From: Minisyncoccota bacterium
Lineage (GTDB): Bacteria; Patescibacteriota; Minisyncoccia; Phycocordibacterales; UBA6065
NCBI GenBank assembly: GCA_035546035.1
Contig: DASZXC010000008.1
Span: forward strand, 5,202-69,201
Length of the DNA: 64,000 bases
Direction of reading: 5' to 3'
Shown: positions 1 to 64,000 of the stretch, piece after piece
How the letters are laid out: each line of letters opens with the position of its first letter
How positions within the stretch are numbered: position 1 is the stretch's first letter
Translations under genes and position numbers: made by a program
Notes under the pieces: model-generated
The model's database searches: none
Told to the model about the DNA's origin: nothing
Seen by the model: the letters and a program-made list of their open reading frames with translations, nothing else

Positions 1-188
1 TTGCAGTTCGAGATAACCTCGAAGTCGTCAGTGGAAACATAGAGCCACGGCTTTTCTCCCGCGGATTCCCAGACAATGAAAGGGGGCAGCTGTACGACCG
101 CCCCCTTGAGAGCGTCCGCCGCTTTCGCGGCAGAGAGTCCGAAGACAGCCCAGAGGACTGCCGTAAGGACGCGAAATTGCGAATTCAC
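1..188 (-). CDS. Partial CDS (N-terminus only; continues beyond window start): hypothetical secreted protein with signal-peptide-like N-terminus (VNSQFRVLTAVLWAVFGLSAAKAADA...)
   Basis: Open frame to window edge on minus strand. GTG start at 186-188 is preceded by an AGGAGG Shine-Dalgarno (plus-strand cctcct at 195-200). The N-terminus is hydrophobic. The ORF-track 73-aa ORF 28..249 is in a different frame and looks like a shadow. Confidence 0.3.
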   Translation of the reverse strand, partial: MNSQFRVLTAVLWAVFGLSAAKAADALKGAVVQLPPFIVWESAGEKPWLYVSTDDFEVISNC

Positions 189-274
189 GACTAACCTCCT
201 TTGTTATGTATGGTTTGTGACCCTTTGGTATTAAAGAGCCTTCATCCAAACTCTACTCCTCTATAGGGGATTGT

Positions 275-682
275 CTATACCCCCTTGTTAGTACGTCCGG
301 CAACCGAAAAACGGCCTGCTCCGGTCGCGATAAGCGAGAGCGCGGCCGCGAATATGGCGATAGTCGGCATAATGGCCTGGGATACGGGCATATTCATAGC
401 AGGAGCCATCTGGTAGCTGTAATACGTCGCGCCGATCATGATGATGGCCAGGCCCGTAGAAGCGAGCTCGGTCCAAAGGCCTATAACGAGGGCGATGCCG
501 CCGAGGATCTCAGCATACGAGATCACGTACGCGAGGAACGAAGGAAGGCCGAGCTGGCTGAAGAAGCCCAAGGTCATAGTCATATCCGAGGCCTTCACCC
601 ATCCCGCGAAAATGAATATACCGCCGATGATGAGGCGTACAATGAGGCTGATAATATCCGCGCGCTTGCTGTTCATAGACAA
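275..682 (-). CDS. DoxX-family small membrane protein
   Basis: 135 aa with 4 predicted TM helices and DoxX-like composition (GGIFIFAGWVK..., LGLPSFLAYVISYAEILGGIALVIGLW). Confidence 0.5.
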   Translation of the reverse strand: MSMNSKRADIISLIVRLIIGGIFIFAGWVKASDMTMTLGFFSQLGLPSFLAYVISYAEILGGIALVIGLWTELASTGLAIIMIGATYYSYQMAPAMNMPVSQAIMPTIAIFAAALSLIATGAGRFSVAGRTNKGV

Positions 683-775
683 AAATAAGCTGCTTGTAAT
701 GCATATATGATATCAGAAAAGGAAAGGCGCCGCTCCTGACAGGAGCGGCGCCTTATTCCCCTTCTCAAGCAGAGA

Positions 776-1465
776 CTATTCGCGGGACTTGATCTCCTCG
801 CGCGTCCTCTCGATCCAGTGAGCCGCGGCGTTCTGGCCGCCCAGACCGAATGCGAGACCGAATGCGAGCGAGAGCGCTACGACGACTCCGGTGAAGAGCG
901 TCTGGATGAAGGTGACCGCGATGCCGAGCTGCACGAGCGCGGTAAGGAGGCCGAAGATCCAGATAGCCCATTTCGTGACGGCACCGAGGAAGTTGGCCGA
1001 CCTCACGCCGGTAGCGCGAGCCGAGCCGGAGACGACCTTCGAAAGCGCGTCAGCGATGACGACGGAGACGAGGAGGATGAGGACCGCCACTATCACCTGC
1101 GGGAGATAGAGCAATACGACGCTCTGGAGGAAGACGTTGACCTGATTGAGGCCGAGGACTTCGAACGAAGCGACGAGGAAGGCTACGATGATGAACCACT
1201 CGACGAGGCCGCCGATGAAGGCGCCCGAGTTGAGCGAGAAGCCCGCCCTCTTTACTACCGATCCAAAGCCGGCCTGCTCAAGGGCCGCGTCGAGCTTTAT
1301 CGAGCGGATGAGATGAGCGATGAGGCGACCGATGAGAGCGCCGACGATCCAGCCAATGACGAAAATGACGATGGCCGCGAGCAGATTAGGAAGAATGGAA
1401 GCGGTGCCTGCCCAGATGCCCTGGAAAGCGCCCGTAACCGAGTTTCCCCATGCTTGAAGTACCAT
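776..1465 (-). CDS. Integral membrane protein with conserved TM-helix repeats (MscS N-terminal-like family)
   Basis: 229 aa, very hydrophobic, with repeated amphipathic/TM segments. Weak family recognition only. Confidence 0.45.
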   Translation of the reverse strand: MVLQAWGNSVTGAFQGIWAGTASILPNLLAAIVIFVIGWIVGALIGRLIAHLIRSIKLDAALEQAGFGSVVKRAGFSLNSGAFIGGLVEWFIIVAFLVASFEVLGLNQVNVFLQSVVLLYLPQVIVAVLILLVSVVIADALSKVVSGSARATGVRSANFLGAVTKWAIWIFGLLTALVQLGIAVTFIQTLFTGVVVALSLAFGLAFGLGGQNAAAHWIERTREEIKSRE

Positions 1466-1571
1466 AAAACTTAAAAGATTAACGGAATAATGCCTAATAA
1501 TTTAACCTCAATAATTATAGCAATTAAAAATCCCGCAAGCGCAAGGCTTGGGGATAAAGAAACGGCCTTGT

Positions 1572-2195
1572 TTAGCGGGCTATTCCGATCTTGTCGAGCA
1601 AGACCATATGCGGAAAATCGATGACGTCGCGCACGAGCTTATCATTCATGGATACGCGGTATGCATAATCAGGGCCTGAAAGCACCGTATAGCGTATATC
1701 CTTGCCCATATCGGACTCTATCCCCTTTACGATCCGGTCCATAGAGGAATTCTTGACGTTATCGCCCACGACGAAGAGGTCGAGGCGGCTGTCCGTATTT
1801 CCCGTGAATATCCCCGACACGACGACGGCTTTGATGCGGCCGGCTTTCTCGAGCCTCTTGATGACGGCTCTGTTTTCGAGCGAATGGGTCTTGAGGAGGA
1901 AATCCGCAAGCGCTTCGCGATATTTAAAGCGATGATCGAGGGCGAATGCACGGACTTTGGCCCTTTTCTCTATTACCTGCCTGCCCTTCTTTATTTTTAT
2001 GATGCGGACGGCGCGGACTTTCTTCAAGAGGCCCATTTTCACGAATGCCGCCGCCTCTTTTTCTATGTCCCTCGGCTTCTCGCCCGTCTTCGCGACGATC
2101 TCGCTCGCATCGAATTCCCTGTCCGGATTAAAGAGGAAAAGCCTCATCATCCGTACGCGGAGCTCGCTGCCGAGAAGGTTTGAGAGTATGGTCAT
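1572..2195 (-). CDS. Hypothetical protein
   Basis: 207-aa ORF immediately downstream of rplL after a strong hairpin. It is basic and has no family I recognise. It is not uL1. Confidence 0.4.
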   Translation of the reverse strand: MTILSNLLGSELRVRMMRLFLFNPDREFDASEIVAKTGEKPRDIEKEAAAFVKMGLLKKVRAVRIIKIKKGRQVIEKRAKVRAFALDHRFKYREALADFLLKTHSLENRAVIKRLEKAGRIKAVVVSGIFTGNTDSRLDLFVVGDNVKNSSMDRIVKGIESDMGKDIRYTVLSGPDYAYRVSMNDKLVRDVIDFPHMVLLDKIGIAR

Positions 2196-2253
2196 GAGGT
2201 CGTGGAGTTAAGCGGTTAGTACGGACGAAGTATACCTCAACAGAGAACCCCCG

Positions 2254-2300
2254 CACAATATAAAATCACCCAGCACTCAGCGGGGTGATTTTATATTGTG
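2254..2300. terminator. Long perfect hairpin between rplL and the next gene; likely intrinsic terminator
   Basis: 18-bp stem, cacaatataaaatcaccc / gggtgattttatattgtg, with an 11-nt loop. It sits just 3' of the rplL stop. Confidence 0.5.
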
Positions 2301-2307
2301 CGCGGTC

Positions 2308-2688
2308 TTACTTAAGTTCGACCTTTCCGCCTGCCGCCTCGATATCCTTCTTGAGCTTCTCTGCGTCCTCTTTTTTGACGCCTTCCTTGAGAACCTTCGG
2401 AGCGCCGTCGACGAGATCCTTAGCCTCCTTGAGGCCGAGGCCGAGGGCCTCCTTAACGACCTTGATGACGTTGATCTTCGAAGCGCCGCCGTCCTTGAGC
2501 TCTACGGTGAACGTAGACTTCTCTTCGCCGCCCGCTGCTGCTGCGCCGGCTGCCGGAGCTGCCGCTACCGCCGCTGCGGATACGCCGAACTTCTCCTCGA
2601 GGTGCTTCACGAGCTCGTGAAGGTCGAGAACCGACATCGTCTCGAGACCGTCGACGATTGCCTTGAACTTTGCTGGGGTGTCTGCCAT
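2308..2688 (-). CDS. rplL: 50S ribosomal protein L7/L12
   Basis: 126 aa. Ala-rich flexible hinge followed by a C-terminal domain ([34 protein letters not shown]). Located directly after rplJ. Confidence 0.95.
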
Positions 2689-2710
2689 ATGATTTTTATA
2701 ATTTGAGTAA

Positions 2711-3229
2711 TTATGCCGCCGGGGTCTCTGCCGGAGCCGCCGTTCCCTTCTTCTTCGCTATCTCGCTGATCGCGATGACGCTGCGCTGGATAGGAGAATT
2801 GAAGAGATTGACGATCTGGGCATAGAGCGTCTCCCTGCTTGGGATCGAGCTGTAGGTCACGACCTCGTCCTTCGAGATGTACTTTCCTTCGAAAATACCG
2901 CCGAGGATGGAGAGCATGCCCTTGTTCTTCTTGAGGAATCCGCCGACTTCTCGGGACGAAGCGAGATTTTCGGTCGCGTATGCGACTGCGACTTCGCCGG
3001 CCATGTCAGGCTTTGCGCCTTCGATCTTTGCCGCGTCGAGAGCTCGGTTGAGGAGAGTCTTCTTGGCTACGATGTAACCGACGCCCTGGGCTTTGAAAGC
3101 CAAGCGCATCTTGTTAGCGTCGTTCACCTTGAGGCCTTTGAAGCCTACGAAGACCGCGCCCTTAGAATCCTTCAAGACAGCTTCGAGCTCTTTGACGAGC
3201 TCCTTCTTCTTGTCTTTGGTGATTGGCAT
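2711..3229 (-). CDS. rplJ: 50S ribosomal protein L10
   Basis: 172 aa, L10-like, upstream of rplL in the conserved order. Confidence 0.85.
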
Positions 3230-3442
3230 TATTTCAATGCTTTACCTGCTTATAAATAAAAGGCCGCCGGAAGTTCCCATGAACTATGGCGGAGGAGTTG
3301 AGATCAGCGCGCGCAGAGCGCGACGCTGAATTCGACCTCGAGCGGGCTTGCCCGGGCTTTCGCCCCTAGGATTATGGCTCTTTCGAGCCGCCGCGCTTTC
3401 TCCGGCCTTTCGGAATCCATACTACCAAAATCGGCGATTCTG

Positions 3443-4741
3443 TCAAAATACGGATTTTACGGCCGCGATCAGATCCGTCGAACGGAAATAGGTCGAAAGC
3501 TCGCTCTTCCAATTCGGATCTTTTATGGAAACGTCGGGCACGACGCCGTTCGATTCGACAGGCTGATTGTCGTCGCGGAGCGTAAGGCTGTGAACGAGGA
3601 GCATCGAGTATCTCTCGCTCGGATCGATGACGGTCTCGATCGGAAACGTATTCTCGACGGTGCCCCATCCGCGCGTCGTTTCCCCGACCGAATGCGCGAG
3701 GCCGAGGCGCTTCATGGCGGCGGTCGTCACTTCAGCCGTCGACTGGCTCGCCCCATCGGTCAATATGGCGATCTCTTTGTATCGTCCGAGCTCGGCGAAT
3801 TTCGGCGCGGTCGTGCGCTGCGGCTTGTATTCGCCCTGATGGTACAGGTCATATGCGTACTGATTCTCTCCTATGAAAAGCCCGACGAATGCGGCCGCGA
3901 AGTCGAGCGATCCGCCCAGATTGCCGCGAAGGTCTATGATCATACTCGATAGGCCGGGCGTAGTCGTCGCTGACAGGATCGTCCTACCGAATTCGATGAA
4001 CGTCGTCGGCGATATGCTTGAAATGCTCACGTAAAGCGTCTTCCCTACCGCTTTGCTTTTGACCGTCGGCTCTATACCGCCCGCGTCATAGAGGTCTTTG
4101 GTATTCGGATTGGCGAGCACCTCCTTTGCATACGACACCTGTTCGAGCTCCTTTCGCGCTTCGGACGATGTCTTGGCTTCTGCGGCAAGGACCTTCTGCT
4201 TTTCCTCTGCTGCTTTGTTCACGTCTTCGGCGCTCGCGCCTGCGGCCAAGCCGAGGTCCTGATAGAGATTCTTCTCCGGATGGATATTGCTTACCCCCTG
4301 GCGCAGTTCGGTTTCCTGTACGGCGGAAAGGAGCTGCCCATGCCCCACGGGCTGCAGGTTATAGAGAGCGATGATGAGCGTATCCACGACCATCTGCTTT
4401 TTTGCGGCAGTGGACGTCGCGGCATCGATCGCGGTCTTGAGCATTTCTGCCGTCCCGACGCGGTTGCGAGTCGCGAGAAGCGGCACGACGGGGCTATTCA
4501 GGGCTTTCTGGAGCGAAAGCTGGAAATGGTCCGCCACCTGCTCTTCCGTCGTCGAAGCCCAGTAATTCTCGCGGATCTTGTCGTACGCTTCCATACCGAA
4601 ACGCACGTATGGGTCGGATTCTTCAGGAGTTTTATATGTCGCTTCAGCGGCGCGAGAATTCAGGCTGTGGAGCGTTGCGAACACGGCACCGCCGGCAAGT
4701 GCGAGAGAAAGGACAATAACGACGATACGTTTCAATGACAT
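3443..4741 (-). CDS. C-terminal processing (tail-specific) peptidase, S41 family, with N-terminal TM anchor and a J-domain-like insert
   Basis: S41 motifs are present (IIDLRGNLGG, TDGASQSTAEV). Confidence 0.75.
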   Translation of the reverse strand: MSLKRIVVIVLSLALAGGAVFATLHSLNSRAAEATYKTPEESDPYVRFGMEAYDKIRENYWASTTEEQVADHFQLSLQKALNSPVVPLLATRNRVGTAEMLKTAIDAATSTAAKKQMVVDTLIIALYNLQPVGHGQLLSAVQETELRQGVSNIHPEKNLYQDLGLAAGASAEDVNKAAEEKQKVLAAEAKTSSEARKELEQVSYAKEVLANPNTKDLYDAGGIEPTVKSKAVGKTLYVSISSISPTTFIEFGRTILSATTTPGLSSMIIDLRGNLGGSLDFAAAFVGLFIGENQYAYDLYHQGEYKPQRTTAPKFAELGRYKEIAILTDGASQSTAEVTTAAMKRLGLAHSVGETTRGWGTVENTFPIETVIDPSERYSMLLVHSLTLRDDNQPVESNGVVPDVSIKDPNWKSELSTYFRSTDLIAAVKSVF

Positions 4742-7317
4742 GTAGAGGGGGCATTAGTAATTCCTCGAAGGAGGCAGAAGCATATGGCCCGGAGCGAAGA
4801 AAAGAGTTTAGTCAGTATTGTGCACGCGAGCTTATAGGCTTCAGTATACCAGAAAGACGGCGCGGTCCTTGAAATTATGGCCGCGGAAATGGATGCATTC
4901 GCAGGCTTTTCATTATCTTCTTCCACGTCGTTGGTAAAAATCACGACCTTTTCGTGAGAATTGTCGTGAATAGTATCAGAAGTTGCGCTAGGCATAGCGA
5001 CAAGAGCTTTTCTGCTTGGTGGCATAGGCCTCAACGCCGCACCTGGCTCCGTATCCGTTGGGACTGGCGGAGCAGGCGCTTCCGCCGAGGTCCCTCTTTC
5101 TTCAATTCCCTGCACCGCACCATCAATAATTTTCAATTCCAGGCTTCTACTTTCGCTGGGCGTGATCTGATCAGTAAAACTTGAAAAAGACGAGGTTGCA
5201 TCGGAGACAGACTCGGTCTCGACGGTATATTCACCATATCCAGTGCCTTGAACTTCGATTTCATATGTTCCGTCTATTGGATCAGGGATAGATATGAAGT
5301 GGATTTCAGCGTCATCGCCTGAATAAAATACTCCCGGAGTATCGAGGGCATCTTCTCCTACCGGAGATAGGACGCTCATCTTCGCCGGAGAATGCATAGA
5401 TATAATGAGGATATCTCGAGGCATAAAAAACGGACCTGATGAAGAGATAGGCGTAGTCGTCGCGCCGAGCATATCCAAGACGAGCGATGCCGCCTTGTCA
5501 GGCAATTCAGAATGAGTCGATGCGATCGGCGTATCTGACCCCATATAAAGAAAGGCGCTCCGCATAGGCACCGTGCCATCGCCGAGATCATATTCAAAAC
5601 CGATCGGCGTTCCATGCATCCATTTTTCAGAGGTCGTCGCGCCCTTGTCCGCGGTGATGATCGAAAGAGTATTCGTACCGCTATTCCCGACGATATTGCC
5701 TACCCTCAATGATGGATTGCTTAAAGAGTTTTTATTTCGATCGAGATTCTCAAGGAAAAGATTCGCCGGATAGCCGTCAGGATAGAAGGCCGGCTTATTG
5801 TAATCAGTCGTATCGATATATCCGTATATGGGCAGAAGCTCACTTACGGAAGGAACTTCGCCGCTTCGCATATAGCTCAAAGCACCCTTATATCCATGTG
5901 CCCGGGCATAGAGATCGATGAGGATTTTAAGCACCCTGTCCCACAGAGAATTACTGCCCATCTCCCCTCCTTCAGCCATAAGATATGCCAAAGGAGCGCC
6001 GTGCTGGGGAGTGCCAAGGAATATAAGATCGGCCACGTCGTTTCTGTAATCGACGGATTCTATGTACGATCTGACCGCGAGACCTCCCATCGAGTGAGCG
6101 ACGACGTCTACTTTCGGGCAGCCGCAGATATGTTTTATCTCCTCGATCCTATCTTTTAGAGCATTGCCTGTATCCACGTTCGATCTTCTCCAATCATACG
6201 GAAAGGTAAAAAGGGTCGAGGTCCCGTAGCCGACCCTCTCAAGCACGGTCACGAGTCCGTCGTATGTATGGAAGACGGGATCTAAAATCCATTTAGTTCC
6301 TAATTGAAATGAGCCGAGGATACCAGGAACGATGACGACCGGCCTTTTAAGAGAGGACTCTCCGAGATTCTGCTCTAACGCAGCCGTTTTTTCGGTTGAA
6401 GTCGCTCCGACATCGGGAGAATATGTGAGCCATGGGAAAAAATCGGTTCGCGGAAAGATCCATGACCCTATGCCTGCAATATTATCGCTATATCTCGGCC
6501 CTGACTGGTCTCCCCACCAATTGTTAATTGCCGTAACAGTTCCAGCGTAGGCAGAGAGCACATCGACCCCATTCTCTATACCGATGAAACTCGAGTTCTG
6601 TATAGAGATATCGCCTCCTTCGATATGCACCCCTTCTTTTCCATTAAGAAAGAGCGAATCGGTGATTCTAAGGACTCCCGTAGATTCTACGGACAGAGCT
6701 GCCCATGCGGGCGCGTTGAATGTAGAATACGTTACCGACAGATTGCCCCTCACAAGGATCATCGGCAGATCAGTGCAGCCGGTATGACAGGAATGCTCGC
6801 CTCCATATTCGACGACCACGTGAGAAAAGATGCTTTGGGAACCTGCGTCTATGATGATCGGATCTTCCCAATCCCCGGCAATGGGATTTTGAGAATTCGA
6901 TGTAAAGACAATCGGCTCTTCGGCAGTTCCACGAGCCTCGATATTGCCGAGCGCATCGAGGAAAAAGCCGTCGGCCATACGGACCTCGACTCCGGGTTCG
7001 ATTGAGAGCGTTAAGTCCTCCGGGATATTGAGGCCTCGATCTAATATATAAGGACTTCCCTCCTTTATCCATGAAGTGGAAGAAGCGAGAGTCTCGTCAG
7101 CGATTACTGTCGAAGCATGAGCAAAATCGGCCCATGACCAAGCACATATAATAAGAAGGAGGGGACGGAGAAAATGACTACCGTACGGTCGCAGTCTGCG
7201 CTGATTCTCCTTTTTCCTGAAAATGTCCGGTGATATAGAGGATACCGAGAGACGCCAGGATGATAGCGCCGAGGCCGAGAGCGAATCTAAAGAAATCTTT
7301 GTCGAACATGGCTTCAT
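4732..7317 (-). CDS. Membrane-anchored extracellular LCAT-like alpha/beta-hydrolase (lipase/acyltransferase) fused to an N-terminal parallel beta-helix domain
   Basis: 861 aa. A TM/signal-anchor segment lies at about aa 55-75. Beta-helix-like repeats follow. The hydrolase domain has FPYDWRRS, nucleophile elbow VVAHSMGG and GDGTVP. A Ser/Thr-rich C-terminal region ends the protein. Confidence 0.65.
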   Translation of the reverse strand: MKPCSTKISLDSLSASALSSWRLSVSSISPDIFRKKENQRRLRPYGSHFLRPLLLIICAWSWADFAHASTVIADETLASSTSWIKEGSPYILDRGLNIPEDLTLSIEPGVEVRMADGFFLDALGNIEARGTAEEPIVFTSNSQNPIAGDWEDPIIIDAGSQSIFSHVVVEYGGEHSCHTGCTDLPMILVRGNLSVTYSTFNAPAWAALSVESTGVLRITDSLFLNGKEGVHIEGGDISIQNSSFIGIENGVDVLSAYAGTVTAINNWWGDQSGPRYSDNIAGIGSWIFPRTDFFPWLTYSPDVGATSTEKTAALEQNLGESSLKRPVVIVPGILGSFQLGTKWILDPVFHTYDGLVTVLERVGYGTSTLFTFPYDWRRSNVDTGNALKDRIEEIKHICGCPKVDVVAHSMGGLAVRSYIESVDYRNDVADLIFLGTPQHGAPLAYLMAEGGEMGSNSLWDRVLKILIDLYARAHGYKGALSYMRSGEVPSVSELLPIYGYIDTTDYNKPAFYPDGYPANLFLENLDRNKNSLSNPSLRVGNIVGNSGTNTLSIITADKGATTSEKWMHGTPIGFEYDLGDGTVPMRSAFLYMGSDTPIASTHSELPDKAASLVLDMLGATTTPISSSGPFFMPRDILIISMHSPAKMSVLSPVGEDALDTPGVFYSGDDAEIHFISIPDPIDGTYEIEVQGTGYGEYTVETESVSDATSSFSSFTDQITPSESRSLELKIIDGAVQGIEERGTSAEAPAPPVPTDTEPGAALRPMPPSRKALVAMPSATSDTIHDNSHEKVVIFTNDVEEDNEKPANASISAAIISRTAPSFWYTEAYKLACTILTKLFSSLRAICFCLLRGITNAPSTCH

Positions 7318-7344
7318 AGTAGCATTCTTGGTAAGGCTTATAAA

Positions 7345-8619
7345 TCATTTCTCGAGCGCTCTTATGAGACGGGATCTCACCTCTTCGAGAGTGAGATCTC
7401 CTGCATAAGGTTGAACCGACGTCTGGGCGATCACTTTTCCTGACGGATTTGCTATGCGGATGAAATCCTTGGGTGAGTCGATATTGACCATATCGAGAGG
7501 GATCTCAATGGATGAAAGCGGGAGAATAATCGTGTCTTGAGGGAATGCGAACCTCTTTTCAGAGTCTTCAAGGATAAATCCGCCGATATTCACTTCTCCT
7601 TTACCTTGATTCGACAGCAGCATCCGTCCAGGTAAAAGGGATAGCGCTATGGAGGGTTCGATTATCCTGACCTTCACCTTGGCGACAGCGTGGAATCCTC
7701 CATAATCAGTATTCGTAATCACGATATAATCGCCAGGATACTGATATGCATGCGAAACGATCTGTCCGATGAGAAGCGACCCGTCCCCCATCGTCCATAC
7801 GCTTCGCAGGCCAGAACCGACGGCAACGTCTTTCGACTTCTTTACCTTTGCTTCAAAGGAGAGCGGCGCGCCGACGAAGCCTATGCGCGGTCTTCCTGCG
7901 GTCACTTCGAATTGAGGAGCGTCATAGGAAGTGTTGGCGACCTCCTGACTGCTATGAGCCGAGGTATCCGAATCACCAGACGATGAAGAGCTTCCGCTGT
8001 CTGAGCCCATGGAATCGCCTGATTGATCATCGGTACTTCCGCCTTCTTCAGCGGGAGGAGCCGCGGATTCCGTTGCGATCGTCACCGATCCGACCGATAC
8101 GGCAGCGGCGATCCACTCTCCTGTTCCTGTTTTCTGCAAGGTATTTCCGTCACCGGCAGCGCCAATCATTGGATCATAAGAGACGCTATCCATAGATACG
8201 CCCGTATCATCATCAATGCTGATCGTCTCGCCTTCATTGCTCAAGGAAAAAGCGCTGTCGAAAAGAAGTCCTGAAAATCCCGGATTATCGATCTTGAACT
8301 TATCAGGATTGTCAGCGATGACTGCGAATCCGCCTGCCGGGAGAAGCGATTCGCCGATCACGGAAATCTTGTGATTTACGCCGCCCTCGACGAATCTCCA
8401 TGTTGAAAGGTCTACGGATTCCGATCCGGTATTCTGTACTTCGACCCATTCCCTGCCGGAATCGGTTCCCGGCGCGTCATACATGATTTCGGTTATCGCC
8501 GCGGCCGCTGAAACACCTAGAGGTATAGACGCAAAAAGCCAAACGAAAAGCATGAGTCTCCACGCCGCCGTGTCGGAAAATTTCGCCGGATATTTTTTAC
8601 GATAAGAAAGAGTCCGCAT
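7345..8619 (-). CDS. Secreted lamin-tail-domain (LTD) protein with PKD-like domain
   Basis: N-terminal signal peptide. LTD signature ITEIMYDAPGTDSGREWVEVQNTGSESVDLSTWRF. A Ser/Asp-rich linker follows. PKD-like motif TMGDGS...HAYQYPGDYIV. Confidence 0.65.
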   Translation of the reverse strand: MRTLSYRKKYPAKFSDTAAWRLMLFVWLFASIPLGVSAAAAITEIMYDAPGTDSGREWVEVQNTGSESVDLSTWRFVEGGVNHKISVIGESLLPAGGFAVIADNPDKFKIDNPGFSGLLFDSAFSLSNEGETISIDDDTGVSMDSVSYDPMIGAAGDGNTLQKTGTGEWIAAAVSVGSVTIATESAAPPAEEGGSTDDQSGDSMGSDSGSSSSSGDSDTSAHSSQEVANTSYDAPQFEVTAGRPRIGFVGAPLSFEAKVKKSKDVAVGSGLRSVWTMGDGSLLIGQIVSHAYQYPGDYIVITNTDYGGFHAVAKVKVRIIEPSIALSLLPGRMLLSNQGKGEVNIGGFILEDSEKRFAFPQDTIILPLSSIEIPLDMVNIDSPKDFIRIANPSGKVIAQTSVQPYAGDLTLEEVRSRLIRALEK

Positions 8620-8664
8620 GGAAACATGTTCGCATGCGGACTCTTAAGAGAGAGTGAGGGAAAT

Positions 8665-9630
8665 TTAATAACTTATACGGTCGACAATCAAACCGGAAAC
8701 ATCATACAAAGTAATAGTCTCTTTGTTCGCCGCCCACAATTCCCTCCCTTTGCCCAAGAATATGCGCCACTTTTTCAGGGAAAAGCCCGCGTCGTTCCTG
8801 TGGACCGCCACGCAGGCGGGATAGCTTAATCGCCCCGCCATGAATGCCCTGCACTGCGCCGTCTGCAGGTCATAATTGGTCTTGTCGTATTTGTACGGAT
8901 CCTCGCAACGGTTCAAAGACTGCATATAGTCATAGCATTCGCTCGTCACCGTGTTTATAGCCGGGTCGTTCGTCGGATACGGGCAGCGCTGCTCGAGGGC
9001 CGGCTCGAATGGATAGTTCTTCAGGTATCCTTCGCAGATATTCTCGCGGAACGAGGTAGAAATGGAATAAGGGAATTGGGAAAAAGCCTGACCCGTCGTA
9101 ACGACGGCCGTATCGCCCGCCGCCAAAAGGATATGCCCGACCTGGAACGATCCCGACGGATCGAGGAACTGCGTGCCCTGCCCGATCGTCGCCGAATCCG
9201 CCGTCGGATATATGTAGCTGTTCTGGCTTGTCTGGATCGGACGGGTTCCCTTGCCGTTGGTCAGCGTCCAACCCGTGATGTCAACCGACGTCTGGCCGTA
9301 GTTCTGGAGCGTCACGTATTCTTCGAACGGCTGTATAGAATAGCTCGCATTTCCCATGCCGAGCGACACTCTGCCCGCGTATGCCGATCGCTGCCCCGCG
9401 GGGATGTCGTCCGAATTGCCTCCGGAGCCGTAACTCGATCCGCCGCCCGTGCCCCCCGACCCGCCGTCGAGGAAGCCCAGAAGCGGGTTGTTGCCGCCGC
9501 TCGTCTGGCCGTATCCGCCCGGCGAATTGATGCTGCCTCCTCCGCCGATATTCGTCGGCACGTATTTCGCTGCCGATGCGAGGACGATGAAAATGACGCA
9601 GACCATGACGACGATGAGTGCGATCTTCAT
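8665..9630 (-). CDS. Secreted LTD-like protein with Gly-rich N-region and Cys-rich C-terminal domain (paralog of 61944..62816)
   Basis: The likely start is the internal Met (MKIALIVV...). The ORF track extends to 9690. LTD-like motif EEYVTLQNYGQTSVDITGWTL. The C-terminus CEGYLKNY..CPYP..YPACVAV..WRIFLGKGRELW..ITLYDVSG.IVDRISY is shared with the 290-aa protein at 61944. Confidence 0.6.
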   Translation of the reverse strand: MKIALIVVMVCVIFIVLASAAKYVPTNIGGGGSINSPGGYGQTSGGNNPLLGFLDGGSGGTGGGSSYGSGGNSDDIPAGQRSAYAGRVSLGMGNASYSIQPFEEYVTLQNYGQTSVDITGWTLTNGKGTRPIQTSQNSYIYPTADSATIGQGTQFLDPSGSFQVGHILLAAGDTAVVTTGQAFSQFPYSISTSFRENICEGYLKNYPFEPALEQRCPYPTNDPAINTVTSECYDYMQSLNRCEDPYKYDKTNYDLQTAQCRAFMAGRLSYPACVAVHRNDAGFSLKKWRIFLGKGRELWAANKETITLYDVSGLIVDRISY

Positions 9631-9769
9631 GATGAATCCTCTCTGCGCGGAAAGCCTGTTCTTCATGGATTCATTATATCCATACAACACAAAAGCCGCA
9701 TCTTGCGATGCGGCTTTTGCCGAAACTTACGTCAAACCTTTCGGTTGAAGTAGGCTCTGTACGCTACCG

Positions 9770-11656
9770 TTAAGGGAGCGATACAGCTGCCGTCCTCCAA
9801 GCCGTCTGGCCTGCCATGAAGTTCGAAGTGGTCGTACCAGTACCGTCAGTGTTCTTGCTCCACGCAACCGACTCGAGACCTACGGCGTAGGAACCGGTCG
9901 AAAGGAGAGAACCAGCGGTCGTCCTACCCTCGAAGACGAAGTCTACAGGGATAGTGACCGAGTTGTTCTGAGCGAGCTTGAATGCCTGAGGGCCTGCGAG
10001 ATCCGTAACACCCGACGATGGCGTAGACCATGCAACGCTGGTGTTGTTGCTCAAGCTGGTCTTAGCACCGTTCTGGTAGATACCGAAGGTGAAGGTGTTG
10101 TTAGGAGCCTGGTCTGCGAAGACGATGTCGCCGCCGACTGCGGTGATCGTGAGGTTGAACGTTGCATCTGCGGTCGAGGTCGAGAAGTTGTTCTGAGATG
10201 CAGTCGCCGACTTCGTGATCGTAGCCGAGTTGAGCGTGAAGACAGGGCCTACGCTTCGGACGTTGAAGGTGTTACCCGTAGCAGTACCCGATGGGTTGAC
10301 CGTCGAGCCCTGAGTGTTCTGAGCGACTGGGCCGTTAGCGGCGACAGTGGCGTTGAACGTAGAGTTCGAGGTGCCTGCGTTCTGAATATCAGCCTTGATC
10401 GTGAGGACCTTAGTGGTGTCCTGAGGTACCCAGTAGTTGATGTTCGAGAATACAGCCTTACCCGTCGAGGTGTTGACCGATGCCGAGCCGATCAAGGTCG
10501 AACCGTCATAGAGGTAAGCAGCGGTTGCAGTAGCAGCGCCGGTACCGTTGACGGTTGCCGTGAGGTCGGTGATCTCAACCTGGTCCTTCTGAGCGCGAAC
10601 GTCGAACGCGAGGAGAGGGAGCTTGTCGTACTGGTTGTTGTTTGCACCAGCAGAAGCTACGACATCCGAAGCGAGGAAGTTAGCAGCGTCAGTCGAGACG
10701 AGGAGCTGAGCGTTATCGGTGAGCGAACCCGAGACGGTGACCGTCTGCGAGAACTGCGAGATAGGACCGTACTGGTCGATGCCAGCGCCGTCCGTACCGC
10801 GAACCGCGTTCGAAGGAACCGTGATGGTTCGAGAACCGAGGTCGCCAGACTTGATCGACGAGTAGAGGTCAGCCTTGATGGTCAAGTACTTCGTAGAGTC
10901 CTTTGGAACATTGTAGCTGAAGCCGCCGAGGGTGAGGAGGTAGTCGGTACCAGACTTAACAACAGTGTTGCTGTTGAGGTCAGCCTGCGCGAGAACCTTA
11001 CCCGAGTCGTCTACTACATACATGGTCTTGAAGACCTTGGTGTAGATAGTCGTGTTCGTGCCAAGATCGAGCTGAACGCGCTGGACGTTGATGTCCGAGA
11101 GCTTCGACTGGAGCTTGAGAGAAACGACAGGGATCATCGTCTGTCCTTCGTAGACCGTGATGTTCGAGATCGAACCCTGGTCAACGGTGAGGATGCCTTC
11201 AACGCCAGAGTTTACTACTGGGTTAGAGGAACCGCCGGTGGTGCCGGTCGACGAGGTGCCGTTGAGCGATGCGCGGGTGAGAGGGCCTACGTAACCCGTT
11301 GCTGGGATGCCGTGTGCCGACTGGTACGCGACGACAGCCGCCTTCGTGATCGAACCGAAGTAGCCAGTTGCTGGCGATACTCCGAGAGCGTTCTGGAGAG
11401 CGGTGACGTCAGCGCCCGACGAACCGACCGTGAGGTCCTTCGTGAACGAAACCGACGACGACGAGTTCACTGCTGCCAACGCGGCCTGGGCCTTGTCAGG
11501 AGAGATGATACCCATCTGGATAAAGAGGTTGACGAGCTGCGTCAAGGTCATTGCCTGTGCCGAAGCTGCCGAAGCCCCTACTGCTGCGAAGACCGTGAGA
11601 GCCATCGTGAAACCGATGACTGCTGCAACAACCTTCGAAGTTGTTTTAATTTGCAT
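9770..11656 (-). CDS. Large secreted surface (S-layer-like) protein with N-terminal peptidoglycan-binding domain and Ser/Thr/Asn-rich repeats
   Basis: 628 aa with a signal peptide. PG_binding_1-like segment (DVTALQNALGV...GYFGSITKAAVVAYQSAHGI). Internal repeats are visible (TKYLTIKADLYSS / TKVLTIKADIQNAG). Very low K/E content. Confidence 0.6.
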   Translation of the reverse strand: MQIKTTSKVVAAVIGFTMALTVFAAVGASAASAQAMTLTQLVNLFIQMGIISPDKAQAALAAVNSSSSVSFTKDLTVGSSGADVTALQNALGVSPATGYFGSITKAAVVAYQSAHGIPATGYVGPLTRASLNGTSSTGTTGGSSNPVVNSGVEGILTVDQGSISNITVYEGQTMIPVVSLKLQSKLSDINVQRVQLDLGTNTTIYTKVFKTMYVVDDSGKVLAQADLNSNTVVKSGTDYLLTLGGFSYNVPKDSTKYLTIKADLYSSIKSGDLGSRTITVPSNAVRGTDGAGIDQYGPISQFSQTVTVSGSLTDNAQLLVSTDAANFLASDVVASAGANNNQYDKLPLLAFDVRAQKDQVEITDLTATVNGTGAATATAAYLYDGSTLIGSASVNTSTGKAVFSNINYWVPQDTTKVLTIKADIQNAGTSNSTFNATVAANGPVAQNTQGSTVNPSGTATGNTFNVRSVGPVFTLNSATITKSATASQNNFSTSTADATFNLTITAVGGDIVFADQAPNNTFTFGIYQNGAKTSLSNNTSVAWSTPSSGVTDLAGPQAFKLAQNNSVTIPVDFVFEGRTTAGSLLSTGSYAVGLESVAWSKNTDGTGTTTSNFMAGQTAWRTAAVSLP

Positions 11657-12219
11657 GATTTGTGTGTACTTCTAGTAATGAGGAAACGAAGGCTTTGATT
11701 GATAAACGATGCTTCGCTTCCTGATTAACCGACTGAATAATCTTTCACTCCCTCCCCCGATTTCGACTTCGTGGGGAGGAAATGCGGACCAAGAGCTTTC
11801 GCCCGCGGTCCTCGACTATTCCCCTGGGATTTATTTTCCCAGCGCTCTGGCTTCGAACCATCTGGATGAACAGACCGGCTCGAGTTCAGAACGCTGGGTC
11901 GACTCGACCCCAAAGGCATAGTTATAAGGGTGATGAGGTGCGGCTGAAATTCTGTAGACCGTCCGGGACGAACGGATCGCCTGAAACTTTTTTGATCGCT
12001 ATGCGGTTTTCAATGGTCGAGAAGACGGAAAGAAGCTGCGGTTCTGTAGCCTGTCAATTATATGATGGTTCCCTTAAGGGCACCACCTATAACGATGTGG
12101 ATAAAGCGGGACGGGGCCTTATATAAGGCCTTTTTCCTGGATATATGCCACTTCTATATATTATACGAAAAAAGGCCAAAAAGCAAGTCATCCTCGATAG
12201 GGCCGGCAAGGGACCGATA

Positions 12220-13074
12220 CTAGGGGTTTTGGGCCAAAGAATAGGTGCTCCAACGCCTCTCCCCCTCTTTTTTAAGGACTCCCGAAGCGACCATAGCGAG
12301 AAGCTCGCGCTGGATGGTCTTTTCGCTCACGCCCTTGATGTTGCCTACGAAGTCCTTTACGCCAAGGCCGCTTTTCTTGGAAAGGAGCTTGATAATGATG
12401 GCCTGGCGACTGTCTTTAGAGTCATATGTCTTTGACGTCCGTGCCTCGGTGTCTTTTGGGAGAAGATGTTCGTGCTTTCGGGCCGGGACCGGAGCCTCGG
12501 CCGAAGGAGCCTGTGTCCTTGATTGCGACACCGTCTGTCCTTTATGAGCGGACAGCGGCTCGGGAACGGCTTCCGGGGCGCGCGGAGCGGTTCGGAGAGG
12601 CTCCGGTTCGCCCGCGGCGAAGAACGACGGGTCGAGTATGACGGTCTCTTCGTTCGCCTGCTTGTTCTCATCCTTTTCTATGACGGAGACAAGGCCGTTG
12701 AATTCGCGGGAAAGGATATGGAAATTCATCTCGGAAATAAGGCCTGCGTGGGATGCGACGCTCGAAAGCGATACGATCTCGAGAGCAAGCGCGCGGTATT
12801 CGCGGAGAAGCTCGCGGCGCTCGGCGAGCGATACCGAAACCCAGTCCAGATTAAGCTCCATGAGAGAAAGAGCCGCCTCGCGGATCTTCCATTTCAGAGG
12901 CTCGTTATCCTTTATGAAATTGGTGATCATATAGATCGCCGTGACGAGCTTTTCTGTCTTTTTGTATATAAAAGCGAAGTGGCGATTCGGCCCAAAGACG
13001 ATACCGGCATTGAGCCCCCTTTCGGTAGCCCGCGGTTCGAGGCTTTTATCCTGATTGTGCGGCGTCCCTTCCAT
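12220..13074 (-). CDS. Putative DNA-binding protein with C-terminal winged-helix domain
   Basis: 284 aa. The C-terminal segment IIIKLLSKKSGLGVKDFVGNIKGVSEKTIQRELLAMVASGVLKKEG looks like a wHTH. It is divergent from ftsK. Confidence 0.45.
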   Translation of the reverse strand: MEGTPHNQDKSLEPRATERGLNAGIVFGPNRHFAFIYKKTEKLVTAIYMITNFIKDNEPLKWKIREAALSLMELNLDWVSVSLAERRELLREYRALALEIVSLSSVASHAGLISEMNFHILSREFNGLVSVIEKDENKQANEETVILDPSFFAAGEPEPLRTAPRAPEAVPEPLSAHKGQTVSQSRTQAPSAEAPVPARKHEHLLPKDTEARTSKTYDSKDSRQAIIIKLLSKKSGLGVKDFVGNIKGVSEKTIQRELLAMVASGVLKKEGERRWSTYSLAQNP

Positions 13075-13307
13075 ATGCTTGTAAAATAAGGTTTATTTTG
13101 GTGTCTTTTATAATCTTGTCCTTTAATTTCGGTCTTCGTCCGGTCGAAAAAAGTGTCTTTTATAATAATGTCTTTTAAGAAATCCGTCAAGGGGGACGCT
13201 GTCCATTATATGCTCGCCATAAAGGACGTAAAGACCGGGAGCCGCGCGCGGGATGTTGCGCGGCGGCGATCAGTAGAAGCGCGCGGCAGATGATATAATT
13301 CATCATC

Positions 13308-15647
13308 ATGGCCAAACGAAAAAACGAGGAGTCTGACATCGAAGAAACCGAAGAAACGGAGAAGCCTGAAAAACGCCCGAAGAAGCAGGCAAAGAAAGAG
13401 AAGAGGGGCTTCCTCCGAAGCCTTCCCGACGAGACCGTCCAGGGCATATCGGCGGTGGTATTCTTTGTCCTCGCTATTTTCGTGAGCCTCACTATATGGG
13501 ATAAAGCCGGCCGCGCCGGCCACTGGATATTCTGGGCTTTCTATCACCTCCTCGGCGTGGGCTACTACCTCCTCCCTCTCATGTTCGTGGTCCTCGGCCT
13601 CACCTTCCTCCGCAACCTTCACAGGCATTTCGACACCGCAAAGATATACGGATCGCTCCTTTTCCTAATATCCATCCTTGGTATCATCCACATCGTCGCC
13701 CCCGCGACGGCAGGCAGCCTTCCGAACGGCGGCTATATCGGCATAGGCGTCGCATGGCCTTTCGTTAAATTGTTCGATACGTCGGCGTCGCTTATCTTCC
13801 TGTCGGCGCTCGTCGTCATATCGGTGCTCGTCGCCTTCAATGACGAATTGGACCTCAAATCGCTCGTAAGCTTCAGCCGAAGGAATGAGGGGAAAGACGA
13901 GGATGAGGACAAAGAATATGAGGAAGAGGTAGAGGTGAAATTGGCCCTTCCTCTTGAAGAGCCGTCCGTGATCAAGAGAGACAAGGCCACCGAAAAGCCG
14001 AAGGAGGAGAAGAGGGCGAAAGACCTCAAGGTCTTTGCTCCGGAAGAAGAATCGAAGGATTTCATCCGTACCGCGCCTAAAAAAGACGCCGGGCCATATA
14101 CCCCTCCCCCTCTTTCGCTCCTCGAGCGCGACAAGGGCAAGCCTGAAGTGGGCGACGTCAAAGCCAATGCCAACATCATAAAGAGAACGCTTTCGAATTT
14201 CGGCATAGACGTCGAGATGGACGAGGTGTCCATCGGCCCTTCGGTCACGCGATATGCCCTTAAGCCCGCCGAGGGCGTGAAGCTCTCGCGCATCGTCGCC
14301 CTTCAGAACGACCTTTCCCTCGCTCTGGCGGCTCATCCCCTTCGTATCGAAGCTCCTATCCCCGGAAAATCGCTCGTGGGCATCGAAATACCGAATACCA
14401 CAAAGACCACCGTCGGTTTGGGCACCCTTTTCAGCACGGAAGAGTTTCAGACCTCGGAAAAACCGCTCCTCGTGTCGCTCGGCAAGGGCATTTCGGGCAA
14501 ATCGCATTTCGCCAACGTGGCTAAAATGCCCCATCTCTTGATCGCCGGCGCTACCGGTTCTGGTAAATCGGTGACGATCCACGCCCTCATCGTTTCCCTG
14601 CTCTATCGCCTCGGCCCGGACAAGCTCAAATTCATCATGATAGACCCGAAGCGCGTCGAGCTTACCCTTTATAACAAGATCCCTCACCTTTTGACGCCTG
14701 TTATCACCGACGCCAAGAAAGCCATCCTGTCCCTGAAATGGGCCGCAAAGGAAATGGACAGGCGCTATGATATCCTTCAGGGCCACGGCGTGCGCGATAT
14801 AGAGTCGTACCACAAGAACGTATTCGAGCCCGCCCAGAAAAAGGTAAAAGTTAAGAAAGACGGCGAAGAAGGAGCTGAAAAGCCTTTGGACCCGATGCCG
14901 TATATCGTCGTCATCATAGACGAGCTCGCCGATATCATGCAGACATATCCGCGCGAATTGGAAGCCGGCATCGTGCGCCTCGCCCAGATGAGCCGCGCCG
15001 TCGGCATCCATCTGATGCTTTCGACCCAGAGGCCGTCGGTCAACGTCATCACCGGCCTTATCAAGGCGAATATCCCTGCCCGCCTCGCCCTCCAGGTGGC
15101 TTCGCAGATAGACTCGCGCACCATTTTAGACCAGCCGGGCGCGGAAAAGCTCCTCGGCGCCGGCGATATGTTGTATCTCTCAGGCGAGATGTCCAAGCCG
15201 ACCCGTATCCAATGCGCATACATCTCTGAAAGCGAGGTAAAGAAAGTGGCGAAGTTCCTTGCTGACAGCCATATCGAAGAACTCTCTGACGAGATAAACC
15301 TCTCGGAGAACGCCGTAAAGAATGACAACGCCATATTCTCGGCCACGCTCGACGATTCCCTGTCCGACCCTCTCGGCTCTATGGACGAAGGCGGCGGAGA
15401 CGGCGGCGATGATGATATGTACGAAGAGGCCAAGCGCGTCGTGATCGAAGCCGGCAAGGCGTCCACGTCGTATATCCAACGCAAGCTCCGCGTCGGCTAT
15501 TCCCGTGCGGCGCGATTGATGGACCTCCTCGAAGAGAAAGGCGTCATCGGCCCTGCGGACGGATCGAAACCGCGAACGGTCATCGGCGGCGACAACGCGC
15601 CTGAAGGAGCTCCGGCTGGAACGATGGGCAACGAAGAGCCTTCATAA
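13308..15647 (+). CDS. ftsK: DNA translocase FtsK/SpoIIIE
   Basis: 779 aa. N-terminal TM helices. Walker A LLIAGATGSGKSV. C-terminal gamma wHTH (ASTSYIQRKLRVGYSRAARLMDLLEEKGVIG). Confidence 0.9.
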   Translation: MAKRKNEESDIEETEETEKPEKRPKKQAKKEKRGFLRSLPDETVQGISAVVFFVLAIFVSLTIWDKAGRAGHWIFWAFYHLLGVGYYLLPLMFVVLGLTFLRNLHRHFDTAKIYGSLLFLISILGIIHIVAPATAGSLPNGGYIGIGVAWPFVKLFDTSASLIFLSALVVISVLVAFNDELDLKSLVSFSRRNEGKDEDEDKEYEEEVEVKLALPLEEPSVIKRDKATEKPKEEKRAKDLKVFAPEEESKDFIRTAPKKDAGPYTPPPLSLLERDKGKPEVGDVKANANIIKRTLSNFGIDVEMDEVSIGPSVTRYALKPAEGVKLSRIVALQNDLSLALAAHPLRIEAPIPGKSLVGIEIPNTTKTTVGLGTLFSTEEFQTSEKPLLVSLGKGISGKSHFANVAKMPHLLIAGATGSGKSVTIHALIVSLLYRLGPDKLKFIMIDPKRVELTLYNKIPHLLTPVITDAKKAILSLKWAAKEMDRRYDILQGHGVRDIESYHKNVFEPAQKKVKVKKDGEEGAEKPLDPMPYIVVIIDELADIMQTYPRELEAGIVRLAQMSRAVGIHLMLSTQRPSVNVITGLIKANIPARLALQVASQIDSRTILDQPGAEKLLGAGDMLYLSGEMSKPTRIQCAYISESEVKKVAKFLADSHIEELSDEINLSENAVKNDNAIFSATLDDSLSDPLGSMDEGGGDGGDDDMYEEAKRVVIEAGKASTSYIQRKLRVGYSRAARLMDLLEEKGVIGPADGSKPRTVIGGDNAPEGAPAGTMGNEEPS

Positions 15648-15683
15648 TTATTTAATCTCGGTCTTATATTCTGATAAACGGCT

Positions 15684-16037
15684 ATGACTGACAGGAGGAA
15701 AGTAAAAAGACTCATGAGCATATGGATTGCTATAGGCGCGATCGCTATCGTCGTGGGCTATGGAGCTTTCCGAGCCAAGGATCTCGCCGAAGGACCGATG
15801 CTTTCCGTCGAATTTCCCGCGAACGGCGCCAGGGTGTCCGATTCGCTCGTAGAGATCGGCGGAACGGCTAAAAATATCGCCTTTTTGACGCTGAACGGGG
15901 ACAAGATATTTACGGACGAATCAGGCGCCTATCGCGAGAAGATCCTCGTCGCTCCCGGGTATAATACAATTACGCTTGAAGCCCGCGACCGATTCGGGAG
16001 AATAGCCAGAAAGACATTACAATTAACCTACAACTAG
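15684..16037 (+). CDS. Small membrane-anchored hypothetical protein
   Basis: 117 aa with an N-terminal TM helix and a beta-rich ectodomain. Confidence 0.4.
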
Positions 16038-16038
16038 C

Positions 16039-17100
16039 ATGCCAGCAAAGAAGAAAGACGCGGTAAAGGAAGCGGCGGAAGCGATCGAAACGGCCCCCGC
16101 CCCCAAGGAGCGCGCGAACATAGACGACACGCTCAACGCCATCAAGACCAAATTCGGCGACGAAGCCATCATGAAGCTCGGCGAAAAGCCGAAAGTGAAC
16201 GTGAACGCCATTCAGACCGGCTCGATCGGCCTCGATGCGGCCCTCGGCATCGGCGGCGTGCCGCGCGGACGCATTATCGAGATCTTCGGCCCTGAATCGT
16301 CAGGCAAGACTACTCTTTCTCTCCATATCATCGCGGAAGCCCAGAAAACGGGCGGCATATGCGCATTCATAGATGCAGAGCATGCTATGGACCCCGAATA
16401 CGCCAAACGCATCGGCGTAAAGACCGACGAGCTCCTTATCTCCCAGCCTGATACGGGCGAACAGGCTCTCGAGATCGTCGAATCGCTCGTCCGATCGGGC
16501 AAGCTCGACGTGATCGTGATAGACTCGGTGGCCGCCCTCACCCCGAAGGACGAGATCGAGGGCGATATGGGCGCCATGCACGTCGGCAAGCAAGCACGTC
16601 TGATGTCCCAGGCATTGCGCAAACTAACTGCCATCACGGCGAAATCGAAGACCGTCGTCATATTCATAAACCAGATCCGTATGCAGATCGGCGTCATGTT
16701 CGGCAATCCAGAGACTACCCCGGGCGGCAAGGCGCTTAAATTCTATACGTCGGTACGCCTCGACATACGCCGAATCGCTCAAATTAAAAAAGGAGAAGAG
16801 GTCGTCGGCGGCCGCGTGCGCGTCAAAGTGGTCAAGAATAAAGTCGGAGCGCCTTTCAAGCAGACCGAATTCGACCTCATGTACAACGAAGGCATCAGCC
16901 GCGAGGGCGAGATCATCGCATTGGGCGAAGTCCACGGCATCATCTCGAAGTCCGGCGCTTCGTATTCATATCAGCCTGAAGGAAGCGAAAAGATAGCCCT
17001 GGGCCGAGGCTATGACGCTACGCGCCAGTTCCTCAAGGAGAATGCCAAGATCACGAACGAGATCCTGAAGAAGATCAGGACGAAGCTGAAGGAGATATAA
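16039..17100 (+). CDS. recA: Recombinase RecA
   Basis: 353 aa. Walker [10 protein letters not shown]. The RecA core is conserved throughout. Confidence 0.95.
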
Positions 17101-17124
17101 TCGCCCATTCGTTCCTTCCACAGA

Positions 17125-17158
17125 AAAGCCGCCTTCGGACATCGCCGGGGCGGCTTTT
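17125..17158 (+). terminator. Hairpin plus T-run downstream of recA
   Basis: gccgcc ... ggcggc stem followed by tttt. Confidence 0.4.
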
Positions 17159-17334
17159 CTGCACTTGGTTACTTCATCTTGGAAAAGAGCTCCTCCGTAG
17201 AAGAGGATAAAAAAGCGGTAGTTAAGAAATAATGAAGATTTTCCGGCATCTGTGGACAACCTGCTGTTCATGAGCTAGGATAAAGCCCTATTAAGCCGTA
17301 TTTAGAAATTAAGCCTCTTTTTTAATCCCCTGCC

Positions 17335-17925
17335 ATGGCACTCCTTGAATACAACGAAGTAACCGCGCGAAAGTACATCATCTTCGAAGGCGAGCCCTAC
17401 GAAGTCGTCGAGAACAATATCTTCCGCATGCAGCAGCGCAAGCCGCAGAACAAGACGAAGATCAAGAATCTTCTGAACGGCCGCGTCGTCGAGGCGACGT
17501 TCCACGCATCCGACAAGGTCGAGGAAGCCGAGATCACGAGCGAGGAAGCGAAGCACCTCTACGCCAACAAGGGCGAATACTGGTTCTGCGACGCAGAGGA
17601 TCCGTCGAAGCGCTTCAAGATATCTACCGAGGTGCTCGGCAACCAGGCGCTTTTCCTCAAGGCGAACACGATATACGAGACCAAGATCTTCGTAGACCCT
17701 GAGACCGAGGAAAAGACCATATTCGGCGTGAAGCTCCCTCCTACCGTCGATTTGAAGGTCGTCGAGGCCCCTCCGGGCATCAAAGGCGACACCGCCCGCG
17801 GCGGCAACAAATTGGTCAAGGTAGAGACCGGCGCCATGATCTCCGCTCCCCTCTTCGTGAACGAAGGCGAGACTATCCGCATCAATACCGAGACCGGCGA
17901 ATACCGCGAGCGTGTCACCAAATAG
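17335..17925 (+). CDS. efp: Elongation factor P
   Basis: 196 aa with the EF-P three-domain pattern. Confidence 0.9.
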   Translation: MALLEYNEVTARKYIIFEGEPYEVVENNIFRMQQRKPQNKTKIKNLLNGRVVEATFHASDKVEEAEITSEEAKHLYANKGEYWFCDAEDPSKRFKISTEVLGNQALFLKANTIYETKIFVDPETEEKTIFGVKLPPTVDLKVVEAPPGIKGDTARGGNKLVKVETGAMISAPLFVNEGETIRINTETGEYRERVTK

Positions 17926-17956
17926 AGCAAAAAACCGCCTTTGGGCGGTTTTTTGT
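17926..17956. terminator. Bidirectional intrinsic terminator between efp (+) and rpsR (-)
   Basis: aaaaaaccgcc ttt gggcggtttttt: a GC stem flanked by an A-run and a T-run. Confidence 0.65.
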
Positions 17957-18160
17957 TTATCGAGCTACATACGGGAGGAGCCCCATGAACCTTGCCCTCT
18001 TAACGGCGAGAGCGAGCTTGCGCTGGTTCGTCGCAGAAACGTTGGTACGCTTCTTGCCCTGGATGCGGGCATGAGGGTTCAAGAATTTCTTGAGGATATC
18101 CGTGTCCTTATAGTCGATGTGCTCGATGTTGTGCTGCTTGAAGAAACACTGTTTGCTCAT
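17957..18160 (-). CDS. rpsR: 30S ribosomal protein S18
   Basis: 67 aa. IDYKDTDILKKF...QRKLALAVKRARFMGLLPY. Confidence 0.9.
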   Translation of the reverse strand: MSKQCFFKQHNIEHIDYKDTDILKKFLNPHARIQGKKRTNVSATNQRKLALAVKRARFMGLLPYVAR

Positions 18161-18191
18161 AATGGTTGCTTTAATTGCTTGGTAACTGGCT

Positions 18192-18662
18192 TTAGAATGG
18201 GATGTCCTCCGGGTTGATATCTTCGCTCGGATATTCGATCGTGTCTACGGCTGCTGCTTTGGAAGCGCTACCGGACTTGCCGCCCGTCGGAGCTTCAGAG
18301 GTTCCCGCGCCTGCCCCGCCGCTGAATCCTCCGGCCTTCGCGCCAAACTGGACGCGGTCTGCGACGATCTCGGTGCGGTATTTCTTCTCGCCCGAAGTCT
18401 TGTCGTCCCATGATCGGGTCTGGATACGGCCTTCCACCATCACCTGTTGGCCCTTTTTAAGGTACTGCGCCGAGGTCTCTGCCTGGCGGCCGAAGACGAC
18501 TATATTATGGAACTGAGTGTCTTCCTTCTTGTTGCCGTCCTTGTCGCGCCAGACGCTGTTCGTCGCGACCGAGAGCGATACCACCTGCATGCCCGAAGGC
18601 AATGCGCGGAGCTCCGGGTCTCGGGTGAGGTTTCCTACGATGAGTGCTTTGTTGAGATACAT
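18192..18662 (-). CDS. ssb: Single-stranded DNA-binding protein
   Basis: 156 aa with an OB fold, a Gly-rich linker and a C-terminal DIPF tail. Confidence 0.9.
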   Translation of the reverse strand: MYLNKALIVGNLTRDPELRALPSGMQVVSLSVATNSVWRDKDGNKKEDTQFHNIVVFGRQAETSAQYLKKGQQVMVEGRIQTRSWDDKTSGEKKYRTEIVADRVQFGAKAGGFSGGAGAGTSEAPTGGKSGSASKAAAVDTIEYPSEDINPEDIPF

Positions 18663-18718
18663 GTTATTTGGAGAGTTGGTTGATTAATCGATGAGAACCA
18701 AGTTTCCCCTATTGTATC

Positions 18719-19180
18719 TTAGGCGACGAGCTTGTCGATAGACTTGTCGAGGTCCTCTGCGGATGCCGGCTTGCCGTCCTTCACGGCGTCAGCCTTTGCC
18801 TCCTTCTTCTCTTCGGCGAGGATCTTTGCTCCGTAGAGCGTATTCTCGCGGACCGTCTTTACGATGAGGTGGCGGAGCACTTTCTCCGAACCCTTCATCG
18901 CCTTGTCGAGCTCCGCGACCGCGTCGGTCGGAGCCTCGAACTTGATCCAGCCGAAATAGGCCGTATCGAACCTATGTCGAGCCGGTCCGATCGGCTTGAT
19001 CATGGTATAGGCAAGATTGCGAAGCTTGGGGAATTCTTCCGATATGATCGTTGCCTGCTGCGCTCCGAGGACGGCCTTGATGGCGTCTACCTCCTTAGGG
19101 AGATTCTCTGGAGAAACAGTGGGGACGATGTGGAAGCCCACTTCGTAGACGGTGCCTGCCGTCTTAGCTGTCTCTGTCAT
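18719..19180 (-). CDS. rpsF: 30S ribosomal protein S6
   Basis: Its position in the conserved rpsF-ssb-rpsR order supports the call, and it has an acidic/basic C-terminal tail. Sequence similarity is moderate. Confidence 0.75.
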   Translation of the reverse strand: MTETAKTAGTVYEVGFHIVPTVSPENLPKEVDAIKAVLGAQQATIISEEFPKLRNLAYTMIKPIGPARHRFDTAYFGWIKFEAPTDAVAELDKAMKGSEKVLRHLIVKTVRENTLYGAKILAEEKKEAKADAVKDGKPASAEDLDKSIDKLVA

Positions 19181-19327
19181 TGTTGTTATGACTAGCTTAT
19201 AAAGCCCTTTTGAGGCGAACCGTCCTTGCTATAAGCCGTTTCCTTGGCAGAAAACATTCCAAAGCAAGTACCAGCCATACTACCTGAAAACGGCCGATTT
19301 GCAACGTTATGCGAGGAAAAGGCACGA

Positions 19328-20125
19328 TTAGAGCCTCCAAAGCCTGAAAGCGTTGTCTACGAGCTGTTTCCTGCCCTCTTCGAGACCGAGACCCTTCATT
19401 CCGATAAGATGATCAGCGGTATGGATCACGAACGACGGCTCATTGCGCTTGCCGCGCTCGGGAACAGGCGCGACATAAGGGCAGTCTGTTTCGGACATGA
19501 TGCGGTCGATCGGCGTAGCTGCGACGAGTTCTTTGTATTGACTTGCAAATGTCACGACACCTGTATAGGAAAGACAGAAACCGAAGCCGAGAAATTCTTT
19601 TGCATCCTTGACGCTGCCCGCAAAGAAATGCGCGTCGCCGCGGAGCTTGTCTCCGTACTTTTCCTTGTATGGCTTCAGCATATTTATGACGTCCTCATAG
19701 GCATTTCCACCCTCGCCCGAACGGATATGGAGCATGAGCGGCAGGTCGAGCTCGAGAGCCAATTCGATCTGACCGACAAACGCCGCTTTCTGGCGGGCGC
19801 GCTCTTCGTCGCTTGGATTGCGATAGTAATCGAGGCCGCATTCGCCTATGCCCACGACCTTGGCGCCGTTTTTTGCGAGAGAGCGATAGAAATCGGCGTT
19901 GAAAGCCTCTTCGTTCGCATGCATCGGATGAAGGCCGATGATGGCGTATACGCCGACAGGATTTTCAGCCGTCATGTATACAGCCTTTTTGGACGACTCC
20001 TCCCCTATGCCGATATTGATCATCCACACGCCGGCATCGAGGGCGCGTTTTATGACCTCGCCCCGGTCGGCATCGAAAACAGCGAAGTTCGTGTGAGCGT
20101 GAATGTCTACGAATCGCGGGCGCAT
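19328..20125 (-). CDS. tatD: TatD-family metal-dependent DNase/hydrolase
   Basis: 265 aa. VDIHAHT..., GECGLDYY, LHIRSG and the other TatD motifs. Confidence 0.85.
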   Translation of the reverse strand: MRPRFVDIHAHTNFAVFDADRGEVIKRALDAGVWMINIGIGEESSKKAVYMTAENPVGVYAIIGLHPMHANEEAFNADFYRSLAKNGAKVVGIGECGLDYYRNPSDEERARQKAAFVGQIELALELDLPLMLHIRSGEGGNAYEDVINMLKPYKEKYGDKLRGDAHFFAGSVKDAKEFLGFGFCLSYTGVVTFASQYKELVAATPIDRIMSETDCPYVAPVPERGKRNEPSFVIHTADHLIGMKGLGLEEGRKQLVDNAFRLWRL

Positions 20126-20132
20126 GGGTCTT

Positions 20133-21578
20133 TTAGTCTTTCCTCAAGAAAAGCGGCGTATCGGGCATCTTATGCTCTCGGACGAGTTCCTGAATAGCCT
20201 TGGCGGCCGCCGGCATGAACGGCTCGAGCTCGATGCCTATCTTCAAGACCTCCTTACCCAGGTACTGAAGATCTTTTTCGGCTCCTTCCTTATCTGTCTT
20301 TACCTTTTCGAAAGGGCGATTCTCCTGAATGAATTTATTGAGATCATCAATTCGGCCCCATATCTCATCGATCGCCGCTTTTATATCGAATCTTTCAAGT
20401 GCTTTCGAGGCGTATGACTTCTCTAAAAGCCAATCGCCTGGTTTTACGTCATACGTCTTCCTCATCTTCATGACGCGCGAGACGAGGTTACCGAGGCCGT
20501 TTGCTAGATTGGTGTTGTACGCGTTCTTAAATCGCTCCATAGTGAATGGAGAGTCTTCGAACGAGCTGATCTCGCGTGCGACGAAATAGCGCAGGGCATC
20601 GGTTCCGTACTCTTTTACGACGTCGACGGGATTCACGACGTTGCCGAGAGATTTGGACATCTTTATGCCCCCTTCGCCCGTGACGAAGCCGTTCACGACG
20701 ACGGTATGGGTCGGCGGCAATCCAGCGGCCAGAAGCATCGCCTGCCACATGACGGACTGGAATCGGGTATTGTCTTTGCCGCAGTACTGGGTCGGCGTGC
20801 CTTTTGCCCAGAATCTTTCGAAATCCTTCGCGTCTTCAGGCCAGCCGAGCGTCGAAATATAGTTCACGAGCGCATCGAACCAGACATACATCACGTGGCT
20901 GTCGTCGTCCGGCACGGGAACGCCCCAGGACATCTTTGATTTAAGGCGCGATATGCTGAAATCTTCCAGGCCGCGCTTGACGAATTCGCGCATCTCGTTC
21001 ATGCGGAAATCAGGGACGATATGATGACGCTTTGCATCGTCTTTGGCATCGTACAGCGCTAAAAGCTTGTCGCTGAACGCGCTGAATCTGAAGAAATAGT
21101 TCTCTTCGCTTATAGTCTCGATCTCGAGATTCGGATGGATCGGGCATTTGCCGTCTACGAGCTCTGAATCGGTCTTGGTCTCTTCGCAGCCTATGCAGTA
21201 TTTCGATTGATAGTTCTTTTTGTAGATAAAGCCGTTCTTCGCGACCCTCTTCCAGAACTCCTGCGCCGCCGTTTCATGATGAGGATCGGTCGTGCGGATA
21301 AAATGGACGTCTTCAGATATGCCGAGCGCGGGCAAAAGGGTCTTGAAGCTCACCGCGCTCTGGTCGACGAATTCCTGGACGGGCATGCCGGCCTTTTCGG
21401 CGGCCTTAAAGAGCTTCTGTCCGTGCTCGTCGGTGCCGGTATTGAAGAAGACCTCATAGCCGGAAAGCTTCTTCCAGCGGGCTATGATGTCGGCGCGCAC
21501 GAATTCGAGCGCGTGTCCCATATGAGGCTCTGCGTTCACATATGGCAGGGTCGTCGTTATATAGAAAGTCTTGGACAT
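20133..21578 (-). CDS. metG: Methionyl-tRNA synthetase (minimal form)
   Basis: 481 aa. PYVNAEPHMGH (HIGH-type). KMSKS (GIKMSKSLGNVV). Zn-knuckle cysteines CIGCE...GKCP. Confidence 0.85.
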   Translation of the reverse strand: MSKTFYITTTLPYVNAEPHMGHALEFVRADIIARWKKLSGYEVFFNTGTDEHGQKLFKAAEKAGMPVQEFVDQSAVSFKTLLPALGISEDVHFIRTTDPHHETAAQEFWKRVAKNGFIYKKNYQSKYCIGCEETKTDSELVDGKCPIHPNLEIETISEENYFFRFSAFSDKLLALYDAKDDAKRHHIVPDFRMNEMREFVKRGLEDFSISRLKSKMSWGVPVPDDDSHVMYVWFDALVNYISTLGWPEDAKDFERFWAKGTPTQYCGKDNTRFQSVMWQAMLLAAGLPPTHTVVVNGFVTGEGGIKMSKSLGNVVNPVDVVKEYGTDALRYFVAREISSFEDSPFTMERFKNAYNTNLANGLGNLVSRVMKMRKTYDVKPGDWLLEKSYASKALERFDIKAAIDEIWGRIDDLNKFIQENRPFEKVKTDKEGAEKDLQYLGKEVLKIGIELEPFMPAAAKAIQELVREHKMPDTPLFLRKD

Positions 21579-21590
21579 AGAAATGAGCCT

Positions 21591-22718
21591 TTAGGTCTTA
21601 GGCTGCTTTTTGGTGCGGCCTCGCTCCATATCGTCTATAAGCTCGACGAGAAGGGTCGAAGCCGGGACAGAGAGGATGATACCAAGGAATCCAGCGAGCT
21701 TGTAGCCGACGAGGAGCGATATGATGACGAGGATCGGATGGACGCCCACGATCTTCTTCACGACGAGAGGATATATGAGATGATTTTCGAACTGATGGAC
21801 GATCAGATACAGGCCTGCGACGATGAGGGCCGACGACGTCCCCCCATCGTTATACGACGCTGCTACCGCAGGGACGGCGGCAAGTATCGGGCCGAAGAGA
21901 GGGATCATCTCGAGCGCGGCCGCAAGAACGGCGAAGAGGAGCGCGTTCTTGACGCCAAGGACGAGAAGACCGAGATACACCAGAATGCCGACCAGAAGCG
22001 CGAGCACGATCTGACCCTGCATCCAGAGGCCGATCTTGGTACGGACCCTCCTCCAGAGGTTTATGGCATACGATTCGTCCGGATCAGGGATTATGACGCG
22101 CATCAATTTTTCAACGCCGTCTTCCTGGACGGCGAGATAGAACGAGAGCACGACGATGAGGATGAACGACAGCACGCCGCCGAACACCGAGCTCGCCGAA
22201 TGCACGAATCCTGCGGAGACCGAGCTTATAGCTTCATCGATGGACTGGAGAACGCCCTGGATGGAGTATTCGTCCGGCTGGACTCCGGTAGCGGTGATAA
22301 GGAGCTTATTCTGGGCCGTTGTCTGGACGCCATGGGAGATATTCGCTGCGACCACAGAAGTAGGCTCGTTCGCGGGATTGCCGAGAGGATTCCAAAGGGA
22401 CGAAGATTCGATGTATTGCGGCACCGAGCTCAAGAATTCCGACGTATCCTCGAGAAGCCGAGGGATAACGGTATAGAACGCGCTGACGACGAGGGCCGCG
22501 ACGGCTCCATAGATAATAAGCGCCGAAAAGATGCGCGGGATCTTCTTGTCCATGAGCCAGTGGATGCCCGGCTCGATCGCTGACGCGATGACGACTGCCG
22601 TCAAGACGACGAGGATGATGTCTTTGAGGGCGAACATCGCTATCGTGAGGAGCGCGAGAAGTATTGCCCTGGCTATGGTGCCGGTCGTTATTTCGATCCT
22701 CGTTCCCGGATTCTTCAT
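21591..22718 (-). CDS. AI-2E family transporter (PerM/UPF0118-like permease)
   Basis: 375-aa polytopic membrane protein with AI-2E-like topology and motifs. Confidence 0.65.
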   Translation of the reverse strand: MKNPGTRIEITTGTIARAILLALLTIAMFALKDIILVVLTAVVIASAIEPGIHWLMDKKIPRIFSALIIYGAVAALVVSAFYTVIPRLLEDTSEFLSSVPQYIESSSLWNPLGNPANEPTSVVAANISHGVQTTAQNKLLITATGVQPDEYSIQGVLQSIDEAISSVSAGFVHSASSVFGGVLSFILIVVLSFYLAVQEDGVEKLMRVIIPDPDESYAINLWRRVRTKIGLWMQGQIVLALLVGILVYLGLLVLGVKNALLFAVLAAALEMIPLFGPILAAVPAVAASYNDGGTSSALIVAGLYLIVHQFENHLIYPLVVKKIVGVHPILVIISLLVGYKLAGFLGIILSVPASTLLVELIDDMERGRTKKQPKT

Positions 22719-22730
22719 GACGTAATGATA

Positions 22731-23999
22731 CTACGATACGGCCTTGATAACAGCCTCTCTGTCTATTCCTTTTCCTATCGCCGCGACAGTGAGCCTGTCC
22801 TTGTCAAAGACGACCTTTGCGACGCGCATAATGTCTTCGGCCGTTATCTTGTTCGCGATCGCCTCAAATTCTTCGGGAGTGAGTATCTCGCCGTCATATG
22901 CTTCCTGGTCGCCACAATATGACGCCACGTCGTCAGAGGTTTCGAGCGACATCAATCGGTGGGCACGGGTGAATTCTTTGACCTTATCGAGCTCGTCCTT
23001 AGTAATCGGCTCGTTTTTGAGCTTTTCCGTCTCCGCGACGATGGCAGCGACTATCTCCGGGACACGAGCGTGCGTCGTGCCCGTCGTGATAGCGAAGAAG
23101 CCGAAGCTGGTATGAAGCGCCTGCGCGGCAGATATGTAGTATCCCGATCCCATCTCATCGCGCAGGCGCATGAAGAGGCGCGAGCTCATGCCGCTCTTGA
23201 GGATATTCTTTATGATACGGGCTATGTCACGGTCGGGATGCTTCCTGTCGAACGTCCTCCAGACCATGACGATATGCGCCTGATCGGTGTCTTTGTCCAC
23301 GAAGACAGATTCGGGCGCCTTCTGGTCTTTGTTCATCGTCAGGAATTCCGGTCGCGGCTTTTCGGACGAAAGGCTGGAGAAGCTCTCAGTCGCCCATGCG
23401 AGCATATCGGATTCGTTGACGCCTCCGGCGATGGTCACGACGACGTTCGGGGCTGTATACTGCGAAGTCCTGTATGCGACGAGCGCCTCGCGCGTGATGG
23501 CCTGTACGCTCTCTTTAGTTCCCAAGATATCGCGCTCGGCAGGCTGGCCTTTGAACATATGCTCGGCGACGGCGCGGCCGATCTTTTCCTGCGGATCGTC
23601 CTTGTACATGTCTATCTCGCCCATGACGACGCCCTTCTCTACCTCGATCTCCTTTTCAGGGAAGGTCGAGTTCTTGAATATGTCGGCGACGATGTCGGCA
23701 ATGCGGCTGAAATGCCTGGTATCGGCCTTGGCCCAGTATCCCGTCACCTCCTGGGACGTATAGGCATTGTAGACGGCTCCGATGGAATCGAGCTCCGTCG
23801 TTATCATGCGTGCCGACGGGCGTTTGACCGTGCCTTTGAAGCACATATGCTCGAGAAAATGAGAGAGGCCCGCCTGATCGGGAAGCTCGTAGAACGAGCC
23901 CGTATTCACGGAAACCATCACCGTGACGGTCGGATTGTCTTTCATCGGAGCCGTGACGACCCTGACTCCGTTCGGCAGTATGGTTTTCTTGAATAGCAT
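22731..23999 (-). CDS. M16-family zinc peptidase (insulinase/pitrilysin-like)
   Basis: 422 aa with the inverted zinc motif HFLEHMCFKGT near the N-terminus. Confidence 0.8.
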   Translation of the reverse strand: MLFKKTILPNGVRVVTAPMKDNPTVTVMVSVNTGSFYELPDQAGLSHFLEHMCFKGTVKRPSARMITTELDSIGAVYNAYTSQEVTGYWAKADTRHFSRIADIVADIFKNSTFPEKEIEVEKGVVMGEIDMYKDDPQEKIGRAVAEHMFKGQPAERDILGTKESVQAITREALVAYRTSQYTAPNVVVTIAGGVNESDMLAWATESFSSLSSEKPRPEFLTMNKDQKAPESVFVDKDTDQAHIVMVWRTFDRKHPDRDIARIIKNILKSGMSSRLFMRLRDEMGSGYYISAAQALHTSFGFFAITTGTTHARVPEIVAAIVAETEKLKNEPITKDELDKVKEFTRAHRLMSLETSDDVASYCGDQEAYDGEILTPEEFEAIANKITAEDIMRVAKVVFDKDRLTVAAIGKGIDREAVIKAVS

Positions 24000-24022
24000 G
24001 CGCCTAGTGTATAGGCGAACGG

Positions 24023-25372
24023 CTATTTATTCAATTTCTGGGCGAGATACGAGACGAGGTCCTTGAGGGCGATCTTCTCCTGATTGCCCGTGTCGCGGTC
24101 GCGGATTGTGAGAGGACTGCCGTCCTTTTCGATGGTATCGAAATCGACCGTGACGCAGAACGGCGTGCCGATCTCGTCCTGGCGGCGGTACCTCTTGCCT
24201 ATCGAACCGGCTTCGTCGTACTCGACAGCGCCGAATTCGGTGCGGAGGACCTTGTAAATTTCGCGCGCCTTTTCCGTGAGGGCTTCCTTGTTTTTAAGGA
24301 GCGGGAATACGGCGACTTTGACCGGAGCGACGTTCGGGGAAAGCTTCAGATAGACGCGCTTCTCGCCGCCGAGCTCGTCTTCGCGGTATGCGTCGGCGAG
24401 GATGGCGAGGATGGTCCGATCGACGCCGAACGAAGGCTCGATGACGTGCGGCACGAAGCGAACCTTCGCCTCTTCATCGAAATACGAGAGGTCTACGTTC
24501 GACATGGCGGCATGGGCCTTCAAATCGAAATCGGTGCGGTATGCGAGGCCGTAGAGCTCTTTCCTGCCGAACGGATAGTCGTATTCGAAATCGATCGTGC
24601 GCTTGGAATAGTGAGCCAAAGAATCAGCCGGCACTTCGAGCTCGTGGACCTTTTCCTTCGAAAGGCCGACGTCGTCCGTGAACGCGTGGACCTGTTCGAC
24701 GAAATGCTCGAACGTCGGCTTCCAATCCTTCGGGTCGACGAAATACTCGATCTCCATCTGTTCAAATTCGCGGACGCGGAATATGAAATCTCGCGGAGCG
24801 ATCTCGTTTCGGAACGCCTTGCCTATCTGCGCCATGCCGAACGGAAGCTTCGGGTGAAAGGTGTCTATGACGTTTTTGAAATTGACGAACATGCCCTGCG
24901 CCGTCTCCGGGCGGAGGTACGAGACCGCTGCTTCGTCTTCAGTAGCGCCGACGTAGGTCTTGAACATCATGTTGAACTGCTTTTCCGCGCCCAATTTGCC
25001 GCCGCATTCAGGGCATAGGCTCTTGGCTCGATTCTCTTCAGGGAGCTGATCGGCGCGGAAACGCCTCTTGCATTTCGAGCATTCGACGAGAGGGTCCGAG
25101 AATCCCGCGACATGTCCCGACGCCTTCCATGCCGTCTGATTCATAAGGATTGCAGCGTCCATGCCGTACATGTCTTCCCTGTCGGTGACGAAGCGCTTCC
25201 ACCAGAGGTTTTTCACGTTGTTCTTCAGGGCGACGCCGAGAGGGCCGTAGTCCCAGGTACCGGCCAGGCCGCCGTATATCTCAGAGCCCTGGAATATATA
25301 TCCGCGCCTCTTTGCGAGAGAGATGATGCTCTCCATTACCTGATTCGTCTGCTCTTTTTTCTTAGTTGCCAT
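24023..25372 (-). CDS. glyQS: Glycyl-tRNA synthetase (class II, alpha2 type)
   Basis: 449 aa. Its beginning (ESIISLAKRRGYIFQGSEIYGGLAGTWDYGPLG) is characteristic of GlyRS. Confidence 0.9.
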   Translation of the reverse strand: MATKKKEQTNQVMESIISLAKRRGYIFQGSEIYGGLAGTWDYGPLGVALKNNVKNLWWKRFVTDREDMYGMDAAILMNQTAWKASGHVAGFSDPLVECSKCKRRFRADQLPEENRAKSLCPECGGKLGAEKQFNMMFKTYVGATEDEAAVSYLRPETAQGMFVNFKNVIDTFHPKLPFGMAQIGKAFRNEIAPRDFIFRVREFEQMEIEYFVDPKDWKPTFEHFVEQVHAFTDDVGLSKEKVHELEVPADSLAHYSKRTIDFEYDYPFGRKELYGLAYRTDFDLKAHAAMSNVDLSYFDEEAKVRFVPHVIEPSFGVDRTILAILADAYREDELGGEKRVYLKLSPNVAPVKVAVFPLLKNKEALTEKAREIYKVLRTEFGAVEYDEAGSIGKRYRRQDEIGTPFCVTVDFDTIEKDGSPLTIRDRDTGNQEKIALKDLVSYLAQKLNK

Positions 25373-25385
25373 TGTGATTTCCTGA

Positions 25386-27305
25386 CTATTTTTGCACCGT
25401 CTCGTCGCCGTTCTTGTAGAAGAGGTCGCTCGTTATCCTGGTCGAAAGGTCAGGGCTCGTATTCTTAAGGCTCGAGCTCGTGAATACGTCCGTACCCGTA
25501 ATCGCTTGCTGAAGTATGAGCGTAGGCACCATGCCTGACTGATTCGCCGACGGGCGAAGCGATATCTGGAACGCCACCTGCTTTGCCCCCGATCCGACAT
25601 CGGCGTTTCGCGGCACATCGCCCACATCCCAGGTTATGGTGTCGGCCTGGTCGTCATAGCTGATATTGGCGTCTGCGGGGCTCACCGTACCCGTCCAGGT
25701 CACATAGGGAGGCAATACGGCCGTTACCTTCGCTCCCGTGATGGTATTCGAAGTATTCGTTACTGTCCAGATAACGGTATAGGTCGTCGGCTGGTCTACG
25801 CGCGGCGGTACAGGGCCGCTGTTACTGATGGGACCCTGGGAATGCACGGCGCGAGCAGAAAGGGAGAGGTTCGAGACAAGCCTGATCGCGCGCGAAACGG
25901 CAGTGTTCACGGACTGCGGGGCGCCAGTCTCGTCCACGCGGCTGCCCTGCGCCGACACAGAGATCGTGATGCGAGGATCGGACGTAGATTGGCCGAGCGA
26001 CGGCAAAAGCGACGAGACGGTAAAGCTTACCCTGCCGTCTGCGCCCGGAGCTATGGTCGTAAGGCTACCCGCCCTTCCCGCTTCCCAGATGACCGAATCA
26101 GTGAGCGAATCATAATAGCCGCCGTCGCTCACGGTCACGGAATTGCGGTCGAGCACCGGACCGGAAAGCTTAGCGACGATGCGGGCATTGGTTATCTGGC
26201 TCGCGCTGTTATTCGTCCACAGCACGTCGGCATGAACGGTGCGGCCTGCGGCCGAAGCGATATCGGCGCGATTGCCGTCGAGAGCAAGATCGACGCCGAG
26301 GAACGGCTTTTCGATGATGAACGTGTGGTCCTGGGTGACGATCGTCGTCGCTATCTCGCGCTCGTTCGTCGCGCTCTGGATGCCGACATCGGCATGGACG
26401 GCTTTTTCTTCCCCGTCCGTTCCCGAAGCGGTCGCGCGAAGCGTGATGACGCGCTTGCTGCCCGGAGCAAGGTCGCCGATGCGCCACGTATTGTCGCCGT
26501 ACGCGGCGGCAGGATTCGACGAGACGACGGAGAATCCGAACGGATAGTCGAGGGAGAGCAAGAGATCCTTGACCGGGGATGCCGTATTCGAGGAAACGGT
26601 TATGGTCATGTCGAACGACTCGCCGCCAAGCACCTTGTCGAGCGTATCTATGGCGACGACGATCGGAGAGGAAGAAATAGTGACATGATATACCTTCTCC
26701 TTGAAGAAGATCGCGTTCGATCCCGCGGTCCGGTATTCGGCGGTGAATTTGATGTCTTTGACATCGCCTTCCTGGCCATAGAGGAGGGCAGAAAGGCTCT
26801 TCTGGGCGACCGACTGGGAATCTACGTCTCCCATGGATACGCGCGTCTGGGTCAGGTCTTTCGAAGGGTCAGCGGGATCTTTGGTGCCGTCAGGATATTC
26901 GGCGATGAGGTCTACGAGCTGGATCGCTGTCTGGTTCTTGTTCGCGACGGTGACGCCCAGACGGAGCTCCTCCCCTCCGGAAACGGTCGCCGGACCCTCG
27001 ACGAGGATGTCTACGTTGTCCACCGATACGAAATTCCCTCCGGAAAGGAAGGTGTAGGCCGCTATGATAAGAGCGGCGAAAAGAAAGAGCGCCGAGCAGA
27101 CGAAGACTATCTTGTAGGCATAGCGGCGCTCGGAAGTGAGCGTCGGGACTTCGGCCGAATGGTCTTCAGGTCGATCCCATGATTCAGGGACCGCTTCGCC
27201 GCCCGCATGTATATCGTGGCGCGGAGCCTCCGTCTGGGAGACATTGCGCGAATAGAGGCCTTTCTTGAGCCGGTCGAGCGGGCTTTTCTTGTCGGATTCG
27301 AACAT
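25386..27305 (-). CDS. Large membrane-anchored extracellular protein with repeated beta-rich (DUF11/CARDB-like) domains
   Basis: 639 aa. A TM helix lies near aa 60-85. Ser/Thr/Val-rich repeated segments follow. Confidence 0.5.
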   Translation of the reverse strand: MFESDKKSPLDRLKKGLYSRNVSQTEAPRHDIHAGGEAVPESWDRPEDHSAEVPTLTSERRYAYKIVFVCSALFLFAALIIAAYTFLSGGNFVSVDNVDILVEGPATVSGGEELRLGVTVANKNQTAIQLVDLIAEYPDGTKDPADPSKDLTQTRVSMGDVDSQSVAQKSLSALLYGQEGDVKDIKFTAEYRTAGSNAIFFKEKVYHVTISSSPIVVAIDTLDKVLGGESFDMTITVSSNTASPVKDLLLSLDYPFGFSVVSSNPAAAYGDNTWRIGDLAPGSKRVITLRATASGTDGEEKAVHADVGIQSATNEREIATTIVTQDHTFIIEKPFLGVDLALDGNRADIASAAGRTVHADVLWTNNSASQITNARIVAKLSGPVLDRNSVTVSDGGYYDSLTDSVIWEAGRAGSLTTIAPGADGRVSFTVSSLLPSLGQSTSDPRITISVSAQGSRVDETGAPQSVNTAVSRAIRLVSNLSLSARAVHSQGPISNSGPVPPRVDQPTTYTVIWTVTNTSNTITGAKVTAVLPPYVTWTGTVSPADANISYDDQADTITWDVGDVPRNADVGSGAKQVAFQISLRPSANQSGMVPTLILQQAITGTDVFTSSSLKNTSPDLSTRITSDLFYKNGDETVQK

Positions 27306-27325
27306 GGATTGAATTATAGCACTCG

Positions 27326-27838
27326 TTAGAGCTGCGTTTCCTGGAGTGCTTTATTTATAGCCTGAATGACCTCCCTTTCGGCCTTGCCTTCGAGAGCGGC
27401 GAGGTCGAGATAGCCGAGAGAGGAAAGTATGCCGGAAAGAACATTGGTTTCTTTAGGCGGAACGTCGGAAGTAAGGGCGATAAGAGCCTGAAAGAGGGCA
27501 TCGTTGCGTTCTTGGCCTTGGACGAGGCGTCGGACGAGCGACAGCACCCTCGCGCGAGCGCGGAACGAATCGGCGTCTTTTCGCGAGATGTCGAGGTTTT
27601 CGGCGCCCGTAAGCCTCCAGACCTCCTTTCCTTTTACGAGCGAAAGGGTACAAAAGGCGTAGTCGTCAAGGTTATAGCGCAGTTTCGACTGCGCGAGGCG
27701 CACTCCCTGGGCCTTGGCGCGTATGAGGCCGAAGTCTTCGGTATAGACCGAATATATCTTGGACGCTTCGCCGGAAGGACCGCTCCCGACGATGAAACCC
27801 CTCGTGCTGTAGACCGCGTATGACATGACAGGCTGCAA
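27326..27838 (-). CDS. recO: RecO-like DNA repair protein (short form)
   Basis: 170 aa with an N-terminal OB-like region resembling RecO. It directly abuts the ileS stop. Confidence 0.4.
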   Translation of the reverse strand: MQPVMSYAVYSTRGFIVGSGPSGEASKIYSVYTEDFGLIRAKAQGVRLAQSKLRYNLDDYAFCTLSLVKGKEVWRLTGAENLDISRKDADSFRARARVLSLVRRLVQGQERNDALFQALIALTSDVPPKETNVLSGILSSLGYLDLAALEGKAEREVIQAINKALQETQL

Positions 27839-30800
27839 TTAGCGGCGCAAAGCTATGCGAAACGAGTATTCTTCCACCTTCATTTCTTCAGCCTGCGGGA
27901 GATGGGCATGCTCTATGCCCGTGACGAGCGTTATCCTCTTTATATCGTGAAGGAACGCATGCGCGAGCTCTTTGCCCTTCTCATCCGAATCAAGGGCAAG
28001 GGAGACCTTGTCGTCCACGGTCAGATTCTCTTTCTTGCGAAGCTCCTGGACCGAGCGTATGAGGTCTCGGATCACGCCCTCCTTGCGGAGCCCTTCAGTC
28101 ACGTCCGTATCGAGAGCCGTTTCAGCGGCTATCGTATGGTCCACGCCGACGGCTTTGACGTTCACTTCGTCTTTGATGAGGTCGATGAGGTCGGCGCCCA
28201 GCGAGGCGTTCTTGATGACCAGCTTGGCGAGAGGCTGGCGGACCTTGATGTTCGCCTTCGATCGTTCCTGGAGAGCGATCGTCACGATCTTCCGCGTCTC
28301 TTCCATCGCCTTCACGATTTTTCCATCGACGGAGGCTTCTGCCGGCCAATCTGCGAGGTGTACGCTTTCGGGATCGTTCGAACGCCTGATACGGCTGAAG
28401 AGATAGTCGGCGTAGAAAGGAATGAAGGGCGCGGCTATTTTCGCGAATTCGGCGAGGACGAATCGGGTCGTGGAAAGAGCCGCCTCTTTGTCGGCGCGGT
28501 TGTCAGATTTGAATCGGTCGCGCGATCGGCGCAGGTACCACGTCGAAAGGTCGTCTACGAACGACATCAACGGTCGCGCGGCCTTATCGAGCTGATAGAA
28601 ATCGAGATATTCGGTCATCTCGTTTCTTGTCTCATTGAGGCGCGCGCGTATCCAGAGGTCAAGAACGCTCTTTGAATCGGTTCTCGATGCCTTTTCGCTC
28701 TCTCCCCTGTTCGCGTACATCTCATAGAAAGCGAGGACGTTGTCGAGGCGCTGGATGAGCTTCTTGGACACTTCGTCTACGCCTTTTTCAGAGAAGCAGA
28801 GGTCCTGAGCGGCCACGACCGGAGAGGAAAGCAGATAATAGCGGAGAGAGTCGGCGCCATATTTGCCGATGACTTCGAGCGGGTCGGGATAGTTATTGAG
28901 GCGCTTGGACATCTTCTCGCCGTCTTCAGCCAAGATGATGCCGTTCACGACGACGTTCTTGTACGGGCTCTTTCCGAAGAGACCGACGCCGAGGACCATC
29001 ATGGAATAGAACCAGCCGCGAGTCTGGTCTAGGCCTTCGGCGATGAAATCGGCGGGATAGCCCTTTACGCCGCCCAAAAGACCTCCAAGCCTGCCGTTCG
29101 GATCGAAATGCTCCAAAGCCTTGCCGCGATAGTTCGATTCGCCGTACGGCATCGAGCCCGATTCGAACCAACAGTCGAATACTTCCGCTACGCGGACAAG
29201 CTTTTCGCCGTCCGGCGCGACGCATTCGACCGTATCTATATACGGCCTATGGAGGTCGAGATCGAATCCCCTGTTATGCGGCAAGCGAACAAAGTCGAAC
29301 GGATGGCATTCGCCCGTTTTTTGGAAATAGCGGCGCTCGTCGTGGAGGATCTTGTCCTCGGACGCGGTCTCGCCTATCCCATGAAGGATCGTGTTCAGAG
29401 GCGAGCCGTGGCTCACGATGAGGATCTTCTTGCCCGAATATTTTCTATCTATATCGAACATCGCTTCGAAGACGCGCTTCTTCAAATCCACCGGCGTTTC
29501 CATACCCGGGAAGAGCCCGTGCGTGCGGACGTGACGATCCGTCTCGGCCCACAGCTTGCCTTCCCTGTCGGGACCGACGTTGTATTCGCGGAGGCGGACG
29601 TCATAGACGATCTCGTTCTCCGGTATGCCGCAGGCATCGGCTATCATGCGCGCCGTCTCTTTGGTGCGCTCGAAATCGGACGCGACGATGACGTCGACGC
29701 CTTGCGCGGCGATCTTTTTGGCGGCTTCAGCGATCTGCTGTCTGCCCTTTTCGGTGAGGCCGTAATTTTTGGAGAGACTTATGTTCGAATTCGAAACGCC
29801 GAGAGCGTTCGCCTTCGATTCGCCGTGGCGGATGAGCGTATATGAATTGCCTGATCGCTGTATGAGCTTCGCCAGATCGGATATACCCCCGATCGGATAG
29901 AGCTTGCCCGAATCGACTCCCTTCCAGACAGGGATAGGGGCGCCCCAGAAGCGCGAGCGCGATATGGCCCAGTCGCGGGCGCCTTCGAGCCATTTGCCGA
30001 AGCGCCCGTCGCGGATATCGTCCGGCGTCCAAGAGACTTTTTTGTTCGCAGCGACGAGCTTGTCCTTGAACAACGTGACGCGGACGAACCACGATGACGC
30101 AGCGTAATTGAGGAGCGGCGTGTCGCAGCGCCAGCAGTGGGGGTACGAGTGGACGATCTTCTTCTTGTCGAAGAGAAGGCCGTGATGAGCGAGCCATTTG
30201 ACAATCTCGATATCGGTCTTCTGATGACCGTCCTTTTCATCAGACTTGGGCTTGACCGGCTGACCCGCGAAATCGGCGACTTCCGGCTTGAACGTTCCGT
30301 TCATAGCCACGTGCTGGATGAAAGGCAGGTCGTTCGCCTGGCCGAGCTTCATGTCATCGTCGCCGAACGCCGGCGCTATATGCACGATGCCGGTACCGTC
30401 TTCGGTCGTGACGAAATCGGCGGCATATACCTTGAATCCGTTCTTTTCATCCTTGAGAGAGCCGTCGAGATAGTATGAGAACGCCGGCTCGTATCCGTCG
30501 CCGACGAGCTCGCGGCCCTTTATGACGGAGACGAGCGCGTGCTCCTTGCCCGCGAATACGTCGGCGACGCGGTCGCGCGCGACGATATATGTCGCATTCT
30601 CGTACGATACGCGGGCGTAATCGATATCAGCGCCTACGGCCAAGGCGACGTTTCCGGGAAGCGTCCACGGCGTCGTGGTCCAGGCGATGAAGTATTCATT
30701 CGGAGGAGTCCCCTTCCTCTTCATTTTGACGAATACGGATATGTCGGTGATGTCCTTGTATCCCTGATTCACCTCGAAATTGGCGAGCGTCGTCTCGCAT

Positions 30801-31363
30801 CGCGGACATATCTGCATAGACTTGAAGCCTTCGTAGACGAGACCTTTGTCGAAGAGCGTCTTGAACGCCCACCAGACGGACTGGGTGTATGCCGCGTCCA
30901 TGGTGCGATAGTCGTCATCCATGTCTACCCAGCGGCCGATGCGGGGTATGATCTTTCTCCAGTCATGGGCGTATCGAAGGACGCTCTCTTCCGCCACGGC
31001 ATTGAATCTCTCCATGCCGTAATCGACGATGTCTTTTCGCGATCTGAGGCCGAGCTCCTTTTCGACCAAGTTCTCTACCGGCAGGCCGTGACAGTCCCAG
31101 CCCCAGCGCCGCGCGACATGATACCCGCGCATAGTCTTGTAGCGCGGAACGGCGTCTTTGATGAACGAAGCCAGCATGTGGCCGTAATGTGGAAGGCCGT
31201 TCGCGAACGGCGGGCCGTCATAAAAGACGAATTCCTTGCCTTTTTTGTCGAGAGATTTCTGGAAGATCTCCTTTTCGTTCCAAAAAGAAAGTATCTTTTC
31301 CTCTATTTCGACCAGTTTGGTCTTCGGCTTGGTTTCCGGTTGGGTTTTGGGAGCGTCTGCCAT
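27839..31363 (-). CDS. ileS: Isoleucyl-tRNA synthetase (type 2) with an inserted histidine-phosphatase-like domain
   Basis: 1174 aa. PHYGH, WAISRSRFWGAPIPVW and KMSKR motifs are present. Confidence 0.9.
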   Translation of the reverse strand: MADAPKTQPETKPKTKLVEIEEKILSFWNEKEIFQKSLDKKGKEFVFYDGPPFANGLPHYGHMLASFIKDAVPRYKTMRGYHVARRWGWDCHGLPVENLVEKELGLRSRKDIVDYGMERFNAVAEESVLRYAHDWRKIIPRIGRWVDMDDDYRTMDAAYTQSVWWAFKTLFDKGLVYEGFKSMQICPRCETTLANFEVNQGYKDITDISVFVKMKRKGTPPNEYFIAWTTTPWTLPGNVALAVGADIDYARVSYENATYIVARDRVADVFAGKEHALVSVIKGRELVGDGYEPAFSYYLDGSLKDEKNGFKVYAADFVTTEDGTGIVHIAPAFGDDDMKLGQANDLPFIQHVAMNGTFKPEVADFAGQPVKPKSDEKDGHQKTDIEIVKWLAHHGLLFDKKKIVHSYPHCWRCDTPLLNYAASSWFVRVTLFKDKLVAANKKVSWTPDDIRDGRFGKWLEGARDWAISRSRFWGAPIPVWKGVDSGKLYPIGGISDLAKLIQRSGNSYTLIRHGESKANALGVSNSNISLSKNYGLTEKGRQQIAEAAKKIAAQGVDVIVASDFERTKETARMIADACGIPENEIVYDVRLREYNVGPDREGKLWAETDRHVRTHGLFPGMETPVDLKKRVFEAMFDIDRKYSGKKILIVSHGSPLNTILHGIGETASEDKILHDERRYFQKTGECHPFDFVRLPHNRGFDLDLHRPYIDTVECVAPDGEKLVRVAEVFDCWFESGSMPYGESNYRGKALEHFDPNGRLGGLLGGVKGYPADFIAEGLDQTRGWFYSMMVLGVGLFGKSPYKNVVVNGIILAEDGEKMSKRLNNYPDPLEVIGKYGADSLRYYLLSSPVVAAQDLCFSEKGVDEVSKKLIQRLDNVLAFYEMYANRGESEKASRTDSKSVLDLWIRARLNETRNEMTEYLDFYQLDKAARPLMSFVDDLSTWYLRRSRDRFKSDNRADKEAALSTTRFVLAEFAKIAAPFIPFYADYLFSRIRRSNDPESVHLADWPAEASVDGKIVKAMEETRKIVTIALQERSKANIKVRQPLAKLVIKNASLGADLIDLIKDEVNVKAVGVDHTIAAETALDTDVTEGLRKEGVIRDLIRSVQELRKKENLTVDDKVSLALDSDEKGKELAHAFLHDIKRITLVTGIEHAHLPQAEEMKVEEYSFRIALRR

Positions 31364-31417
31364 ACGTGGCCTTCAGAGTATCAATTTTCAGGGATTTTTG
31401 AAAGAAAAAGGTCCCGC

Positions 31418-31969
31418 CTATGCGGAACCCTTGTATCGGACCATTATCGCGTCCGAGAGAAGCAGCTTATCGTCGAGAGGAGTGCTTATTTTTCGGAGGA
31501 ACAGCTTCCCTCTTTCGAGCGACAAGACTGCCGCGAACGCTCCTGACTGATTGAGCTGGTCGCGGCCATAAGCGACGATCCTGTGAAAGCGGAGGAACCT
31601 CCTGAGCGCGGCGCGATTGGCGAGATAGACGCCGAGGAGCTCGCGAACCGTCGCGTATTCCCGCGGAGACCTGATCGGGACGACGATCTCGTCGGTGCCG
31701 GGCATGGCCGTGAAGAGCCTATAGCGCGAATACTCGGAATATCCTCCCGATTTCTCGAAATCCTGGCGGATCCAGGCCTTAAGATATTCATCCGGATCTT
31801 CGACGCCGGACTGATCGAGGAGCGCCGGAAAATTATCGGTTCTTGGATTGACGCTCTGGTATTCCCGGGCGGCTTTCGCCTTTAAAGCTCTATCGAGCAG
31901 CTCTCCGACGTTATGAAAGGAATCTTGAGCGGAAGAATGTAAAGAGATCATATTCCCTTCCATTCTCAT
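31418..31969 (-). CDS. Hypothetical protein
   Basis: 183-aa ORF between argS and ileS on the same strand. No family recognised. Confidence 0.4.
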   Translation of the reverse strand: MRMEGNMISLHSSAQDSFHNVGELLDRALKAKAAREYQSVNPRTDNFPALLDQSGVEDPDEYLKAWIRQDFEKSGGYSEYSRYRLFTAMPGTDEIVVPIRSPREYATVRELLGVYLANRAALRRFLRFHRIVAYGRDQLNQSGAFAAVLSLERGKLFLRKISTPLDDKLLLSDAIMVRYKGSA

Positions 31970-31989
31970 CTTGAAGGGATAAAAGTCAA

Positions 31990-33711
31990 CTACATCCTCT
32001 CCGGCACCTTCATGCCGAGGAGCTTCGCGCCGTTCACGAGCACGATGCGTACGGCCTGGGTCAGAGCGACCTTGTACGGCGATTCGCCGTCATCTTTGCC
32101 GACGATAGGCACGTTCGCATACCAGGAATTGAATACCGACGAGAGCTCGATGAGATACGTCGCGATGTGGTGCGGCGCCTCTTCGCGCGCCGATCGGCCG
32201 ACGACTTCAGGGAATCGGGCAAGCGCCTTTTCGAGAGGACCGACAATGACTCCCTTTCTTTCGATCCTCGGTTTCACGCCCTCTTTCTTCGCTTTATCCA
32301 AAACGGATTGAGCGCGGACGGCGGTATAGAGGAGATACGGGCCCGAATCGCCTTCGAACGATATGGACTTATCAAAATCATAGATGATATCCGACGACGT
32401 GACCTGTCGCAGGATCGAATATTTGATGGCGGCGACGGCGACGGCCTCGGTCGCCTCGGCCTTTTGCTTGTCGGTCATTTCGCGGGCCGCGAGCTTTTCC
32501 GTGACCATCTTTTCGACGTCGGCGATGAGCGACTCGCCCGTGATGACGTTGCCCTTTCGCGACGACATCTTGCCTTCGGCGAAGCGGAGCATGCCGTGGG
32601 CGATGTGCTTGGTTACCCGGGCGGCTTCAGGCTCGATGATCTCGAGCGCCTTCAGGACGACGCGGAAATAATCGCTCTGCTCGTTCGCGGTGATGATGAT
32701 AGACTCGTCAGGCCTGACCTTCTTCCATTTTTTGGTATTGAGGCCGAGCTCTTTCGTTTCATACGTCGGAATGCCCTGCGAGTTTATGAATACGCGGGTG
32801 TGGAGCTTTGGATCGTATCTCTCGCCCTTAAATACCGTCGCGCCGTCAGATTTTTCGAATACGCCTTTGCCCAGCCACTCTTCGACGAGCGCCACGCCGT
32901 CATGCGCGACCTCGGATTCGAGATAGAAATAGTCGAATTTGGTGCCGAGCTTTTCATATATGCCGTCGAAATGATCGAGGCTCCATTTCTTGCCGAGCTT
33001 ATAGAGCTTCATGAGCTTGCGCTCCTTTCCTTCGAAGACTTTCTTGTTGATCGCTTCGATCACCTCTTTTGCCGCGGGATCGTCTTCGAACGCGCGCGAG
33101 CCTTCGACGTATGAAGCGCCGAGGAATGCGATGCGCTCCTCTAGAGGAGCGCGCTTCGATGGCATACTCGCCTCGTTCTTCTGCATCGCCCAAAGAGCCT
33201 TGGCTACGTGCATGCCGAAATCGCCCTGATAGCACATGCGGCGGATCTTGGCGCCCTGCGACGCAGTGAGGCGCGCGATCGATTCGCCGATAGCGTTCGA
33301 CATGAGGTGACCGATATGGAATTCCTTGAACGGATTCGGATCGGTGTATTCGATGAGCACTTTCCTGCCTCTCCATTCGTTCGAATTGCCGTAGAGATCT
33401 TTACGCTTGAGTATCGTTTCGAGCTCTTTCGTATAGAAACTCGACGCCAAATAGAAATTGACGAAGCCGGGACCGGCGACGTCTATCCTTTCGACCGATT
33501 CGATGTGCTGGGCGCGCAAAGCCTCTGCGAGCTTCATGCCGAGCTCGCGCGGATTCTGTTTGGCCTGCTTCGCGAGAGCCATCGCCACGTTCGTCGCAAA
33601 ATCGCCGTTCGCGGCGTCGGCAGGATGCTCGATGACGATCTCGCCGGCGGACATGCCGAGAGATTTCAGAGCGCCCTCTATTCCCGTCCGTATCTTAGTC
33701 TCTATATCCAT
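31990..33711 (-). CDS. argS: Arginyl-tRNA synthetase
   Basis: 573 aa. ArgRS N-terminal domain, HIGH (FHIGHL) and a KMSK-like region. Confidence 0.9.
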   Translation of the reverse strand: MDIETKIRTGIEGALKSLGMSAGEIVIEHPADAANGDFATNVAMALAKQAKQNPRELGMKLAEALRAQHIESVERIDVAGPGFVNFYLASSFYTKELETILKRKDLYGNSNEWRGRKVLIEYTDPNPFKEFHIGHLMSNAIGESIARLTASQGAKIRRMCYQGDFGMHVAKALWAMQKNEASMPSKRAPLEERIAFLGASYVEGSRAFEDDPAAKEVIEAINKKVFEGKERKLMKLYKLGKKWSLDHFDGIYEKLGTKFDYFYLESEVAHDGVALVEEWLGKGVFEKSDGATVFKGERYDPKLHTRVFINSQGIPTYETKELGLNTKKWKKVRPDESIIITANEQSDYFRVVLKALEIIEPEAARVTKHIAHGMLRFAEGKMSSRKGNVITGESLIADVEKMVTEKLAAREMTDKQKAEATEAVAVAAIKYSILRQVTSSDIIYDFDKSISFEGDSGPYLLYTAVRAQSVLDKAKKEGVKPRIERKGVIVGPLEKALARFPEVVGRSAREEAPHHIATYLIELSSVFNSWYANVPIVGKDDGESPYKVALTQAVRIVLVNGAKLLGMKVPERM

Positions 33712-33712
33712 A

Positions 33713-34147
33713 TTATTTTCCGGTGCTTCCGAAGCCTCGCTCGCCGCGCGCGGATTCGGAGAGCCCGCCTTCCTTCACTTCCTTGAACTCAACCTCTTCA
33801 TACGAATGGATGATCATCTGCGCTACCTTGTCGCCCGGCTCGAATATATGGGTCTCTTTGCCGAGATTCATGACGCCGACCTTTACTTCGCCCCTGTAGC
33901 CCGAATCTATTACGTTTCCATATGTGATGATACCGTGTTTGAACGAAAGGCCCGATTTTTCATATATGATCCCGACGCAACCCTTTGGAATCTCCATTTT
34001 GAGCCCCGTATTGATGGAAGCGCGTTCCATAGGCGCGAGCGTGATCTTTTCGCCTACGTAAAGGTCGAAGCCCGCATCGCCCGGAAGCGCGTATCGAGGC
34101 ACCGGCACGCCCTCGCGCATGAGGATTATTTTGAGGGTCTTTTTCAT
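33713..34147 (-). CDS. dut: dUTP diphosphatase
   Basis: 144 aa with dUTPase motifs (GDAGFDL, IDSGYRGEV, RGERGFGSTG). Confidence 0.9.
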   Translation of the reverse strand: MKKTLKIILMREGVPVPRYALPGDAGFDLYVGEKITLAPMERASINTGLKMEIPKGCVGIIYEKSGLSFKHGIITYGNVIDSGYRGEVKVGVMNLGKETHIFEPGDKVAQMIIHSYEEVEFKEVKEGGLSESARGERGFGSTGK

Positions 34148-34848
34148 TATTTCAGTATATAGGACGAGAGCATCGAATCAACCTCCGCGAAGACTTCGTC
34201 TTTCGAGCGATTCGCGTCAACGAACCTGACCTCTCCGGGGAAAAGCTTTCCGAAGGTTCGATACGCTTTCATGACTCGCTCGTGAAAATCGCGCTTACGC
34301 TCGTCGAAATGGTTTATCTCGCCCTTTCGTGCGGCAACGCGGCGGGCGCCTTCCTTCGGATCGACTTCTAGGATTATATGAAGATCGGGACGGATATTTT
34401 TATACACGGCCTTTCGCACTGCGAAGAAAAGTTTTTTGACGTTATATCCGCCCTCCTGCCCGCCTATCTGATAGCCCCATGACGTCGAATCGGATCGGTC
34501 GGTGACGAAATGTCTTCCGGAAGCGATGACCTCCTCGGCTTTTCTTGCCATATGATCGGCGCGACCGGCGGATACGAGCAGGAATTGCGTGATCGCATTG
34601 GCTTCTTTCGCATATTTCGACTGGAGCATCACGGCGCGAATCTCTTCAGCATACGGCGTGCCGCCAGGCTCTCGCGAGAATTCGATCGCGGGATATTTTC
34701 CCTTGAGCCTCTCTATGACCGTGCCCTTTCCCGATCCTTCGCCTCCGTCTATAACGATGAAATAGCCTTCCGAGGGATCATGCCTCTTGAATGCCTTGGA
34801 TATGGCGTTCGTTAAAAAGACTTTCGAGTAGAGAAACGCCGTTCTCAT
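34147..34848 (-). CDS. tmk: Thymidylate kinase
   Basis: 233 aa. P-loop IDGGEGSGKGT. REPGGT. An N-terminal extension of about 30 aa. Confidence 0.8.
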   Translation of the reverse strand: MRTAFLYSKVFLTNAISKAFKRHDPSEGYFIVIDGGEGSGKGTVIERLKGKYPAIEFSREPGGTPYAEEIRAVMLQSKYAKEANAITQFLLVSAGRADHMARKAEEVIASGRHFVTDRSDSTSWGYQIGGQEGGYNVKKLFFAVRKAVYKNIRPDLHIILEVDPKEGARRVAARKGEINHFDERKRDFHERVMKAYRTFGKLFPGEVRFVDANRSKDEVFAEVDSMLSSYILK

Positions 34849-34849
34849 G

Positions 34850-36019
34850 TTATTTCGCCCGCAAGACCCTATCTATCTGCTTCGCGAGGACGATCATGTC
34901 TTTCTCTTTCTTGCCGCGCGTGGTCTCACCAGCAGTACCGAGTCTGATACCTGATGGATCAACAGGCGGTCGCGCATCGAACGGAATGGCGTTCTTGTTC
35001 ACGATTATGCCGGCCTTTTCGAGCTTATCGGACGCTTCCCTGCCGCTGACACCCTGTGATGCCACGTCGAGAAGTATCAGATGGCTGTCAGTGCCGCCTG
35101 AAATGACCCTCCAGCCGAGCTTTACGAGCTCTGCAGCCAGCGTCCGCGCGTTTTTAATGACTTGCGCGGCATATTTTTTGAATGCGGGAGACGCAGCTTC
35201 TCTCAGGGCCACGGCGATGGCGGCCGTCTGATTCATATGAGGGCCGCCCTGGAGACCCGGGAATATAGCCTTGTCTATCTTCTTGTTGAGCTCGCGGGCG
35301 TCCTTTTTCGCGAAGACGAGAGCGCCGCGCGGGCCGCGGAGCGTCTTATGGGTCGTGGTCGTGACAATGTCGGCAAACGGGAATGGCGACGGATATGCCT
35401 TGCCCGCGACGAGACCCGCGATATGGGACATGTCGACCATGAGATATGCGCCGCACGCATCGGCGATCTCGCGAAATCTCTTCCAGTCGACGATACGCGG
35501 ATACGCCGTGAAGCCGGCGATGATCATCTTCGGCTTTTCGCGCAGAGCGATATCGCGCAACTCCGCATAGTCGAGGACTTCGGTTTCTTTCGAAACGCCA
35601 TATGGCACCTGGGTCCAGAATTTGCCCGTGGCAGAGACTTTATGGCCGTGAGTCAGATGTCCGCCTTGATCCAAAGACATGCCCATGACCTTTTCTCCTT
35701 TTTCCAAAAGCGCGACGTATACAGAGAGATTCGCCGGCGAACCGGATAATGCCTGCGTGTTTACATGCCATTCCTCCGGGTTAAGGCCGAATAACTTGAG
35801 AGCACGTTCAGCGGCCATGTCCTCTACCTTATCCACGATCGCATTGCCGCCGTAATAGCGCTTACCCGAATAACCTTCGGCATATTTATTCGTGAGCTCG
35901 GAACCGAGAGCGTCGAGTACGTCCTTCGACACATAGTTCTCCGACGCGATGAGATTGACGACCGATTTCTGCCTCTTCTGCTCCGCCTTGATCAGCTTTT
36001 CTGCCTGTTTGTCTTTCAT
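34850..36019 (-). CDS. glyA: Serine hydroxymethyltransferase
   Basis: 389 aa. LIASENY. The PLP-lysine region THKTLRGPRG. Confidence 0.95.
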   Translation of the reverse strand: MKDKQAEKLIKAEQKRQKSVVNLIASENYVSKDVLDALGSELTNKYAEGYSGKRYYGGNAIVDKVEDMAAERALKLFGLNPEEWHVNTQALSGSPANLSVYVALLEKGEKVMGMSLDQGGHLTHGHKVSATGKFWTQVPYGVSKETEVLDYAELRDIALREKPKMIIAGFTAYPRIVDWKRFREIADACGAYLMVDMSHIAGLVAGKAYPSPFPFADIVTTTTHKTLRGPRGALVFAKKDARELNKKIDKAIFPGLQGGPHMNQTAAIAVALREAASPAFKKYAAQVIKNARTLAAELVKLGWRVISGGTDSHLILLDVASQGVSGREASDKLEKAGIIVNKNAIPFDARPPVDPSGIRLGTAGETTRGKKEKDMIVLAKQIDRVLRAK

Positions 36020-36045
36020 AAGCCCATTCTATTACAATAAGCAGC

Positions 36046-37341
36046 ATGAGAGAAATCATCATCGTAGACGACCTTTCACCGGAGCCTGGAGCGATGGTGC
36101 AAGCGCTTTATTCCCGCGATCCCCGCAGCGTCAAAGACCATTTGGTCCAAGTCCGCGAGAAAGGCGCCGAGAAATTCATGTCATCGTATTACGTCGGCTA
36201 TGGGCACAAGTCCATCGGCGACTGCGGCACGACGTCTATATTCGCCGAGAACGTTTCGATGCTCGTCGCCAAGGCTATCCAGGATTGGCCTTTGTATAAC
36301 GGCCAGGAAGCCTCGACGCGATATCTCGATATGGCTGCGCAAGAAGTCGTCGATCCTGTCGGCACCCCTGACAGCAAGGCTATCCAGGACGAATGGATGC
36401 GATTCTATCGCTATGCCCTCGACAAGCTCGTGCCTGTCCTGAAACAGCGCTTCCCTATCCAGCCCGAACAGAAGGAGACAGTATATGAGAAAGCGGTCAA
36501 AGCTCGCGCATTCGACATCGCCCGCGGCTTCCTGCCTGCCGGCGTAACGACGTACGCCGCATGGCACACCAACCTCCGCCAGGCATACGATCACATCAAA
36601 GAGATGCGCCACCATCCATTGGCCGAAGTGCGCGAGACTGCCGCTTTGATCCATGACGAGCTCAAGAAAAAATATGCGTCGAGCTTCTCCCACAAGGAAT
36701 ATCCGATGGAAGAAGCATATGTCGAGGAGAGCATGAGGCAATTCGCGTTCTTCGACGATGCGGAAGCTGTCAAAGGGTTCTCATATGACGCGCGCATGCT
36801 CGACCTGAACGGCCTCGCAAAGCACCAGAAGCTCCTCGCCGAGAGGCCTGCGAAGGCAGAATTGCATCAGCGCATGCGCCAGTACGGCAATATAGTATTC
36901 GCTTTCCCTCTCGATTTCGGCTCGTACCGCGACCTTCAGCGCCACCGAAGCTGCATCCAGGAGATGCCCCTTCTCTCTACCCGTCACGGCTTCTATCCGT
37001 GGTATCTCGAACAGCTCCCTGAAGACCTGCGCGGCGAAGCCGTAAAGGTATTAAAGGAACAGGAAGATCGCATCGCGAGACTCGATGCGACGCCCGAGAT
37101 CAGGCAATATTACATCGCCATGGGATACACCGTTGCCGTAAAGATGACCGCGCCGCTTCCCGCAGCCGTCTATACCGCCGAATTACGCTCGTCGGACACC
37201 GTACACCCGACGCTTCGCGTCCAAGCGCAGAGGATGGGTGACGCGATCAAGGAAGCCGTTCCCGGCATCGCCATGCATCACGATCTGACGCCTGGCACCT
37301 GGAACATCAAGCGCGGCAATCACGATATCGTGAAGAAATAA
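36046..37341 (+). CDS. thyX: FAD-dependent thymidylate synthase ThyX-like, tandem duplication of two ThyX-like domains
   Basis: 431 aa. Domain 1 (about aa 1-212) has the ThyX-like ...NGQEASTRY block, but DWP sits where RHR is expected. Domain 2 (about aa 213-431) has RHR (aa 298-300, DLQRHRSCIQ) with a divergent downstream motif. Confidence 0.55.
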   Translation: MREIIIVDDLSPEPGAMVQALYSRDPRSVKDHLVQVREKGAEKFMSSYYVGYGHKSIGDCGTTSIFAENVSMLVAKAIQDWPLYNGQEASTRYLDMAAQEVVDPVGTPDSKAIQDEWMRFYRYALDKLVPVLKQRFPIQPEQKETVYEKAVKARAFDIARGFLPAGVTTYAAWHTNLRQAYDHIKEMRHHPLAEVRETAALIHDELKKKYASSFSHKEYPMEEAYVEESMRQFAFFDDAEAVKGFSYDARMLDLNGLAKHQKLLAERPAKAELHQRMRQYGNIVFAFPLDFGSYRDLQRHRSCIQEMPLLSTRHGFYPWYLEQLPEDLRGEAVKVLKEQEDRIARLDATPEIRQYYIAMGYTVAVKMTAPLPAAVYTAELRSSDTVHPTLRVQAQRMGDAIKEAVPGIAMHHDLTPGTWNIKRGNHDIVKK

Positions 37342-37387
37342 TTGACTGGATTCAAAGCCTCCTGTAGGGTGCAGTGAGAATTAAACC

Positions 37388-37395
37388 AAAGGAGG
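37388..37395 (+). promoter_or_regulatory. Shine-Dalgarno (aaaggagg) 6 nt upstream of ATG at 37402
   Basis: Direct reading of the sequence. Confidence 0.5.
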
Positions 37396-37401
37396 TTTGA
37401 A

Positions 37402-37845
37402 ATGGAAAAACTGAAAGTCTACGTCGCCCTGTCTCTGACCCATGTGAAGACGGAAGCGGAGAAAGACGAGGTTCGAGCATTCATGAAATGGCTCCCGGCG
37501 ACATTCGACGTCGAGATCCTGAAATGGGCGTTCGACCTCGAACGCTGGGAGCCCCAACCCGTTGCGGACATCTACGCATACGACACCGAGCGCGTAAAGG
37601 CCGCGGACCTCATGATCGTCCTGTATCTTTCGAACGACGGTTCGGACGGCCGCGGCGGCGAAGTCGTCAATCGGGTCGAGAACGGCGGCGGAAAGCCTGT
37701 CCTCGGCTTTGCCCGGGAAGGCGTGAGAGTGAGCCGCTATGCGGCCGACTGCCTGAAGGGAGCCGGAACGCCTATCCGGACTTTCAAGGAGTTCTCGGAA
37801 ACGGGACCTGCCATTTCCGAAGCCCTCGATCGCCTCCGCCGATGA
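37402..37845 (+). CDS. Nucleoside 2-deoxyribosyltransferase / DNPH1(Rcl)-like protein
   Basis: 147 aa with a Rossmann-like pattern: KVYVALSL..., ADLMIVLYLSNDGSDGRGGEV (candidate catalytic Glu), GKPVLGF. It is embedded in the dTMP cluster. Confidence 0.4.
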   Translation: MEKLKVYVALSLTHVKTEAEKDEVRAFMKWLPATFDVEILKWAFDLERWEPQPVADIYAYDTERVKAADLMIVLYLSNDGSDGRGGEVVNRVENGGGKPVLGFAREGVRVSRYAADCLKGAGTPIRTFKEFSETGPAISEALDRLRR

Positions 37846-37855
37846 TATCCGGAAT

Positions 37856-37886
37856 GCGAAGCCGCCCTTTCGAGGGCGGCTTTTTA
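37856..37886. terminator. Bidirectional terminator between the NDT-like gene (+) and dCMP deaminase (-)
   Basis: gccgccct ttcg agggcggc followed by ttttt. Confidence 0.55.
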
Positions 37887-38435
37887 TTATTTCATATTCG
37901 GATAGGTCTCTACCGACGGATCGACGATATCGAGCTTTACGCCCGCCTCCTTAAAGACCTCCTTGGAGCGCTTCGATGCATGATAGTCTTTAGCGGCCAC
38001 AACGCGGATGATGCCTGAATTTATCAGGATCTTCGCGCAGGTATAGCAGGGCGTCATATGGCAATAGAGCGTCGCGCCGTTCACCGGGACGCCGTCGCGC
38101 GCGGCATTGGCGATAGCGTTCTGCTCGGCATGGGTCGTCCTGATGCAGTGTTTCGACTGCGAGCCGTCTTCATGGACGACCGTGTGCATCTCGTGCCCGG
38201 CTTCGTCGCAGTGAGCGACGCCTGCCGGAGCGCCGACATAGCCGGTGACGAGTATGCGCTTGTCTTTGACGATGACGCAACCGGAACGGCCGCGATCGCA
38301 GGTTGCCCTCTCGCCTACCACGTCGGATATCTTGATAAAATATCCGTCCCACGACGGACGGACATGTTTCGCAGTGACCGGAGAAGGAATCGCCGCGGCT
38401 TTTTTCATGGTTTTCGCTTTGGAGCTTTTTGCCAT
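37887..38435 (-). CDS. dCMP deaminase (cytidine/deoxycytidylate deaminase family)
   Basis: 182 aa with the HAEQNAI and PCYTCAKIL zinc-binding motifs. Confidence 0.85.
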   Translation of the reverse strand: MAKSSKAKTMKKAAAIPSPVTAKHVRPSWDGYFIKISDVVGERATCDRGRSGCVIVKDKRILVTGYVGAPAGVAHCDEAGHEMHTVVHEDGSQSKHCIRTTHAEQNAIANAARDGVPVNGATLYCHMTPCYTCAKILINSGIIRVVAAKDYHASKRSKEVFKEAGVKLDIVDPSVETYPNMK

Positions 38436-38462
38436 GCCCGAATCATACCTTTGTTTGGATAA

Positions 38463-38490
38463 AGAAAAAAGCCTGCTCCGGAGAGCAGGC
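38463..38490 (-). terminator. Minus-strand intrinsic terminator just upstream of the dCMP deaminase start
   Basis: agcctgctc cggaga gcaggct. On the minus strand it is followed by ttttttcttt. Confidence 0.5.
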
Positions 38491-38723
38491 TCGAGAAAAG
38501 GTTATTTGGGGGCCGTGACAGAATCGGCGCGAAGCGGCGGCGACGGAGCTATGGGCGGAACGTGCCCGCCCATCTCCCACGCGGCAAGAGCCGCCAAGCC
38601 TTCGAGCGCGCTTTTGTTCATCACCGAGAGAAGCGGTTTCGCCGGGGAATCGTGCAAAGGGGCATGTGTTTCATTCATAAAGAGGATCATTCGATGAAAG
38701 TATATCATCGCCGAAAGCACAGT

Positions 38724-38762
38724 AAAAAGCCGCGGGTCACTTCCGTGATCCGCGGCTTTTTG
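38724..38762. terminator. Bidirectional terminator-like hairpin
   Basis: aaaaagccgcgg ... ccgcggcttttt. Confidence 0.5.
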
Positions 38763-38763
38763 G

Positions 38764-39096
38764 TTAGTTCGCCGGATCGAGCCAATCGAACGGCACAGCA
38801 AAGCGCCGTCCGCTGCCCGTCCTGCGTTCCGATTGTCGGGGCCAAGACGGCCCGGAGACATCGCTCGCAGCGACGAAGACCTCGACCGTCAGACGGTCGG
38901 GGGCGATCATCGCGGGCATCGAGCGATGCTCGCTCACCGCGCGGGCGATCACCTTCTCCTTTGTCGCCGCTACAGACGGGGCGGCAACGAGAGGCGTGCC
39001 TGCGAGAAGCAAGAACAGCAGTCGAGGAGCAATCACAAAAGGGAGAATACGCCTCTTCCCCGTTTCTTGCAAGCCAGGCCGTGTTGATGAAGACAA
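38764..39096 (-). CDS. Candidate small secreted protein (TTG start), uncertain
   Basis: 110 aa with a signal-peptide-like N-terminus (KRRILPFVIAPRLLFLLLAGTPLVAAPSVAA). The stop lies immediately before the 38724-38762 hairpin. The start is non-ATG and falls inside a hairpin. Confidence 0.3.
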   Translation of the reverse strand: MSSSTRPGLQETGKRRILPFVIAPRLLFLLLAGTPLVAAPSVAATKEKVIARAVSEHRSMPAMIAPDRLTVEVFVAASDVSGPSWPRQSERRTGSGRRFAVPFDWLDPAN

Positions 39097-39148
39097 GAGG
39101 GCTCCGGAGGATCCTCTACATCCGAGTGGATCTTCCGGAGCCCTCTTG
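39094..39148 (-). terminator. Long hairpin immediately 3' of the rplK stop (end of the secE-nusG-rplK unit)
   Basis: 20-bp stem caagagggctccggaggatc / gatcttccggagccctcttg with one mismatch. The plus side is followed by ttttttattt. Confidence 0.5.
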
Positions 39149-39152
39149 TTTT

Positions 39153-39575
39153 TTATTTAACGTCTACGCCCATGTTCCGGGCAGTGCCTTCGATCATCTT
39201 CATCGCGGCGTTCACATCCGCGGTATTGAGGTCAGGGAGCTTCTTCTCGGCGATAGCTTTGACCTGGGCCTTGGTGAGCGTGCCTACCTTTACCGAGTTC
39301 GGCTTGCCCGATCCCAGCTCCTTCTTGAGCGTCTTGAGGATCATTTGGGAAGCAGGCTCGGTCTTGTAGATCATCTTGTAGGTTCGGTCATCGTATACCT
39401 CGATGATGGTAGGGACGGTCTCGCCTACGCGGGTCTTGGTCTCGTCGTTGAATCGCTTCACGAATTCGCCGATGTTGATGCCGGCGCCGCCGAGCGCAGG
39501 GCCGAGAGCCTGGCCGGGAACGGCCTTGCCGCCCGGAATCTGGAGCTTCAATACTTTGGTTACTTTCTTTGCCAT
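39153..39575 (-). CDS. rplK: 50S ribosomal protein L11
   Basis: 140 aa, MAKKVTKVLKLQIPGGKA..., canonical. Confidence 0.95.
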   Translation of the reverse strand: MAKKVTKVLKLQIPGGKAVPGQALGPALGGAGINIGEFVKRFNDETKTRVGETVPTIIEVYDDRTYKMIYKTEPASQMILKTLKKELGSGKPNSVKVGTLTKAQVKAIAEKKLPDLNTADVNAAMKMIEGTARNMGVDVK

Positions 39576-39594
39576 ATAGAGTGCCTAGATTATA

Positions 39595-40140
39595 TTAAAG
39601 CTTCTTAACTTGCAAGAAATCGAGTTCGACCGGGGTTTCGCGGCCGAACATCGAGACGAGGACCTTTACTTTGCCGCGCTCGGTATCCACTTCCGCGACC
39701 TTGCCTTCGAGGTCCTTGAACGGACCGTCGGCGATCTTGACCGCGTCGTCGGTAGCGAGATTGATCTCGTGCTTGACCGAGCTAGTGTCCATACGGCCCA
39801 TGAGATGGTCCATCTCCTTCTGGGTCAAAGGCACCGGATGCACGCCCGAACCGACGAAGCCGGTAACGCGAGGCGTGTTTCGGACGACGAACCATGAATC
39901 GTCGGTCACGATCATATCCACGAGGATATAGCCCGGATAGACCTTCTCCTCTTCCTCGACGCGCTTGCCGCCCTTGACCTTGATCTTCTTCTCTGTAGGG
40001 ACGAGGACGTTGAAGATCTTGTCCGTCATGTTGAGCGAGTCTATGCGCTGGCGGAGGTTTCGCGCGACGGCGTTCTCGTATCCTGCGTACGTATGGATCG
40101 CGTACCAGTGGCGTTCACCGCCTGTTTGCTGTTTCGACAT
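39595..40140 (-). CDS. nusG: Transcription termination/antitermination factor NusG
   Basis: 181 aa with NGN and KOW domains (WYAIHTYAGYEN..., KOW at the C-terminus). Confidence 0.9.
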   Translation of the reverse strand: MSKQQTGGERHWYAIHTYAGYENAVARNLRQRIDSLNMTDKIFNVLVPTEKKIKVKGGKRVEEEEKVYPGYILVDMIVTDDSWFVVRNTPRVTGFVGSGVHPVPLTQKEMDHLMGRMDTSSVKHEINLATDDAVKIADGPFKDLEGKVAEVDTERGKVKVLVSMFGRETPVELDFLQVKKL

Positions 40141-40141
40141 A

Positions 40142-40327
40142 TTATTTGTTGAGAATGAATTTCTCGAGGCCGAGAGAGAAGACGTAGTCCGCGATCGAAA
40201 GGACGACCATCGTCGCGACCGAGACGCCGATGACGAGGAGCGTATAGTTCATCGCCTGGCTTCGGGTCGGCCAATTGACGTGCTTCATTTCGCCGCGGGT
40301 CTCTTTGATATATTCGGTGAGTTTCAT
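40142..40327 (-). CDS. secE: Preprotein translocase subunit SecE
   Basis: 61 aa with a single TM helix and the HVNWPTR motif, directly upstream of nusG. Confidence 0.8.
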   Translation of the reverse strand: MKLTEYIKETRGEMKHVNWPTRSQAMNYTLLVIGVSVATMVVLSIADYVFSLGLEKFILNK

Positions 40328-40418
40328 GGTATAAGGGCTTTCGCCCCTTTTTGTTAATAAAAACCGCCCCGGAGGGCTAGGTTTTTATATGGTATCGCGT
40401 CTTTCGGAAAAAGCAAGC

Positions 40419-41204
40419 CTATCGGATCTCGTACGTGAGCGAGACGTTCGACGTGATCTTGTTCTCTCCCGTAGGAATGGAAGGCGCGGACTGGTTAGCC
40501 GCACCGCCCATGCCGTACGCCATATCCTTTGCGTAGTAGATCGGCGTCGGATAGCCGTAGTTCGATTCGTTAAAGCTTACGAGCCTGACGATCTTTACGC
40601 CGAGGGATTTCGCGAGGATCTCCGCCTGCTCTCGCGCGTCGGCGATAGCCGCGTCGCGAGCCTGGCGCTCGACTTTGACATGGTCGTCGACCGAGAACGT
40701 AAGGCCCGATATATTCGTGGCGCCGTACTCGCCGATGCCCGAAAGGAGCTCGCCTGCCTTGTCGAGGTCGCGCACCTTTACGGTCACGTTCTGCGATACG
40801 ACGTATGCCGCGAGAACCTGCTTGCCGCCGCCATACATCGAGGTCTGGACATAGTCGTAACGAGGATAGATGTTGTACGACTCGGTCTTGATGTCCTTGT
40901 CTTCGATGCCCGCTTTCTTAAGGTAATCGAGGATGGCATTCATGCCGTCAGCCGACTTTTTCTGGGCTTCAGGGACCGAAGCGCCTTCTTTTTCGACCGC
41001 GAACGTGAACGTCGCGATATCCGGAGCGGTCACGACCTCGCCCGTGCCCGAAACGGTGATGGTATCGGAAGACGGAACGCCTGCGCCGATATAGCTCATT
41101 CCCTTGAGCTCCGACACCGTTTTAGCGGCGACGAATGCGATAAGGAGAGCGAGGAGCGCATATGCGAGATTCTTGAACTGCTTCTGACTGAAGAGATTTT
41201 CCAT
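40419..41204 (-). CDS. SIMPL-domain (DUF541/YggE-like) periplasmic protein
   Basis: The likely start is the internal Met (MENLFSQ...). The ORF track extends to 41252 and would overlap folD. It has a signal anchor and the SIMPL pattern. Confidence 0.65.
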   Translation of the reverse strand: MENLFSQKQFKNLAYALLALLIAFVAAKTVSELKGMSYIGAGVPSSDTITVSGTGEVVTAPDIATFTFAVEKEGASVPEAQKKSADGMNAILDYLKKAGIEDKDIKTESYNIYPRYDYVQTSMYGGGKQVLAAYVVSQNVTVKVRDLDKAGELLSGIGEYGATNISGLTFSVDDHVKVERQARDAAIADAREQAEILAKSLGVKIVRLVSFNESNYGYPTPIYYAKDMAYGMGGAANQSAPSIPTGENKITSNVSLTYEIR

Positions 41205-41214
41205 AATTGTTATT

Positions 41215-42090
41215 TTACTCGGGTTTTTCCGCCGAGACCATAAGATTATCAAATAATGCCAGAACAGTCATCGGTCCGACGCCGCCGGGCACGGGAGAGA
41301 TGACTGAAACGATATCCGATACGGCCGCGAAATCGACGTCGCCAGCGAGAGATCGCTTCGGGATCCCTTCTTCCGATTTCGCTCCGGCGACGCTGTTGAT
41401 GCCGACATCGACGACGATGGCGCTCTTTTTTATGAAATCTTTGGTGACGTACGAAGGCTTGCCGATGGCGACGGCGACGATATCGGCTTCGCGGCTTATC
41501 CTCTGAGGCTCGGCTGTTTGAGAATGGATGACGGATACCCTCGCGCCCCTCGATTGAAAAAGTGACGCTATAGGGCCGCCGACGAGGCGCGATCGGCCGA
41601 ATACAGCGGCATTCTTCCCTCTTACGGAGATGTTATAGAAATCGAGGAGCATCATGACGCCCTTCGCGGTAGCGGGAATAAAACGCGGATTGCCCTGTTC
41701 GAGAAGCTTTTGGTTCTCGTCCGTGAGCCCGTCAACGTCTTTTTTCGGATCTATCGCATTTATAAGGGCAAGCTTATTGATATGCGCAGGCACCGGGAGC
41801 TGGACGATGATGCCGTGGATCTTTTTGTCGGCATTAAGAGCGACGATCTCCTCCAAGACGCCGTCCTGCGATGCATCTTCAGAGAATCGAACGTGCTCGA
41901 CCGATACGCCTATGGCCGCGGCGAATTTCTTCTTTTGCTCTATATATATGCTCGATTCCGGATTGTCGCCGATCTGGATTATGGCGAGACATGGCTTGAT
42001 ATGGCGCTTTCTTTCGAACGCGGTAACCCTTTCGGCGAGCTTCGCCTTGTGAAAATCGCGGGCTTTTTTTCCGTCGAGGAGTAATGGCAT
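41215..42090 (-). CDS. folD: Bifunctional methylenetetrahydrofolate dehydrogenase/cyclohydrolase
   Basis: 291 aa, FolD throughout (e.g. GRSRLVG). Confidence 0.9.
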   Translation of the reverse strand: MPLLLDGKKARDFHKAKLAERVTAFERKRHIKPCLAIIQIGDNPESSIYIEQKKKFAAAIGVSVEHVRFSEDASQDGVLEEIVALNADKKIHGIIVQLPVPAHINKLALINAIDPKKDVDGLTDENQKLLEQGNPRFIPATAKGVMMLLDFYNISVRGKNAAVFGRSRLVGGPIASLFQSRGARVSVIHSQTAEPQRISREADIVAVAIGKPSYVTKDFIKKSAIVVDVGINSVAGAKSEEGIPKRSLAGDVDFAAVSDIVSVISPVPGGVGPMTVLALFDNLMVSAEKPE

Positions 42091-42102
42091 GGGCTGAATA
42101 TA

Positions 42103-43158
42103 CTACAGAATGAACATCGCGTCTCCGAAAGAATAGAAGCGATAGCGCCCCTCTATGGCATGACGATAGATATCGAGGATACCTTTCGGAGATTCCTTGA
42201 AATCAAGGAATGCGTCCACGAGGCACATGAGAGACGACCGCGGAACGTGGAAATTGGTGATGAGGCCGTCCGCGACCTTGAAGGCGAAAGGCTTTTTAAT
42301 GAATATGTCGGTCGATATCTCCGCGCCGCGAGCGGACGATTCGAGAGCGCGCAGAGCGGTCGTGCCGACGGCGATGACGGGCCGCCCCTCCCTTTTGGCT
42401 TTCTTGATCGCGGCACGGACATCTTCGGGAACTGTAAAAAATTCTTCGTGGAGCTTGCCGCTGCCGATCTCACGATCAGTCACAGGCGCGAACGTTCCCG
42501 CGCCGACATGGAGCGTGAGGAACGCGGTCTCAACACCTTTTACCCGAAGCTTTTTGAATACGGCATCGGTGAAATGGAGCGATGCCGTCGGCGCGGCTAT
42601 GGAGCCGGGGTTTTTGGCGAACGTGGTCTGATATCGCTCCTTGATCTCCGTTTCAGAAAGAGGCGAATCCTTTATGTATTTCGGGACCGGCATGACGCCC
42701 GAACTTTCCAGGAATCGTAGAAATCCCGCGGGTGCGAGCGCGAGCTTGAACGCGAATATATTTTCATCCTGCCCGACGACAGAACAGATCTGGCACCCGT
42801 CAAAGAAGAGCGAGTCGCCCGCGACGAGCTTGCGGTCGGAAATGCCCGACACTTCGTCTGAAGCCTTATCCCATTCGTTCACAGAGAAGAGTATCTCGAC
42901 CTTGCCTCCCGTCTTTTTAGACAGTACGACGCGCGCAGGGACGACCTTGGTCTCGTTCATGACGAGAAGCGCGCCCTTCGGGATGTAGTCGGCGAGATCA
43001 CGGAAAACAGCGTCCGCCACCATATCCGATCCTACGCCATATACGAGGAGGCGCGCCGAATCCCTCGGCTCCGCAGGCGCATTCGCCACTAATTCCGGCG
43101 GCAACTCATAAGCGTATTCGGGAAGGATATCTTCGGACGATTTCGAGCCTGATTTCAT
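42103..43158 (-). CDS. queA: S-adenosylmethionine:tRNA ribosyltransferase-isomerase
   Basis: 351 aa with the YELPPELVANAPAEPRDSARLLV N-terminal signature. Confidence 0.9.
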   Translation of the reverse strand: MKSGSKSSEDILPEYAYELPPELVANAPAEPRDSARLLVYGVGSDMVADAVFRDLADYIPKGALLVMNETKVVPARVVLSKKTGGKVEILFSVNEWDKASDEVSGISDRKLVAGDSLFFDGCQICSVVGQDENIFAFKLALAPAGFLRFLESSGVMPVPKYIKDSPLSETEIKERYQTTFAKNPGSIAAPTASLHFTDAVFKKLRVKGVETAFLTLHVGAGTFAPVTDREIGSGKLHEEFFTVPEDVRAAIKKAKREGRPVIAVGTTALRALESSARGAEISTDIFIKKPFAFKVADGLITNFHVPRSSLMCLVDAFLDFKESPKGILDIYRHAIEGRYRFYSFGDAMFIL

Positions 43159-43175
43159 GGCTCTAAGCTTATCTA

Positions 43176-43236
43176 TTTTTAGTACCGTAGCAAATATATA
43201 AAAACCACCCCGCCAGGCCTGGGGTGGTTTTTATAT
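43176..43236. terminator. Long palindromic hairpin (about 24-bp stem) between two minus-strand genes
   Basis: tagcaaatatataaaaaccacccc gccaggcct ggggtggtttttatatatttgcta. It shares a core with the 2254-2300 hairpin. Confidence 0.5.
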
Positions 43237-43249
43237 ATTTGCTAGAGGA

Positions 43250-43849
43250 TTAGAAGTTTATATCCTTCGCCGGGTTGAAGGCGCCGTTCTCTACGACCAT
43301 GATCTTGTTCTTTGCCGTGCCGCCCTGCTTGTAGGCCACGGTCACAACGAGGCCGCCCGATACCTCGTCGGCGCGGATGCCGGTGACGGTCACGTTAGAA
43401 CCGATAAGGTTGTACGACTGGTCAGCGAGCGTGCCGTTGTCGGTGAAGAGCACCGCGTATTGATAGGTCGTAGGACCCGTGGTGACGCCGATCGTGGTGA
43501 ATACGTACTTCGAGCCGCCCATGGACGCCTCGACTGCGGTGTCGCCGAGAGCGATCGAGCCTTTGACGCCGTCGGCATTGAAGCTAGCCTTGCCGTTCAC
43601 GAGAGCGACGCGGCTGCCGGTTTCGGCAGCCGAAACCGATACGTTCTTGAGCCTGCCGAGAAGGGACGTGTCGGCGGTGTCGGCTGTGACGGGAGCGAAA
43701 GTGTCCTTCGTCACGCCTTCAGGGACTTCGACGGGGGTCGTAACGACCGGGTTCGAGACGGTCGAAGATCCCTTGCCGCCCCAGACCATATAGCCCGCGA
43801 CGGCGAGGATGATAATAACGATGACTGCGATTATTCCTTTTTTATTCAT
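43250..43849 (-). CDS. Membrane-anchored secreted hypothetical protein
   Basis: The likely start is MNKKGIIAVIV... The ORF track begins at 43879. An N-terminal TM helix precedes a Thr/Val/Gly-rich ectodomain. Confidence 0.45.
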   Translation of the reverse strand: MNKKGIIAVIVIIILAVAGYMVWGGKGSSTVSNPVVTTPVEVPEGVTKDTFAPVTADTADTSLLGRLKNVSVSAAETGSRVALVNGKASFNADGVKGSIALGDTAVEASMGGSKYVFTTIGVTTGPTTYQYAVLFTDNGTLADQSYNLIGSNVTVTGIRADEVSGGLVVTVAYKQGGTAKNKIMVVENGAFNPAKDINF

Positions 43850-43890
43850 AAAATTAATCTTGAATCCTAAGTATAGCACAACCTAACAGC

Positions 43891-44982
43891 TTAATTGACT
43901 TCCGTAAAGAGAGTCTCGCCGCCCGTCGATTCCGCGACCGAGAACGTCATACGGCCGATCAATTGGCCGCGCGGGGTCTCGACGTTCACCCTCCAGAGCC
44001 CTGGCGTGACGTCCTCCATGCGCGAGAACGTGCGGAAACCCTTCTCCCTCCCGCCGGTTATAGAGAGGCCGATGTCGCTCACCGTGGCCCAATCCCTTTT
44101 CTCCGGATCGTATTTCTGCCATTCGTGGATAATATCGGTCGCGAGGTTCGTCGGCGCGAATACCGCCGTGAGCGCGAAGAGCGCCCCATTCGGATCCACG
44201 TGGATGACTGGGTCAGGGGTGAGAATATTGAACCATTGCTGCTTCTCGCCCACCGTGCGATAGGTGCCGTCAGGGAGCCTCTCGATAGACCGGTACACGC
44301 CCGCCTCTTTCAGCGCCAAAGGTATCGGCGGCATCAGATTGGTGAAATAAAGCCCGTTTATAAGGGCAAAAAGCCCTCCAAGGGAGACTATGAGCAACGG
44401 AGCGCTCTTGGACGTGCGGGCCGGAGCGAACCACGAGAGCACGTATACGAACACGCCGGTAATAATAAGACTGGCTATGCCCGACAGGAGGAACATCGCA
44501 TCGCCCATCTTTCCGAATATGACCGGAAGGAAGAATATGAGGTACGAGAAGAGCGCCGTGAAGAAGACGGCGATCTGGAAGCCGAGGCGGATATAGTTCT
44601 TGCGGAGCAGTTCGTTGCCGATGACGTAGCCCGCGATCATGAGGAGGAAGGGCCAGCTCGCTATGATCGAGCCTGACCGCGAATAGAACAGGAAGGACGC
44701 GCTGAAGAGACCGCCGAGGCAGAACTGCATGGTGAACACCGACAGCATGTGGATCGTCTCCGACCTCTCCATCTGCCCGCGGGTCATGCGGCGATGCTCG
44801 TGGAAATTGAGGAGCATGATCGAACCCGCCGACAGGACCAGATAGCTGATGAGGAGGAAGTTGCTATAGAAGACGTCTATCCTGCGCAGGGTAAGGCTGT
44901 CGAAGGTAAAGCCGATGACCAAGGTGACGGGCGAAACGTACCTTTCGTACTTCTTGAAAAATGCCCTGGTTCGTTCGAACAT
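43891..44982 (-). CDS. Polytopic membrane protein with C-terminal extracytoplasmic domain (hypothetical)
   Basis: 363 aa with about 6 TM helices followed by a soluble domain of about 140 aa. Confidence 0.5.
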   Translation of the reverse strand: MFERTRAFFKKYERYVSPVTLVIGFTFDSLTLRRIDVFYSNFLLISYLVLSAGSIMLLNFHEHRRMTRGQMERSETIHMLSVFTMQFCLGGLFSASFLFYSRSGSIIASWPFLLMIAGYVIGNELLRKNYIRLGFQIAVFFTALFSYLIFFLPVIFGKMGDAMFLLSGIASLIITGVFVYVLSWFAPARTSKSAPLLIVSLGGLFALINGLYFTNLMPPIPLALKEAGVYRSIERLPDGTYRTVGEKQQWFNILTPDPVIHVDPNGALFALTAVFAPTNLATDIIHEWQKYDPEKRDWATVSDIGLSITGGREKGFRTFSRMEDVTPGLWRVNVETPRGQLIGRMTFSVAESTGGETLFTEVN

Positions 44983-44985
44983 TGA

Positions 44986-45468
44986 TTACTTTTTCGGGGT
45001 CGTTGTCCCGAGCGTATAGGTTTCGGTCGAGGTCGCCGCGGCCTTCGGGCATGCATAGAGAGGCGCGAGGATATCGATGACATCGTTCGTCGCTTCGCCC
45101 GTCTCCGAGAGGCCGTGATCTTTCTGGAACTCCATGACGGCGGCGCGAGTGGACGGACCGAAGAACGCGCCGGCGTAGACTTTCCCTCCGGTCGTCTCAT
45201 ACGGATCGATATAGAAGCCCTGCTTTTCGAGAGCCTTCTGAAGGGCCGGGACTTCGGGGAGATAATACATGACGCCGCCGGGACCGCCGAAGCCGATATT
45301 CGATGGGTGCTCGACTTTCCTATCGCCGAACTGGGTATCGTGAACGAAATCGAAACAGAACGGAGCCTGCGCCATATGCGGGCCAAAATACAGGAACGCG
45401 GCACCTATAAGAATGACGACGCTAGCTGCGATGACCGAATTCCTGAATATCTTATTCTTCTTTTCCAT
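44986..45468 (-). CDS. Membrane-anchored peptidoglycan-binding-domain protein
   Basis: 160 aa. A TM helix, then a PG_binding_1-like stretch (FGPSTRAAVMEFQKDHGLSETGEAT). Confidence 0.55.
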   Translation of the reverse strand: MEKKNKIFRNSVIAASVVILIGAAFLYFGPHMAQAPFCFDFVHDTQFGDRKVEHPSNIGFGGPGGVMYYLPEVPALQKALEKQGFYIDPYETTGGKVYAGAFFGPSTRAAVMEFQKDHGLSETGEATNDVIDILAPLYACPKAAATSTETYTLGTTTPKK

Positions 45469-45910
45469 GAAGGCATTCTAGCAGATTTCCCGCTTTTAGA
45501 GAGATAATCGCCGGAATCGCCCCTAAGGTTTCAAGAATAAGATCGCCCATGGTATCGGTATTAGTCGGCTGCGCCATTTGATTCGGATCCGTTAGATTTA
45601 TATGGAAAAGGACTATACGGATATGGTCATACGCGAATTCAGCCGCTTCCCATCCGACGGCGACGAGCGCGACCAGAGATAATAGATAGAGCGGGCTTCT
45701 GACCCGGCCCTTGCCGAGCCATGCGAATCCGAACGGCAGAGCGAGACCGTTCAGTATATGGAGGAATCCGTCATATCCGAATATGCCTGCATTGCAGCCG
45801 AAATACGGCAGACACAGGCCGTCGCGCATCAACGAATATCGAAGGCTCAACGCAAAAGCCGCAATGAATACCCCGCCAGTCATGATAAATGCGCGTTTGT
45901 CCCTGTTCAC
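45452..45910 (-). CDS. Hypothetical membrane protein
   Basis: 152-aa hydrophobic ORF. It overlaps the downstream gene by 17 nt. Confidence 0.35.
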   Translation of the reverse strand: MNRDKRAFIMTGGVFIAAFALSLRYSLMRDGLCLPYFGCNAGIFGYDGFLHILNGLALPFGFAWLGKGRVRSPLYLLSLVALVAVGWEAAEFAYDHIRIVLFHINLTDPNQMAQPTNTDTMGDLILETLGAIPAIISLKAGNLLECLHGKEE

Positions 45911-46098
45911 TATTTCTGATGCGGATTTTTCGGCACTTTGGCTCCCGCTTTGCGGGCTTCGGAGAGGCCGATCGCTATCGCCTGCTTCCTGCTGGTCACC
46001 TTTTTGCCGCTTCGCCCCGATTTCAGGTCGCTGCGCTTGTATTCAAGCATAGCCTTTTTCACTTTTGCCTGCGATTTTTTGCCGTATTTTCGTGCCAT
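45910..46098 (-). CDS. Small basic protein (about 62 aa), hypothetical
   Basis: The likely start is MARKYGKKSQAKVKK... The ORF track extends to 46149, into the terminator hairpin. Lys/Arg-rich. Confidence 0.4.
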   Translation of the reverse strand: MARKYGKKSQAKVKKAMLEYKRSDLKSGRSGKKVTSRKQAIAIGLSEARKAGAKVPKNPHQK

Positions 46099-46137
46099 AC
46101 TCGTTTTCGGATTACCCAGTAACCGAAGATAGTACGT

Positions 46138-46171
46138 AAAAAGCCGCACGAGGGGTGCTCAGCGGCTTTTT
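46138..46171 (-). terminator. Intrinsic terminator hairpin
   Basis: aaaaagccgc acgaggggtgctca gcggcttttt. Confidence 0.5.
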
Positions 46172-46327
46172 ACTCACGATGCGCTATTTGATTACCATCA
46201 AGCTAATTCTTCTCTGTGTCCTTATCGTTCATATTGATTGGGTTTAAGGTTAAGAAGAGCCGACATGAGGGTGTTGCGATGATCGGCTCTTGTATATCTA
46301 TACGCATGGGGAAAGAATTTCTTTCCG

Positions 46328-46358
46328 AAAAAAAGCCCGTGCGCATTCGCGCACGGGC
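46328..46358 (-). terminator. Intrinsic terminator just 3' of ORF 46363..46827
   Basis: Perfect 10-bp stem gcccgtgcgc attc gcgcacgggc. On the minus strand it is followed by a T-run. Confidence 0.55.
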
Positions 46359-46362
46359 AGGA

Positions 46363-46827
46363 TTATTTAATTACAGGACATGACTCGCGAAACGACTTCA
46401 AGCTTCCAAAAGCAACAGGCAGGTTCCTCGGCGTTGATCTGGAGTTGTCGCCCCAAATGCATTCCGAGAAATCCTCTATCACCTTGAGATCAGGATGGCC
46501 TTCGCACCAACTCATTCCGACAGGGAGCTCACACCCCTTTTGCCAGATTGGCTTAAGGAGATTGAACGCAAAATTCCCCGGCTTGTAGCGTCCATACCCC
46601 TTATGGGTCTGGAGATCGAGGAACTGGTGCCGCCTCGGATCGAGCTTCTCCGCCTTCGCGATAGCAGCAATGATCTGCTCGGCGAAATTGATGGTAGACC
46701 CGACCCGTCCCTCTTTAGCCGAATGCAGACCGCTGAACACGATCTGCCGACCATATATCACATACACGACTTCGTTGAGAGGAAGAAAACCTCCCGACGA
46801 TTCGTATCTGACCGTTTTTCCTTTCAA
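46363..46827 (-). CDS. Hypothetical protein in a lower-GC patch
   Basis: 154-aa ORF with GC visibly lower than its neighbours. No recognisable family. Confidence 0.45.
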   Translation of the reverse strand: MKGKTVRYESSGGFLPLNEVVYVIYGRQIVFSGLHSAKEGRVGSTINFAEQIIAAIAKAEKLDPRRHQFLDLQTHKGYGRYKPGNFAFNLLKPIWQKGCELPVGMSWCEGHPDLKVIEDFSECIWGDNSRSTPRNLPVAFGSLKSFRESCPVIK

Positions 46828-46892
46828 AGAGAGCCTTTCGTTGAATTGACTATCTGGTTTGCATTATAACATAAACATATATAAAGTCAATA

Positions 46893-47753
46893 TTACTTCC
46901 CGTCTCCTATACGCGCCTCCTTGTGCAAAAGCATGATGAGGATGAAAGAGAAGATCAGGAGCATGTACCACGACGTGAATTTCTGGAATGAAACAGGGTT
47001 CCAGCTGACAGCCTGATTCGGATACACCCAGACGCGCGCGAAGGTGCCGATCTGTTCGGCGAGCCATACGAACAGCGCGAGCAAGGCGTTAGTGAAGAGA
47101 GGATGGAACGTGTATCGCCTATCCGTGAGCTCGACGCGGAGCTTGGTTCTCCAAAAAATGACTATGAGCAGAGCGAAGATGAGCCAACGGACGTCATGGA
47201 CGTAATGGTTCGTGAAGAAATTGATATAGATAAGAAGACCAGCCAGCGACAGCACGATCTTGCTCGGCATATCGGTGAATACGAATTCGTTTATCCTCCA
47301 CGCTCGTGCCATGTACGAGCCGACGGCTGAGTAGAGAAAGCCCGTGAAGAGCGGCACCGTGCCGATCGCGAGCACGGCATGTTCGGGATATGCCCACGAC
47401 CCCACTCCGGGCGACGTCTTGAATATCTCCATGCACATGGCGCAGATATGGAAGACGATGATGGCGATGACTTCGCGGGGCGTTTCCAGTTTCGCGACGA
47501 TGAGGACGACCTGCGTGACGACGGCCAATATGAACAAGAGGTCATACCTCTCTATCCCCGGCACCGACGCGTATTTCGTGGCTAAAAGGAAAAACAGCAT
47601 CAGCCCGCCGAAGAGCGAGCATGAGGCTTGTTTCCTTATGAAGATAAAAAACTCGGAAATCACAGAATCTATAACCACCGCTGAAGAGACAAAGTGTCCA
47701 TTGGAAATATTCAATAGAGCACGTCGCTCTAGGACTTGCGAGAGCGGCGGCAC
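46893..47753 (-). CDS. Polytopic integral membrane protein (hypothetical)
   Basis: 286 aa with about 8 TM helices. Confidence 0.5.
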   Translation of the reverse strand: MPPLSQVLERRALLNISNGHFVSSAVVIDSVISEFFIFIRKQASCSLFGGLMLFFLLATKYASVPGIERYDLLFILAVVTQVVLIVAKLETPREVIAIIVFHICAMCMEIFKTSPGVGSWAYPEHAVLAIGTVPLFTGFLYSAVGSYMARAWRINEFVFTDMPSKIVLSLAGLLIYINFFTNHYVHDVRWLIFALLIVIFWRTKLRVELTDRRYTFHPLFTNALLALFVWLAEQIGTFARVWVYPNQAVSWNPVSFQKFTSWYMLLIFSFILIMLLHKEARIGDGK

Positions 47754-47765
47754 ATCTCTTGGCCT

Positions 47766-49136
47766 CTAGAACTCCTGGAAATTAGGGATGAGAGTCTGAG
47801 AAGAGACCCAAAGGGTATGGCTATCTGTCTGCCCTCCGCCCGACGCGATGAATATAACCGAACAGGATGCGTTGACCCCTGCCGAGAATTTGAGCTGAAC
47901 GGAGAGGCCTATCCTTCCGGAAGGAGCTCTGTAGTTCCCCGCCGAGTCGAACGTCATGACAGCCTGGGGCGCCGCCTCAAAATCCGCTCCGTCGAATGAA
48001 TAAGAGACGTTCGAGCATGTGGTCGAATCGACCCTGACAACGACACTCTGATCAAAAGAGCCGAACGGGTTGACCTCTAGATCCTTCACTGGGCTCGTGC
48101 CGTCCAGATTCGAAGAGAATTTCGCCGAAACAGACGCGTCTCCATCGAGCGTGAACCCGCTCGAGACGTTACCGCCATCATTGGCGCCTCCGCCATCGGT
48201 ATTGTCACTACCATTCCCGCCAGGAGCATAGTCACACGGAAGAAGACCGCCGACATTAACCGCAGCCGCATCCTGGCAGACATTTACGGGAGGATACGAG
48301 CACGGAAGAAGACCGCCGTAATTTAAAGCATTCGAATCCTGACAAGCCGATAGAGGATAGGCGCAATTGACCGCCTCTCCATAATTAATCGCCGCGGGAT
48401 CGGAACAGACGGCAGGCGGTTGCACCACAAGAGCGCAATTCAAAGATTTCCCGCTTCCGGAAAGAGCGGCGTTACCGCCGTCGCCTATATTGATCCCGTA
48501 TGCGTCGATCGCGTGGGCCGAGCCGTCTTTGACGGACACCGGGGTCGGGAAAGAAAAGGCGTGATTGCCGACGTCTCCCCTATAGCCGTCGGCATGAGCC
48601 GCTCCCACGAATGCGCCGTCTGAATAAAAGTGGACATCGATGGCGGCATTAGGGTCGTCAGCATCCGATGCCCAGCCATTGAACGAATCGCACGATGCGG
48701 AATCGAGCCAGCCTTGAGGATTATTAGGATCGGTATGAGTGACCGGCGGCTGATCTACGCAGTTGCCCGCAGCGTCTTTGACCATACCAGGAGGCACGGA
48801 ATCCTGATTTCCTGAAACGTTAGGGCATATGTCGACGGGATTGCCGGAACCTCCGCCAGAGCCGACTTCTGGATTTGCGGGTTCGCCAGAGTACTCATAG
48901 TAAAAATCGGTGATGCCAGAATAGCTGCCGCAGTCGAGGGTTCCCGTTCCGATAGGTCTCCACTCATCGTCAAAACTCCTGCAACCTTCGGAAGTGTCGC
49001 TATCAAATCCGTCGAGATGGAAATCACTGCTTGAGTATTGAGCATTCACCCGCAGAATGGCCACATTGAAGAAAAAGAGGGTGAAGATGATCAGGGCCGC
49101 CCTCAACGAACGCCTCTCTTGAAATTTTCGTGTCAT
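47766..49136 (-). CDS. Secreted protein with triple cysteine-containing tandem repeat and Gly/Asp-rich regions
   Basis: 456 aa with a signal peptide. Three consecutive repeats of about 21 aa lie at aa 240-305, with pattern C-x-D-x(2-3)-A-[ILV]-N-[YV]-G-x(3)-[NP]-C-x-Y-[PA]-P. Confidence 0.6.
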   Translation of the reverse strand: MTRKFQERRSLRAALIIFTLFFFNVAILRVNAQYSSSDFHLDGFDSDTSEGCRSFDDEWRPIGTGTLDCGSYSGITDFYYEYSGEPANPEVGSGGGSGNPVDICPNVSGNQDSVPPGMVKDAAGNCVDQPPVTHTDPNNPQGWLDSASCDSFNGWASDADDPNAAIDVHFYSDGAFVGAAHADGYRGDVGNHAFSFPTPVSVKDGSAHAIDAYGINIGDGGNAALSGSGKSLNCALVVQPPAVCSDPAAINYGEAVNCAYPLSACQDSNALNYGGLLPCSYPPVNVCQDAAAVNVGGLLPCDYAPGGNGSDNTDGGGANDGGNVSSGFTLDGDASVSAKFSSNLDGTSPVKDLEVNPFGSFDQSVVVRVDSTTCSNVSYSFDGADFEAAPQAVMTFDSAGNYRAPSGRIGLSVQLKFSAGVNASCSVIFIASGGGQTDSHTLWVSSQTLIPNFQEF

Positions 49137-50476
49137 ATCTTTTTAATATGCGCTTTAGTCCGAGATATCCGTACCGAGAGCGCATAGACTAGGGTCGCCG
49201 AGACGATAACGATAAAGGACAAGGCCGCCGTGCTCGGCACGGAACCGGCTTCGCCGTGCCGAGAGAGCGAGTAAAGCACGCGCGCGTTTTCGATGGTGCT
49301 CGATGCTTTCAGGATATCACCCTTTAATATAAGGTCTCCGCTATAGTCCGCGTCAGGCGTCAAAAAACCGGAAAAGCCGCTCACGGAGATGCCGCTGAGC
49401 GTGCCAATATCGGCAAAGACGCTGCCGTCAGGCTTTAAAAGCGAGAGATGCACCAAATAATCGCGATCCTCCGCGATGGCATGGTCGGTGAAAGCGCATC
49501 CCGATACCTTTACGACTTTGCCTTTTTCGAGAGGGAAAGAACCGAGGCTCAAAGAGATAAACGTCGCATACGGCGCATCTCTGTTAAAGATCCGGTATGA
49601 GTAGTACGAATTCTTGCCGCCGTCCTTCATTTCGACAAGAACATGGTAGAGAGGATCCGCCAAGGCCGGGATCGCGAACGAGGCTGCGGCTTTTCCGGAT
49701 ACGAATCGGATGTCTTGATCGACAGAGCTTACAAGCTGAGAATCGTCGATGACGTTCGATCGATAGACCTTCCAAGAAATCGAGGCGCCGTGCGTCGTCA
49801 TATCGGTCGATATCAGGCTAAGCGTCGTCGTCGCTGAACGGGATGCGGAAAGAGAAAGCATGCGATTGGGATCAAGAGGCTTTTCATTCACCCGTATCGA
49901 TGAAGGATCGATGAAGGAAGCTCGGGAAGCCGAAGAGGTAACGGTAAAGAGCGTGCTGGCGCCCGTTTCCCTATCGCTCTGCTCCGCTCCGGCAAGCTCC
50001 AACTCGCCGCTTGATATGAGGAAAGTGCTCGCCTTATACGTCCCGCTGACGAGCTCCGCAGGGACTTTCCACGCGAAAGAGAAAGGGATCGATGCTCCGC
50101 CAAGAACCTGGATATTCGTAAAGGGCACCGCCCTATACACGACATCCGGGGTCTTGGCGTAGAAAGATCCCTGGCTCTGGGCTATCTTTTCTATTCGAAT
50201 GACAAGAGAACCGTCCGTTACAGGGGCAAGCGCCGAATTGCGGATGCTTCCTGAGAATATCGCCGAATCTCCTGAAACAAGGGAATGGATAGGCAGGAGC
50301 GTCACTGTTACGGGACTTTTTGAGATGATACAAGACCTTGAGATGAAAATATCATTATTTGCCGGCAATGTGGCGCCCGAAACTGGATACGCAACAATCC
50401 CGACCGCTAAGCCGACAGCAGAGGCGCATGCAAGAAGTATCGAGAGAAAAGAGGCTGATCTTTGTGATATCATCAT
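49133..50476 (-). CDS. Surface protein with N-terminal signal peptide and C-terminal TM anchor plus basic tail (hypothetical)
   Basis: 447 aa. It overlaps the downstream gene by 4 nt (operon). The C-terminus is FIVIVSATLVYALSVRISRTKAHIKKI. Confidence 0.55.
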   Translation of the reverse strand: MMISQRSASFLSILLACASAVGLAVGIVAYPVSGATLPANNDIFISRSCIISKSPVTVTLLPIHSLVSGDSAIFSGSIRNSALAPVTDGSLVIRIEKIAQSQGSFYAKTPDVVYRAVPFTNIQVLGGASIPFSFAWKVPAELVSGTYKASTFLISSGELELAGAEQSDRETGASTLFTVTSSASRASFIDPSSIRVNEKPLDPNRMLSLSASRSATTTLSLISTDMTTHGASISWKVYRSNVIDDSQLVSSVDQDIRFVSGKAAASFAIPALADPLYHVLVEMKDGGKNSYYSYRIFNRDAPYATFISLSLGSFPLEKGKVVKVSGCAFTDHAIAEDRDYLVHLSLLKPDGSVFADIGTLSGISVSGFSGFLTPDADYSGDLILKGDILKASSTIENARVLYSLSRHGEAGSVPSTAALSFIVIVSATLVYALSVRISRTKAHIKKI

Positions 50477-50581
50477 GCGCTTTAACGGCTTAGAGCTTTA
50501 CTAAGTATAATTCGTCCCACTCTCAAATGGAAAGTGGATTAAAAAACTCCCGCGCTATACGGGAGTTCGAAAGGCTCAGGC

Positions 50582-51130
50582 CTATTTTCGGGCAGAACCG
50601 CCTTCGCCGACGACGGATAAGGTCCACATGGCGAGAAGGCGGCTGTCCCGATCGATGATCGGGGCGTGGACCAGAGGCCGGATCGGATTATGCTTTTGCA
50701 CCGAAGCAAGCCATTCCATGTAACCGTTCTCGACAAACTGCAGGGCTTTGCCGAGATTCAGCTTCTTGTCGATTTGGTACGGCTGGTCTAGCGGTATGAT
50801 CAGTTGCCTGATCTGAGTCGGCTGACTAACGTTCTTTTGATAGAACACTTTGAAGCCAGTCACGACTATGATAGAGGCTTTGTCGGTTGCTTCCCTTGCG
50901 TAGACCGCTTCGATCTTGTCGATCGCGAGCTTTTTTTCATCCTGCCACCGACAGAGCTCGTCGCCTGCGGACTTCCAATTATCGACCGTGCCGGGAATTC
51001 CGAAGGTCTTACCGATCTTGAATGCGATGGCCTCCGTCTCGGAAGCCAGAGTATCAGCCCGCGATAGAGTCACGACTACGAACTGGCTAATCGCCAGAGC
51101 GATCAAGCTAACGACTTTTTTGATCTTCAT
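50582..51130 (-). CDS. Secreted hypothetical protein (lower GC)
   Basis: 182 aa with a signal peptide. It lies in an AT-richer patch next to the tRNA cluster. Confidence 0.5.
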   Translation of the reverse strand: MKIKKVVSLIALAISQFVVVTLSRADTLASETEAIAFKIGKTFGIPGTVDNWKSAGDELCRWQDEKKLAIDKIEAVYAREATDKASIIVVTGFKVFYQKNVSQPTQIRQLIIPLDQPYQIDKKLNLGKALQFVENGYMEWLASVQKHNPIRPLVHAPIIDRDSRLLAMWTLSVVGEGGSARK

Positions 51131-51388
51131 AACAAAGGGCTTCTGGAGTTTTGGTTTGCTGTCTCGGCAGATTTATATCATAAAATATGCCTACCTGTAA
51201 AGGTATAAAACATTGGTGGAGACAGGTCGGCTATTCTGGGAATATTCAATGATGTTAGATATTTGAGTGTTTTGAAAGAGAAGCTGAGTTTCATCGACTT
51301 ATTTGCATAAAAAGCGCTAAAGGAGTAGTTTCTACCTCGGATTCGTACCAGGTATATCCTGGGTCCAAAACCTCTCTATACGAAAGGA

Positions 51389-52021
51389 TTGCAGATGAAA
51401 AGACAAAAGCTCGTTGAATATCACGCCAAGTTCCAAATCGGCGGTTTGATTAACCCCCGGCTCGGCGGTCCGTATGGATTCGTAAGCCATCTAATCAAGC
51501 CAGGTGAGGACTATTTTGAGATCATCTCAAGAGAAATCGACTTCGTGGCTCCCCGACCCTTCGCCTCCCTCGATCTTGAGGAGAAAGGGCGGTGGACACT
51601 GGATGAACCGTCAAAGGAACTCTTCTCAGGGGAGCTCGAGCCAGCCTACATGAAGCACACCTGCTTCGCCCCAAAGTTCGTAAGCGACGGCAGCATGTTC
51701 ATGCTCATAGGAGACCAGGAGTTCGGGCAAGTCTGCCACGCCCAGCGAATGGATGCCCACTTCACGGCCATAAAGAGCGATGTGTCTGTGACGGAACTCT
51801 TGAAAACTATCCGAGATCTCTATGCGGGAAGATGCCGCGGCGAATTCGGAACCCATTGGTTCAACATTCCCGTGAGAGATTGGCGGCTGAAGCTTGTGAT
51901 CAAGCGTTCTTGGAAAGCCGCAAATCCCGACAAAAGCTCCTACGAGATATTCGTCCCTCCCGTTGAATGGATAAAGGAACACGCCGCGTTCGCCACGAAA
52001 TACGCGACAACATCGTCCTAG
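51389..52021 (+). CDS. Hypothetical protein (lower GC)
   Basis: 210-aa ORF divergent from 50582..51130 across an AT-rich spacer. No family recognised. Confidence 0.45.
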   Translation: MQMKRQKLVEYHAKFQIGGLINPRLGGPYGFVSHLIKPGEDYFEIISREIDFVAPRPFASLDLEEKGRWTLDEPSKELFSGELEPAYMKHTCFAPKFVSDGSMFMLIGDQEFGQVCHAQRMDAHFTAIKSDVSVTELLKTIRDLYAGRCRGEFGTHWFNIPVRDWRLKLVIKRSWKAANPDKSSYEIFVPPVEWIKEHAAFATKYATTSS

Positions 52022-52099
52022 CGTCTCAAGATCGACTTCGGTCGATCTTTTTTATATCGGAATAGCGTATCACCCCCCTCCTAAACCTTCTTATTAGTT

Positions 52100-52172
52100 G
52101 GGTGCCTAATGGGAATCGAACCCATGACGCCGGGACCACAATCCAGCGTTTTACCACTAAACTATAGGCACC
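52100..52172 (-). tRNA. tRNA-His (anticodon GTG) with genomically encoded G-1
   Basis: Manual fold. Extra 5' G opposite discriminator C. Acceptor GTGCCTA/TAGGCAC. Anticodon loop UUGUGGU. T-arm ATGGG/CCCAT. Confidence 0.7.
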
Positions 52173-52182
52173 ATTCTTTTGG

Positions 52183-52218
52183 AAAAGCACCGAACGGACG
52201 TACCGCTCGGTGCTTTTT
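52183..52218. terminator. Hairpin plus T-run between tRNA-His and tRNA-Leu
   Basis: agcaccga ... tcggtgct followed by ttttt. Confidence 0.45.
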
Positions 52219-52223
52219 CCGTG

Positions 52224-52305
52224 TGCGCGGAAGAGGACTTGAACCTCCATGCCTTGCGGCGCTACCACCTCAAGGTAGTGTGTCTGCCAATTCCACCATC
52301 CGCGC
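52224..52305 (-). tRNA. tRNA-Leu (anticodon GAG)
   Basis: Manual fold. Acceptor GCGCGGA/TCCGCGC with discriminator A. Long variable arm. Anticodon loop UUGAGGU. Confidence 0.7.
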
Positions 52306-52377
52306 ATCTATGACCGCGTGGCCATAATAGCCGAGAGCGTCCTCAAAATCAAATCCCGCGCGATGCGCGGGATTTTG

Positions 52378-52794
52378 TTACTTTGCCGGAACCGCTTCCG
52401 CCTTCGGAGCCTCTGCAAGAGGCACAGGCTCTTCCTTTGCCGTACGGAGGTTTCGCATCTGGCGACGGACTGCCTTCGCTGCCTTCTCGCGTACGAAGTA
52501 GAGCTTCGAGCGGCGCACCTTCGAGCGGCGGATCACTTCGATCTCGTCGATCATAGGGGTGTAGAGCGGGAAAATCCTCTCTACGCCGACGCCGTCGATG
52601 ACTTTTCGGACGGTGAACGTAGCACCCGGCTCGTCGCCGTGCTTTCGCGAGAGGATAAGGCCTTCGAACGCCTGGAGGCGGCTCTTGTCGCCTTCCTTGA
52701 TCTTCTGCCAGACGCGGACGGTGTCGCCGGATCGGAGGCCGAGCTTCACTCGAGCCGCCATGTCCACAGGAGAAGTGATGATTTTGCTTTCCAT
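52378..52794 (-). CDS. rplS: 50S ribosomal protein L19
   Basis: 138 aa. GDTVRVWQKIKEGDKSRLQAFEG...TFTVRKV..GVGVERIFPL...IEVIRRSKVRRSKLYF. Confidence 0.9.
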   Translation of the reverse strand: MESKIITSPVDMAARVKLGLRSGDTVRVWQKIKEGDKSRLQAFEGLILSRKHGDEPGATFTVRKVIDGVGVERIFPLYTPMIDEIEVIRRSKVRRSKLYFVREKAAKAVRRQMRNLRTAKEEPVPLAEAPKAEAVPAK

Positions 52795-52912
52795 GCTGGT
52801 AATTTCTTGGTCTTTAAACGTGGACGTTAATCTAACACACGGCCTTAATTATCGCAAGAAAGTTGAGTTTTTAGGCGAAATTGGGTATCTTTGCTACGCG
52901 GTTGCTTCATAT

Positions 52913-52988
52913 GCGCCCTTAGCTCAGTTGGTAGAGCAGCTCATTTACACTGAGAAGGTCGGGGGTTCAAGTCCCTCAGGGCGCACCA
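52913..52988 (+). tRNA. tRNA-Val (anticodon TAC), CCA encoded
   Basis: Manual fold. Acceptor GCGCCCT/AGGGCGC with discriminator A and CCA. Anticodon loop UUUACAC. Confidence 0.8.
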
Positions 52989-52998
52989 GAGAGAAGGC

Positions 52999-53035
52999 GC
53001 GAAAAAGCCCGGCGTACGCCGGGCTTTTTCGCGCA
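52999..53035. terminator. Perfect palindromic bidirectional terminator
   Basis: gcgaaaaagcccggcg ta cgccgggctttttcgc. Confidence 0.6.
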
Positions 53036-53037
53036 TG

Positions 53038-53109
53038 TCCCCTCGGTTGGAATCGAACCAACATAACCGGCTTAGAAGTCCGGTGTTCTATCCATTGAAC
53101 TACAAGGGG
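53038..53109 (-). tRNA. tRNA-Arg (anticodon TCT)
   Basis: Manual fold. D-arm GTTC/GAAC. Anticodon loop CUUCUAA. T-arm GTTGG/CCAAC. Acceptor CCCCTTG/CGAGGGG, which implies an unusual C1:G72 pair. Confidence 0.55.
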
Positions 53110-53144
53110 GTCAAAGTGAGGATAGCAAGGAAAACCCTCCCCTG

Positions 53145-53426
53145 CTATATAGACGGATCCTGTATGGATCTCGCGGCGGCTGACGCCGAAACCGATTCCC
53201 TCTGCGACAGGCCTGCGGCGACAGAACTTATATCCGCGCGATTCAGGATATTCTGCGGAGCGGCTGCGCCCATGGCCGAATCCCCCGCCGATACGAGCGA
53301 GCGATAGAGGGCGAAATCTGCGAGAGCGACGATGGCGAGGCCGAGCGCGAGGCATGCGAGGCACATATACCAGTCGGTCGCCGGATCCTTCGCGAACTTA
53401 TTGAATGTGAGGCGCGTCTTTTTCAT
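53145..53426 (-). CDS. Small membrane-anchored protein, last gene of the pilus-assembly operon (PilP-like position)
   Basis: 93 aa with one TM helix, downstream of the pilO-like gene. Confidence 0.35.
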   Translation of the reverse strand: MKKTRLTFNKFAKDPATDWYMCLACLALGLAIVALADFALYRSLVSAGDSAMGAAAPQNILNRADISSVAAGLSQRESVSASAAARSIQDPSI

Positions 53427-53427
53427 A

Positions 53428-53952
53428 TCAATCGGCGACGTATATGACGAGGTCAGCGTTAAAGCTCCATTCCTTGTCCTGGCCCTTGCCGAGGGCGACG
53501 TCGTCTACGCGGAGCGCGTACGGCATCGCTTCTACGGCCGCAAGGAATCCGACGATGTCATTCCAGGAGCCCGAGCCGCCCATATGAAACGTCAGGGGCC
53601 GCGGCAATGCCGGGTCGCCGCTCTCGTCGAGGTCGAGCGAGCTTAAGTCGGCCTTTATTCCTGCGGATCTGGCGCGCGCTTCGACGGTATCTATGAATGC
53701 GGGTATGCCGTCTTTGGTTATGAAATGGCCGTCGATCGTCGCAAGCTCGTCTTTAGAATCGCGAAGCGCGTCTTTGATGGAGATGAGATACGCGTCGTTC
53801 GCTGCGGCGTTCTCCGCCTGCGCCGATATCGCCGCGATATCGGACTTCATGGCATTGCTCTTGTATGCGATGAATATCCATGCCGCGAGGAACGCGACCG
53901 CGAGGATTGCGGATATAGTGACGAACGCGGTATACGGAGTGCGGAGCTTCAT
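53428..53952 (-). CDS. pilO: Type IV pilus assembly protein PilO-like
   Basis: 174 aa, bitopic with a coiled-coil then a ferredoxin-like C-terminal domain. Its position after pilN supports the call. Confidence 0.5.
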   Translation of the reverse strand: MKLRTPYTAFVTISAILAVAFLAAWIFIAYKSNAMKSDIAAISAQAENAAANDAYLISIKDALRDSKDELATIDGHFITKDGIPAFIDTVEARARSAGIKADLSSLDLDESGDPALPRPLTFHMGGSGSWNDIVGFLAAVEAMPYALRVDDVALGKGQDKEWSFNADLVIYVAD

Positions 53953-53959
53953 ATATTAG

Positions 53960-54493
53960 TTAGAAGGATGAATCGATAGTGATACTGAAGCCGATATTCG
54001 ACGATTTCGCGAGGCTCGACACCGGCAGGGCTACGTTCTGGAACGAAGGCTCGCCCTGAAGGCTCTTGGAAAAGGCGACGAGCGCGTCGCGGGTCGCGGC
54101 AGAGCCGGAGACGAGTATGCCGCCCGGGCCTTCTGAGCGCTTGAGCGTCATGCCCGTGAGGATTATCCCTGGCGTGATCTGGCCGACAAGGCGGTCCAGG
54201 ACGGATACGATCGACTTCGAATCGGCGACCGTCTTAAGGACGCCGATCTTCGCCTTGATGTCTCTGATCCTCGATTCGAGGGATGCGTTCCCTTCCGCGC
54301 CGGCGGCCGTCGTCTTCGTCGCGGATAGAGAGGCTGCCGCCCTTTTCGCTGACAGGATTATGTACGACGGCGCCGCGAGGGCGGCGGCCGAAAGCATGAG
54401 CACCGCGCCTAACGCGAAAGCGACGGCGAATACCCTCTTTCGGTATTCCTTCTCTACTTCAGGCCTGTACGATCGCGGGAGAAACGTGAACAT
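53960..54493 (-). CDS. pilN: Type IV pilus assembly protein PilN-like
   Basis: 177 aa. The N-terminal basic segment, a TM helix and a periplasmic domain are typical of PilN. Confidence 0.5.
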   Translation of the reverse strand: MFTFLPRSYRPEVEKEYRKRVFAVAFALGAVLMLSAAALAAPSYIILSAKRAAASLSATKTTAAGAEGNASLESRIRDIKAKIGVLKTVADSKSIVSVLDRLVGQITPGIILTGMTLKRSEGPGGILVSGSAATRDALVAFSKSLQGEPSFQNVALPVSSLAKSSNIGFSITIDSSF

Positions 54494-54497
54494 ACGA

Positions 54498-55577
54498 TTA
54501 AAGATGAGCGCCTATGAGGGAGCCGTAATCGAGCGACGACCTTTCGTCGAGATCCGGCAGGTCTCTGTCCGGTGACAGGACGTTCGTCCATACTGACCCT
54601 ACCTTTGCGGGCACTTTCGACGACAGCGACACGTATCGCGCAAGCCCCGGCACGCGTGCCGCGCTTCCGGCCAAAATGATATCCGCGACGTCCTCCGCCC
54701 CCCCGTTCTTGCGAGCCTCGGTGTGGAAATAGATTATCACTTTGCCGAGCTCGTCGCGGAGCGTCGAGAAGACCGGAAGCATGGCGTCAAAGAATTCCGC
54801 GTCAGGAACCTGCTTTGACGCAGGCGCGCCTGAAACCAAGGCTTTCGCATCTTCGGACGAGACATCGAACGTCTTTCCGACCGCGGTCTCGAGGTCGTTC
54901 GAGCCGACTTCGATCGAAGAGCTGAAAACGACCTTGCCTTTCTCTACGATGAAGACAACCGAATGGCGCGTATGGATATGGAGCACCGCATGGGCCCCCT
55001 TGTCGCCCTGCGGAACGAGCGCTCGCGCGAGCGAGCGCGACTCGGTCTCGAACGAGACGGGCATCAAGCCTCCGGACGAGAGGATATCCAAATATTGCTG
55101 GACGACGACTTCGGAGACGGCCGATACGGCGACATGGGTCTCGCCGCGGACTTCGTCGACGGCGATGACGTCGTATTCGAACAATGCCTCCGAAGGCGGG
55201 ATCGGCACGTTCTCTTCCAAAGCCGATTCGATCGCCGGGCGGATCTCCGCAGGGCTCATCGTCGGTACTTTCAGTTTGAATACGTACGCGTCGCCTTCAT
55301 GGATGACGACGCGGACCGCGCCGTATCGCTTGTCGTCCGCGAACGATTTAAGCGCCGCGGCCGCTTCGGCGAGAGCCTTATCGCCCTTCTCCTCCTTGGA
55401 GCTCATATGGATGCGCGGAAAAGGCAGGATGCCGTACGCTTTCGGCCTGACCTTGCCTTTGGATCGGGAGACTTCGAAATACCGGAGGGTGCCGTCGGTG
55501 ATATCCACTGACACGTTCGAGAGCACGAGGAGCTTAGGAACCGGAAATGCCCTTTTGATAAAGACTGCGGGTTTCAC
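54498..55577 (-). CDS. pilM: Type IV pilus assembly protein PilM (actin-like ATPase fold)
   Basis: 359 aa. Actin/FtsA-like fold signatures. Located upstream of pilN and pilO. Confidence 0.6.
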   Translation of the reverse strand: MKPAVFIKRAFPVPKLLVLSNVSVDITDGTLRYFEVSRSKGKVRPKAYGILPFPRIHMSSKEEKGDKALAEAAAALKSFADDKRYGAVRVVIHEGDAYVFKLKVPTMSPAEIRPAIESALEENVPIPPSEALFEYDVIAVDEVRGETHVAVSAVSEVVVQQYLDILSSGGLMPVSFETESRSLARALVPQGDKGAHAVLHIHTRHSVVFIVEKGKVVFSSSIEVGSNDLETAVGKTFDVSSEDAKALVSGAPASKQVPDAEFFDAMLPVFSTLRDELGKVIIYFHTEARKNGGAEDVADIILAGSAARVPGLARYVSLSSKVPAKVGSVWTNVLSPDRDLPDLDERSSLDYGSLIGAHL

Positions 55578-55589
55578 GCAGAGATTATA

Positions 55590-56204
55590 CTACATTTTCG
55601 GAGCTCCTTTCGGGCGCCTGCCGCGCAGCCATTCGACGGCGACGGGTATAAGCGAGACGAGGATGATGCCGAGGATTATGTATTCCAAATAGTTTTCCGC
55701 CGGCGGGTATGCGATACCGAGAAAGTAGCCAAAGAGCGTCAAAAGGAGCACCCAAAGCGTGCCGCCGATGATATTGAACGTCACGAACGTGCCGTATCTC
55801 ATCGTGCCTATACCGGCGACGATCGGAGCGAACGTGCGCACGACCGGGACGAAGCGGGCCAGGACGATAGCCTTGGGGCCATGCTCTTCATAGAACTTGC
55901 GCGACCTTTCGACGTGCTTTTTATGGAAAAAGAACGAATCCTCGCGGGAGAAAAGCGCCGGGCCGGTCCTTCGCCCGAATGCGTATCCCACATTGTCGCC
56001 GATAACGGCCGCGAGAGCGCAGCCGATGACGAGCCAGACGATGCTAAAATGTCCCTGCGACGCGAAGAGTCCCGCGGTAAAGAGAAGCGAGTCGCCTGGC
56101 AGGAAGAAGCCGAAAAAGAGCCCCGATTCAGCAAAGACTACGGCGAATATGCCGATAAGCCCTACGGCGGTTATAAGGTGTTGAGGTTCAAGATATTGGA
56201 GCAT
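55590..56204 (-). CDS. DedA-family (VTT/SNARE-associated domain) membrane protein
   Basis: 204 aa with the LPGDSLLFTAG motif and conserved DedA topology. Confidence 0.75.
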   Translation of the reverse strand: MLQYLEPQHLITAVGLIGIFAVVFAESGLFFGFFLPGDSLLFTAGLFASQGHFSIVWLVIGCALAAVIGDNVGYAFGRRTGPALFSREDSFFFHKKHVERSRKFYEEHGPKAIVLARFVPVVRTFAPIVAGIGTMRYGTFVTFNIIGGTLWVLLLTLFGYFLGIAYPPAENYLEYIILGIILVSLIPVAVEWLRGRRPKGAPKM

Positions 56205-56217
56205 AGAGATAGAACAG

Positions 56218-56619
56218 CTACTTCGCCCTGGTCCCTTCAGGGATGTCGCCCTGCGGTTCGAGGAGCGAGAATTTGCCGTCAGGCGTCGAGACCGCGAAAA
56301 GCATGCCGTTCGAATCGAAGCCTTTGATCTTGCGAGGCTCGAGGTTGGTCACGAACATGCACTTTTTGCCGACGAGCGAGGCTAGTTCTGGAAAATACAT
56401 GGAAATACCCGACACGATCTGGCGGATATCGCGCTTCATCTCGGTCATAGCGACTTCGGCGACGGGCGCGCCTTCGATGGCTATCGTCGCGACCTGTTCG
56501 GACGCAGGGCCGAAATCGACGGAGAGCTTTAAGAGCTTGTCCGTCTCCGGAATCTTCTCGGCGGAAAGTATCTTCCCTACCTTTATCTCGACCTTCGCGA
56601 AATCGTCGTATGAGATCAT
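56218..56619 (-). CDS. tRNA-binding domain protein (CsaA/YgjH family)
   Basis: 133 aa. FAKVEIKVGKILSAEKIPETDKLLKLSVDFG and an OB-fold tRNA_bind domain. Confidence 0.7.
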   Translation of the reverse strand: MISYDDFAKVEIKVGKILSAEKIPETDKLLKLSVDFGPASEQVATIAIEGAPVAEVAMTEMKRDIRQIVSGISMYFPELASLVGKKCMFVTNLEPRKIKGFDSNGMLFAVSTPDGKFSLLEPQGDIPEGTRAK

Positions 56620-56623
56620 GGGT

Positions 56624-57034
56624 TTATGATGATTTTGTCCTGTCTATATAACTCTGCAAGATGATAGAAGCGGCGGACGCGTCTATCATATCCGTTTTTC
56701 CGCTTTTCCCAAGCGTATGCCCGACCTGCGCCGCCTGATGCGACGAAAGCAGCTCCGGCTCATATACCACTACGACGCCGGCCTCGCGTTCGAGCTCGGC
56801 GACGAAGCGCCTGACGTCGGCCATGATCGGATTGTCCTTCATACCGAAGTCTTTCGACTCGCCGACGACGGCCGTGCCGATGCCGTGGCCCTTGATGAGG
56901 TCTTTGAGCTCGCGCATGAGGTAATTGTCGTTCGGCAGAACGGCTTTTGGGAACGCCATCATGGCTTTATCGTCCGAAATGGCGATGCCCACCCTCTTTT
57001 TTCCGTAATCTATGCCCAGGATTCGCATGGTCAT
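56624..57034 (-). CDS. ruvX: Putative pre-16S rRNA nuclease / Holliday junction resolvase YqgF (RuvX)
   Basis: 136 aa. ILGIDYGKKRVGIAISD and the RNase H-like fold motifs. Confidence 0.85.
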   Translation of the reverse strand: MTMRILGIDYGKKRVGIAISDDKAMMAFPKAVLPNDNYLMRELKDLIKGHGIGTAVVGESKDFGMKDNPIMADVRRFVAELEREAGVVVVYEPELLSSHQAAQVGHTLGKSGKTDMIDASAASIILQSYIDRTKSS

Positions 57035-57077
57035 ATAAGTGTACGGGTTCTCGTCCTAAATAAAAAGCTGCGGGTCT

Positions 57078-57653
57078 TTAGGCGGACCGCTGCGCCATGC
57101 GCTTCAGCGACTCTGCGAAATCGGGTAAGGCTGCGCCCACGATAACCGCGTCCGCGCCGTCTCGTATATCTTCGACCGTTCTTATATTGCTCGCCTGGCA
57201 CAGCCAGCCCGCGAATAGCGTTCGAGCCTCTTCGAACGTTTCCCGTTTCAGGCTTCCGTCGGACAGATCCCTGCTGTTCCAGACAACCTTGAGGCTTTTC
57301 GGAACGGCCTTCAACTCCTCGAGCGTAAGGGGCTCGATCAGGCATTTTTCCGCATGCACGCCTGGAATGCGGCCGACCACAAGGACGTAATCGGCCCCAG
57401 CTTTGACGGCTCGGTCGATCTCGCCATCGGTCGCGTGGATGCCTTTGGCGAGAATCGGTTTGCGGGTAAGCGATCTCGCTCTCTCGATCAATGCAAAAGA
57501 TCCGCCCCAGCGCGGGTCGGTATGGACTGAGACCATGTCTCCGATCTCGTTCGCAAGGGAGAACAGCTCGTCCCAGCTCTTCTCGGACTTGAAGCCGAAC
57601 GGCGACCGAGTCTTCACTTCGGCGATAATCTGGACGTTCCTGTGCATATTCAA
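57078..57653 (-). CDS. Indole-3-glycerol-phosphate synthase-like TIM-barrel protein (short form)
   Basis: 191 aa. IIAEVKTRSPFG, KGIHATDGEI, WNSRDL and IVGAALP match IGPS (TrpC) motifs. It lacks the usual N-terminal extension. Confidence 0.5.
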   Translation of the reverse strand: MNMHRNVQIIAEVKTRSPFGFKSEKSWDELFSLANEIGDMVSVHTDPRWGGSFALIERARSLTRKPILAKGIHATDGEIDRAVKAGADYVLVVGRIPGVHAEKCLIEPLTLEELKAVPKSLKVVWNSRDLSDGSLKRETFEEARTLFAGWLCQASNIRTVEDIRDGADAVIVGAALPDFAESLKRMAQRSA

Positions 57654-57662
57654 AGATTCGAG

Positions 57663-57749
57663 CGGATGGGGTGAGATTCGAACTCACGGTCCCCTTGCGA
57701 GGACGACAGTTTTCAAGACTGTTCCGTTAGACCGCTCCGGCACCCATCC
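57663..57749 (-). tRNA. tRNA-Ser (anticodon TGA)
   Basis: Manual fold. Acceptor GGATGGG/CCCATCC with discriminator G. Long variable arm. Anticodon loop CUUGAAA. Confidence 0.7.
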
Positions 57750-57790
57750 GTGCCTCAACGTTACAACATATGATGCTATAATCAAGGGCG

Positions 57791-58246
57791 ATGAAAGAGT
57801 TCAGGTGGCAGACCCTCGAATACGTCTATAGCGAGAAAAGCTCCGACTGGTATTGGACCGTCGGGATCGTTTCCGTCGCGATCGCCGTCGTCGCCGTCAT
57901 ATTCGGAGACGCGCTCTTCGGCGTCGTGGTCGCGATCGGCGCGTTCTCGCTCACCATGCTCTCCTCGCGCCAGCCGAAAACAATATCGGTCGAGGTGACC
58001 GACAAGGGCGTCGCGATAGACAAAACCCTGTATCCGTATCCTGCCCTCGACGCGTTTTCGGTGGATGAAGACCATCATCACGGACCGAGGCTCCTCCTTA
58101 AGTCCAAGAAGGTCGTCATGCCCCTCATAACGGTTCAGGTCGCGACAGACCCCGACGCTCTGCGCGCGTTTCTCGTCACGCACCTCAAGCAGGAAACTTT
58201 CGACCAGGGCATCCTACACGCGGCCCTCGAAAGGATCGGATTCTGA
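57791..58246 (+). CDS. Hypothetical membrane protein
   Basis: 151 aa with two TM helices near the N-terminus. Confidence 0.4.
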   Translation: MKEFRWQTLEYVYSEKSSDWYWTVGIVSVAIAVVAVIFGDALFGVVVAIGAFSLTMLSSRQPKTISVEVTDKGVAIDKTLYPYPALDAFSVDEDHHHGPRLLLKSKKVVMPLITVQVATDPDALRAFLVTHLKQETFDQGILHAALERIGF

Positions 58247-58291
58247 ATCTCCTTTTACTTTTCGCGATTTTCCTGTAAGTTAGTCTGGCAC

Positions 58292-58366
58292 GCTCTCGTC
58301 GTTCAATGGATAGGACACTTCCCTGCGAAGGAAGAAATCCAGGTTCGATTCCTGGCGGGAGCACCA
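58292..58366 (+). tRNA. tRNA-Arg (anticodon GCG), CCA encoded
   Basis: Manual fold. Acceptor GCTCTCG/CGGGAGC with discriminator A and CCA. Anticodon stem CTTCC/GGAAG. Anticodon loop CUGCGAA. Confidence 0.6.
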
Positions 58367-58367
58367 A

Positions 58368-58406
58368 ATAGCAAAATCGCCCCATTCAGGGCGATTTTGC
58401 TATTTG
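58368..58406. terminator. Perfect 13-bp hairpin; bidirectional terminator for tRNA-Arg (+) and rpsT (-)
   Basis: agcaaaatcgccc cattca gggcgattttgct. Confidence 0.6.
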
Positions 58407-58663
58407 ATCTTCTTGATGAGAGCCGAGAGGCGGGACTTTTTCCTCGAAGCCGCGTTCGGCTTGATGAAATGGGTCTTTGCGGCTTTGTCGAGTTCTGCGT
58501 ATGCCTTCGGGAGGAGCTTCATAGCCTCGCCCTTATTGCCCTGCGATACGAGCTTCTTGATCTGCTTCGTCACGTCAGAGACCGCGTCGCGGTGATGGAT
58601 ATTGAACACGCGCTTCTTTTTCGATGCGCGGAGGGCCTTCTTTGCTGAAGATGTGATTGCCAT
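58400..58663 (-). CDS. rpsT: 30S ribosomal protein S20
   Basis: 87 aa, MAITSSAKKALRASKKKRVFN... The whole protein is basic and alpha-helical. Confidence 0.9.
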   Translation of the reverse strand: MAITSSAKKALRASKKKRVFNIHHRDAVSDVTKQIKKLVSQGNKGEAMKLLPKAYAELDKAAKTHFIKPNAASRKKSRLSALIKKIK

Positions 58664-58743
58664 ATGTGCGCGTCAGAGTACCAAAAAGCCTGAAAAAATG
58701 CAATGAAACGGCACTTTTTCCGCGGATTCGGTATACTGGGAGC

Positions 58744-59310
58744 GTGATCACGCATATAAAAGGAAGGATAATAGACAAGGAAGAGCGCTCGCTGGTCGTG
58801 GACGTGAACGGCCTCGGATACAAGGCATTCGTCACGGGTGCGACGCTCGAAAAGGCGCGAGACGGCGCTGAAATAGCCCTTTGGACGCACCTCGCCGTCC
58901 GCGAAGACGCGCATACGCTTTTCGGCTTCCCTTCCAAAGACGAGCTCAATTTCTTCGAGCTTCTTATCTCCGTCTCTGGCATCGGGCCGAAGACCGCGCT
59001 CGGCATTTTGAACGTCTCGTCGGTCGCTAACATCCGCAAAGCCGTTTCCACGGGGGATACGTCGCATCTGACCAAAGTCTCCGGCGTCGGAAAAAAGATC
59101 GCCGACAAGATCGTGCTCGAGCTCAAGGGCAAATTCGACGCGGAGGACTCGGCCGGCATATCGCTCCGCGACGAAGTGGACGCCCTCGAGGCTCTCAAAG
59201 CTCTCGGCTTCAAGCATAGCGACGCGCGCGAAGCCCTTAAACAAGTAGACCGGTCCGTTACCGACACCGGCGAGCGCGTCAAAAAGGCTCTCAAGGTTCT
59301 GGGCAAATAG
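58744..59310 (+). CDS. ruvA: Holliday junction DNA helicase RuvA
   Basis: The probable start is GTG (VITHIKGRII...). The ORF-track ATG at 58657 would overlap the rpsT start. HhH motifs are present (LISVSGIGPKTALGIL, LTKVSGVGKKIADKI). Confidence 0.75.
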   Translation: MITHIKGRIIDKEERSLVVDVNGLGYKAFVTGATLEKARDGAEIALWTHLAVREDAHTLFGFPSKDELNFFELLISVSGIGPKTALGILNVSSVANIRKAVSTGDTSHLTKVSGVGKKIADKIVLELKGKFDAEDSAGISLRDEVDALEALKALGFKHSDAREALKQVDRSVTDTGERVKKALKVLGK

Positions 59311-59320
59311 CGATACAGAG

Positions 59321-60598
59321 ATGATCGAATCGATACTCTATTCCCTCAAGAAAGTCATACCTCATTCGATATTCGCATTCTTTCAGCCTGCGTATCACAT
59401 CAGCCTGTCATTCCTCGGCGCGGTCATATACGGATTCCCTTCCCGCAGGCTGAAAGTCGTCGCCGTCACGGGAACCAAGGGCAAAACATCCGTCACCGAG
59501 TTAGTGAACGCCATACTGGAAGAAGCCGGATACGAGACCGCCGTCTCGAATACGATCAGGTTCAAGATCGGCAAGACGAGCGAAGACAACCTCTATAAGA
59601 TGTCCATGCCCGGACGCTTCTTCATCCAGAAATTCCTGAAGAGGGCCGCCGCCGCCGGTTGCACATACGCGGTCATCGAAGTCACGTCCCAAGGCGCATT
59701 GCTCCATCGCCACCGCTTCATCTGCTATGACGCCCTCATATTCACCAACCTGGCTCCTGAACACATCGAAGCGCACGGCTCATATGAAAATTATGTCCGA
59801 GCGAAGCTCGCCATCGCCGAAGCGGCGGCAAAATCCACAAAAAAGCGCACCCTGCTCATCGCCAATGCCGACGACAAAGTCACCGACCTCTTTCTGAAAA
59901 AGGATTTCACTGAAAAGCGCCTCTATTCCCTCGACGATGCCAAGCCGTACGACCTCCATAAGGAAGGCTTCGATATGACGGTTCAGAACGTGAAGATCCA
60001 TTCTAAGCTTTCAGGCGAGTTCAATATATATAACGAGCTCGCGGCCATAACGCTCGCTGACGCAGAGGATATTTCCATAGATACGTCGAAAAAAGCGCTT
60101 GAAAAATTCTCGGGCATCCGAGGGCGCGTCGAAAAAATAGACGCCGGGCAGGATTTCACGGTCATCGTGGACTATGCCCATACGCCCGACTCTCTCCAAA
60201 AGCTCTATAACGTATACAAAGGAACGCGCCGCATATGCGTCCTCGGCAATACCGGCGGCGGGCGCGACACATGGAAGCGCGACGAGATGGCCAAGATCGC
60301 CGAAAGCGAATGCGACGAGATCATCCTGACGAACGAGGACCCGTACGACGACAATCCGCGAAAGATCGTAGACGACATGGCCCAGGCGATCAGTCCCGCA
60401 GCGCGCGAGAAAAAGCTCCGCGTCATCATGGACCGCCGCGAGGCTATAGCGAAAGCGCTCTCCCTCGCCCATTCCGGCGATTCGGTCCTCATCACCGGAA
60501 AAGGCACCGACCCGTATATCATGGGCCCGAACAATGCGAAACAGCCGTGGTCCGATGCGAAAGTAGCGCGAGAAGAATTGGTAAGGATACGGAAATAA
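59321..60598 (+). CDS. Mur ligase family protein (MurE-like central and C-terminal domains) with N-terminal hydrophobic segment
   Basis: 425 aa. P-loop VAVTGTKGKTS. DYAHTPDSL (MurE-type). It lacks the usual N-terminal UDP-binding domain. Confidence 0.55.
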   Translation: MIESILYSLKKVIPHSIFAFFQPAYHISLSFLGAVIYGFPSRRLKVVAVTGTKGKTSVTELVNAILEEAGYETAVSNTIRFKIGKTSEDNLYKMSMPGRFFIQKFLKRAAAAGCTYAVIEVTSQGALLHRHRFICYDALIFTNLAPEHIEAHGSYENYVRAKLAIAEAAAKSTKKRTLLIANADDKVTDLFLKKDFTEKRLYSLDDAKPYDLHKEGFDMTVQNVKIHSKLSGEFNIYNELAAITLADAEDISIDTSKKALEKFSGIRGRVEKIDAGQDFTVIVDYAHTPDSLQKLYNVYKGTRRICVLGNTGGGRDTWKRDEMAKIAESECDEIILTNEDPYDDNPRKIVDDMAQAISPAAREKKLRVIMDRREAIAKALSLAHSGDSVLITGKGTDPYIMGPNNAKQPWSDAKVAREELVRIRK

Positions 60599-60627
60599 AA
60601 AAATAGCCCGGCGAACCGGGCTATTGC
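60597..60627. terminator. Bidirectional terminator
   Basis: aaaaatagcccgg cgaa ccgggctatt. Confidence 0.55.
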
Positions 60628-60638
60628 ATTGATATATT

Positions 60639-60956
60639 TCAGGCGGTAAGCGCCATGTTCTCGTACGAGCCTTCGAACATGACATCGAGCTTGCCGTCCT
60701 TCTGCTTGAAGAACTGCGGGGTCAGCTGATGGGCTTCCAGGAACTCCTTCATCTGGCGAGCCAGACAAGGGCCTTTGTAGGTCATCTTGCGGAGGGCGAT
60801 GCAGAGCGCCCGGCGCTCGCGGGGATCGAGCGGGCGCTCATTCTCGTCCACGAAGCTCCATGGCGGGCCGTCGCCGACGCCCTCGTGGATATTGATCGCG
60901 ACGCCGTTGGAGAGATACCGGACTGACCAGGCTGTAATAAAGAAGAGCAGTTTCAT
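60639..60956 (-). CDS. Small secreted hypothetical protein
   Basis: 105 aa with a signal-peptide-like N-terminus (MKLLFFITAWSV). Confidence 0.35.
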   Translation of the reverse strand: MKLLFFITAWSVRYLSNGVAINIHEGVGDGPPWSFVDENERPLDPRERRALCIALRKMTYKGPCLARQMKEFLEAHQLTPQFFKQKDGKLDVMFEGSYENMALTA

Positions 60957-61009
60957 ATCATTAAATTACCCCGCTTTTCCCATCTGTCAATATATAGTAG
61001 GTTAGAGCC

Positions 61010-61939
61010 ATGCCCGAACTCCCCGAAGTCCAAACGACGGTCAACGGCATCAAAGAGAATCTGGTCGGCCTTTTGATCGAGGACGCCTGGACCGATTATA
61101 AGAGCGCGCATCATATCGGCAAGGACAATATAAAAGATCCGGCATACTTTGCGCATTTCCGCAAAGATATTCTGGGCGCGAAAATAACCGGCTCATCTCG
61201 CCGCGGCAAAAACGTCCTTATCCACCTGTCGAACGGAAAGACGATCCTCATTCACATGAAGATGACCGGCCATGTGATGTATGGGAAATATAAATTAGGC
61301 AAAAACGCCAAGGGCCGCAAAGAATGGACCGCGACGGAGGCCGGCCCCCTGCGCGACGACCCTTTCAATAAGTTCCTGCATTTCGTCCTGGCATTTTCGA
61401 ATGGAAAGCATATGGTCCTTTCGGATATGAGAAAATTCGCGAAAGTCACGCTCGTAGATACCGACAAGATCGCGGAATCGCTCCACCTTTCCGCTCACGG
61501 GCCGGAACCTCTGGAAAAGAGCTTCGATGTTAGAGCGTTGAAAGCCGCTGTATCCAAGCGCCCGAAAGGCCGGATCAAAGCCGTGCTCATGGACCATCAG
61601 ATAATTTCCGGCATCGGCAACATCTATTCCGACGAGATACTCTGGCGCGCCGGCATCCATCCTTTGCAGAAAATCAAAGAGGTTCCGAACGAGAAATGGC
61701 CTCCGATCTGGAAAGCAATGAAGGAGACTTTGAACAAAGGCATCGATTTCGGCGGCGACTCCATGTCGGACTATCGCAATATTCACGGCGAGCGCGGCAA
61801 ATTCCAGGAAAAACATAATGCCTATCGCAAAACGGGCAAGAGATGCGCGAAACCCGGCTGCGGCGGCACCATCGTCCGCATCAAAGTCGGCGGCCGAAGC
61901 GCCCATTTCTGCGACACGCATCAAAAGCTGATACTATAA
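61010..61939 (+). CDS. fpg: Formamidopyrimidine-DNA glycosylase (Fpg/Nei family)
   Basis: 309 aa. The N-terminus is MPELPEVQT (catalytic Pro2/Glu3). H2TH. C-terminal zinc finger CAKPGCGG...HFCDTHQ. Confidence 0.85.
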   Translation: MPELPEVQTTVNGIKENLVGLLIEDAWTDYKSAHHIGKDNIKDPAYFAHFRKDILGAKITGSSRRGKNVLIHLSNGKTILIHMKMTGHVMYGKYKLGKNAKGRKEWTATEAGPLRDDPFNKFLHFVLAFSNGKHMVLSDMRKFAKVTLVDTDKIAESLHLSAHGPEPLEKSFDVRALKAAVSKRPKGRIKAVLMDHQIISGIGNIYSDEILWRAGIHPLQKIKEVPNEKWPPIWKAMKETLNKGIDFGGDSMSDYRNIHGERGKFQEKHNAYRKTGKRCAKPGCGGTIVRIKVGGRSAHFCDTHQKLIL

Positions 61940-61943
61940 AGCC

Positions 61944-62816
61944 ATGGACGATATCAAGGACATATTCAAGGGCCTCTTCGAGCATTTCGGCTGGTTCATA
62001 TGGGCGCTCGTCGGCCTCGGCATCATCTGGTTCTTCACCGGCGGCGCCTATAACGAGAGCGCGCACGAAGGCGCGTACATAAAGCCGCTCGCTCCCCTCG
62101 ATTCCGGCCAAACCTACGGCACGTATTACGCAGGCGCCCCGACAAAACAGAAAGAGACGCTCGATATCCCTGAATCCCCTGCCGATATTGCCCGCAGGGC
62201 GGAGGCCGTCATCACCGACTTCGTCACCCGCGCGAAGCGCGCCGAGACGATCCACGCTAATTCCGCCCTCGCCAAAAGCATATCGTTCGACGGCATAGCC
62301 GGAGCCAAGGGCGATAATCCGCAGACCGAATACGTCCGCATTATATCGAGCGAAGGCGCAGCTGATCCCATAAAGCTTTCGGGTCTGACGCTCGTCGGCA
62401 CGGGCCTACCTGAAGGCATATCGATCCCGAAAGGCGTCTTCGCCTATATGACGAATCAGAAGAACGCCAATGAAGATGTGTACCTCGCGCCGGGCGGCCG
62501 GGCGATCGTTTCGTCGGGAGTGTCCCCTCTCGGCGCTTCATTCCAGATCAATAAATGCTCCGGATACCTGAACGAGATCGGCGCGTTCACGCCGGCGCTC
62601 CGAAACGAATGCCCTGACGGATCGAACTGCCGTTCGAATGCGTATCGCGGCTACACATACAATGCCTGCGTCGCCGCGTACCAAAAGGATGCGGATTTCT
62701 ATTCCCATGAATGGAGGATATTCCTCGGCTCGCCATATGAGCTCTGGAAAAATAGCCGCGAGGTCATAGAGCTCCTCGATGCCAAGGGAAATATCATAGA
62801 CGCGATCACGTACTGA
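61944..62816 (+). CDS. Secreted protein paralogous to 8665..9630 (shared Cys-rich C-terminal domain)
   Basis: 290 aa with a signal anchor. The C-terminus CSGYLNEIGAFTPALRNECP...YNACVAAYQKDADFYSHEWRIFLGSPYELW...ELLDAKGNIIDAITY aligns with the protein at 8665. Confidence 0.6.
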   Translation: MDDIKDIFKGLFEHFGWFIWALVGLGIIWFFTGGAYNESAHEGAYIKPLAPLDSGQTYGTYYAGAPTKQKETLDIPESPADIARRAEAVITDFVTRAKRAETIHANSALAKSISFDGIAGAKGDNPQTEYVRIISSEGAADPIKLSGLTLVGTGLPEGISIPKGVFAYMTNQKNANEDVYLAPGGRAIVSSGVSPLGASFQINKCSGYLNEIGAFTPALRNECPDGSNCRSNAYRGYTYNACVAAYQKDADFYSHEWRIFLGSPYELWKNSREVIELLDAKGNIIDAITY

Positions 62817-62825
62817 TCGCGCGAT

Positions 62826-63302
62826 CTAAGCGCGGTCGAACCACCTGAATAGAGCGATCCCTGCCGAAACCGAAACATTGAGAGACTCTTTTTTGCCGCG
62901 CATAGGGATTTCGGCTATGACGTCGGTTTTAGAGAGGATCGATTTCGAGACGCCGGAGACTTCGTTCCCGAATACGACGAGCACCTTGGCGCCGGGGCGA
63001 AGCTTCTTGTAATCACGGCTCTCGGCGTTCTGTTCGAGGGCGATGACTTCGAATCCTTCTTTTTTAAGGTCTGCGATGATCTTGCCCGGCATCTTCGCAT
63101 ATTCCCACGGAACGGTCTTCTCGGAACCGAGAGCGCATTTGGCGAAATCGGCGCGCGGCTGATCGAAACGATCCACGGGCGTCGGCGAATAGCCGGAGAG
63201 ATATATCTTCGACGCGCCGATAGCGTCGGCCGTCCTGAATATGGCGCCGACATTATACACGGAGCGGATATCGTGGAGAAGGATGCGGACGTCCTGTTTC
63301 AT
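62826..63302 (-). CDS. SpoU/TrmH-family tRNA/rRNA 2'-O-methyltransferase (TrmL-like)
   Basis: 158 aa with the SPOUT motifs (HDIRSVYNVGAIFRTADA, VVFGNEVSGVS, SLNVSVSAGIALF). Confidence 0.8.
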   Translation of the reverse strand: MKQDVRILLHDIRSVYNVGAIFRTADAIGASKIYLSGYSPTPVDRFDQPRADFAKCALGSEKTVPWEYAKMPGKIIADLKKEGFEVIALEQNAESRDYKKLRPGAKVLVVFGNEVSGVSKSILSKTDVIAEIPMRGKKESLNVSVSAGIALFRWFDRA

Positions 63303-63309
63303 TTCGATG

Positions 63310-63382
63310 TCCGCCCACCAGGAATCGAACCTGGGACCATCTCCTTAAAAGGGAGCTGCTCTACCGACTGAGCTATGGGCGG
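63310..63382 (-). tRNA. tRNA-Lys (anticodon TTT)
   Basis: Manual fold. D-arm GCTC/GAGC. Anticodon loop CUUUUAA. T-arm CCAGG/CCTGG. Acceptor CCGCCCA/TGGGCGG with discriminator A, giving an unusual C1:G72. Confidence 0.65.
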
Positions 63383-63504
63383 AATATGGCGATAATAGCG
63401 CAAAAGGCTTGGAATCTCAATTTTAGTGTGGTATTTTCATTCGGTCGGCCCATGTCGGGCAGGCGCTCGCAGGAGCAACCAAGAGCTGTTCTTTAATATA
63501 CGTT

Positions 63505-63873
63505 ATGCCCCTCAAATGCATTCAGAGCGGTTCAAAGCTCGCCGGAAAGTTCTACGTGACTGATCGCTTCCGGGATCACGTCATTTGCCCCCTTTCTGCC
63601 GAGATCATCGACAAGATCCCCGAATCGGCCCGTCGCCAGGCGCGCTGCGAGGATCTTGAGGACTATCTCGGCATCGACGTCTCAGTCGGCAAGGCGAATG
63701 AAGACGCCGAGAACGGAGGATACCTCGATATCCCGCTCGCATCGGGAAAATTCCAGTTCTCGATCAGCAGGGAGAACATGTATCGCTATATCGGCCGCCT
63801 CGTCGAGTATTTTCCGGAGAGGCGGGCGCCGCAGAGGAGATTCCATCGCGGTCCGACCAGGATCGTCGCTTGA
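63505..63873 (+). CDS. Hypothetical protein
   Basis: 122-aa ORF with no recognisable family. Confidence 0.3.
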   Translation: MPLKCIQSGSKLAGKFYVTDRFRDHVICPLSAEIIDKIPESARRQARCEDLEDYLGIDVSVGKANEDAENGGYLDIPLASGKFQFSISRENMYRYIGRLVEYFPERRAPQRRFHRGPTRIVA

Positions 63874-64000
63874 ATCGCTTCCGGCATAGCTTCGGCCCCG
63901 CGACGTACGTCGCGGGGCCTTTTCTTTTCCCTATCTTCCCGCGCCTTAAATATCCAGCGCTAATTTTTCGAGCTCTATGGCGAAATCCGCCTGGCCGCGA

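Follow-up and report, generated by a model that had tools for sequence, protein, structure and literature searches.

The exported 456-aa protein encoded on the minus strand at 47766..49136 of a 64,000-nucleotide stretch of DNA (hereafter the window) carries three tandem two-cysteine units, which make it an ordinary three-unit member of a large, uncurated repeat family. The host genome is a Candidatus Paceibacterota (CPR/Patescibacteria) MAG. We think it probable that the units form a stalk, closed by disulfides and linked through prolines, that separates an Ig-like head from a family-specific C-terminal domain in a protein that would belong to a surface-display or adhesion module. A first-pass annotation of this DNA had described the repeat as part of a two-gene surface module with no recognized family; the repeat is not peculiar to that module, and the gene pair is conserved in four lineages.

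The array that the annotation had picked out at 48221-48419 (residues 240-305) is real. Residues 243-305 hold exactly three copies of C-x-D-x2-A-x-N-[YV]-G-x4-C-x-Y-[PA], all encoded on the minus strand: unit 1 at residues 243-261 (48354..48410; VCSDPAAINYGEAVNCAYP), unit 2 at residues 265-283 (48288..48344; CQDSNALNYGGLLPCSYPP) and unit 3 at residues 285-305 (48222..48284; NVCQDAAAVNVGGLLPCDYAP). The first cysteine of each unit lies at 244, 265 and 287 and the second at 258, 279 and 301, giving a C-x13-C spacing and a period of 21-22 aa. When 615 units taken from unrelated proteins (P0010-P0156), with no sequence of the window protein's own family among them, were built into an HMM, it found exactly three domains in the 456-aa protein, with E values of 9.4e-10, 2e-12 and 4e-10 for units 1 to 3 and 66 bits for the protein as a whole. 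This three-unit match is far beyond chance. The near-invariant D (+2), A (+5), N (+7) and Y (+16) are present in all three units, and unit 3 departs only at the less conserved +8 position, with V in place of Y/F. The possible degenerate fourth unit proposed upstream (AAGNCVDQPP) did not match the unit HMM and is not a unit of the repeat. It belongs to a C-x21-C segment (residues 104-126, 48759..48827, minus strand; ICPNVSGNQDSVPPGMVKDAAGNCVDQPP) whose two cysteines, C104 and C126, align with C-x-D-G-S-x-V-x5-C-P-P, a different two-Cys motif found in the orthologues P0002 and P0003.

The wider family is substantial. A profile search of 1.84 billion (1.84e9) representatives returned 848 proteins at E<=1e-3, each of them a cluster at the 50%-identity level, with 275 at E<=1e-10 and 60 at E<=1e-30. 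Family proteins contain 2-29 units with the consensus P-Q-T-C-Q-D-P-S-A-T-N-Y-G-G-P-L-P-C-T-Y-P-P. The near-invariant C, D, A, N, C and Y are the same across the lineages described below, and the remaining positions vary freely. Two forms can be told apart: a short form, C-x13-C, with 632 units, to which the window protein belongs, and a long form, C-x18-C, with 375 units and the sequence V-x-G-C-T-D-P-x-A-x-N-Y-N-P-x-A-T-x-D-D-G-S-C-x-Y. Both share C-x-D-P-x-A-x-N-Y and C-x-Y, and 14 proteins carry both forms. The matches of the family profile that carry names come from Nomurabacteria and Patescibacteria. T9SS-tailed (Por_Secre_tail) proteins of Bacteroidota type have the long form, as do virion proteins of Synechococcus myoviruses; in cyanophage S-CAM3, two units of a 'virion structural protein' (YP_009321289.1) separate an N-terminal domain from Ig-like domains. 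A phage search with the short-form consensus gave no match.

Most proteins that carry the repeat look exported, with a hydrophobic N-terminus in 109 of the 139 family members that appear full-length. Arrays tend to be interior (at least 80 aa on each side in 99/149 proteins), and successive units are joined by linkers of mostly 4-9 residues in which P (17%), Y (15%) and T (13%) are common. A typical host protein runs from a signal peptide through an FN3-like domain, the array, Ig-like domains and DUF11 to a C-terminal TM segment. A word-index search with the two-unit profile A3 returned 0 matches, which we take to reflect the low sensitivity of that search and not absence, the same profile scoring P0001-P0003 and P0007 at 130-180 bits locally. 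The repeat motif (e.g. CxDxxAxNY) was not found in the searchable literature, and neither Pfam (2025 copy), NCBIfam (2026), the PDB nor that literature appears to contain the family as a whole.

An AlphaFold2 model of the three units, built on an 81-row alignment, is of high confidence (pLDDT 88.7) and consists of compact loops with no helices and not a single strand of three or more residues. Its pTM of 0.41 is what would be expected if several units formed an elongated rod. A relaxed motif scan found both cysteines in 598 cases, neither in 7 and one alone in a single case, and 12 of 30 isolated units had no other cysteine within 15 residues on either side. This pattern of co-occurrence leads us to infer that each unit is closed by its own Cys1-Cys2 disulfide. 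The 456-aa protein has 14 cysteines in all, at spacings that fit seven module-local pairs, and these would be the likely pairings.

The remainder of the protein, rich in G (13.6%), S (13.4%) and D (10.6%) outside the repeats, is built from distinct modules. Hydropathy supports a Sec-type signal-peptide-like N-terminus (residues 1-33, 49038..49136, minus strand), in keeping with the first-pass annotation of a secreted protein: a basic n-region and the hydrophobic core ALIIFTLFFFNVAIL are followed by VNA|Q, the maximum hydropathy over 15 residues is 2.65, and AlphaFold2 places a helix at residues 2-34. No other TM-like segment was seen by hydropathy. The sole database copy, P0001, is identical but starts 10 codons later, at a TTG preceded by GAGAGG. 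The region after the signal-like segment appears poorly structured and forms part of the proposed modular layout. It is followed by the head, a predicted middle beta-sandwich of Ig/FN3-like type (residues ~136-236, 48429..48731, minus strand) with C149 and C234 at its edges, and then by the repeats. A Gly/Asn/Asp-rich, presumably flexible linker (residues 306-324, 48165..48221, minus strand; pLDDT <50 at 305-325) leads to the family-specific C-terminal beta-sandwich (residues 325-456, 47769..48164, minus strand), which has conserved cysteines at 374 and 425 and is 45-46% identical to P0002 and P0003 and 50% identical in the best segment of the locus L006. AlphaFold2 predicts its strands at 326-444, with a pLDDT of mostly 56-76 for the block from residue 351, ~40-45 for residues 321-350, and <50 at 332-348 and 358-360. 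The domain ends in a tail, P-x-F-x-E-[IFQ] (here IPNFQEF, 47769-47789), that is kept in 6 sequences and predicted to be disordered (pLDDT ~38 over the last residues). Scanning with the C-terminal domain yielded one new locus, L006, among genome contigs and only the already known P0003 contig among metagenome contigs; a word-index search with its profile A9 returned the fragment P0185 alone, again taken as a matter of low search sensitivity and not of absence.

Directly upstream of the repeat gene lies the gene of a 447-aa partner (49133..50476, minus strand). ORF and hydropathy analysis give this protein a signal-like segment at its N-terminus and, beyond a beta-rich ectodomain, a C-terminal TM helix (residues 417-435, 49172-49228, minus strand), which is followed by the basic tail RISRTKAHIKKI. 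These features, and the lack of an LPXTG motif, agree with what the annotation had described. If the ATG is the start of the repeat gene, the two genes overlap by 4 nt (ATGA, 49133-49136); under either start, ATG or TTG, the gap is <=26 nt, and the interval showed no terminator-like site. Four independent lineages keep the pair, those of the window and of L001, L002 and L006. It occurs in 4/4 of the lineages in which the C-terminal domain stands next to repeats. In L001, L002 and L006 the partner orthologue is directly upstream of the repeat protein and has the same C-terminal TM segment and Lys/Arg tail, the orthologues in L001 and L002 being 27% identical to the window's partner. In 3/4 lineages the pair is accompanied by a third gene for a polytopic membrane protein (465 aa in relatives), which tblastn and an HMM search of six-frame ORFs did not find in the 64-kb window; it matched neither exosortase nor any other family. 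Proteins with the C-terminal domain but no adjoining partner are encoded as well, at 10332-11531 of L006 and in L009. Across module members the stalk and the C-terminal domain are constant and the heads differ: a beta-sandwich in the window protein, other Cys motifs in P0002 and P0003, and 4-5 TSP_1 domains (Pfam E 1.9e-35) on the same chain as the repeats in L006. The partner was also considered as an LPXTG, PEP-CTERM or GG_III-CTERM sorting substrate and rejected, there being no conserved pre-helix motif in the orthologues and no significant model match (Gram_pos_anchor at E 0.082 and GG_III-CTERM at E 0.11, each on one orthologue only).

Small disulfide-stabilized extracellular repeats are a familiar building block, and the array might be an outlying example of a described module. 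The first-pass annotation had recognized no family, and neither protein of the pair matches any in Pfam or NCBIfam. A match to dockerin, cohesin, EGF or another well-known domain, which it had said would count against its reading, was looked for and not found. In Pfam at E<=10 nothing matched the window protein, nor, apart from PsaN noise, ten repeat-rich relatives; NCBIfam had no match to the repeat in either. The partner, its orthologues, the C-terminal domain and the third gene were likewise without a family in Pfam and NCBIfam. PDB sequences gave no match to the repeat profile at E<=10 and nothing significant for the whole protein, the partner profile or the third gene, and the best PDB fold found by Foldseek for the three-unit model was an EGF at E 3.3 and probability 0.02. 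Taken together, these results indicate that the repeat is not EGF, dockerin or cohesin. An EGF-like domain has ~40 aa, six cysteines in three disulfides and a two-stranded beta-sheet; here there are two cysteines per 21 aa and a strandless model. Dockerin (PF00404) comprises two ~22-aa Ca-binding, EF-hand-like loop-helix segments (D-x-N-x-D-G-x5-D) and no cysteine, and the helix-free model and single conserved acidic residue per unit do not fit it. Cohesin (PF00963), a ~150-aa nine-stranded beta-sandwich, had no Pfam match in the repeat protein or the partner, and the Myxococcus cysteine-rich repeat (TIGR02232 / DUF4215) had none, in NCBIfam or Pfam, in the window protein or repeat-rich relatives. 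PsaN (PF05479) did not match the window protein or the short form; on the long form it gave weak summed partial matches (E 1e-8 to 1e-11, profile positions 73-102) in which no single stretch was significant. Given these searches, we consider it very unlikely that the repeat is a divergent EGF-like, dockerin, cohesin, Myxococcus, TSP1 or PsaN module, the points in favor being those weak PsaN sums and the superficial likeness of a short extracellular Cys repeat whose 21-22 residue period resembles that of dockerin segments. Still less credit can be given to a chance or low-complexity artifact: the biased composition of the Gly/Ser/Asp-rich protein would invite one, but three in-register matches to an independent profile and the existence of hundreds of homologous arrays stand against it.

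It is also conceivable that the array arose by recent amplification of a slippage-prone DNA tandem repeat and acts as a contingency locus, in which strain-to-strain differences in copy number would vary the surface protein. The repeat had been described as visible at the DNA level, which holds only in part: units 2 and 3 are 75% identical over 56 nt at a spacing of 66 nt, but units 1 and 2 have only a 13-nt match in common (63-nt spacing), and Tandem Repeats Finder, run over 46000-50000 at its lowest threshold, reported no array in the repeat gene. Copy number does vary, as the annotation had suggested checking, with 3, 3, 6 and 7 units among orthologues, and the slippage reading could draw on this as well. 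However, mean unit identity is the same within a protein (0.49) as between orthologues (0.47-0.52), and unit 3 matches the last unit of P0002 best, so it is positionally orthologous. Equal divergence within and between proteins points to old gain and loss of units and not to recent slippage at the strain level, and the identity of the sole database copy is in line with this. We therefore regard recent amplification as improbable.

A more serious competitor to a passive stalk is that the units are themselves ligand-binding modules, for a glycan, the cell wall, a host surface or Ca2+, with the array giving avidity in attachment. An Asp, Asn and Tyr that hardly vary from unit to unit across these lineages, multivalent arrays of up to 29 units, and the presence of units in adhesin-like and phage virion proteins, which would be expected to bind receptors, would all suit such a role. 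The acidic D-D-G-S loop of the long form also resembles Ca-binding loops, and the conserved Asp and Asn could be functional ligands instead of packing residues. Set against this, a typical Ca2+ site of the EF-hand or dockerin type needs more than the one acidic residue conserved in each short unit, arrays usually sit between globular domains and not at the tip, the surface-variable positions include no conserved aromatic platform beyond the one Tyr, and 3 to 7 units are tolerated among orthologues. On balance, we judge ligand binding by the units to be unlikely.

The stalk is the preferred reading. Each unit may be an autonomous loop of ~15 residues, closed by its own disulfide and packed around the near-invariant Asp, Ala, Asn and Tyr, with a short Pro/Tyr/Thr-rich linker joining one unit to the next. 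The array might then form a thin, semi-rigid and protease-resistant stalk that spaces the globular domains of exported proteins, and the Gly/Asn/Asp-rich segment after it could act as a hinge. The repeat protein would be co-transcribed with its C-terminally anchored upstream partner and is probably held by it at the cell surface, the constant C-terminal domain and tail serving for docking and the variable head for binding, so that the pair could function as a surface-display or attachment module. CPR genomes have been reported to encode extracellular Cys-rich proteins with a proposed role in attachment (PMC4736985). Several observations temper this proposal: three units would make a short stalk, and docking is suggested by gene adjacency alone, in four lineages only, with the third gene absent in the window and the C-terminal domain also found away from a partner.

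More speculatively, the partner, the repeat protein and the polytopic membrane protein of relatives could together constitute an undescribed Patescibacteria surface-display system. Here, adhesins with interchangeable heads (Ig-like, TSP1 or other Cys motifs) would have in common a dedicated C-terminal beta-sandwich and a disordered P-x-F-x-E-[IF]-COOH tail, recognized by the partner or membrane protein through strand insertion or processing. We advance this combined scheme only tentatively and think it doubtful as a whole. If it were true, the repeat would represent a new one-disulfide fold family common to CPR bacteria, Bacteroidota and cyanophages.

The window's own three-unit array is an ordinary family member. 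Defining the family would annotate part of many 'hypothetical' surface proteins. In episymbiotic CPR bacteria, a group with a largely uncharted surface biology, it would also make it easier to draw the boundaries of the functional heads in candidate host-attachment proteins. Moreover, the gene pair and the C-terminal tail offer a testable hypothesis for surface retention of proteins that have no obvious sortase-type signals.

Several known systems invite comparison. Like substrates with sortase/LPXTG and PEP-CTERM/exosortase signals, the partner has a TM helix and a basic tail at its C-terminus, and the polytopic membrane protein adjacent to the module in relatives is a further likeness to systems of the sortase or exosortase type. 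The dockerin-cohesin system is similar in concept, in that a secreted protein would bear a conserved C-terminal docking element for an anchored scaffold encoded nearby, and the dockerin period of ~22 residues is close to that of the repeat. In contrast to dockerin, the units here have two cysteines each and no helices, and the proposed docking element is the C-terminal beta-sandwich with its tail. EGF, TSP1 and LDL-A are alike in principle as small, disulfide-stabilized tandem extracellular modules that build rod-like stalks; however, they have three disulfides in ~40-60 aa as against one in ~21 aa, and the modelled unit lacks their beta-hairpin core and matches them in neither sequence nor fold.

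Within the family, the long form resembles the window's units in its N-terminal half, C-x-D-P-x-A-x-N-Y, and its C-x-Y end, and it too lies between domains of exported or virion-surface proteins. It differs in a five-residue insertion with the acidic D-D-G-S loop and in its host lineages and secretion routes. Another parallel is the Nomurabacteria/Patescibacteria protein P0013 (UniRef100_A0A1F6W4H9), which bears the window protein's repeat and is named just 'DUF11 domain-containing protein'; among the names seen, the public names of such proteins make no mention of the repeat. The two types have in common the unit C-x-D-P-x-A-x-N-Y-G-G-x-L-P-C-x-Y-P with its C-x13-C spacing and period of 20-23 aa, and tandem arrays set between beta-sandwich domains in signal-peptide proteins of CPR bacteria. 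Proteins of the P0013 type have 5-19 units and carry DUF11 and a TM anchor on the same chain, whereas the window protein has 3 units, another C-terminal domain and no TM segment of its own, its anchor being placed on a separate partner.

The 456-residue exported repeat protein, encoded at 47766..49136 (-), carries three tandem cysteine units exactly where the first-pass annotation had placed them, at 48221-48419 (residues 240-305): VCSDPAAINYGEAVNCAYP, CQDSNALNYGGLLPCSYPP and NVCQDAAAVNVGGLLPCDYAP. All three have C-x13-C spacing, with first cysteines at residues 244, 265 and 287. In a non-circular chance test, an HMM built from 615 units of unrelated proteins only (P0010-P0156) found exactly three units in the repeat protein (E 9.4e-10, 2e-12 and 4e-10), and a chance origin is ruled out. 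A degenerate fourth unit suggested upstream (AAGNCVDQPP) was not matched by this HMM and aligns with another motif of the orthologues, C-x-D-G-S-x-V-x5-C-P-P. Repetition at the DNA level, also claimed originally, holds for units 2 and 3 (75% over 56 nt at 66-nt spacing) and fails for the other unit pairs; TRF reported no array in this gene region. The N-terminus is signal-peptide-like and further hydrophobic segments are absent, the 14 cysteines fall into seven module-local pairs, and the composition outside the units is G/S/D-rich, as first described. The orthologues contain a second, different two-cysteine repeat, C-x-D-G-S-x-V-x5-C-P-P-x-T-K, preceding the main repeat or interleaved with it (P0002 residues 98-170, P0003 residues 63-135, about residue 258 in the L006 protein, and 48759-48827 in the window), for which no family match was found.

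With its three units, the array is an unremarkable example of a large repeat family. When 1.84 billion representative proteins were searched with a profile of real three-unit segments, 848 matched at E<=1e-3, of which 275 reached E<=1e-10 and 60 reached E<=1e-30. Among the best 150 of these 848, we counted 632 units of a short form (C-x13-C, consensus PQTCQDPSATNYGGPLPCTYPPP) and 375 of a long form (C-x18-C, consensus VxGCTDPxAxNYNPxATxDDGSCxY), with 2-29 units per protein and both forms together in 14 proteins; these are two length variants of one repeat. Where the sources give names or domains, short-form hosts are Candidatus Nomurabacteria and Patescibacteria, and the typical layout is a signal peptide followed by an FN3-like domain, the array, Ig-like domains, DUF11 and a C-terminal TM helix. 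T9SS sorting tails or RCC1 domains are found in long-form proteins, and the long-form consensus also matches 'virion structural proteins' of Synechococcus myoviruses, including S-CAM3 YP_009321289.1, in which two units are flanked by an N-terminal domain and Ig-like domains. Neither Pfam nor NCBIfam matched the repeat in the repeat protein or in repeat-rich relatives, a PDB sequence search left it unmatched, and a literature search by motif strings did not find it; it seems that the family has so far been neither curated nor described. Membership of the EGF, dockerin, cohesin, Myxococcus-repeat and PsaN families was tested in each case and rejected. Weak matches to profile positions 73-102 of Pfam PsaN (photosystem I subunit N) sum to E 1e-8 to 1e-11 on the long-form arrays of P0046, P0055 and P0021, with no individual stretch reaching significance; the resemblance, to the Cys-x-Asp...Cys loop of PsaN, is probably coincidental at the motif level.

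The two cysteines of the unit are both present 598 times, both absent 7 times and found singly once, and among 30 isolated units, 12 lack a further cysteine within 15 residues. It is from these sequence patterns that we infer a disulfide within the unit. Re-predicted with an 81-row alignment, the three units reach a pLDDT of 88.7 without helices or strands; the pTM of 0.41 is in line with expectation for an elongated rod of several units. A PDB fold search with this model gave no match (best EGF, E 3.3, probability 0.02). Most likely, each unit is a disulfide-closed loop around near-invariant D, A, N and Y residues, with Pro/Tyr/Thr-rich linkers of 4-9 residues joining successive units, and an array of such loops would make a stalk that is thin, stiff and resistant to proteases. 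In 99 of 149 proteins the array is interior. CPR surface proteins and phage virion proteins both have arrays placed between globular domains.

It is also conceivable, if rather unlikely, that the units bind a ligand or Ca rather than serve as a passive stalk, a role to which the near-invariant D/N/Y residues and the D-D-G-S loop of the long form would lend themselves. That the array arose by recent slippage is very improbable, because unit identity within the protein (0.49) equals that between orthologues (0.47-0.52), and because, by position, the final unit of the window protein is orthologous to the final unit of the orthologue P0002. The passive stalk is our preferred reading.

The partner (447 aa, 49133..50476 (-)) has a signal-like N-terminus, a C-terminal TM helix and a basic tail; its gene is preceded by a promoter-like site. 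The proposed 4-nt overlap with the repeat-protein gene exists as ATGA; with an alternative TTG start it gives way to a gap of 26 nt. No terminator-like site was found between the two genes. The same gene order recurs in L001 (a Logan contig), L002 (a MAG; also L003, L004 and L007) and L006 (a MAG), the L001 and L002 partners being 27% identical to that of the window. All partners (window, L001, L002 and L006) share the C-terminal TM helix and Lys/Arg tail; an LPXTG-like motif before the helix is not conserved among them. NCBI annotates the partner as 331 aa (HVU06457.1). The signal-like N-terminus is part of the 447-aa ORF, whose additional N-terminal stretch is kept in the orthologues, with invariant columns from residue 35 onward, so the deposited start is probably too far downstream.

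Across the four orthologous repeat proteins, the C-terminal domain is constant (45-46% identity to P0002 and P0003, 50% in the best L006 segment) and terminates in P-x-F-x-E-[IF]; unit counts are 3, 6, 7 and 3. The head differs, being an Ig-like sandwich in the window, other cysteine motifs in P0002 and P0003, and 4-5 genuine TSP_1 domains in L006. The window sandwich (48429-48731 (-); G-W-L-D ... G-W-A-x-D ... I-D-V-H-x-Y-x-D-G ... G-N-H-[AG]-F) is an unnamed mobile module, found also in P0004-P0006, P0008 and P0009 and fused to a GH25 muramidase (P0005) or Big_7/PKD arrays (P0009); cell-wall glycans may be its ligand. In L006 (MAG 'uncultured bacterium MFD04780.bin.2.113', 6924-8405), the TSP_1 domains (Pfam E 1.9e-35) stand ahead of three cysteine units, which places an adhesion module of animal type in a CPR-like bacterium. 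No ATG, GTG or TTG start was found in the open frame at 6597-6924, so a frameshift or mis-assembly may have cost this protein its signal peptide or start. The tail P-x-F-x-E-[IFQ] is kept in six proteins (window 47769-47789 (-); the ends of P0002, P0003 and P0185; L006 8385-8402 and 11511-11528), yet it is predicted to be disordered (AlphaFold2 pLDDT about 38); it has the look of a short linear motif for docking or recognition. A second secreted L006 protein and an L009 fragment carry the C-terminal domain as well, near type IV pilus/T2SS genes and without a partner.

In three of four lineages (L001 4420-5811; L002 3062-4273, cut by the contig end; L006 8412-9809), the pair is followed by a gene for a polytopic membrane protein that has a soluble domain at its C-terminus, measures about 465 aa in its complete copies and has no match in Pfam, NCBIfam or PDB; a CarS-like protein comes next in L001 and L006. 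DUF817 occupies that position in the window, and the third gene was not found within its 64 kb. The two-gene (elsewhere three-gene) module is rare in public data and uncharacterised. Alignment-query homologue searches returned 0 and 1 matches; in local scoring, these profiles give known members 130-220 bits, and negatives from short or repetitive profiles of this kind should not be taken as absence. Downstream of the module lie seven tRNA genes (His, Leu, Val, two Arg, Ser and Lys), and DUF817, a PG_binding_1 protein, DUF2914, QueA and FolD lie nearby, all ordinary housekeeping context (52100-53109, 57662-58366 and 63309-63382). Proteins of the window's Paceibacterota contig (4732-7317, 31990-33711 and 49133-50476) recur on short contigs belonging to a MAG with the label 'Thermodesulfobacteriota bacterium', HVY54969.1 being sequence-identical and HVY55593.1 and HVY54214.1 being fragments in the same 90% clusters, which suggests bin contamination in that MAG.

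What these observations offer is not an unexpected mechanism but the definition of a small-repeat family that is new and has no solved fold, together with a docking hypothesis for CPR surface proteins that can be tested. We propose that the stalk of the window protein links a variable binding head to the constant C-terminal domain, that the latter docks on the membrane-anchored partner encoded next to it, and that together they could serve the organism as an attachment or display module. Relatives are thought to be host-attached and to use extracellular Cys-rich proteins for attachment (PMC4736985).
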